Positions 1 through 63,217 of a DNA stretch of 63,217 nucleotides are shown here, in pieces (within the stretch, counting starts at the first letter, position 1; every line of letters starts with the position of its first letter). Origin of the DNA: Escherichia coli (GTDB taxonomy: Bacteria; Pseudomonadota; Gammaproteobacteria; Enterobacterales; Enterobacteriaceae). The stretch lies in NCBI RefSeq assembly GCF_003334255.1, contig NZ_QOWU01000026.1, one strand, 5' to 3'. Position numbers and translations under genes: made by a program. The notes beneath the pieces were generated by a model. That model was not told the DNA's origin. It did no database searches and saw only the letters and a list, made by a program, of their open reading frames with translations.

Positions 1-107
1 ACGCGAGGCATCGTCTTAACGAGGCACCGAGGCGTCGCATTCTTCAGATGGTTCAACCCTTAAGTTAGCGCTTATGGGAATTATCCCCGGCTTTTTTATG
101 TATGGTC

Positions 108-1310
108 TTACAGCACCAGTGCTGCGATTGACGCAGACAGCACACTCACCAGGGTAGAGCCGTAAACCAGCTTCAGACCGAAGCGAGAAACCACGTTACC
201 TTGCTCTTCATTCAGGCCTTTAACTGCACCTGCGATAATCCCGATTGAAGAGAAGTTAGCGAAGGAAACCAGGAACACAGAGATGATGCCTTCAGCACGC
301 GGAGAGAGCGTGGAAGCAATTTTCTGCAGATCCATCATCGCAACGAACTCGTTGGAAACCAGTTTGGTCGCCATGATACTGCCCACTTGCAGTGCTTCAC
401 TGGAAGGAACACCCATCACCCATGCAATCGGATAGAAGATGTAGCCCAGGATGCCCTGGAAGGAGATGCTGTAGCCAAACCAGCCAGTAACGGTGGCAAA
501 CAGTGCGTTCAGCGCGGCGATCAGGGCGATAAAGCCAATCAGCATCGCGGCAACGATAATGGCAACTTTGAAACCTGCCAGAATGTATTCACCCAGCATT
601 TCGAAGAAGCTCTGACCTTCGTGCAGGTTGGACATCTGGATGTTTTCTTCACTGGCATCAACACGGTAAGGATTGATCAGCGACAGCACGATAAAGGTGC
701 TGAACATGTTCAGTACCAGCGCAGCAACGACGTATTTCGGTTCCAGCATGGTCATGTATGCACCAACGATGGACATCGACACGGTGGACATTGCCGTGGC
801 AGCCATGGTGTACATACGATTACGGGAGATTTTGCCGAGGATATCTTTATAGGCAATAAAGTTTTCAGACTGACCCAGAATCAGGGAGCTGACGGCGTTA
901 AAGGATTCCAGTTTGCCCATGCCGTTGACTTTGGAGAGCAGGAAACCAATTGCGCGGATGATCACCGGCAACACGCGAATGTGCTGGAGAATACCGATCA
1001 GTGCAGAGATAAAGACGATTGGGCACAGCACTTTCAGGAAGAAGAATGCCAGGCCTTGATCATTCATGCTACCAAAGACGAAGTTAGTCCCTTCGTTGGC
1101 AAATCCGAGCAGTTTTTCGAACATTTCGGAGAAGCCTTTCACGAAGCCTAAACCAACGTCGGAGTTCAGGAAGAACCACGCCAGTAACACTTCGATAACA
1201 AGCAGTTGAATAACATAACGGATACGAATTTTTTTGCGGTCGCTACTTACCAGCAGTGCGAGAATCGCAACAACGGCAAGTGCCAGTACAAAATGAAGGA
1301 CGCGGTCCAT
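108..1310 (-). CDS. nupC: Nucleoside:H+ symporter NupC
   Basis: ORF 108..1349; translation [14 protein letters not shown]... multi-TM, ~400 aa from the MDRV Met; recognisable NupC. Confidence 0.9.
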
Positions 1311-1636
1311 ATTTGCTCCAAATATGAGGCAGGTTAAATTTCCGTGCACATTCTATGTAACATGGTTAAGGAAAACGAGATCTGACACACACTATAATGA
1401 CGTCCTGTGACAGGCTTCAAAAATAGTGATCTGTCATACATTTCTGCTATGTTGTGTATGGAAGCTGAAAGTTATGTAAATGTGCTAACATTAAACATAA
1501 CCATAACATTCAAGTCATCAATCTTTTCGTAGTCATAATCCTGGTCTATCAGAGAAATCACCACAATCCATTTAAATGAATTTGATAATCATTCTCGTTT
1601 GGCATAGCATGAAACATAGCAAAGGCTATGTTTTAG

Positions 1637-2884
<1,248 letters not shown>

Positions 2885-2889
2885 TTGAA

Positions 2890-3000
<111 letters not shown>

Positions 3001-3024
3001 ATTGTGCTCCATTGGCGGACGCGT

Positions 3025-3351
3025 TTAATGGCGGTGCCCATGACCCCGGCCTTTTCCGCGATGATCGTCACGATCGCGCCAGCCTTCACGATAGCCACGC
3101 TCATACGCTTTACGCTTATCCCAGCCACGGTGGTAGCCATTATCATGACGCCACCAACGGTTTTTGCGCCACTCATAATTGCGATGCCAGTAGTCACGGT
3201 CGCGCCAGTGACCACCGTCCCAGTAATTACCGTAATGATCGCGATCGCCAATTTGTAATTTGATTGATGGCAGTAGGGTGATTTCACCTGCGTTTGCTGC
3301 AAGCGGGGTAAATGCCATCAGGGCGGCCGCCAGAAACAGTGACCTGAACAT
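3025..3351 (-). CDS. ypeC: DUF2502 secreted protein YpeC
   Basis: 108 aa ORF with signal peptide [21 protein letters not shown] and His/Arg/Trp-rich tail. Confidence 0.8.
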
Positions 3352-3465
3352 TGTTATTCTCCTTCACGCTCGAAGCCGTCAGCGGCCTGTTAACGCAATA
3401 TTACGGGGAGGTAAAGCCCCGTATCATCGCCATAACTCTTAAATCATAAAGGAGAGCATTTTTTG

Positions 3466-4722
3466 CTAAACGTTATCGTGGGGTGGCTGTTGCTTCGGAC
3501 GATTGACCATCATCATCGGCTTACCTGCTAATAACAGCCATGCCGGAAGCATGACGATACAGAGCAGCGGTAGCAATGTGGTATTGGGTACAACGACTGC
3601 CGCCATAAAAAGACTTAACCAGCCATCGCGTGTTACCACCAGCACGATGCCGAGAATAGCGCAAGAAACGGTTATTGCCGCTGGTACGGCGGGAACGTGC
3701 TCATGCAGCATCAACCCTAATGCCACGCCGACAAACACTGCCGGGAAGATTCGCCCACCGCGAAAGCCACTGGCGGCAGCAACGACCAGGGCGGCAAGTT
3801 TAATTACCGCCAGCAAAAAGTAATCGCTGGTGCTGAAAGCCTGATTTGCCACCATCTGCTGCATCTCATCCAGCCCTTTAAACAGCGAAACTGGTCCACC
3901 AATAACCCCCAGAATACCGAGAATAAATCCGCCAATACCCAGCACGAGCACCGGATTTTTCATTTGATGCATCATCGCGTGCAACCGTGGTAAGCACCAT
4001 ACGGCGACCATCCCTGCTGCGATGGCAATCGCCGCGACAATTGCACCGCTGAGAATATCGGTCATTTCCATCTGTCCGTAATGAGCAATGGGCAGTGAAA
4101 AATGAGGATGGAAAAATAATCCGGTAGTAAGTGCACCAGCTGCTGCCGCCATTAACGGCGCAAAGAGACGATCCCATAGCGGAACTTCACTACTGCCATT
4201 TAAGGTTTGCGAAAATATCAACGCCGCCGCAACAGGAGTGCCAAACAGTGCGCCGATGGTTCCGGCAGAGGCTAAAATAGTCCACTCCATTCGGTTGACG
4301 CGCGGTAACAGACGAGCGCCAATGGCAACCGCAAGGGCGATATTGACGGTCATGATCGGATGTTCCGGCCCCAGGCTGACGCCGCCAGCAAGACCGAGAA
4401 TTAATGCTACGATAAGTCCAGGTAGCGCAGAGGGCGGAACCGGTGCGCCGATCAGCGGTTCACAGGCGGGGTCTGGTCCGGCATGACCCTGGCTGAAACG
4501 GATAACCAACCCCACCGCAATACCCGTTAGCGTTAATACACCGATGATCCAGAGGGGTGAATCCTGGGCTATCCCCAGAGTTCCCGGCAGTCGTTGCCAG
4601 AGCAAATTCTGTAATACCGAGGCGATTTTCATCACCACAATCAGAATAAGACTGGACGCAATCCCAATTGCCACGGCGGGGAGCGATAATAACAACATGG
4701 TTCTGGCTCGCGGATGGAGCAT
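3466..4722 (-). CDS. yfeO: ClC-like ion channel/transporter family membrane protein YfeO
   Basis: 418 aa polytopic ORF; position and sequence match K-12 yfeO between ypeC and glk. Confidence 0.85.
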
Positions 4723-4925
4723 GTTCTATTCCTTATGCGGGGTCAGATACTTAGTTTGCCCAGCTTGCAAAAAGGCATCGCTGCAATTGGTGCTGAAACG
4801 ATAAAGTAATTGTGTGACCCAGATCGATATTTACAGGGAGCCTGCCTTTCCGGCGTTGTTGTTATGCCCCCAGGTATTTACAGTGTGAGAAAGAATTATT
4901 TTGACTTTAGCGGAGCAGTTGAAGA

Positions 4926-5891
4926 ATGACAAAGTATGCATTAGTCGGTGATGTGGGCGGCACCAACGCACGTCTTGCTCTGTGTGATATTGCCAGTGGT
5001 GAAATCTCGCAGGCTAAGACCTATTCAGGGCTTGATTACCCCAGCCTCGAAGCGGTCATTCGCGTTTATCTTGAAGAACATAAGGTCGAGGTGAAAGACG
5101 GCTGTATTGCCATCGCTTGCCCAATTACCGGTGACTGGGTGGCGATGACCAACCATACCTGGGCGTTCTCAATTGCCGAAATGAAAAAGAATCTCGGTTT
5201 TAGCCATCTGGAAATTATTAACGATTTTACCGCTGTATCGATGGCGATCCCGATGCTGAAAAAAGAGCATCTGATTCAGTTTGGTGGCGCAGAACCGGTC
5301 GAAGGTAAGCCTATTGCGGTTTACGGTGCCGGAACGGGGCTTGGGGTTGCGCATCTGGTCCATGTCGATAAGCGTTGGGTAAGCTTGCCAGGCGAAGGCG
5401 GTCACGTTGATTTTGCGCCGAATAGTGAAGAAGAGGCCATTATCCTCGAAATATTGCGTGCGGAAATTGGTCATGTTTCGGCGGAGCGCGTGCTTTCTGG
5501 CCCTGGGCTGGTGAATTTGTATCGCGCAATTGTGAAAGCTGACAACCGCCTGCCAGAAAATCTCAAGCCAAAAGATATTACCGAACGCGCGCTGGCTGAC
5601 AGCTGCACCGATTGCCGCCGCGCATTGTCGCTGTTTTGCGTCATTATGGGCCGTTTTGGCGGCAATCTGGCGCTCAATCTCGGGACATTTGGCGGCGTGT
5701 TTATTGCGGGCGGTATCGTGCCGCGCTTCCTTGAGTTCTTCAAAGCCTCCGGTTTCCGTGCCGCATTTGAAGATAAAGGGCGCTTTAAAGAATATGTCCA
5801 TGATATTCCGGTGTATCTCATCGTCCATGACAATCCGGGCCTTCTCGGTTCCGGTGCACATTTACGCCAGACCTTAGGTCACATTCTGTAA
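4926..5891 (+). CDS. glk: Glucokinase
   Basis: 321 aa, [21 protein letters not shown]... ROK/glucokinase ATP-binding N-terminus. Confidence 0.93.
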
Positions 5892-6109
5892 ATCCTTCCT
5901 TTTATATCGGGAGGTAACTCTCCCGATAATCTTTTAAATCATACAGTTTATTCAATTTTTCTTTGTGTCCCCTCACAAGGTCGACCTGCGTCACACTTCC
6001 GTACAGCGGGATTAATTCTCCAGTAAATGCATTATTTGTCTGGTAACGGCGATTTGTTTTGCACGTTCATAATTTCACTCGTCAACTATCACTGAACGAG
6101 GAATTAACG

Positions 6110-6436
6110 ATGAGTAAGAAACTGATTGCCTTATGTGCCTGCCCGATGGGCCTGGCTCACACCTTTATGGCCGCTCAGGCGCTGGAAGAAGCGGCGGTAG
6201 AAGCCGGTTATGAAGTGAAAATTGAAACCCAGGGCGCGGACGGTATCCAGAATCGCCTGACGGCGCAGGATATCGCCGAAGCGACCATCATCATCCACTC
6301 CGTGGCAGTTACCCCGGAAGATAACGAACGTTTCGAATCACGCGACGTTTATGAAATCACTTTGCAGGACGCAATTAAAAACGCTGCGGGCATCATCAAA
6401 GAAATCGAAGAGATGATTGCCTCTGAACAACAGTAA
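6110..6436 (+). CDS. fryB: PTS fructose-like IIB component
   Basis: ORF 6059..6436; start taken at MSKKLIALCACPMGLAHTFMAA (108 aa, IIB Cys motif). Confidence 0.85.
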   Translation: MSKKLIALCACPMGLAHTFMAAQALEEAAVEAGYEVKIETQGADGIQNRLTAQDIAEATIIIHSVAVTPEDNERFESRDVYEITLQDAIKNAAGIIKEIEEMIASEQQ

Positions 6437-6457
6437 TATTCGACAGGGATAATTGTT

Positions 6458-7705
6458 ATGGCCATTAAAAAACGCAGTGCAACCGTTGTGCCTGGCGCAT
6501 CCGGTGCGGCAGCGGCAGTTAAGAATCCGCAGGCCTCTAAAACCAGCTTCTGGGGTGAACTCCCGCAGCATGTGATGTCAGGGATTTCACGCATGGTGCC
6601 GACCTTAATTATGGGCGGTGTGATCCTCGCTTTCAGCCAGCTGATTGCTTATAGCTGGCTTAAAATTCCTGCTGAGATCGGCATCATGGATGCTCTTAAT
6701 AGCGGGAAATTCTCCGGTTTCGACCTCTCCTTACTTAAATTTGCCTGGCTGTCGCAGTCCTTCGGCGGCGTGTTGTTTGGTTTTGCCATTCCGATGTTTG
6801 CTGCTTTTGTGGCGAACTCTATCGGTGGCAAACTGGCGTTCCCGGCTGGTTTTATCGGCGGGTTGATGTCTACCCAGCCGACGCAACTGCTGAACTTCGA
6901 TCCCAGCACTATGCAATGGGCGACCTCTTCGCCGGTGCCGTCCACCTTCATTGGTGCGCTGATTATTTCTATCGTTGCCGGTTACCTTGTGAAGTGGATG
7001 AACCAGAAAATCCAGTTACCGGATTTCCTGTTAGCGTTCAAAACCACATTTTTGCTCCCGATTCTTTCCGCCATTTTTGTCATGCTGGCGATGTACTACG
7101 TCATCACCCCCTTTGGTGGCTGGATCAACGGCGGTATCCGTACTGTGCTGACTGCCGCAGGTGAGAAGGGCGCGCTGATGTACGCAATGGGGATCGCCGC
7201 GGCGACAGCAATCGACCTTGGTGGCCCGATCAACAAAGCCGCAGGTTTTGTTGCCTTCAGCTTTACCACTGACCACGTATTACCGGTCACCGCTCGTTCT
7301 ATCGCTATCGTTATTCCGCCGATTGGTCTGGGGCTGGCGACCATTATCGACCGTCGTTTAACCGGCAAACGCCTGTTCAACGCTCAACTTTATCCGCAGG
7401 GTAAGACCGCCATGTTCCTGGCGTTTATGGGGATCAGTGAGGGTGCGATTCCGTTTGCGCTGGAAAGCCCCATCACCGCCATTCCGTCGTATATGGTCGG
7501 CGCTATTGTCGGCTCAACCGCCGCTGTCTGGCTGGGCGCAGTGCAATGGTTCCCGGAGTCCGCTATCTGGGCATGGCCGCTGGTCACTAACCTGGGCGTC
7601 TATATGGCGGGGATCGCGCTGGGGGCAGTCATAACTGCGCTGATGGTGGTGTTCCTGCGTCTGATGATGTTCCGTAAAGGCAAATTGTTAATCGATAGCC
7701 TGTAA
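6458..7705 (+). CDS. fryC: PTS fructose-like IIC permease
   Basis: 415 aa polytopic ORF immediately downstream of fryB. Confidence 0.85.
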
Positions 7706-7719
7706 GAAGGAAAATCCAG

Positions 7720-8805
7720 ATGACATTACTCGCTTCGCTGCGCGACTGGCTTAAGGCGCAACAACTGGATGCAGTGCTTCTCTCCTCACGGCAGAACAAA
7801 CAGCCGCATCTGGGGATCTCCACCGGATCAGGTTATGTGGTGATTAGCCGTGAAAGTGCGCACATTCTGGTGGATTCGCGCTATTACGTTGAGGTGGAAG
7901 CCCGTGCGCAAGGCTACCAGCTGCATTTGCTTGACGCGACGAACACGCTTACCACTATCGTCAATCAAATCATTGCCGATGAACAGTTGCAAACGCTCGG
8001 TTTTGAGGGCCAGCAGGTGAGTTGGGAAACCGCGCACCGCTGGCAGTCTGAACTCAATGCGAAACTGGTTAGCGCCACGCCGGATGTGCTGCGGCAAATC
8101 AAAACGCCAGAGGAGGTGGAGAAAATCCGCCTCGCCTGTGGGATTGCTGATCGCGGTGCAGAGCATATTCGCCGCTTTATTCAGGCGGGGATGAGCGAGC
8201 GCGAGATAGCCGCTGAACTGGAGTGGTTTATGCGCCAGCAGGGCGCAGAAAAAGCCTCTTTTGACACCATTGTCGCCAGTGGCTGGCGTGGGGCGCTGCC
8301 GCACGGCAAAGCCAGCGACAAGATTGTTGCAGCGGGCGAGTTTGTCACTCTCGATTTCGGTGCGCTGTATCAGGGCTACTGCTCTGATATGACGCGCACC
8401 TTGCTGGTGAATGGCGAAGGGGTGAGCGCCGAATCTCACCCGCTGTTTAACGTCTATCAAATTGTCCTGCAGGCACAGCTCGCAGCAATCTCCGCGATTC
8501 GCCCCGGCGTGCGCTGCCAGCAGGTTGACGATGCCGCGCGCCGGGTCATTACAGAAGCAGGTTATGGCGACTATTTCGGTCATAACACCGGTCACGCTAT
8601 CGGCATTGAAGTTCATGAAGATCCGCGTTTTTCACCGCGGGACACCACGACGCTACAGCCAGGCATGTTACTGACCGTGGAGCCGGGGATTTATTTGCCA
8701 GGGCAAGGGGGCGTGCGCATCGAAGATGTTGTGCTGGTTACCCCGCAAGGCGCAGAAGTGCTCTACGCCATGCCGAAAACAGTGTTGCTCACGGGAGAGG
8801 CATAA
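7720..8805 (+). CDS. ypdF: Xaa-Pro aminopeptidase (M24 family)
   Basis: 361 aa ORF with M24 metal-binding region (..[14 protein letters not shown]..). Confidence 0.85.
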
Positions 8806-9842
8806 TGGATTTATCGCTATTAAAAGCGTTGAGCGAGGCAGATGCGATCGCCTCCTCGGAACAGGAAGTGCGGCAGATCCTGCTGGAAGAAGCGGATCGC
8901 CTGCAAAAAGAAGTGCGATTTGATGGTCTGGGATCGGTGCTGATCCGCCTGAATGAATCGACAGGTCCGAAGGTGATGATCTGTGCGCATATGGACGAAG
9001 TGGGATTTATGGTGCGCAGCATCTCCCGCGAAGGGGCGATTGATGTGCTGCCGGTTGGCAACGTACGCATGGCTGCCCGCCAGCTGCAGCCGGTGCGCAT
9101 CACCACCCGTGAAGAGTGCAAAATTCCAGGCCTGCTTGACGGCGACCGGCAGGGGAATGACGTCAGCGCCATGCGCGTGGACATTGGTGCGCGCTCCTAT
9201 GACGAAGTGATGCAGGCGGGAATTCGTCCCGGCGATCGCGTCACGTTTGATACCACTTTTCAGGTTCTCCCTCACCAGCGAGTGATGGGGAAAGCCTTTG
9301 ATGACCGCCTCGGTTGCTATCTGCTGGTGACGTTACTGCGCGAACTGCACGACGCCGAACTACCTGCGGAAGTGTGGCTGGTGGCAAGTTCCAGCGAAGA
9401 GGTGGGATTACGCGGCGGGCAAACTGCCACCCGCGCGGTGTCGCCGGACGTCGCCATTGTGCTTGATACCGCCTGCTGGGCGAAAAACTTTGATTATGGC
9501 GCGGCTAACCATCGCCAGATTGGTAACGGGCCGATGCTGGTGTTAAGCGACAAGTCGCTGATTGCGCCGCCAAAACTTACCGCCTGGGTCGAAACCGTGG
9601 CGGCAGAAATTGGCGTGCCGTTGCAGGCAGATATGTTCAGCAACGGCGGCACGGACGGCGGGGCGGTGCACTTAACCGGCACCGGCGTGCCCACAGTGGT
9701 GATGGGGCCAGCAACCCGCCATGGACATTGCGCCGCATCGATTGCCGATTGCCGCGACATTTTGCAGATGCAGCAACTTTTATCTGCCCTTATTCAACGT
9801 CTTACGCGTGAGACGGTTGTTCAACTGACGGATTTCAGATGA
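8805..9842 (+). CDS. ypdE: M42-family aminopeptidase
   Basis: 345 aa ORF, start overlaps ypdF stop; M42 peptidase-like. Confidence 0.85.
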
Positions 9843-9866
9843 TCTCCTGATTAACCCGGAGCGGTT

Positions 9867-12362
9867 ATGTTAACGATTCAATTTCTCTGTCCTTTGCCTA
9901 ACGGTCTACATGCTCGTCCGGCGTGGGAACTTAAAGAACAGTGCAGCCAGTGGCAAAGCGAAATCACTTTTATTAACCATCGCCAGAACGCAAAGGCAGA
10001 TGCGAAAAGCTCGCTGGCGCTGATTGGCACCGGCACCCTATTTAATGACAGTTGCAGCCTGAACATTAGCGGCAGCGATGAAGAGCAGGCGCGGCGCGTG
10101 CTGGAAGAGTACATCCAGGTGCGCTTTATCGACAGCGACAGCGTTCAGCCTACGCAGGCAGAACTGACGGCGCATCCGCTGCCGCGTTCATTAAGCCGCC
10201 TTAACCCGGATTTACTGTACGGCAATGTGCTGGCAAGCGGCGTCGGCGTGGGTACGCTGACCCTGTTACAAAGCGACAGCCTCGACAGTTATCGGGCAAT
10301 CCCCGCCAGTGCGCAAGATTCCACCCGGCTGGAGCACAGCCTGGCAACGCTTGCCGAGCAACTGAACCAGCAATTGCGTGAGCGTGACGGCGAAAGCAAA
10401 ACTATCCTCAGCGCCCATTTGTCGCTGATTCAGGATGATGAATTTGCAGGCAATATCCGTCGCCTGATGACAGAACAGCATCAGGGGCTGGGGGCGGCGA
10501 TCATCAGCAATATGGAGCAGGTTTGCGCCAAACTTTCTGCCTCTGCCAGCGATTATCTGCGCGAACGTGTTAGCGACATTCGCGATATCAGCGAACAGTT
10601 GCTGCATATCACCTGGCCGGAACTGAAGCCGCGCAACAAGCTGGTGCTTGAAAAACCGACCATTCTGGTGGCTGAAGATTTAACCCCAAGCCAGTTTTTG
10701 AGCCTTGATTTGAAAAATCTTGCGGGCATGATTCTGGAGAAAACCGGGCGCACCTCGCATACACTGATTCTGGCCCGTGCCTCGGCGATCCCGGTACTGA
10801 GTGGCTTGCCGCTGGATGCGATTGCCCGTTATGCCGGGCAACCTGCAGTGCTTGACGCCCAGTGCGGCGTGCTGGCGATTAACCCGAATGACGCGGTGAG
10901 CGGTTATTATCAGGTCGCGCAGACGCTGGCGGATAAACGCCAAAAACAACAGGCGCAGGCTGCCGCGCAGCTGGCCTATTCCCGTGATAACAAGCGTATT
11001 GATATTGCGGCGAATATCGGCACCGCTCTGGAAGCGCCAGGCGCGTTTGCCAACGGCGCGGAAGGTGTCGGGCTGTTCCGTACCGAAATGCTCTATATGG
11101 ATCGCGACAGCGCGCCGGACGAGCAGGAGCAATTTGAAGCCTACCAGCAGGTGCTACTGGCGGCGGGCGACAAGCCGATTATCTTCCGCACGATGGACAT
11201 CGGCGGCGATAAAAGCATTCCTTATCTGAATATTCCCCAGGAAGAGAACCCGTTCCTCGGCTATCGCGCGGTACGTATTTACCCGGAATTTGCTGGCCTG
11301 TTCCGCACTCAACTGCGGGCCATTTTGCGCGCCGCCAGTTTCGGCAACGCCCAGTTGATGATCCCGATGGTTCACAGCCTCGATCAGATCTTATGGGTGA
11401 AAGGCGAGATCCAAAAAGCGATCGTTGAGCTTAAGCGCGATGGCCTGCGTCATGCAGAGACGATTACGCTTGGGATCATGGTGGAAGTTCCGTCGGTGTG
11501 CTACATCATCGACCACTTCTGCGATGAGGTCGATTTCTTCAGTATCGGCTCCAACGATATGACCCAGTATCTGTATGCGGTCGATCGTAATAACCCGCGC
11601 GTATCGCCGCTATATAACCCGATTACGCCATCGTTCCTGCGCATGTTGCAGCAAATAGTTACCACTGCGCATCAGCGGGGCAAATGGGTAGGCATTTGCG
11701 GTGAACTGGGCGGTGAAAGCCGTTATCTGCCGCTACTGCTTGGGCTGGGCCTGGATGAGCTGAGTATGAGTAGCCCGCGTATTCCGGCGGTGAAAAGCCA
11801 GCTTCGTCAACTGGATAGCGAGGCGTGTCGGGAACTGGCGCGTCAGGCATGTGAATGCCGCAGTGCGCAGGAAATTGAAGCGTTACTCACCGCCTTTACG
11901 CCGGAAGAAGACGTTCGCCCACTGCTGGCGCTGGAGAATATCTTTGTTGATCAGGATTTTAGCAATAAAGAGCAGGCGATCCAGTTCCTGTGCGGCAACC
12001 TCGGCGTTAACGGGCGCACTGAACATCCGTTTGAGCTGGAAGAAGATGTCTGGCAGCGGGAAGAGATTGTTACCACCGGCGTTGGTTTTGGCGTAGCGAT
12101 CCCGCACACCAAATCTCAGTGGATCCGTCATTCCAGTATCAGCATTGCCCGGCTGGCGAAACCGATTGGCTGGCAGTCAGAAATGGGCGAAGTCGAACTG
12201 GTGATCATGCTGACGCTGGGTGCTAACGAAGGGATGAATCATGTGAAAGTCTTCTCGCAGCTGGCGCGTAAACTGGTGAATAAAAACTTCCGCCAGTCGT
12301 TGTTTGCCGCGCAAGATGCACAAAGTATCCTGACGCTGCTGGAAACAGAATTAACCTTCTGA
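9867..12362 (+). CDS. fryA: PTS multiphosphoryl transfer protein (HPr-EI-IIA fusion)
   Basis: 831 aa ORF; N-terminal HPr-like (..GLHARPA..), central enzyme I PEP-utilising domain, C-terminal IIA. Confidence 0.88.
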   Translation: MLTIQFLCPLPNGLHARPAWELKEQCSQWQSEITFINHRQNAKADAKSSLALIGTGTLFNDSCSLNISGSDEEQARRVLEEYIQVRFIDSDSVQPTQAELTAHPLPRSLSRLNPDLLYGNVLASGVGVGTLTLLQSDSLDSYRAIPASAQDSTRLEHSLATLAEQLNQQLRERDGESKTILSAHLSLIQDDEFAGNIRRLMTEQHQGLGAAIISNMEQVCAKLSASASDYLRERVSDIRDISEQLLHITWPELKPRNKLVLEKPTILVAEDLTPSQFLSLDLKNLAGMILEKTGRTSHTLILARASAIPVLSGLPLDAIARYAGQPAVLDAQCGVLAINPNDAVSGYYQVAQTLADKRQKQQAQAAAQLAYSRDNKRIDIAANIGTALEAPGAFANGAEGVGLFRTEMLYMDRDSAPDEQEQFEAYQQVLLAAGDKPIIFRTMDIGGDKSIPYLNIPQEENPFLGYRAVRIYPEFAGLFRTQLRAILRAASFGNAQLMIPMVHSLDQILWVKGEIQKAIVELKRDGLRHAETITLGIMVEVPSVCYIIDHFCDEVDFFSIGSNDMTQYLYAVDRNNPRVSPLYNPITPSFLRMLQQIVTTAHQRGKWVGICGELGGESRYLPLLLGLGLDELSMSSPRIPAVKSQLRQLDSEACRELARQACECRSAQEIEALLTAFTPEEDVRPLLALENIFVDQDFSNKEQAIQFLCGNLGVNGRTEHPFELEEDVWQREEIVTTGVGFGVAIPHTKSQWIRHSSISIARLAKPIGWQSEMGEVELVIMLTLGANEGMNHVKVFSQLARKLVNKNFRQSLFAAQDAQSILTLLETELTF

Positions 12363-12364
12363 CG

Positions 12365-13222
12365 TTAGCCCTGAAAACGGGCGCTGTACTCTCCCGGCGT
12401 CAGACCAAACTGACGCCGGAAAACGCGACAAAAATAGTCGCTATCCGGAAAACCGCAACGCTGTGCCACTTCATGAATTGACAGATGATATTTCTGCAAA
12501 ATCATCCTCGCCTTCGCCATTCGCACCCAACGCACATACTCGATAAAACGCATCGTTCCATGCTGAGCAAACAGTTTTGACAGATGATTGGGCGTGATAT
12601 TAAAAAACTGCGCCACGCTCTCGCGGGTGAGCGGCTGGGCATAATTATCCTGAACCCAGTTACAAATGCTGTGATAGAGAAAATCGCCGCGCGGCTGCGA
12701 ATTGCCCGGCGGCATATTCACCACGCTACGGCAAAGATGCAGCAAACTTAACACCAGCGGCTGAATGATATTTTGCTCCAGCGGCGAACGGCTAAGATGG
12801 GTGAGGGCGGTAAGCATCGCTTCACCTTCACCGCGTTGCAGGCTGGGAAGCTGGATCTGGCGAGCAGGATGCAACAACGACGTGGTGCGGCTATCGTAAA
12901 ACGATAACCCAAGCCAGGTCGGAGCGAACACCAGGCTTAACAGCATCACCGGTTTGTTGTTGACCGGTAAATTAGCCGCGCGCGCCGGAATAAACAGCAT
13001 TTCTCCTTCCACCAAACGTTGCTGCTTTGCTTCCAGCAGATTGCCGTATTCGCCGCGCAGCACGATATCCAGACGGGGAAAATCAATACATAAACTGCCC
13101 ACCGGCAACGAGGCAGGCTGGCTGGCAAACCAGACGCGCCCCAGTAGTTGCGGGTTAAGCACCAGGCCGCTGAACAGATCGGCGAAAAATTGTTGATCGG
13201 CGGGCAAGCCTGGTGCTTTCAT
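12365..13222 (-). CDS. ypdC: AraC-family transcriptional regulator
   Basis: 285 aa ORF with C-terminal AraC HTH (..RMAKARMILQKYHLSIHEVAQRCGFPDSDYFCRVFRRQFGLTPGEY..). Confidence 0.85.
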   Translation of the reverse strand: MKAPGLPADQQFFADLFSGLVLNPQLLGRVWFASQPASLPVGSLCIDFPRLDIVLRGEYGNLLEAKQQRLVEGEMLFIPARAANLPVNNKPVMLLSLVFAPTWLGLSFYDSRTTSLLHPARQIQLPSLQRGEGEAMLTALTHLSRSPLEQNIIQPLVLSLLHLCRSVVNMPPGNSQPRGDFLYHSICNWVQDNYAQPLTRESVAQFFNITPNHLSKLFAQHGTMRFIEYVRWVRMAKARMILQKYHLSIHEVAQRCGFPDSDYFCRVFRRQFGLTPGEYSARFQG

Positions 13223-13234
13223 GAAAGTTCCCGA

Positions 13235-13969
13235 TTAAAGATGCATTAACTGGCGAAATTCTTTCACTTTGCTGCGGCTGACCGGCACTTCAAAATCCAG
13301 ATCTTTCAGTCGCAGAATGTAGGTGTTATTAAACCACGGTTCGATTTCGCGTATTTTGTTCAGATTGACACAAAATGAGCGATGGCAGCGGAAAAAATGC
13401 GACGGCGGCAGTTTGCTGCAAAATTCGGTAATGTTCATCGGCATTACGTAGGATTCACGCCGCGTATAGACAAAGGTCATTTTCTCGTGCGCTTCGGCGT
13501 AATAGATATCGTTAATTGGCGTGACGATTATTCGCTCATCTTTCACCAGATTAATGGTGTCATTCTCACGCGTTACCGTCGCGGCAGGCGTACTGCTGGT
13601 CTGCTGTTGTTGCCAGGCCGCTTCCAGTTTTTGCAGCATCCCGGTAATACGTGACTCCTGATACGGTTTGAGAATGTAGTCAAACGCCTCCAGTTCAAAC
13701 GCTTCTACCGCATGTTCTTTCCACGCGGTGATGAACACAATAAACGGTTTATGGGCGAACTGGCTGATGTTTTGCGCCAGCAACACGCCATCCAGCGACG
13801 GAATATTGATATCCAGAAAAATGGCGTCGACGCGGTTATGCTGCAAAAACTTCAACACGTCCAGACCGTCGTCAAAGGTGCCGACAATCTCCATCTGGCT
13901 GTGCTCTTTAATTAGCCAGCTCAGTTCCTGTTGTGCCAGGAATTCGTCTTCAACAATGATGACTTTCAC
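13235..13969 (-). CDS. ypdB: LytTR-family response regulator YpdB
   Basis: ORF 13235..13987; receiver domain (..KVIIVEDEFLAQ..) plus LytTR DNA-binding domain; GTG start assumed to give ~244 aa. Confidence 0.85.
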   Translation of the reverse strand: MKVIIVEDEFLAQQELSWLIKEHSQMEIVGTFDDGLDVLKFLQHNRVDAIFLDINIPSLDGVLLAQNISQFAHKPFIVFITAWKEHAVEAFELEAFDYILKPYQESRITGMLQKLEAAWQQQQTSSTPAATVTRENDTINLVKDERIIVTPINDIYYAEAHEKMTFVYTRRESYVMPMNITEFCSKLPPSHFFRCHRSFCVNLNKIREIEPWFNNTYILRLKDLDFEVPVSRSKVKEFRQLMHL

Positions 13970-13983
13970 AATATCACTCCGGC

Positions 13984-15681
13984 TCAAAGCAATAACGTAG
14001 CCTGTGAGGCGACTGGGGTGCGTTGGTTAGGAATGTAAAACGCAATTTCCGTCCCCGGCTCCAGGCGGCGGATATGCAGCCCCTCGCCATACAATAACTT
14101 CACGCGATGATGGACATTCAGCAGGCCAATTTTATTGCCCGGCATTTCATTCGCTTCGACCCGCTCAATCACCTTTGGATCGATGCCGTGCCCGGTATCT
14201 CGCACCGCAATGCGTACCCGATTTCCGCACTCTGCAACGCTGATGGTGACAACGCCTTTACCTTTGCAAGGCTGAATACCGTGGACAATGGCGTTCTCCA
14301 CCAACGGCTGGATCAGCAGGCTGGGAATGCAGCAATTCACCTCTTCATCAATATCATAGATAACCGTCAGCTTGTCACCAAAGCGGGCCTGCTCAATGGC
14401 AATATAGTCTTTAATTTGATACAGCTCTTTTTTGATATCGATTTGCTCATCGTCTTTTAATTCAATGTTATAGCGCAGATAACGCGACAGATTAAAGATC
14501 AACTGGCGAGCGGTATCCGGATTCAGACGGATTGACGATGAAATAGCGTTCAGAGCGTTAAACAGAAAATGGGGATTAATTTTGCTTTGCAGGGCGCGAA
14601 GCTCTGCCTTATTTGCCATTTCACGTAGCTGCTCGGCGCGTGAAACCTCCAGTTGCGTGGAGATGATTTGCGACAGACCGACCGCCATTTCCTGTAATGA
14701 CGAGGTGATCTGATGCGCGTGGCAGTAGTAAATTTTCAGCGTTCCGGTCACGACCCCTTTCTCCCACAATGGGATCACCAGCATGGAATGAATCTCTGGT
14801 GTGCGGTGGGCTTCATCATTGTTTTTAATGATGATTTTTCCGTAATTCATCGCCTGACGGGTAGTCGGGCTAATGAAGTCATCGCCATTCTGATAGTTAT
14901 GTTCACCCACGCCAACATAGGCCAGCACATGATCGGTATTAGTAATCGCCACCGCATCGGCGTGAATGTCATCGCGGATAATTTCGCAGACCTTGCGTAA
15001 TGACTCGCTATTGACATGGCGAAACAGCGGTAGCGTTTTGTTGGCGATATCCAGCGCCAGCTTGGCCTGCCGCGCGGCGCTGGCCTCTTTTTCGCCCTCA
15101 ACGCTTTGCACCAGAAGCACAATAAAGCCGATACAGACGCTACCGAGGATCATTGGAATGCCGATTTTAGAGACGATATCGATCCCCAACGCGGTAGTTG
15201 GTGCCCAGACAATTACCAGAATCATGGTCAACGTCTCACACAACATGCCGCCGAGAATACCGACGCGCCAGCGCTGTGCTTTGGGGATTTTCAGGTTGAT
15301 CCAGCCCGATATACAACCCGCCAGAATGCTGGTGATAAAGCAGGGGATCGCCGTCACGCCGCCGATATCAATTAAATACCGGTGAATACCCGCAATCACG
15401 CCGGTAATGATGCCTACCCACGGGCCAAACAGAATCCCGCCGGACATCACCGCGATAATACGTACGTTCACCAGCGAGCCTTCTACGGGAACGCCGGACC
15501 AGGTGCTGAACAGGGCGAACAGCGAGAAAATGGCGGTAACGGCGAGCAATTCTTTTGGGGAGTGCGCCGACTTGTGCAACAGTTCGCGAAACAGGCGGAT
15601 ACGGATGAGAAAGAACAGGCAGATAAGCATTAACGCTGCCCGATCGAAGACCGCCAGCAGCATGTTGAATATTTCGTGCAC
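13984..15681 (-). CDS. ypdA: LytS-type sensor histidine kinase YpdA
   Basis: 565 aa ORF, N-terminal 5TM LytS-like domain, GAF and His-kinase/ATPase C-terminus. Confidence 0.88.
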
Positions 15682-16056
15682 GGGTGACTCTGAATAAGGA
15701 TTAAACCTCTATGATAGGTAACCTGAAGGCTGATGACCAGCAGGCCGTTTTTGAGGAAAAACCACAATTTTAAAAGGGGATTGATAGATAAATGGTGTAT
15801 TAGCAATGCATCTCTTGATAATGCACTTCTGGTTAGTAAATTTATTGAAATTATTATGTTAATAAAATGAGTGGTAATTTTCTTGTTAGCGCAGATAAAT
15901 TTCCTGTTTTTAAAGCAGAGTTCCTCATTTAACGTCATTAATAAAATGTTCTAAAACGCTGGACAGACAGAAATTAATCAGGCTATTTTCAAAACAGCCA
16001 CCATCGTGGCAGCGTCGCTCGGACGGTCCGGGCGCTAACGTTAATCTGAGGAAATT

Positions 16057-17295
16057 ATGGCTGACACTCGCCCTGAACGTCGCTTTACGCGCATTGATCG
16101 TCTCCCGCCCTACGTTTTTAACATCACCGCTGAACTGAAAATGGCTGCGCGTCGGCGCGGCGAAGATATTATCGATTTCAGCATGGGTAACCCGGACGGT
16201 GCGACTCCGCCGCATATCGTCGAAAAATTATGTACTGTGGCCCAGCGCCCGGACACGCATGGTTACTCCACTTCACGCGGCATTCCGCGGTTACGTCGCG
16301 CCATTTCCCGCTGGTATCAGGATCGCTACGACGTTGAAATCGACCCGGAATCAGAAGCCATCGTCACTATTGGTTCGAAAGAGGGCCTGGCGCATCTGAT
16401 GCTGGCGACGCTGGATCATGGTGACACGGTGCTGGTGCCGAATCCAAGTTACCCGATCCATATTTATGGCGCGGTGATTGCCGGGGCGCAGGTACGCTCA
16501 GTGCCGCTGGTGGAAGGTGTCGATTTCTTCAACGAACTGGAGCGAGCCATTCGTGAAAGTTATCCGAAACCGAAGATGATGATCCTCGGCTTCCCGTCAA
16601 ACCCAACCGCGCAATGCGTGGAACTGGAGTTCTTCGAAAAAGTAGTGGCGCTGGCGAAACGCTACGATGTGCTGGTGGTCCATGACCTGGCCTATGCCGA
16701 TATCGTCTACGATGGCTGGAAAGCGCCGTCAATTATGCAGGTACCGGGTGCACGCGATGTGGCAGTCGAGTTCTTTACGCTGTCGAAAAGCTACAACATG
16801 GCGGGCTGGCGTATCGGCTTTATGGTTGGCAACAAAACGCTGGTCAGCGCCCTGGCTCGTATTAAAAGCTATCACGATTACGGCACCTTTACGCCGTTGC
16901 AGGTGGCGGCGATTGCGGCGCTGGAGGGCGATCAACAGTGCGTGCGCGACATTGCCGAACAGTACAAACGCCGCCGTGATGTATTGGTTAAAGGGCTGCA
17001 TGAAGCGGGCTGGATGGTTGAAATGCCGAAGGCTTCGATGTATGTCTGGGCGAAAATCCCGGAACCATATGCGGCCATGGGATCGCTGGAATTTGCCAAG
17101 AAGCTCCTTAACGAAGCGAAGGTTTGTGTCTCGCCGGGGATTGGCTTTGGCGACTATGGTGATACGCATGTTCGCTTTGCACTGATTGAAAACCGCGACC
17201 GTATTCGTCAGGCCATCAGAGGGATTAAAGCGATGTTCCGTGCCGACGGTTTACTACCCGCCAGCAGCAAACATATTCACGAAAACGCGGAATAA
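16057..17295 (+). CDS. alaC: Glutamate-pyruvate aminotransferase AlaC
   Basis: 412 aa ORF, PLP aminotransferase class I fold (..[14 protein letters not shown]..). Confidence 0.9.
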
Positions 17296-17359
17296 ACACC
17301 GTCGTCAGAAATGCAAACAGGAGCCTGATGGCTCCTGTTTTTCATTGCACAGTTTGCTT

Positions 17360-17431
17360 TTAGATCATCAGGGCAAAAGTACCGGCCCAAACGATGACCA
17401 TAAAAGAAATGCCCATAAAGAAATATTTCAC
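17360..17431 (-). CDS. ypdK: Small membrane protein YpdK (23 aa)
   Basis: Minus-strand GTG-initiated ORF encoding (M)KYFFMGISFMVIVWAGTFALMI; below the 60-aa cutoff of the ORF track, read by hand. Confidence 0.7.
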   Translation of the reverse strand: MKYFFMGISFMVIVWAGTFALMI

Positions 17432-17786
17432 TTTACATCTCTCCGCGTAATTACTGTTACGCCTGAATGACTTCATTACACCTGATACAGTGAGTTGACA
17501 CCGGGCAAAGCGACCTTAAAAGCCCTGTATTTTACCGTGGGCATCACCCCAGAATTCTGAGCTAAACTGCTCGAGACGGCGCTAATGTACGCCTAAAACT
17601 GAAACGAGACAAGAGGCATTTTCTTATTTACTTTTAGTAACTTACAAGTGTCTCATATCGGCGACAGTTTAATTTCTGACGGTAATAATTAGATATTCAG
17701 CGAAGGAAAAAACCTTAAGAAAAAAGCCATAAAAACCATGAGGTTATTATGGCCGATTTGAGGAGGGAAAGAGTAAGAGCAGTTTG

Positions 17787-18707
17787 TTAAATGTACAACG
17801 ACGATTCTCCCACCGGGCGCGTTTTAAAGCGACGGTGGATCCAGAGGTACTGCTCCGGTGCGCGCATGATCTCTTTCTCGATAATCTTGTTCATATAGGC
17901 AGCGGCTTGATTTTCATCTGTCGGGTAGCCTTCCATCTCTGGGGTGATGAACAAACGATATCCGCTGTAATCCGCTTTTCTTACCATCGTTACGGTCAAC
18001 ATGGCTGCGCCAGAGAGACGGGAGAGAACATAGGTGCCATTGGTTGTGGCGACATTTTCCACCGCAAAGAACGGCGCGAAGGAGCTGCCTTTACGACCAT
18101 AATCCTGATCGGGAGCAAACCATACCGCTTCACCTTTCTTCAGTGCACCGACAATGCCGCGCAGATTATTTCTGCCGATCATCGCTTTGTTAGAGCGCAT
18201 GCGCCCACGGGTCTGCACCCATTCCATCAGCTGATTATTATGTGGACGATAGGTAGCCATCATTGGTTGGCACAGTCCCATCACGCGGCCGCCCAGTTCC
18301 AGCGACATAAAATGGACGCCGACAACCATTACGCCGCGATTTTGCATTTGTGCGCGTTTAAGGTTATCCAACCCTTCAACATCAAACCATTTACGTACGC
18401 GACTGTCGGGCCAGAACCATGCCATGCCGGTTTCTACCAGCGCCATGCCGAGTGAACGAAAGTTTTCGGCAATCATCTTCTCGCGTTCTTCCGCAGAATG
18501 CTGCGGGAAACAAAGTTCCAGGTTTTTACGGGCGATAGATTCACGACGTTTCAGGAATGGTCGCGCCATTGCGCCAATACGCGTGCCGAGAAAGCAGAGA
18601 ACAGGATAAGGAAGCTGTACCCAAAGCCAGAGTACACCAAGCCCAAACCATGTGAGCCAGTAGCGAGGATGTAGAAACTCGCGGGAAAATTTGCATTGTG
18701 GAAACAT
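17787..18707 (-). CDS. lpxP: Lipid A palmitoleoyltransferase LpxP
   Basis: ORF 17787..18773; start taken at MFPQCKFSREFLHPRYWLTWFG (306 aa), lauroyl/palmitoleoyl acyltransferase family. Confidence 0.88.
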   Translation of the reverse strand: MFPQCKFSREFLHPRYWLTWFGLGVLWLWVQLPYPVLCFLGTRIGAMARPFLKRRESIARKNLELCFPQHSAEEREKMIAENFRSLGMALVETGMAWFWPDSRVRKWFDVEGLDNLKRAQMQNRGVMVVGVHFMSLELGGRVMGLCQPMMATYRPHNNQLMEWVQTRGRMRSNKAMIGRNNLRGIVGALKKGEAVWFAPDQDYGRKGSSFAPFFAVENVATTNGTYVLSRLSGAAMLTVTMVRKADYSGYRLFITPEMEGYPTDENQAAAYMNKIIEKEIMRAPEQYLWIHRRFKTRPVGESSLYI

Positions 18708-19059
18708 AGTTACCTTCTGTAGATACGAATTGTTGTATCGCAGAAGATTCCATGTCGACAGCGGTACACTCAATTGGTTGGGCCATCATGTACGACAATG
18801 GTTCCTGTAAAGAGTGTAAAGACTAGTCAGGACATAACCACGAGGAGCATGAATGCGGTATCTGTACTTTATCACTCGCTGACTGCTTTCAGCTACTGAT
18901 TATTAATCGTGCAAAGTAAATATTTTTCCGTACACAACAGTCTTGCATTTAACATGCTGTTTTCATTGATGCTTAGCAAAAATTGCCAGAGGTTAAGGAT
19001 TGTCTTACTATTAAAGTGACTGAAGTTACAGGTTTTTTAGCGCGGCAGGAGGTTGAGCT

Positions 19060-19302
19060 ATGATTAATTTATGGATGTTTCTCGCCCTGTGTATTGTCTG
19101 CGTAAGCGGCTACATCGGTCAGGTACTGAACGTGGTATCGGCGGTCTCTTCTTTCTTCGGCATGGTGATCCTCGCTGCACTCATTTATTACTTCACCATG
19201 TGGTTAACTGGCGGTAATGAACTAGTGACGGGGATATTTATGTTTCTTGCCCCGGCTTGTGGCTTGATGATTCGCTTTATGGTGGGGTATGGCAGGCGGT
19301 AG
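19060..19302 (+). CDS. yfdY: Small inner-membrane protein YfdY
   Basis: 80 aa two-TM ORF MINLWMFLALCIVCVSGYIGQ... Confidence 0.75.
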   Translation: MINLWMFLALCIVCVSGYIGQVLNVVSAVSSFFGMVILAALIYYFTMWLTGGNELVTGIFMFLAPACGLMIRFMVGYGRR

Positions 19303-19378
19303 TGGGTCAGGATGGCTCATTTGGGCAGGTGTTCACATCAGCATCAGACATGATTGTTCACCTGCCATGTGAAAGACG

Positions 19379-19654
19379 CTATCGCACAGGATGAATAAGA
19401 TAATTCGCCTTTGTCGGAAAAGGGGGCGGCATTTCTTCTGTGAGGTTTAATGGTGGCGCATCTTCTCTCATCTTAAACAAAATCGCCTGTGATGGCTGAA
19501 GTTTTGTAGAGTGTGTGGTCGTCATCGCTGATGTTTTTTCAGTCTCTTTATAGCTCCTCTCACTTCCACCACCCGAAATGGAAAATGCAAAAACATTGCA
19601 TGCCATAATAGAGACCAATAAAAATAAGCTGAAAAGTATTAAGTTTACTTTCAT
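19379..19654 (-). CDS. ypdI: Small secreted/lipoprotein YpdI
   Basis: 91 aa ORF with N-terminal signal sequence MKVNLILFSLFLLVSIMACNVFA. Confidence 0.7.
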   Translation of the reverse strand: MKVNLILFSLFLLVSIMACNVFAFSISGGGSERSYKETEKTSAMTTTHSTKLQPSQAILFKMREDAPPLNLTEEMPPPFPTKANYLIHPVR

Positions 19655-19949
19655 AGAAAGTTATCCTGAAAATGGTTCACTGAGAACCTACGATGTTATG
19701 GCTGTATTTACATTTAATTAATCAGTATTTACATCGATATAATAAATGACATCTCTTTGTGGTATATAAGAATAGTTCTCTGCGACAGGAAGCATATTCC
19801 TACAATTGTAAGACTAAAATACTTCTTGCGATAATAACTACAACTGTAAGATAACCCTTTCAAAATGACCGTTGCTCTCTGATTTCTCATTTCATGCTCA
19901 CCCAATATGATGGCGGCGTTTTCTAAAACTGTTAAAGAATGAGGTAAGT

Positions 19950-20585
19950 ATGAAACGTTTAATTATGGCCACGATGGTCACAGCAATTCTGGCATCTTCA
20001 ACTGTATGGGCTGCTGATAATGCTCCGGTAGCGGCACAACAGCAAACTCAGCAAGTTCAGCAAACCCAGAAAACGGCAGCGGCAGCAGAGCGTATCTCTG
20101 AACAAGGTTTATATGCGATGCGTGACGTGCAGGTAGCGCGCCTGGCTCTGTTTCATGGCGATCCAGAAAAGGCAAAAGAACTGACCAATGAAGCTTCCGC
20201 TTTGCTGTCAGATGACAGTACCGAATGGGCAAAGTTCGCTAAGCCAGGTAAAAAGACCAATCTCAATGATGACCAATATATTGTCATTAATGCATCTGTC
20301 GGAATTTCTGAGAGTTATGTAGCAACTCCCGAAAAAGAAGCCGCGATAAAAATTGCCAATGAAAAAATGGCGAAAGGGGATAAAAAGGGCGCAATGGAAG
20401 AGCTTCGCCTGGCCGGTGTTGGCGTAATGGAAAACCAATATCTGATGCCACTTAAACAGACTCGTAATGCACTTGCTGATGCGCAGAAACTGCTTGATAA
20501 AAAGCAATACTACGAGGCAAACCTGGCGCTTAAAGGTGCGGAAGATGGAATCATCGTCGATAGCGAAGCACTGTTTGTGAACTAA
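19950..20585 (+). CDS. yfdX: Periplasmic protein YfdX
   Basis: 211 aa ORF with signal peptide [21 protein letters not shown] and Gln-rich stretch. Confidence 0.85.
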
Positions 20586-20639
20586 TGCTGACAGGCAGTA
20601 TATTGAGGTAAAGGATTTAACTCCCTCCAGCCGACAATT

Positions 20640-20676
20640 TTTTATGACCACAATACGACAGGTTGTGGTCATAAAA
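20640..20676 (+). terminator. Hairpin downstream of yfdX (14-bp perfect inverted repeat)
   Basis: TTTTATGACCACAA-tacgacagg-TTGTGGTCATAAAA followed by T-rich sequence. Confidence 0.45.
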
Positions 20677-21097
20677 TTATTTGGCGCTCGCGGTGCTATA
20701 AACTCGCATTTTATATTCCTCAAAGTAAACCGCAATAATCCCGTGTCATCACAAATCATTTATTATGTTATGTTTTATGGTACGCTTTAAAAAGCGTAAT
20801 CATACCCTTGCTTGTAAATCACCGGCGCTTCTTACAGTTGTAAGAATAACATCACAAATGTCGCGACTCTCTCTGATTACCACGAATCAATATTTATCAT
20901 ATTCTTCTTTTCGTCCTCACTACTTACCATGCAGAAAGGAATTGGAAGTGGCGATGAAATGATTTTCAGCACTTGATACAGGATTTTAAAAATATCGAGT
21001 GCAGCTACGACGATATTTTGCGGGTTATTTATAGAAGATATTACGCCTTAAATAAACGCTAAATTAACACATATTTAATTAACTAATAGGTATTGCT

Positions 21098-22348
21098 ATG
21101 TCAACTCCACTTCAAGGAATTAAAGTTCTCGATTTCACCGGTGTGCAATCTGGCCCATCTTGTACTCAAATGCTGGCCTGGTTTGGCGCTGACGTTATTA
21201 AAATTGAACGTCCCGGCGTTGGTGACGTAACGCGTCACCAGCTGCGAGATATTCCTGATATCGATGCGCTTTACTTCACCATGCTTAACAGTAACAAACG
21301 TTCTATTGAGTTAAATACCAAAACAGCGGAAGGCAAAGAGGTAATGGAAAAGCTGATCCGCGAAGCTGATATCTTAGTCGAGAACTTTCATCCAGGGGCC
21401 ATTGATCACATGGGCTTCACCTGGGAGCATATTCAAGAAATCAATCCACGTCTGATTTTTGGTTCGATCAAAGGGTTTGATGAGTGTTCGCCTTATGTGA
21501 ATGTAAAAGCCTATGAAAACGTTGCTCAGGCAGCGGGTGGCGCGGCATCCACTACGGGTTTTTGGGATGGTCCGCCGCTGGTAAGCGCTGCAGCGTTGGG
21601 TGACAGCAACACCGGAATGCATTTGCTGATCGGTTTACTTGCTGCTTTGCTGCATCGCGAAAAAACGGGGCGTGGGCAACGAGTCACCATGTCAATGCAG
21701 GATGCCGTATTGAACCTTTGCCGCGTGAAATTACGTGACCAGCAGCGTCTCGATAAATTGGGTTATCTGGAAGAATACCCGCAGTATCCGAATGGTACAT
21801 TTGGTGATGCAGTTCCCCGCGGTGGTAATGCAGGTGGTGGCGGTCAGCCTGGCTGGATCCTGAAATGTAAAGGCTGGGAAACCGATCCTAACGCCTATAT
21901 TTATTTCACTATTCAGGAGCAAAACTGGGAAAACACCTGTAAAGCCATCGGCAAACCAGAATGGATTACCGATCCGGCATACAGTACAGCCCATGCACGA
22001 CAGCCACATATTTTCGATATTTTTGCTGAAATCGAAAAATACACTGTCACTATTGATAAACATGAAGCGGTGGCCTATTTGACTCAGTTTGATATTCCTT
22101 GTGCACCGGTTTTAAGTATGAAAGAAATTTCACTTGATCCCTCTTTGCGCCAAAGTGGCAGTGTTGTTGAAGTGGAACAACCGTTGCGTGGAAAATATCT
22201 GACCGTTGGTTGTCCAATGAAATTCTCTGCCTTTACGCCGGATATTAAAGCTGCGCCGCTATTAGGTGAACATACCGCTGCTGTATTGCAGGAGCTGGGT
22301 TATAGCGACGATGAAATTGCTGCAATGAAGCAAAACCACGCCATCTGA
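21098..22348 (+). CDS. frc: Formyl-CoA:oxalate CoA-transferase
   Basis: 416 aa ORF, family III CoA-transferase ([40 protein letters not shown]...). Confidence 0.92.
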
Positions 22349-22401
22349 TATTAACGGGGGCTTCTGGCTCCCAATTTATAAAAATTTCGAGGTTATTAAT
22401 C

Positions 22402-24096
22402 ATGTCAGATCAACTTCAAATGACAGATGGTATGCATATCATCGTTGAAGCATTAAAACAGAATAATATTGACACTATTTATGGTGTTGTAGGTATTCCT
22501 GTGACGGATATGGCACGCCATGCCCAGGCGGAAGGCATTCGTTATATTGGTTTTCGTCATGAGCAGTCGGCAGGCTATGCCGCTGCGGCAAGCGGTTTTC
22601 TTACCCAAAAACCGGGGATCTGCCTGACAGTTTCTGCGCCAGGATTCCTCAATGGTTTGACCGCATTGGCCAACGCAACGGTAAATGGTTTTCCGATGAT
22701 CATGATTAGCGGCTCCAGCGACCGCGCGATCGTCGACCTACAGCAAGGTGATTATGAAGAGCTGGACCAAATGAATGCGGCAAAACCGTATGCCAAAGCA
22801 GCATTTCGCGTTAATCAGCCGCAGGATCTTGGCATTGCATTGGCACGCGCTATCCGGGTCTCTGTATCGGGTCGCCCTGGCGGAGTTTATCTTGATTTGC
22901 CAGCAAATGTCCTGGCCGCGACGATGGAAAAAGACGAAGCGTTAACCACGATTGTTAAAGTTGAAAATCCGTCGCCAGCATTATTGCCATGCCCGAAGTC
23001 AGTCACTAGCGCAATTTCGCTTTTAGCAAAAGCTGAACGGCCATTAATTATCCTTGGCAAAGGCGCGGCGTATTCACAAGCTGATGAACAGCTTCGTGAA
23101 TTTATTGAAAGTGCTCAGATTCCATTCCTGCCAATGTCTATGGCGAAAGGGATCCTTGAAGATACGCATCCACTTTCTGCGGCAGCTGCGCGTTCGTTTG
23201 CCCTGGCAAATGCTGACGTTGTCATGCTTGTTGGTGCACGACTGAATTGGTTATTGGCACACGGTAAAAAAGGATGGGCGGCAGATACACAGTTTATTCA
23301 ACTGGATATTGAACCGCAGGAAATTGACAGCAACCGCCCCATTGCTGTGCCAGTCGTTGGTGATATTGCATCCAGTATGCAAGGTATGCTGGCAGAACTG
23401 AAACAAAACACATTTACGACTCCACTGGTATGGCGCGATATTTTAAATATCCACAAGCAGCAAAATGCACAAAAAATGCATGAAAAATTAAGTACAGATA
23501 CTCAACCATTAAATTACTTTAATGCATTAAGTGCTGTGCGCGACGTATTGCGCGAGAACCAGGATATTTATTTAGTTAATGAAGGTGCAAATACCCTGGA
23601 TAATGCACGAAATATTATTGATATGTATAAACCACGTCGTCGTCTGGATTGTGGTACCTGGGGTGTCATGGGCATCGGTATGGGCTATGCCATCGGTGCT
23701 AGCGTGACTTCTGGTTCTCCGGTTGTCGCCATTGAAGGTGATAGTGCTTTTGGTTTCAGTGGGATGGAAATTGAAACGATTTGTCGATATAACCTGCCGG
23801 TGACGATCGTTATTTTTAATAATGGCGGCATCTACAGAGGAGACGGTGTTGATCTCAGTGGCGCTGGTGCACCATCACCAACGGATCTGTTGCACCATGC
23901 AAGGTATGACAAATTAATGGATGCGTTTCGTGGCGTTGGCTATAACGTCACCACGACAGATGAACTTCGTCATGCTTTAACCACCGGTATTCAGTCGCGC
24001 AAACCGACCATTATTAATGTGGTCATCGACCCTGCAGCAGGAACTGAAAGTGGCCATATTACCAAACTTAACCCAAAACAAGTCGCTGGTAATTAA
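22402..24096 (+). CDS. oxc: Oxalyl-CoA decarboxylase (ThDP-dependent)
   Basis: 564 aa ORF with thiamine-diphosphate enzyme motifs (..GDSAFGFSGMEIET..). Confidence 0.92.
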   Translation: MSDQLQMTDGMHIIVEALKQNNIDTIYGVVGIPVTDMARHAQAEGIRYIGFRHEQSAGYAAAASGFLTQKPGICLTVSAPGFLNGLTALANATVNGFPMIMISGSSDRAIVDLQQGDYEELDQMNAAKPYAKAAFRVNQPQDLGIALARAIRVSVSGRPGGVYLDLPANVLAATMEKDEALTTIVKVENPSPALLPCPKSVTSAISLLAKAERPLIILGKGAAYSQADEQLREFIESAQIPFLPMSMAKGILEDTHPLSAAAARSFALANADVVMLVGARLNWLLAHGKKGWAADTQFIQLDIEPQEIDSNRPIAVPVVGDIASSMQGMLAELKQNTFTTPLVWRDILNIHKQQNAQKMHEKLSTDTQPLNYFNALSAVRDVLRENQDIYLVNEGANTLDNARNIIDMYKPRRRLDCGTWGVMGIGMGYAIGASVTSGSPVVAIEGDSAFGFSGMEIETICRYNLPVTIVIFNNGGIYRGDGVDLSGAGAPSPTDLLHHARYDKLMDAFRGVGYNVTTTDELRHALTTGIQSRKPTIINVVIDPAAGTESGHITKLNPKQVAGN

Positions 24097-24165
24097 ATAC
24101 TGACATCGTCTCCTCTTGCCAACTCATTATGCGATGGTGAGGGGACCCTTATCGGAAATACTATT

Positions 24166-25110
24166 ATGCTAACATTTTTTATTGGCGATTTATTGCCTAT
24201 TATCGTAATCATGCTGTTGGGTTATTTTAGCGGCAGACGAGAAACATTTTCAGAAGATCAAGCTCGGGCATTTAATAAACTGGTATTAAACTACGCGCTT
24301 CCTGCGGCTCTATTTGTATCTATTACTCGGGCAAACAGGGAAATGATTTTTGCGGACACTCGTCTGACCCTTGTATCACTTGTGGTTATTGTCGGATGTT
24401 TCTTTTTCTCCTGGTTCGGTTGCTACAAATTTTTTAAACGTACCCATGCAGAAGCAGCTGTATGTGCATTAATTGCAGGTTCACCTACCATTGGATTCCT
24501 GGGGTTTGCAGTTCTCGATCCTATTTATGGTGATTCCGTATCAACAGGTTTAGTGGTAGCAATTATTTCTATTATTGTTAACGCAATTACTATTCCTATT
24601 GGTCTGTATTTGCTGAATCCTTCTTCAGGAGCGGATGGTAAGAAGAATAGTAATCTGAGCGCATTAAATTCTGCGGCAAAGGAGCCAGTAGTATGGGCAC
24701 CTGTTCTGGCAACGATCCTGGTGTTGGTTGGGGTAAAAATTCCGGCAGCATGGGACCCAACCTTTAATCTGATTGCGAAGGCTAACTCAGGGGTAGCGGT
24801 ATTCGCTGCGGGGTTGACTCTGGCTGCACATAAATTCGAGTTCAGTGCCGAAATTGCTTATAACACCTTCCTGAAGCTGATTCTGATGCCACTGGCACTG
24901 CTTCTCGTTGGTATGGCATGTCATTTGAACAGCGAACATCTGCAGATGATGGTACTGGCAGGCGCATTACCGCCGGCATTCTCCGGAATCATTATTGCCA
25001 GCCGGTTTAATGTCTACACCCGTACTGGTACAGCGTCATTGGCTGTGAGCGTACTGGGCTTTGTCGTCACGGCTCCCTTGTGGATTTATGTCAGTCGACT
25101 GGTTTCATAA
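24166..25110 (+). CDS. yfdV: AEC-family transporter YfdV
   Basis: 314 aa polytopic membrane ORF between oxc and yfdE. Confidence 0.85.
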
Positions 25111-25183
25111 TTAATCATGTTATTGATTTTACATAAATGCCGAAGTGTCTTTTCACCTTCGGCTTTTTTCAAGGCATAAGCAA

Positions 25184-26329
25184 ATGACAAATAATGAAAG
25201 CAAAGGGCCGTTTGAAGGCTTATTAGTTATCGATATGACACATGTCCTTAATGGACCTTTCGGAACTCAACTTCTTTGTAATATGGGCGCAAGGGTAATT
25301 AAAGTTGAGCCGCCGGGTCATGGTGATGATACCCGCACATTTGGTCCCTATGTGGATGGACAGTCACTCTATTACAGTTTTATTAATCATGGCAAAGAGA
25401 GTGTGGTTCTTGATTTAAAGAATGATCACGATAAAAGTATATTTATAAATATGCTCAAACAAGCTGATGTATTAGCTGAGAATTTTCGCCCAGGTACAAT
25501 GGAAAAACTGGGGTTTTCATGGGAAACGCTTCAAGAAATCAACCCGCGCCTCATATATGCTTCATCGTCAGGTTTCGGACATACCGGTCCGCTAAAAGAT
25601 GCTCCTGCCTACGATACCATCATTCAGGCAATGAGCGGGATAATGATGGAAACAGGATATCCTGATGCTCCGCCAGTGCGCGTTGGTACATCTCTTGCGG
25701 ATCTATGCGGCGGTGTCTATTTATTCAGCGGAATAGTGAGTGCACTTTATGGCCGCGAAAAGAGCCAGAGAGGGGCGCATGTCGATATAGCGATGTTTGA
25801 TGCCACGCTGAGTTTTCTGGAGCATGGTCTGATGGCATATATCGCAACTGGGAAGTCACCACAACGTCTGGGAAATCGCCATCCCTACATGGCACCTTTT
25901 GATGTTTTCAATACTCAGGATAAGCCGATTACGATTTGTTGTGGTAATGACAAGCTTTTTTCTGCGTTATGCCAGGCACTGGAGCTTACGGAACTGGTTA
26001 ATGATCCCCGATTTAGCAGCAATATTTTACGCGTACAAAACCAGGCTATTCTTAAACAATATATTGAGCGGACGTTAAAAACGCAGGCAGCTGAAGTTTG
26101 GTTAGCCAGAATACATGAAGTTGGTGTACCCGTCGCGCCGTTATTAAGTGTGGCTGAGGCCATTAAATTGCCACAAACTCAGGCGAGAAATATGTTGATT
26201 GAAGCCGGGGGAATAATGATGCCGGGTAATCCGATAAAAATCAGCGGCTGCGCGGACCCGCATGTTATGCCGGGAGCGGCAACGCTCGACCAGCATGGGG
26301 AACAAATTCGCCAGGAGTTCTCATCATAA
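25184..26329 (+). CDS. yfdE: Acetyl-CoA:oxalate CoA-transferase YfdE
   Basis: ORF 25145..26329; start taken at MTNNESKGPFEGLLVIDMTHVLNGPFG (381 aa), family III CoA-transferase. Confidence 0.88.
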   Translation: MTNNESKGPFEGLLVIDMTHVLNGPFGTQLLCNMGARVIKVEPPGHGDDTRTFGPYVDGQSLYYSFINHGKESVVLDLKNDHDKSIFINMLKQADVLAENFRPGTMEKLGFSWETLQEINPRLIYASSSGFGHTGPLKDAPAYDTIIQAMSGIMMETGYPDAPPVRVGTSLADLCGGVYLFSGIVSALYGREKSQRGAHVDIAMFDATLSFLEHGLMAYIATGKSPQRLGNRHPYMAPFDVFNTQDKPITICCGNDKLFSALCQALELTELVNDPRFSSNILRVQNQAILKQYIERTLKTQAAEVWLARIHEVGVPVAPLLSVAEAIKLPQTQARNMLIEAGGIMMPGNPIKISGCADPHVMPGAATLDQHGEQIRQEFSS

Positions 26330-26384
26330 ATGTAAGATGTGCTGGTAAATAGCTCCCACATTTGAACATTGTGGGAGCCGCTAT

Positions 26385-29300
26385 TTAGTCATTTTTCTGA
26401 CAGAAAACAGCAATCTCCTGGTCCAGCTCTGCAATGTGTTCTTTTACAGAGTTCAGCAACTGAAGAATTTCAGGCTTACTGTCATCTGAAACAGGTGTTA
26501 TTTCTAACTGATGGCTAATATTAATCAACTTTTGCAAATTCAGGATGTTAGCCGCACCGTGGATGCGATGAATACACTGATGGAAAGTTCTGTTATCGCC
26601 AGCTTCTAGTGCTTGAAACGCAGCGGGTAGATCTTTATGCGTTTCATGCTGGAAAGTCATGAGAATCTCCTGCATCAGTTGTAGATCGTTCGCCGTATTA
26701 TTTTTCAGGGCTTCGATATCAAGGTGGCGATACTGAGGTGCAATATGCGCAACTTGGTGTAACTGACTTAAATGTGTTTTCAGTACATCCAGGGTCAACG
26801 GTTTGAACAAACATAAGTTCATGCCGCAACTTAACCCTTTTTCACGTTCGTTAGCCTGTGCGTTGGCTGTAAGCCCCCAGATGGGTAAGGAAGAATTTTG
26901 CTCACGGAGTTTGCGAGTCAACTCAAAACCATCCATATTCGGCATATTAACGTCAGTAATAAGCAGATCATAATGTTGCATACTGACTTTGTGTAGCGCT
27001 TGCACACCATCAGTGGCTTCATCAACATCATATCCTAATAGATTTAGCTGGCGTTTGAGTAATAGCCTGTTGGTCGGATGATCATCCGCGATTAATATGC
27101 TCAACTTTTCAGGTAGTGTGATGGGTTGTTCTGCTTTTGCCTCGACAGTCGCCACTTGCTGGCTAATTTCTACCGGGATTGTGATCGTAAATGTTGTTCC
27201 TATGCCTGGATGACTTTCTAATGACAAATCGCCCTGCATATTTTTAATTAATTCTTTGCAGATCATTAAGCCTAAACCAGAACCTGTTTGCTGACGACCT
27301 GCACTTGTTTGGCTGTAGCGTTTAAACAGTTGTTGTTGTTCTTCCTGCGATAATCCACTTCCAGAATCCATAATCGTCATTTTGATAACAGCGTGGTTGT
27401 CATCAATGTGACCCAGGGAGGTCGTAATTTTTACTGCCCCCTCGGTGGTAAATTTGAGAGCATTACTCAGTAAATTTGATAAGACCTGCTTAAACGCCTG
27501 AGGGTCGATCTTAACCAGGTAATGTTCAGGAAACGTACTGCTGCAACTTAATGCGATCGATTTGCTTGCAGCAATCGCACCGAAAGAGTGACAAGTGTTC
27601 TGGACTAAAGTAGGGATATCGACCCATTGTGGTTGAAGTTGATAGTTACCCGATTCAATTTTGTCGACATCAAGGATTTCACCAATTAAGCCGAGGAGTG
27701 ATTGTCCGGTGGCGTAGGCAAGTGAAATCGCCTCCACCCGTTGCTCCTTGCTAAGACCAGAACCCGACAGAAGTTCCAGGAAGCCCATAATAGAGCTTAT
27801 TGGTGTTCTTATTTCGTGACTCATCGTTGCCAGAAACTGACTTTTTGCTACGGTAGCCTTTATCGCTTTATTTTTTTCTACCTCGAGTGCATTAATTAGA
27901 TCACGCGTTTCAGTAATATCTTGCCAACCACAAATATATACTGCATTGTCACTTGCAGGAAGATTGCATAATGTATGCCAGTGATTAATGCATCTTTTCT
28001 CGATGCCATTATCAATTTCAAATACCTGTGTGTATATTGTTCGATTTTCTTTCGTTTCTGCTGTGACTTCATGCGCATTAGAAAAAACATCTTTAAAGGG
28101 TGAGTCACTGTTTTCTAATGGTAACATTGCATTTTTGTAGTAATCCGCAGTGAAATAATGTTCAAAAGCACTATTATGACTAATGACATTACCTTGCCAG
28201 TTTACAACATAAGTTGGATTCGGTAAGGAATCCGAGAGTGCTTTTCGGAATGATATTTGGTTTTCTAAATCACCCTGAATGACTTTACGACGACGAACTG
28301 AGCGTAACAGGTAGAATCCCCATAAAAGGCTACTGCCAACTAATAAAACGGATAATGTCGTAACAATATAAAATTGCTCGCTATATAGGTCCCATGTGTC
28401 AATGGTCACATTGGGCATTTTAATCCATTTTTCCGTCAGGCGCAGAACTTCGCTTGGGGGAATTGCATTCAGTGCTTTATTAATAATATCCTTAAGTTCC
28501 GGTTCTCCGCGAGGAAAAGCGAACGAAAGCGATGCATTCGGAACGCCAGGAATAAGAAAATGATAAAGTTCATTAGGATAGTAATGATCGATCATGTAAC
28601 GCGAATTTAGCTGTGTCGCGACCAGAGCATCAAGTTCACCTTCCTTAACCTTGTGAAATGCAGCGCTGGCATTATCGACCTGTATCCATTCAACCTCCGG
28701 ATACATCTCTTTTAATTGCGAATGCAGCTCATAATAATATGGAATGGCAACTTTCATTCCTTTTTTTAATGTTTGTTCACTGTCAGGCGCTTTTTGCATG
28801 ACAAAAACGTAAGGCGTTGTTATGAAGGCTTCAGCAAATAAAACATTATTTTCTCGATCTTCACTATAAATAGCGCCAGGTATTATATCCCATCCTCCGG
28901 GGCTAAGCTGTGTTCCAGCATGGATATTGTGTGAAACGGTGATCGGAGAAAAATTTAAACCTGTTTGCAAGGTAATAATATTAAGAATGTCCCCCATAAC
29001 GCCCCGAACCGAGCCATTTTCATCCGTCATAGAATAGGGGGGCGAGTAAGGATTTTCCAGCACCTTTAAATTGGGATGCTGCTTAATCCACTGTTTTTCA
29101 TGTTCAGTGAGTTCTAATGGTTTGTTCAGAAAGGCCAGGTTTCCTGTATCAAGCCAATTTTGTGATACTTCATAGCGAACTTCATTTGTTAAAGCATCAA
29201 CAAATCTATTGAGTACTTCATTAAGAATGACAGATTCTTTTCTGGTCAAGAAAAAATTATATTGACGCGGCGAGTTATAATATTTCACTACATTTAAGGA

Positions 29301-29978
29301 GTGAGTGAAATAGCGGGAAATCATACTGCTGGTAATGATGTTACTACCAATAAAGTAATCATTGTGCCCAGCTGAGACGGATGCTAATGCCTGATATAAA
29401 TTTGTAAAAGAGATAATTGTTGCTTTTGGAAATGATTGATGAATTACCTCGTCTGGGGGGTAATTTGCTACCCGAGCAATATTTACTGGTTTTGGTGAGG
29501 TAAGCGGTCGCATTGAGTCGTGAAGGGTGGTTACCAGCGCCGGAAAGGTAATTATCAATGGTTTGGTTGCAGCAATGTCATTATTAAGAGGCGGCGAAGT
29601 AACTAAATGTGATAACACTATATCGACTTCACCTTCTGCAAGCGCGTCCATTGCTTTTTGATGATCTGCGTATTCCCGGAGTGTTAATTTGATATTTAAC
29701 GCTCTTTTTAAAAGATTTAAATAATCAGCATTAATACCACGAACCCGTTGCTGCGAATCGGTATGCAACAACGTAGCCGTTTGGGACTTATGTACTGCAA
29801 TCACAAGATTTTTTTTGCTCGCTAACCAACGTAATTCCTTGTTGCTCAGACGTAGTGGATCAAGTGTGACACGGTTGTTACTACTGATGCCACGATATTC
29901 GATGTAATCTTCGTCTGCGAAACTTATGGTCGACCAAAGACCACAACAGAGAAGAAAAATATAGGGTAAAAACTTCAT
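26385..29978 (-). CDS. evgS: Hybrid sensor kinase EvgS
   Basis: 1197 aa ORF: signal peptide, two periplasmic solute-binding-like domains, His kinase, receiver and HPt domains. Confidence 0.93.
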   Translation of the reverse strand: MKFLPYIFLLCCGLWSTISFADEDYIEYRGISSNNRVTLDPLRLSNKELRWLASKKNLVIAVHKSQTATLLHTDSQQRVRGINADYLNLLKRALNIKLTLREYADHQKAMDALAEGEVDIVLSHLVTSPPLNNDIAATKPLIITFPALVTTLHDSMRPLTSPKPVNIARVANYPPDEVIHQSFPKATIISFTNLYQALASVSAGHNDYFIGSNIITSSMISRYFTHSLNVVKYYNSPRQYNFFLTRKESVILNEVLNRFVDALTNEVRYEVSQNWLDTGNLAFLNKPLELTEHEKQWIKQHPNLKVLENPYSPPYSMTDENGSVRGVMGDILNIITLQTGLNFSPITVSHNIHAGTQLSPGGWDIIPGAIYSEDRENNVLFAEAFITTPYVFVMQKAPDSEQTLKKGMKVAIPYYYELHSQLKEMYPEVEWIQVDNASAAFHKVKEGELDALVATQLNSRYMIDHYYPNELYHFLIPGVPNASLSFAFPRGEPELKDIINKALNAIPPSEVLRLTEKWIKMPNVTIDTWDLYSEQFYIVTTLSVLLVGSSLLWGFYLLRSVRRRKVIQGDLENQISFRKALSDSLPNPTYVVNWQGNVISHNSAFEHYFTADYYKNAMLPLENSDSPFKDVFSNAHEVTAETKENRTIYTQVFEIDNGIEKRCINHWHTLCNLPASDNAVYICGWQDITETRDLINALEVEKNKAIKATVAKSQFLATMSHEIRTPISSIMGFLELLSGSGLSKEQRVEAISLAYATGQSLLGLIGEILDVDKIESGNYQLQPQWVDIPTLVQNTCHSFGAIAASKSIALSCSSTFPEHYLVKIDPQAFKQVLSNLLSNALKFTTEGAVKITTSLGHIDDNHAVIKMTIMDSGSGLSQEEQQQLFKRYSQTSAGRQQTGSGLGLMICKELIKNMQGDLSLESHPGIGTTFTITIPVEISQQVATVEAKAEQPITLPEKLSILIADDHPTNRLLLKRQLNLLGYDVDEATDGVQALHKVSMQHYDLLITDVNMPNMDGFELTRKLREQNSSLPIWGLTANAQANEREKGLSCGMNLCLFKPLTLDVLKTHLSQLHQVAHIAPQYRHLDIEALKNNTANDLQLMQEILMTFQHETHKDLPAAFQALEAGDNRTFHQCIHRIHGAANILNLQKLINISHQLEITPVSDDSKPEILQLLNSVKEHIAELDQEIAVFCQKND

Positions 29979-29982
29979 GTGG

Positions 29983-30597
29983 TTAGCCGATTTTGTTACG
30001 TTGTGCGAATGTGTAAAGATCCATCAGTGATTTACATTCTAATTTTTCCATCAGGCGACTTTTATAAGTGCTGACAGTTTTGTTGCTGATGAACATTTTT
30101 TCAGCAATGTCATTATTATCCTTGCCATCAAGAATATACCGCATGACACTAATTTCTTGTTTCGATAAGGAGTCGAGTTTTTGCTGGTCGGACGTTAAAC
30201 TTCCAACAAACCGGTTGAGAGAGAAGGGGAAATAGCAGTAGCCATTTTTTGCAGCTTCAATAGCCGCAATGATATTGTTCATGCCTTCTTTTTTACTCAC
30301 GAAACCATTAGCGCCAGCATCAGCACAATGTTTCCCGTAAAAATGGTCATTTTTAGCGGAGACGATAATAATAATTCCGCTATATTGGCGCTTCCTCAGC
30401 GTTTCTAACACCTGGATACCGTTAACTCCGGGGATATCGACATCAATGATGACGATATCAGGCTTAAGTGTTTCCACCCGCTGAACGGCACTTCCGCCTT
30501 CAGTCAACTCTGCTAAGATTTCAATATCGTTTTTGATCAATAAATTACGAATTGCTGCGATAGCAAGAGGATGGTCATCAATAATTATTGCGTTCAT
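29983..30597 (-). CDS. evgA: Response regulator EvgA (NarL/FixJ family)
   Basis: 204 aa ORF, MNAIIIDDHPLAIAAIRNLL... receiver plus LuxR-type HTH. Confidence 0.93.
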   Translation of the reverse strand: MNAIIIDDHPLAIAAIRNLLIKNDIEILAELTEGGSAVQRVETLKPDIVIIDVDIPGVNGIQVLETLRKRQYSGIIIIVSAKNDHFYGKHCADAGANGFVSKKEGMNNIIAAIEAAKNGYCYFPFSLNRFVGSLTSDQQKLDSLSKQEISVMRYILDGKDNNDIAEKMFISNKTVSTYKSRLMEKLECKSLMDLYTFAQRNKIG

Positions 30598-30813
30598 AGA
30601 TTATTCCCTTTGCAATGAAGCATCTCCCTTCTCCCTGTAGTAATACAGACATAAGGCGTCATCTCATTTTCTCAATAAAAATAAGAAAATCTGAGCTTCC
30701 TTTAAGATAATTCGACAAGTATACCATATAAATAGTCGGCATAAATGAAATGTCAACAATAAAATCAGGGATTGTACCGATGATTTATAGTTTCAAGTTG
30801 GCACTATAAGTCT

Positions 30814-30839
30814 TCTTACTAATCCTACAGGCGTAAGAA
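30814..30839. promoter_or_regulatory. Inverted repeat in evgA-emrK divergent promoter region (EvgA-box-like half sites)
   Basis: TTCTTAC ... GTAAGAA inverted half-sites separated by 12 nt in the divergent intergenic region. Confidence 0.35.
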
Positions 30840-31012
30840 TTGTATTGCAAAAGCCACGGTTTAGTCCTCTGTTGTTTTTTTTGCACCTTATTTAAATTAG
30901 GCCTCCAACGTTCCTGGGATAATGTGCAACACATGCACTGTGTTTGATATGAAGAATGAATGCTCTTTTCATTCAATTCATAAATTTCATCTATGAGAAA
31001 TGAGAGATAATA

Positions 31013-32176
31013 GTGGAACAGATTAATTCAAATAAAAAACATTCTAACAGAAGAAAATACTTTTCTTTATTGGCGGTAGTTTTATTTATTGCGTTTTCAG
31101 GTGCCTATGCCTATTGGTCAATGGAATTAGAAGACATGATTAGTACAGATGACGCCTATGTCACGGGGAATGCAGATCCAATTTCTGCACAAGTCTCAGG
31201 TAGTGTCACTGTCGTTAATCATAAAGATACGAACTACGTTCGACAAGGTGACATTTTAGTTTCACTGGATAAAACTGATGCCACTATCGCACTCAATAAA
31301 GCTAAAAATAATCTGGCAAATATTGTTCGGCAAACGAATAAACTATACTTACAGGATAAACAATACAGTGCCGAAGTCGCTTCAGCACGTATTCAGTATC
31401 AACAATCTTTAGAAGATTATAACCGTCGAGTGCCGTTAGCGAAGCAGGGGGTTATTTCAAAAGAAACGCTGGAGCATACCAAAGATACGTTAATAAGTAG
31501 CAAAGCGGCATTGAATGCCGCTATCCAGGCTTATAAAGCGAATAAAGCTTTAGTAATGAACACACCATTAAACCGTCAGCCACAAGTCGTTGAAGCGGCG
31601 GATGCAACTAAAGAAGCCTGGTTGGCGCTTAAACGTACGGATATTAAGAGTCCGGTTACCGGCTATATTGCCCAGAGAAGTGTTCAGGTCGGCGAAACAG
31701 TGAGCCCCGGACAATCGTTAATGGCTGTCGTACCGGCACGTCAAATGTGGGTTAATGCCAACTTTAAAGAAACACAACTCACGGATGTACGGATTGGTCA
31801 ATCGGTCAATATTATCAGCGATCTTTATGGTGAAAATGTTGTGTTTCATGGTCGGGTGACAGGGATCAATATGGGAACCGGCAATGCGTTCTCCTTATTA
31901 CCTGCACAAAATGCGACAGGGAACTGGATCAAAATCGTTCAGCGTGTACCGGTTGAAGTTTCTCTTGATCCAAAAGAACTCATGGAACACCCCTTGCGTA
32001 TTGGTTTATCGATGACAGCAACTATTGATACGAAGAACGAAGACATTGCCGAGATGCCTGAGCTGGCTTCAACCGTGACCTCCATGCCGGCTTATACCAG
32101 TAAGGCTTTAGTTATCGATACCAGTCCGATAGAAAAAGAAATTAGCAACATTATTTCGCATAATGGACAACTTTAA
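31013..32176 (+). CDS. emrK: Multidrug efflux membrane fusion protein EmrK
   Basis: 387 aa ORF, HlyD-type periplasmic adaptor with single N-terminal TM. Confidence 0.9.
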   Translation: MEQINSNKKHSNRRKYFSLLAVVLFIAFSGAYAYWSMELEDMISTDDAYVTGNADPISAQVSGSVTVVNHKDTNYVRQGDILVSLDKTDATIALNKAKNNLANIVRQTNKLYLQDKQYSAEVASARIQYQQSLEDYNRRVPLAKQGVISKETLEHTKDTLISSKAALNAAIQAYKANKALVMNTPLNRQPQVVEAADATKEAWLALKRTDIKSPVTGYIAQRSVQVGETVSPGQSLMAVVPARQMWVNANFKETQLTDVRIGQSVNIISDLYGENVVFHGRVTGINMGTGNAFSLLPAQNATGNWIKIVQRVPVEVSLDPKELMEHPLRIGLSMTATIDTKNEDIAEMPELASTVTSMPAYTSKALVIDTSPIEKEISNIISHNGQL

Positions 32177-33714
32177 TGGCAATCACTAAATCAACTCCGG
32201 CACCATTAACCGGTGGGACGTTATGGTGCGTCACTATTGCATTGTCATTAGCGACATTTATGCAAATGTTGGATTCCACTATTTCTAACGTCGCAATACC
32301 GACAATATCTGGCTTTCTGGGAGCATCAACAGACGAAGGCACCTGGGTTATCACCTCGTTTGGTGTAGCAAATGCCATTGCGATCCCTGTTACTGGCAGG
32401 TTGGCACAAAGAATAGGCGAATTAAGATTATTTTTACTTTCAGTCACTTTTTTTTCGCTGTCTTCATTAATGTGTAGCCTATCGACCAATCTTGATGTGC
32501 TGATATTTTTTAGAGTCGTTCAGGGGTTAATGGCGGGGCCGTTAATTCCACTGTCACAGAGTTTATTATTAAGGAATTATCCGCCAGAAAAAAGAACATT
32601 TGCTCTGGCATTATGGTCAATGACCGTGATTATCGCTCCGATATGTGGGCCGATATTGGGCGGTTATATTTGTGATAACTTTAGCTGGGGTTGGATATTT
32701 TTAATCAATGTCCCTATGGGGATTATCGTCCTGACATTATGCTTAACCTTACTTAAAGGAAGAGAAACTGAGACTTCACCGGTCAAAATGAATCTACCAG
32801 GACTGACCCTGTTAGTGCTCGGTGTTGGTGGCTTGCAAATTATGCTTGATAAAGGGCGCGATCTGGATTGGTTCAACTCGAGTACAATAATAATATTAAC
32901 AGTAGTATCAGTTATTTCTCTGATCTCTTTAGTCATTTGGGAGTCGACCTCAGAGAACCCGATTCTTGATCTCAGTTTGTTTAAGTCCCGTAACTTCACC
33001 ATTGGTATTGTGAGTATCACATGCGCGTATTTATTTTACTCTGGAGCGATCGTCCTTATGCCGCAGTTACTCCAGGAAACGATGGGGTATAATGCGATAT
33101 GGGCCGGACTTGCTTATGCGCCCATCGGCATCATGCCACTATTAATTTCACCTTTGATAGGACGTTATGGCAACAAAATAGACATGCGGTTGTTAGTGAC
33201 ATTTAGTTTTTTGATGTATGCGGTTTGCTATTACTGGCGTTCTGTGACATTTATGCCAACGATTGATTTTACAGGCATCATTTTGCCGCAGTTTTTTCAG
33301 GGATTCGCCGTTGCCTGTTTCTTTTTACCCTTAACAACGATTTCGTTTTCAGGCTTGCCAGATAATAAATTTGCCAATGCCTCGAGTATGAGTAATTTTT
33401 TTCGTACCTTGTCAGGATCAGTTGGTACGTCGTTGACAATGACGCTGTGGGGACGACGCGAATCGTTACACCATAGTCAGTTGACAGCAACCATCGATCA
33501 ATTTAACCCCGTGTTTAATTCATCGTCACAAATTATGGATAAATATTATGGTTCGCTTTCAGGAGTTCTTAATGAAATTAATAATGAAATAACCCAGCAG
33601 TCACTTTCTATTTCTGCAAATGAGATTTTCCGTATGGCGGCTATTGCTTTTATCTTACTTACGGTTTTGGTTTGGTTTGCGAAACCGCCGTTTACAGCGA
33701 AAGGCGTTGGGTGA
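32176..33714 (+). CDS. emrY: MFS multidrug efflux pump EmrY
   Basis: 512 aa 14-TM MFS ORF, start overlaps emrK stop. Confidence 0.9.
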   Translation: MAITKSTPAPLTGGTLWCVTIALSLATFMQMLDSTISNVAIPTISGFLGASTDEGTWVITSFGVANAIAIPVTGRLAQRIGELRLFLLSVTFFSLSSLMCSLSTNLDVLIFFRVVQGLMAGPLIPLSQSLLLRNYPPEKRTFALALWSMTVIIAPICGPILGGYICDNFSWGWIFLINVPMGIIVLTLCLTLLKGRETETSPVKMNLPGLTLLVLGVGGLQIMLDKGRDLDWFNSSTIIILTVVSVISLISLVIWESTSENPILDLSLFKSRNFTIGIVSITCAYLFYSGAIVLMPQLLQETMGYNAIWAGLAYAPIGIMPLLISPLIGRYGNKIDMRLLVTFSFLMYAVCYYWRSVTFMPTIDFTGIILPQFFQGFAVACFFLPLTTISFSGLPDNKFANASSMSNFFRTLSGSVGTSLTMTLWGRRESLHHSQLTATIDQFNPVFNSSSQIMDKYYGSLSGVLNEINNEITQQSLSISANEIFRMAAIAFILLTVLVWFAKPPFTAKGVG

Positions 33715-33821
33715 TGATAAAAGGAGGGGGTTATAGCGGGTAAGACCGGGGATCTTAAGTCTGCGCCATCGGCAGCATCGCTCACCCAGGGAAAGGATTG
33801 CGATGCTGCGTTGAAACGTTA

Positions 33822-35150
33822 TTAACGGCCTTTTGCCAGATATTGATTCATCTCTTCTTCCGGCACCATTCCACCTCCCGTCGCCCACACCAGATGAGTG
33901 GTATTACGCAGTTGTTCTGCGCTGAAACCGTGCATCTGTTGGTAACTTACTGATGCACACACGCGCTGAGGTCCGGCCATACCCGCCAGTGCCGAAGGTT
34001 CAAGACGAATACCTTCTTCCTGCGCCAGCCAGCCAAGCATGTCATACATGGTTTGATCGCTAAGGGTATAGAAGCCATCCAGCAGACGCTCCATTGCCCG
34101 CCCGACAAAGCCTGATGCGCGACCAACTGCAAGGCCATCCGCTGCGGTAAGGTTGTCGATACCAATATCCTGAACAGAAATCTGATCGTGTAATCCTGTA
34201 TGGACGCCTAACAACATACAAGGGGAGTGCGTTGGTTCGGCAAAAAAGCAGTGAACATGATCGCCAAACGCCAGTTTAAGCCCGAATGCGACGCCACCAG
34301 GACCACCGCCAACACCACACGGCAGATAGACAAACAGAGGGTTATCAGCATCGACGATACGGCCTTGCTGGGCAAATTGCGCTTTAAGACGCTGGCCAGC
34401 GACGGAATACCCAAGGAACAACGTGCGGGAATTTTCGTCATCAATAAAGAAACAGTTCGGGTCAGACTGCGCTGCTTTACGTCCTTCCTCGACGGCAACA
34501 CCATAATCTTGCTCATATTCCACGACCGTAACGCCATGGCTGCGCAGTTTCGCTTTTTTCCATGCCCGGGCATCAGCAGACATATGAACTGTCACCTTAA
34601 AGCCAATGCGGGCGCTCATAATGCCGATTGATAACCCCAGATTTCCGGTTGAGCCCACAGCAATGCTGTATTGGCTAAAGAACTGTTTAAACTCCGGAGA
34701 AAGCAGTTTGCTGTAGTCATCATCAAGCGTCAGCAACCCCGCTTCCAGAGCCAGTTTTTCTGCGTGTGCCAGGACTTCATAAATCCCGCCGCGTGCTTTT
34801 ATGGAGCCGGAAATGGGCAAATGGCTATCTTTTTTCAGTAACAGTTGCCCGCTGATCGGTTGCTGATATTCTTTTTCCAGCCGTTTTTGCATAGCTGGAA
34901 TGGCAACCAGTTCTGATTCAATAATCCCCCCAGTGGCAGCAGTTTCAGGAAATGCTTTTGCCAGATAGGGTGCAAAACGGGATAAGCGCGCATGGGCGTC
35001 CTGAACATCCTGTTCGGTCAGGCCAACATAAGGTAAACCTTCAGCCAATGAGGTCGTGCCAGGATTAAACCAGGTGGTTTCTTTAAGAGCAACCAGATCC
35101 TTTACCAACGGATACTGGGCGATGAGCGAGTTCATTTTAGCGTTTTCCAT
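33822..35150 (-). CDS. dsdA: D-serine dehydratase (PLP)
   Basis: 442 aa [34 protein letters not shown]... Confidence 0.92.
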
Positions 35151-35167
35151 AGTACGTCTCTTTGCGC

Positions 35168-36505
35168 TTAGATGATAAATGACAGCAGGAATGTGCCCGC
35201 CAGAGCGACGACTGAAGCGATAAATGTCGCTGTCGTATAGTATTTAAATGTTTCATTGAGCGTAGCGCCGCAATATTGCTTCACTAGCCAGAAAAGCGAG
35301 TCCGTAACGATAGTGCAGCCAATTGCACCTGAACCGATAGCAATCGCAATAATTTCCGGGCTGATGTCGGGATACAGCGGCAGCATGGGTGCAACAATTG
35401 CCGTTGCCCCCATCATTGCCACGGTAGCGGAGCCCACTGCCGCATGCAGAATAAGAGCCACTAACCAGGCCAGAAGAATCGGGTGCATATGCATATTGGA
35501 GAGAATAACTGCCAGCGTATCAGCGAGACTGCTGCTTTTTAAAATGGCGTTGAATGCGCCTCCGGCCCCGATAATCAGCAAAATATTAGCAATAGAACCG
35601 AAGCCATTTTCCGTATGTGTGAGCATCGTCCCCATGCTCATATGCTGGCGTATACCCAACACATAATAGGCGACAAACACGGCGATAAACATGGCAGTGA
35701 TAGGGTTGCCAATAAACTCAACCAAGATATACAAACCACTCTCACGCGCCATATTCAATTCGGCAATCGTTTTAACCAACATCAGCGCAATGGGTAGCAG
35801 TATGGTGAATAACGTTGCGCCTAATGACGGTAGTGTTTTTTCATCGCGAACTTTGAGATCTGCAAACTCTGTGGGTACAGGTTTAAAGGGCAGTCGTTGA
35901 CCCAGAAATTTAAGGAAAAGTGGGCCACCGATCAGTGATGCCATCAGCCCAACCAGCAAACCGTAGACGATCACCGAACCGATATCTGCGCCCAGCTTAT
36001 TGGCAACATATAAAGCAGCCGGATGTGGAGGAACCACGCAGTGCACTGCCATCAATGCGGTACATAGCGGAATGGCAAGCTTTAATAATGAGGTATTGGT
36101 TTTTTTGGCAATTGAAAAAGCCAGAGGAATCAATAGCACGACGCCCACTTCAACAAACAGCGTGATGCCACAAATCAGGCCAACCAGCACCATAATGACA
36201 TCAACTGAAAGCCAGCGGCAGCGTTGAAGTGTCAGACCAATTCTTTCTGCGGCCCCGGATACTTCCATCATTTTTCCCAGTATAGTGCCAAGGCCGATAA
36301 CCGCTGCGAGGAACCCCAGCGTTCCGCCAATTCCACTTTCAATAGCATTTACCATATCCAGTGGCCCCATGCCCATCATCGTTCCCACGAAGAAGCTGGC
36401 CAGCAACAGCGCCAGAAACGGGTGGAATTTGAACTTCACGATGGTCAGTACAATTAACACGATGCTGATAAGCAGCGTGCTCACAACCCAGATTTGAGAG
36501 TGCAT
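35168..36505 (-). CDS. dsdX: D-serine transporter DsdX (GntP family)
   Basis: 445 aa polytopic ORF immediately upstream of dsdA. Confidence 0.9.
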
Positions 36506-36722
36506 ATCTCACCTTCCCCTGTGATTAACCTGATGATATTGGACAAAAAAACAACGCAGGCTGACAAACGATAAAATTTGCCTTTCACATGAGGTAAATT
36601 GCATCAATGGAGTGATTTACATCTAAAAATGAAGGTGAATTGAGATATGGTTCACTTTAGCTCATCTCATAGCTGAAATTTTGCCGCTATTTTTTTACAC
36701 TTAAGCGAAAAATGAGGTGATT

Positions 36723-37658
36723 ATGGAACCCCTTCGTGAAATAAGAAATCGGCTGCTTAACGGCTGGCAATTATCAAAAATGCATACTTTTGAAGTGGCT
36801 GCCAGGCATCAGTCCTTCGCCCTGGCGGCAGAGGAATTGTCGCTGAGCCCCAGTGCGGTAAGTCACCGTATCAATCAGCTGGAAGAAGAATTGGGCATTC
36901 AGTTGTTTGTTCGTTCCCATCGCAAAGTGGAATTAACGCACGAGGGGAAACGTGTTTATTGGGCGCTAAAATCGTCGCTGGATACCCTGAACCAGGAAAT
37001 TCTTGATATCAAAAATCAGGAGTTATCGGGAACGTTAACTCTGTATTCCCGGCCCTCTATCGCCCAATGCTGGTTGGTGCCCGCATTAGGTGACTTTACA
37101 CGCCGGTATCCGTCTATTTCGCTCACCGTGCTCACTGGTAATGACAACGTCAATCTGCAACGTGCCGGAATCGATTTGGCGATCTACTTTGATGATGCGC
37201 CGTCAGCGCAACTCACTCATCACTTTCTGATGGATGAAGAAATCCTGCCAGTATGTAGCCCGGAATACGCTCAAAGACATGCTTTAACCAACACGGTAAT
37301 TAACCTGTGTCACTGTACGTTGCTCCATGACAGACAGGCATGGAGCAACGACTCCGGTACGGATGAATGGCATAGTTGGGCGCAACATTATGCGGTTAAT
37401 TTGCCGACATCTTCTGGAATTGGCTTTGATCGTTCTGATTTAGCTGTTATTGCCGCGATGAATCATATTGGGGTGGCGATGGGAAGAAAACGCCTGGTAC
37501 AAAAAAGGCTTGCCAGTGGTGAGCTCGTCGCGCCGTTTGGCGATATGACGGTGAAATGCCATCAGCATTATTACATCACCACATTACCGGGCAGGCAGTG
37601 GCCAAAAATTGAAGCGTTTATTATCTGGCTAAGAGAACAGGTAAAAACCACTTCATAA
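36723..37658 (+). CDS. dsdC: LysR-family activator DsdC
   Basis: ORF 36717..37658; start at MEPLREIRNRLLNGWQLSKMHTFEVAARHQSF (311 aa); divergent from dsdX. Confidence 0.9.
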   Translation: MEPLREIRNRLLNGWQLSKMHTFEVAARHQSFALAAEELSLSPSAVSHRINQLEEELGIQLFVRSHRKVELTHEGKRVYWALKSSLDTLNQEILDIKNQELSGTLTLYSRPSIAQCWLVPALGDFTRRYPSISLTVLTGNDNVNLQRAGIDLAIYFDDAPSAQLTHHFLMDEEILPVCSPEYAQRHALTNTVINLCHCTLLHDRQAWSNDSGTDEWHSWAQHYAVNLPTSSGIGFDRSDLAVIAAMNHIGVAMGRKRLVQKRLASGELVAPFGDMTVKCHQHYYITTLPGRQWPKIEAFIIWLREQVKTTS

Positions 37659-37753
37659 TGAATAAAACCACGAGTTCCTGGTGTGCCTTATTCGGCCTGC
37701 TAGTTCGAATTTAATTTACGGTTTTTATGTGGTTTTAGGGATAAACACAAGGA

Positions 37754-37828
37754 TGGTGTCCCCTGCAGGAATCGAACCTGCAATTAGCCCTTAGGAGGGG
37801 CTCGTTATATCCATTTAACTAAGAGGAC
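37754..37828 (-). tRNA. argW: tRNA-Arg (anticodon CCU)
   Basis: Minus-strand 75 nt: GTCCTCTTAGTTAAATGGATATAACGAGCCCCTCCTAAGGGCTAATTGCAGGTTCGATTCCTGCAGGGGACACCA; 7-bp acceptor stem, GGTTCGATTCC T-arm, CCU in anticodon loop, 3' CCA. Confidence 0.9.
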
Positions 37829-38023
37829 ATTGTTGCGTATTGATTTTGGTTGTTCACCATATGACTGATAATACCGTCTTTATGGTTTTAAAATCAAGGT
37901 GTAAGTTCGTTTTTGTTCATGGTTGATTATCTTCTTTTGCGTTGAAAAGTGTTTTGTTCACTTGCTAATGCGTACATATTGAGTACAGAATACATTATAA
38001 ACTTGTGTACAGGATATAAAGCA

Positions 38024-63217: not shown

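Follow-up and report, generated by a model that had tools for sequence, protein, structure and literature searches.

The 27-bp stretch between evgA and emrK that attracted attention as a widely spaced inverted repeat very probably holds the canonical EvgA operator of the emrKY and evgAS operons, at positions 30822-30839 of the window, the 63,217-nt stretch of DNA analysed here. As far as the sequence allows us to say, a dimer of phosphorylated EvgA, a regulator of acid and drug responses, would activate emrKY, and probably evgAS, from this site. The emrKY/evgAS control region was already known to have this EvgA box, with the inverted arms ATCCTACA and CGTAAGAA separated by 2 nt, and the spacing appeared odd because the wrong two half-sites had been paired. 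The non-canonical spacing is an artefact of this pairing, and therefore no new mode of EvgA binding is implied. The presence, register, enrichment, sharing and conservation of the box were computed here, and EvgA binding and promoter geometry are drawn from the literature or by inference.

Results

The window is a piece of the E. coli chromosome in reversed orientation relative to K-12 MG1655, and both the ORFs and the K-12 annotation place the element in the divergent control region between evgA and emrK, as the initial annotation had stated (Table 1). The identity of the flanking coding sequences was also taken from the RefSeq annotation of eight genomes. The evgA ORF (204 aa) matches the NCBIfam EvgA equivalog with 437.9 bits against a cut-off of 251 and is also similar, more weakly as expected, to NarL, FimZ, UhpA and FixJ; the 387-aa emrK ORF is an EmrA/EmrK-family adaptor (NCBIfam match, 487 bits). 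Alignment to the K-12 promoter region, which had been proposed as a check, gave 414/415 identity to MG1655 over the evgA-emrK spacer (415 bp, 30598-31012), and the studied element is identical; the box at 30822-30839 corresponds to K-12 2483513-2483530. This spacer was found in 5399 of 5426 complete E. coli genomes; a 100% match is absent from these 5426 genomes, the best being 99.8%, and the T at 30889 is private to the window, with C in K-12 and all sampled strains. About 20 matches to the chromosomal spacer fall on plasmid-labelled records.

Table 1. Positions of the genes, EvgA boxes and neighbouring elements in the window.
Feature	Position	Strand	Description
evgS	26385-29978	-	ORF, K-12 annotation; divergent operon evgAS
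evgA	29983-30597	-	ORF, K-12 annotation; divergent operon evgAS, encodes the regulator
Annotated evgA promoter	30721-30756	-	-35 TTGACA at 30756-30751; 5'UTR start at 30721
Extra half-site-like element TTCTTACT	30813-30820	+	7/8 of consensus; direct repeat 9 bp upstream of the left arm of the box
EvgA box	30822-30839	.	ATCCTACA-GG-CGTAAGAA, 8-2-8 layout; pattern search
Conserved block TTGTATTGCAAAAG	30840-30853	+	Abuts the box on the emrK side
Fixed-offset block AGTCCTCTGTT	30863-30873	+	24-34 nt after the box; candidate emrK -10
emrK	31013-32176	+	ORF, K-12 annotation; regulated efflux operon emrKY
emrY	32176-33714	+	ORF, K-12 annotation; regulated efflux operon emrKY
EvgA box upstream of yfdX	19797-19814	.	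1 mismatch; internal comparison
Second EvgA box upstream of yfdX	19835-19852	.	3 mismatches; internal comparison
EvgA box upstream of frc (yfdW)	20829-20846	.	Perfect, TTCTTACAGTTGTAAGAA; internal comparison

The EvgA-box consensus, which we take to be TTCYTACA-N2-TGTARGAA, is corroborated here by its recurrence upstream of known targets. In a pattern search with TTCYTACANNTGTARGAA, the box ATCCTACAGGCGTAAGAA matched 14 of the 16 specified positions. Its two inverted 8-nt arms, 30822-30829 and 30832-30839, stand at exactly 2 nt from each other, and the core TCCTAC-N4-GTAAGA is intact (consensus core TCYTAC-N4-GTARGA). The two mismatches, A for T at position 1 and C for T at position 11, lie at an outer or inner edge of the arms and are fixed in every sampled E. 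coli. Boxes with at most two mismatches occur three times in the 63-kb window against 0.047 expected per shuffled window, and all three sit upstream of EvgA-regulated genes; the motif recurs at other direct targets and is rare elsewhere. The two yfdX boxes are spaced 38 bp apart, and in K-12 the boxes of safA, ydeP and yegR have one, two and one mismatches, respectively. Neither the consensus string nor the site sequence was found in the full-text literature searched.

Two further tests place the register of the box. When the best identities of each spacer 18-mer to the upstream regions of yfdX, frc, safA, ydeP and yegR were added up and the 18-mers ranked accordingly, the peaks fell at starts 30823, 30824 and 30822, with sums of 70, 68 and 68 (mean 56.3, sd 2.9). 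A position weight matrix built solely from the other five boxes, leaving out the one at 30822-30839, gave this site a score of 18.1, the third highest in the window after two of the matrix's own training sites; the secondary yfdX box scored 13.5, the best unrelated match in the window 8.3, and all shifted registers within 30804-30831 fell below zero.

Conservation was followed across the window/K-12 haplotype, eight additional spacer haplotypes of E. coli (87.7-98.8% identical over 81 bp) and two outgroup loci: L002 (NZ_JAATUR010000016.1, divergent 'E. coli' SCPM-O-B-8794, box at 1260-1277) and L003 (NZ_CACVAF010000001.1, 1-3612, labelled Yersinia vastinensis). The box is conserved relative to its flanks in these orthologous control regions. 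Among the nine E. coli haplotypes, 52 of the 415 spacer positions are polymorphic, compared with one of the 18 box positions, the spacer base 30830; the arms are invariant. The L002 box is the perfect consensus TTCCTACAGGTGTAAGAA, identical to the E. coli box at 16 of 18 positions and differing from it twice, both times toward the consensus, and the L003 box has one mismatch to the consensus and 14/18 identity to the E. coli box, against 65% across the whole spacer. The block TTGTATTGCAAAAG next to the box has no polymorphic site in the nine haplotypes and is identical at 11 of 14 positions in L002 and at 13 of 14 in L003. The loci of evgA homologues in Hafnia, Klebsiella, Enterobacter and Buttiauxella (66-71% identity) contained no alignable operator.

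Since the 81-bp L002 haplotype had no megablast match among complete E. coli genomes, this locus was treated solely as an outgroup; the strain probably represents a cryptic Escherichia lineage. The emrK, evgA and evgS orthologues of L003 share 84%, 94% and 85% amino-acid identity with those of E. coli, and the EvgA box is kept; the locus either entered Yersinia by horizontal transfer or comes from an assembly that is mislabelled or contaminated. A 398-bp contig of Rhizobium cauense carries a fragment 100% identical to residues 1-114 of E. coli EvgA, which is almost certainly assembly contamination.

The left arm of the repeat first noticed, TTCTTAC, belongs to the half-site-like TTCTTACT and is not similarly conserved. 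This 7-mer reads TTCTCAC or TTCTCAT in eight of the nine E. coli haplotypes and likewise in the two outgroups. The T at 30817 is confined to the window/K-12-type haplotype, these eight haplotypes and the outgroups all having C, and 30819 is T in F1053, L002 and L003. From the distribution of these alleles across haplotypes and outgroups we deduce an ancestral left arm TTCTCAT, matching five of the eight half-site positions. The exact K-12-type 51-mer (30803-30853) occurs in 2538 of 4892 matching records, about half of the complete genomes, and the perfect arm is therefore a common derived allele rather than a conserved feature. A flanking half-site of 7/8 is present neither beside the five other E. 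coli boxes nor in L002 or L003. Extra half-sites as a feature of the EvgA-box family were ruled out by these five boxes, which lack them. The TTCTTAC arm is probably dispensable, making at most a weak auxiliary contact.

Next to this element lies the palindrome TTATAGT-N11-ACTATAA (30785-30809). E. coli and L002 show no variation in its arms, and polymorphism in the region is highest in the 11 nt between them; the palindrome could represent a pair of -10 elements arranged back to back (TATAGT on either strand) or the site of another regulator.

The derived arm raises the question of whether the operator is composite, with the K-12-type TTCTTACT cooperatively recruiting an additional EvgA protomer or dimer and thereby tuning emrKY or evgAS. 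By analogy with the isolated heptamers used by NarL and the secondary sites of BvgA such an arrangement can be imagined, and several observations would fit it: within 20 nt of a box, chance would supply about 0.05 half-sites of 7/8 or better (6.7e-4 per position and strand); two consensus positions present in L002 have been lost from the E. coli box, and two (30819 and 30817) gained in the flank; and TTCTTACT has the box on one side and a possible evgA-side promoter (TATAAA, 30789-30784) on the other. However, the extra arm stands at 6/8 in most E. coli and at 5/8 in the outgroups, which are chance levels (the 6/8 state is expected about 0.6 times per flank pair), none of the five other boxes has such a neighbour, TATAAA is a bare hexamer match, and the proposal depends on a single derived SNP (30817). 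We therefore regard a three-half-site operator as unlikely. A narrower version, in which a third core, TCTTAC, created 1 nt from the box by the derived C-to-T change at 30817, acts as a common cis-regulatory polymorphism that would recruit extra EvgA and give lineage-specific emrKY/evgAS output, is decidedly unlikely. If it were true, emrKY induction or evgAS feedback would differ by lineage, adding to the known natural variation in EvgS. As a by-product, the polymorphic flanking half-site divides E. coli roughly in half and may be useful for work on natural variation.

The observation that led to this analysis was partly confirmed, and its interpretation in terms of EvgA half-sites is partly supported. 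Both 7-mers do resemble EvgA half-sites, and the right arm GTAAGAA (30833-30839) is perfectly complementary to TTCTTAC. The latter occupies 30813-30819, so the start given as 30814 was one base late, and the gap is 13 nt (30820-30832, TAATCCTACAGGC) instead of 12. The central claim, a spacing that departs from the canonical 2 nt, is a mis-pairing, as the canonical partner ATCCTACA lies inside the supposed gap.

That the widely spaced pair itself forms an unusual emrK operator is highly improbable. The two 7-mers are perfectly complementary and each fits the half-site core, but the right arm has its canonical partner 2 nt away, and the left 7-mer is altered in the eight other haplotypes and the outgroups, whereas the canonical box is kept everywhere; the two arms are not conserved as a pair. 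At the other EvgA-target promoters examined, no 13-nt-spaced pair was seen, and all have a 2-nt-spaced box. Inverted 7-mers at such a range are also expected by chance: there are four perfect 7-nt inverted repeats in the AT-rich 415-bp spacer when arms up to 20 nt apart are counted, and dinucleotide shuffles contain a mean of 1.0, with at least one in 53% of shuffles. TTCTTAC-N13-GTAAGAA as an exact pattern was found a single time in the window and never in 100 shuffles. Simply as an inverted repeat, TTCTTAC/GTAAGAA is unremarkable; it is by fitting the EvgA consensus in the canonical register that the element exceeds chance. A role as a DNA cruciform, or as an RNA hairpin in a transcript crossing the spacer, is scarcely credible: a 7-bp stem can be drawn, but its predicted stability is weak and on neither strand better than that of shuffles (plus strand -5.0 kcal/mol, z -0.95; minus strand -6.2 kcal/mol, z -1.39), the best fold of the minus strand uses the canonical box arms, one arm is unconserved without compensatory change, there is no Rfam match, and evgA has its annotated start downstream of the site. 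A stable hairpin, intrinsic terminator or structured RNA was rejected on folding z-scores, Rfam and covariation.

On the emrK side, a block at offsets 24-34 after the box is common to six box-anchored, gene-oriented EvgA-dependent promoters, those of emrK, safA, ydeP, yegR, frc and yfdX. It reads AGTCCTCTGTT at emrK, A[GA]TC[CT]TATT at safA, ydeP and yegR, and TCTCTGATT at frc and the second yfdX box, and the six promoters also share CA at offsets 9-10. The summed identity reaches a maximum of 89, whereas the 2000 circular-shift controls averaged 48.8 and did not exceed 71, which points to a shared promoter layout or an additional contact. The block, found at 30863-30873, 19876-19886 and 20870-20880 with equivalents in L090 and L091, contains the half-site core TCYTA. 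For the dissection of EvgA promoters, this block, which keeps its distance to the box in all six, may be a useful by-product.

A -35-like hexamer, TTGCAA, lies at 30846-30851 inside TTGTATTGCAAAAG, for which a promoter role is conceivable. If the offset block is the -10 element, the centre of the box would lie near -50 and the box would abut this weak -35 in emrK, which would plausibly suit an activator making contact with RNA polymerase. A promoter consensus scan returned one unconvincing site, and a relaxed scan returned many -10-like hexamers in the AT-rich spacer; because these scans singled out no promoter, the geometry of the emrK and evgA promoters is one that we infer. An alternative extended -10, TGgGATAAT at 30915-30923, would place the box near -100. 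Directly after it comes GTGCAacacaTGCAC, a hairpin resembling a terminator, with a T-rich tail (30924-30947); this would fall inside the emrK leader. From genomic SELEX, PMC3946193 gives TTGATA-17-TTTCAT as the predicted emrK promoter, with H-NS flagged, and lists the evgA promoter as TTGACA-19-TATATG.

According to the supplement of PMC11052181, the evgA 5'UTR begins with TACTTGTCG, which maps to position 30721 on the minus strand. The box centre is about 110 bp upstream of this annotated start, a distance at which direct autoregulation of evgAS from 30822-30839 is no more than plausible as a reading of the sequence. Within the evgA 5'UTR, the conserved palindrome CTGTA-GTAA-TACAG (30635-30648, minus-strand transcript) lies directly upstream of the Shine-Dalgarno region of the 9-codon evgL ORF (30623-30594). 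It may form a small leader hairpin near the CsrA-binding GGA motifs reported in PMC11052181.

Discussion

Based on the box and its surroundings, we propose the following hypothetical sequence of events, in which (i) a phosphorylated EvgA dimer would bind the two inverted arms at 30822-30829 and 30832-30839; (ii) the bound EvgA~P would activate transcription of emrKY from a promoter about 40 nt downstream of the box, with the box centre near -50; and (iii) the bound EvgA~P would probably feed back on evgAS. Published work is consistent with the first of these steps. An EvgA binding site has been attributed to all directly regulated genes, emrKY included (PMC4283999), and EvgA binds inverted repeats drawn upstream of yfdX and yfdWUVE (PMC3720670). 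PMC9496106 describes EvgA as a NarL-family response regulator and, with reference to Kato 2000, as a direct regulator of emrKY that binds its promoter region, and PMC5706723 likewise lists emrKY as directly EvgA-regulated. The site would be the expected EvgA operator, linking the EmrKY efflux pump to the acid and envelope sensing of EvgS/EvgA. Its importance beyond a correct annotation is small, and the useful outcome is the correction of the spacing.

The EvgA box of the EvgS/EvgA regulon is said to go back to work by Masuda & Church (2002/2003) and Itou et al. (2009). It is an 18-bp inverted repeat, and the regulon members that carry it are ydeP, safA-ydeO, yegR, yfdX, frc and emrKY. The box studied here agrees with these in arm sequence, inverted orientation, 2-nt spacer, length of 18 bp, position upstream of an EvgA-activated operon and fixed distance to a downstream conserved block. 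Nothing essential differs, and its two mismatches are as many as those of the ydeP box. What sets the emrK box apart is its position between two divergent operons, evgAS and emrKY, and the extra flanking half-site-like 8-mer, which is confined to K-12-type strains.

NarL binds '7-2-7' heptamer pairs with the arm TACYYMT, and additional isolated heptamers are common at NarL promoters. EvgA belongs to the NarL family and its box likewise consists of two short inverted arms 2 bp apart, but the arm sequence differs, and the extra half-site at emrK is lineage-specific and putative. BvgA sites at Bordetella vir promoters consist of inverted heptads such as TTTCCTA together with lower-affinity secondary sites toward the -35 region. 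BvgA, the closest characterised homologue of EvgA (PMC9496106), shares a related half-site core, TTCCTA, and its primary inverted repeat with weaker neighbours is the template for the three-half-site alternative. In contrast to BvgA, for which cooperative oligomerisation along the DNA is documented, the EvgA site at emrK is known here from sequence, which supports the 18-bp box alone.

Follow-up and report, generated by a model that had tools for sequence, protein, structure and literature searches.

Insertion of a Stx2a-phage-like prophage into the 5′ part of the Escherichia coli tRNA gene argW, and a conserved promoter-like motif that faces the rebuilt gene

The argW locus of this Escherichia coli genome raises the question of how a prophage can lie on the 5′ side of a tRNA gene that is itself intact, and where such an element is attached. 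The window, i.e., the whole stretch of 63,217 nt that was analysed, contains a single tRNA gene, a tRNA-Arg(CCT) called on the minus strand by ARAGORN. The genes dsdA, dsdX and dsdC lie on the plus strand on its 3′ side, and 195 bp past its 5′ end is the TTG start codon of an integrase gene that is read on the plus strand and points away from the tRNA (Table 1). A first-pass annotation of this DNA had placed a prophage on the 5′ side of an intact argW, with a P4-type integrase past the tRNA 5′ end reading away from it, and the tRNA call and the position of the integrase confirm this arrangement. The distance of about 95 bp that it gave between dsdC and the argW 3′ end proved exact; the spacer has the same length as that between pawZ and dsdC in K-12, and is joined to argW in 911 empty-site genomes.

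The layout of K-12, where the first-pass annotation placed the CPS-53/KpLE1 element between the argW 3′ end and dsdC, was checked in NC_000913.3 and is as stated: the order is yfdC(+), argW(+), CPS-53, pawZ and dsdC(−). CPS-53 occupies positions 2466369–2476583 and begins within the last 15 nt of argW, and pawZ is a 15-nt fragment of the argW 3′ end with dsdC(−) 95 bp beyond it.

Table 1 Features on both sides of argW, in window coordinates
Feature	Position	Strand	Description and basis
dsdC	36723..37658	+	Flanks argW 3′ side; ORF list and RefSeq annotation of identical sequence
Native chromosomal spacer	37659..37753		95 bp, dsdC stop to argW 3′ end
argW, tRNA-Arg(CCU)	37754..37828	−	Intact, 75 nt; ARAGORN; read as a hybrid gene
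Interval that must hold the strand exchange	37805..37823	−	tRNA nt 6–24, D-arm; position-5 marker and end of attP/attB identity
att identity block	37805..37829	−	25 bp, in tRNA sense TGTCCTCTTAGTTAAATGGATATAA; tRNA nt 1–24 plus one upstream base
Prophage body, lambdoid, Stx2a-phage-like	37830..63217		Runs past window end; early genes through Q, plus methyltransferase pair
Candidate sigma-70-like promoter aimed at argW	37868..37897	−	Consensus scan; element-borne; putative function
Three direct TGnGTACA repeats	37969–37976, 37980–37987, 38004–38011	+	Candidate P′ arm-type integrase sites
Tyrosine integrase	38024..39193	+	389 aa; Arm-DNA-bind_3 (DUF4102) and Phage_integrase; PHROG 1
Small HTH protein, likely excisionase (recombination directionality factor)	39177..39359	−	PHROG 66, E = 3e-7

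Apart from the gene itself, no copy of a 3′ or 5′ argW segment is found within the window with three mismatches allowed; the far end of the prophage therefore lies beyond the window, and the far junction was read from complete genomes. A megablast search with window positions 36700–39300 against 5426 complete E. coli genomes found the whole dsdC–argW–int junction in 25 of them, among which are O121:H19 and O145:H28 strains, G1/2 (100% identical), and WG5::PA8 and WG5::PA2. The last two are, judged from their names, apparently laboratory lysogens of Stx2a phages, and they carry the prophage at exactly the same argW site. The WG5::PA8 prophage extends from int past stx2a and the tail genes as far as a giant LPD38 gene, after which yfdC follows on the same strand as argW. 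The gap of 221 bp before yfdC holds TTATATCCATTTAACTAAGAGGACA (L004 14077–14101), identical to window positions 37805–37829, and in G1/2 the corresponding repeat at the yfdC junction (L060 21507–21531) lies ~62.9 kb from argW. A direct repeat, for which the first-pass annotation had proposed a search, does exist at the far end; it matches 37805–37829 and not the segment 37829–38023 named there. Read in tRNA sense, the repeat is T + GTCCTCTTAGTTAAATGGATATAA and spans the 5′ acceptor strand, the D-stem, the D-loop and three bases of the returning D-stem.

In virion-derived phage genomes the far-end (P) arm, the 25-bp block (L005 1477–1501 in vB_EcoP_phi345, for instance) and the int-proximal (P′) arm are contiguous, which gives attP. 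The empty site was rebuilt by joining the chromosomal side of the window to the yfdC side over one copy of the block, and the resulting attB is present uninterrupted, with best matches of 100%; counted as coverage of at least 80% of the reconstructed attB, 911 of the 5426 complete E. coli genomes have it. The comparison with empty sites at the argW–yfdC junction, suggested at the outset, thus finds yfdC, argW and dsdC without interruption. The att anatomy, attP, attB and both junctions are in our view established. The insertion was thus clean and site-specific, with its target in the 5′ part of argW, and the argW of the window is a hybrid, in which nt 25–75 are chromosomal and at minimum nt 1–5, and up to nt 1–24, are element-derived.

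That this could be conventional integration at the tRNA 3′ end which only looks reversed, e.g., after an inversion, accords with the general rule of 3′ integration (Islander has 3760 islands with a 3′ fragment and 159 with a 5′ fragment), but is refuted by the junction sequences and has virtually no probability left: the far junctions in WG5::PA8, G1/2 and WP2-S18-ESBL-08 carry a 5′ fragment that is oriented like the tRNA, attP holds nt 1–24 and not the 3′ end, the window contains no 3′ argW fragment, and empty-site genomes have the dsdC flank joined directly to the 51 chromosomal nt of argW. Conventional integration had been expected to show itself by a 3′ piece of argW at the far end; what is found there is the 5′ fragment. 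The related suspicion that the island uses a different attachment site was right in that the site is not that of CPS-53 and IntS, and wrong insofar as the site still lies within argW, in its 5′ 24 nt and one upstream base.

The point of strand exchange can be narrowed down further with four E. coli genomes that carry diverged relatives of the integrase (~84–87% DNA identity) at the same site. At tRNA position 5, three of the four have C for T; strain 720632, the fourth, has a further C at position 2. The element in WP2-S18-ESBL-08 is an unrelated siphophage of 46.5 kb, and here the rebuilt tRNA begins GTCCCCT, whereas the stub on the yfdC side retains the host sequence GTCCTCT. Position 5 was accordingly brought by the element in this genome, and exchange took place 3′ of nt 5. 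As identity between attP and attB stops after nt 24, the crossover is bounded to nt 6–24, i.e., to 19 bp, and we regard this interval as established. Within it, the D-arm stem (GTTA...TAAC) forms an inverted repeat around an 8-nt loop. Symmetry of this kind is used by tyrosine recombinases at anticodon and T loops (TIGER/Islander 2020 paper). The overlap region itself would lie somewhere within nt 6–24.

These data also bear on whether the target could be the intergenic (promoter) DNA between yfdC and argW, with the overlap with the tRNA incidental and restoration of the gene unneeded, to which the start of the identity block one base upstream of the tRNA in the window phage might point. In the O145 variant, however, the base at −1 differs and the block is 24 bp long and wholly inside the tRNA; the position-5 marker places the crossover inside argW; and across genera the tRNA is the only chromosomal sequence that is shared, with a nearly invariant D-arm. 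An intergenic target is contradicted by the marker and the 24-bp block, and we consider it most improbable.

Hence, we hold it to be very probable that an argW-type, Stx2a-like lambdoid prophage was put into the 5′ part of argW by a DUF4102-type integrase, with exchange in the D-arm and reconstitution of the gene. The attP carries a copy of tRNA nt 1–24 and recombines with chromosomal argW within nt 6–24, in the D-arm. After integration, the int side has a full-length tRNA gene whose 5′ end and entire upstream DNA derive from the phage, and on the yfdC side, ~63 kb away, the native promoter of argW is left behind together with a stub of its 5′ 24 nt. The argW 3′ end remains free as a separate attB for IntS-type elements, so that one 75-bp gene can host two elements.

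With respect to the known modes of integration, the direct repeat of a tRNA segment at both ends, together with the presence of that segment in attP and of an uninterrupted attB in relatives, identifies the event as tRNA-gene-restoring integration. It departs from the usual configuration, in which the element lies 3′ of the tRNA and a 3′ fragment is displaced, in that the displaced piece here comprises nt 1–24. The event can be described as tRNA-gene-restoring integration in mirror image, where the element supplies the 5′ piece instead of the 3′ piece. In the classes that Williams defined in 2002, the block reportedly starts in the anticodon loop, the T-loop or the 3′ acceptor region and runs to the gene 3′ end. 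The present block extends from nt −1 to nt 24 and its identity stops before the anticodon arm, which places it outside those sublocation classes. It falls into the 5′-end/D-loop sublocation class, for which an element upstream of the tDNA and a repeat of the 5′ acceptor half, D-stem and D-loop are diagnostic.

The integrase contains PF13356 (residues 3–85, E = 7e-17) and PF00589 (residues 202–364, E = 4e-17), and the predicted P4-type class follows from this domain architecture, as the first-pass annotation had it. Residues R237, K264, H326, R329, H352 and Y361 are invariant among 15 homologues and probably represent the catalytic R, K, HxxR, H and Y. Homologues of 389–391 aa with 62–91% identity occur across Enterobacterales. 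The likeness to IntS of CPS-53 is limited to 29% identity over 93 residues of the arm domain, and the IntS-like integrase on the other side of argW in O157:H7 likewise shows 29% in the arm domain. The low identity and the use of the opposite gene end set the element apart from IntS/CPS-53-type argW elements, and two unrelated integrase subfamilies thus work on opposite ends of argW.

The small gene that overlaps the end of int on the other strand encodes a protein of PHROG 66, ‘excisionase and transcriptional regulator’, and it is labelled Xis/excisionase in the phage records P27 and Stx2a_F451. The TGnGTACA blocks upstream of int are kept in all aligned loci, and two similar GTAC motifs are present in the opposite attP arm; the repeats are probably arm-type Int binding sites. 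They overlap the expected location of the int promoter.

Among the 5426 complete E. coli genomes, argW and the integrase are contiguous in 223. At least 150 E. coli genomes have the order intS(−)–argW(−)–int(+), with both argW ends occupied, and the VT2phi_272 record (HQ424691; L007 1–2759) likewise has argW between an IntS-type integrase on its 3′ side and the present integrase on its 5′ side. Where both ends are occupied, native chromosomal DNA may be limited to about 36 nt in the middle of the tRNA gene.

The same geometry extends beyond E. coli. A cross-species scan with one genome per species returned 41 loci, and of the 24 loci with an integrase at least 72% identical, 23 have tRNA-Arg(CCT) on the opposite strand, a count that includes two loci with truncated integrase copies; the exception is L021. 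The distance from the tRNA 5′ end to the int start is ~195 bp in most of the conserved loci, and the divergent loci L029 (65%) and L046 (57%) have the same geometry with a gap of ~173 bp. Together, the loci with conserved geometry represent at least 12 named genera, which establishes conservation across genera. A Klebsiella pneumoniae homologue (P0017, 86% identical) has the same geometry beside tRNA-Arg(CCU), and one K. pneumoniae contig carries a second integrase on the tRNA 3′ side. The remaining loci, with identities of 31–63%, have no tRNA nearby, and their integrases presumably aim at something other than tRNA-Arg(CCU).

Several further observations concern the more distant or unexpected members of this set. 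In the relatives L030, L031, L033, L034, L036, L038, L039, L042 and L049 (53–63% identical), the 2.5 kb upstream of the integrase contain no tRNA, and these loci look like a sister group whose target is a different one. The E. coli integrase cluster P0115 is 57% identical and has 3325 members, and both its contigs end 227 bp upstream of the gene. Locus L015, labelled as a Flavobacterium psychrophilum MAG, and locus L019, from Martelella alba, carry an enterobacterial-type argW and integrases of 81–83% identity, which looks like mis-binning or contamination and not like true hosts.

Of 29 hybrid tRNA genes, 28 have a fully paired acceptor stem, and compensatory changes are seen between its element-derived 5′ strand and its host-derived 3′ strand, with G7–C66 in three loci and U3–A70 in Proteus penneri. 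This fits selection for a working tRNA, although the covariation could also stem from a requirement that attP and attB match. The sole mismatch, C2 opposite A71 in E. coli 720632 (L010 1555–1629), lies beside an integrase truncated by IS1, so that element and tRNA may both be decaying in this strain. E. coli lysogens of related elements (L008 1555–1629, L009 1555–1629 and L054 71–145) have argW with C5 in place of T5. This allele turns the native U5–G68 wobble pair into C5–G68, and since it is carried in by the elements, lysogeny edits the sequence of the tRNA. In Enterobacter soli (L032) and Rosenbergiella collisarenosi (L037) the tRNA-Arg(CCU) ends in AATA or ACTT, not ACCA, which could reflect another element inserted at the 3′ end, or a gene that does not encode its CCA.

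As integration displaces the native promoter to the yfdC side, the rebuilt argW must be transcribed from the element. A candidate for such a promoter lies in the element DNA upstream of the tRNA, with a −35 hexamer TTGATT (37897–37892), an 18-nt spacer and a −10 hexamer TATTAT (37873–37868) that ends 39 nt before tRNA +1. In an alignment of this DNA from 24 sequences (the window and 23 loci) most positions are variable, and CTTGAT, a G and TAnnAT stand out. The information content is 1.54 bits per column in the −35 hexamer and 1.41 in the −10 hexamer, vs 0.59 in the 18-nt spacer and 0.65 in the leader. Scored without alignment, TTGnnn-18-TAnnAT ranks first or second among the sigma-70-like sites of 27 of the 28 sequences, in the same register. 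The motif is oriented outward, from the prophage towards the tRNA, and there is no other feature of the element downstream of it. Against a promoter speak its scores of only 7–9 out of 12 relative to consensus, a spacer longer than the 17-nt optimum, and the result of the 600-bp scan, which gave two sites where 1.1 are expected. We infer that TTGAT-18 nt-TAnnAT is likely the promoter of the rebuilt argW; it would drive the gene from outside, and its transcript would begin with a leader of ~32 nt for removal by RNase P.

The upstream region of native argW has a different apparent arrangement, TTACCC-17-TATACT-CATGCCGCATT-tRNA when read by eye. A simple promoter scan of this native region did not call it because its −35 matches at only three of six positions. 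TATACT is followed by the GC-rich discriminator CATGCCGC, 11 nt before the tRNA. On the yfdC side, a GC-rich hairpin, CATGCCCCG-n11-CGGGGCATG, is found in the P arm where the LPD38 gene ends, at a distance of ~115 nt from the argW stub left there (L004 13960–13990 and L060 21390–21420). It could serve as a stop for transcripts from the orphaned native argW promoter; a terminator scan gave no call for the hairpin at this gene end.

The conserved TTGAT-18 nt-TAnnAT block might, on the other hand, be an accessory site for recombination in the P′ arm, bound by IHF, Xis or Int, in which case the rebuilt argW would either not be expressed or depend on read-through from another source. The block has the core on one side and the putative arm repeats on the other, the position that the H′ IHF site has in lambda, and TTGAT is ATCAA, the IHF core, on the other strand. 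In addition, argW is not expected to be essential, as argU likewise reads AGG. However, conservation peaks precisely at the TTG of the −35 hexamer, at G −14, and at three positions of the −10 hexamer (T, A and the last T). The two hexamers keep a constant distance of 18 nt, the sequence of the spacer varies freely, and the TTR element of IHF is not conserved in the 24-sequence alignment. Furthermore, the motif is directed out of the element into the tRNA, and hybrid tRNAs that are intact and fully paired are kept in 28 of the 29 loci. Since the remainder of the IHF consensus lacks conservation, this reading is retained only as a rival to the promoter, and we judge it somewhat unlikely.

The promoter reading has a physiological extension, which we put forward tentatively, as an idea short of even chances. 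The conserved outward promoter of this integrase clade would take over the host's rare-codon tRNA-Arg(CCU) upon lysogeny, with an AT-rich discriminator and a leader of ~32 nt in place of the native ones, and decoding of AGG would then be set by the prophage and not by growth-rate or stringent control. In the literature, we found no paper on an element-supplied promoter for a tRNA gene targeted at its 5′ end, or on promoter replacement at argW. The conserved promoter-like motif is possibly the only new part of the present analysis, the 5′ geometry being documented already.

The prophage itself is a mosaic variant of the known argW Stx phages. From int to Q it is collinear with PA8, with blocks of 93–98% identity and several segments replaced, and it has PHROG matches to a repressor, a helicase, Q and a methyltransferase. 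Positions 42072–45261, 50277–51685 and 52441–52600 have no PA8 match or only short ones, and the BsuBI/PstI-type restriction–modification pair of PA8 (L003 17346–19765) is largely missing from the window, where the match is limited to the final ~300 bp of the endonuclease gene. The antiterminator gene Q is at 58158–58688, and the window ends ~4.5 kb later, within or just after the methyltransferase pair; the position of stx in PA8 corresponds to a point beyond the window end. At 59394–62509, downstream of Q, the window encodes a 653-aa protein (PHROG 13671 ‘DNA methyltransferase’, E = 0) and a 364-aa protein without assigned function, where PA8 has only an annotated methylase remnant. By description, the pair resembles a two-subunit 16S rRNA methyltransferase of Stx phages, which is described for PA8 in PMC10810198.

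The att–int–xis segment of the window is 99.9% identical in the records listed here for argW Stx phages (PA2, PA8, PA28, VT2phi_272, Stx2a_F451/F723/F765, ArgO145 and vB_EcoS_P27). The same 25-bp block is annotated as attL at 1..25 in the PA8 record (KP682374) and at 1371..1395 in the VT2phi_272 record (HQ424691), where it overlaps tRNA-Arg at 1320..1394. A preprint on O145:H28 used a 24-bp att for prophages at argW, and from 2012 at the latest argW has counted as a standard site for Stx2a phages. In the STEC papers argW figures simply as a locus, and we found no discussion in them of 5′ versus 3′ integration; in the passages found of the TIGER/Islander 2020 paper, 5′ use is not mentioned.

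Integration at the 5′ end of a tRNA gene is a minority mode that is already known. A Klebsiella preprint (bioRxiv 10.1101/2020.11.02.365908) describes an integrase clade, I.d, at the 5′ end of the tDNA arg2A, with a sublocation in the D-loop that it calls novel and with two islands on a single tDNA. As at argW, those elements lie upstream of a tRNA-Arg gene, their repeat comprises the 5′ acceptor half, D-stem and D-loop, and two elements are possible on one tDNA, one per end; the host species differs, and the likeness to arg2A and clade I.d is by description. CPS-53/KplE1 with IntS uses the same tRNA gene, an integrase of the same domain architecture, and restoration of the gene from an attP-borne fragment, however, at the opposite end of the gene, in its last 15 nt, with pawZ displaced beside dsdC. 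A further parallel is found in dusA-associated integrases, which insert into the 5′ end of their target gene (PMC4482086). By inference these elements, too, must replace the 5′ end of the gene and its upstream signals; their target is protein-coding, unlike argW.

The argW site is among the main Stx2a-phage sites used in typing O157:H7, O121 and O145 strains. The location of the phage at the argW 5′ end explains how two integrases can flank one 75-bp gene in so many complete genomes, and why assays by junction PCR need to be placed on the yfdC side. With apparent lysogens, attP sequences from virions and many empty sites, argW offers a clean and experimentally accessible case of the 5′ mode, in which the element must bring a promoter besides a piece of the gene. 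Lysogeny would rewire the expression of a rare-codon tRNA if the conserved promoter is active.
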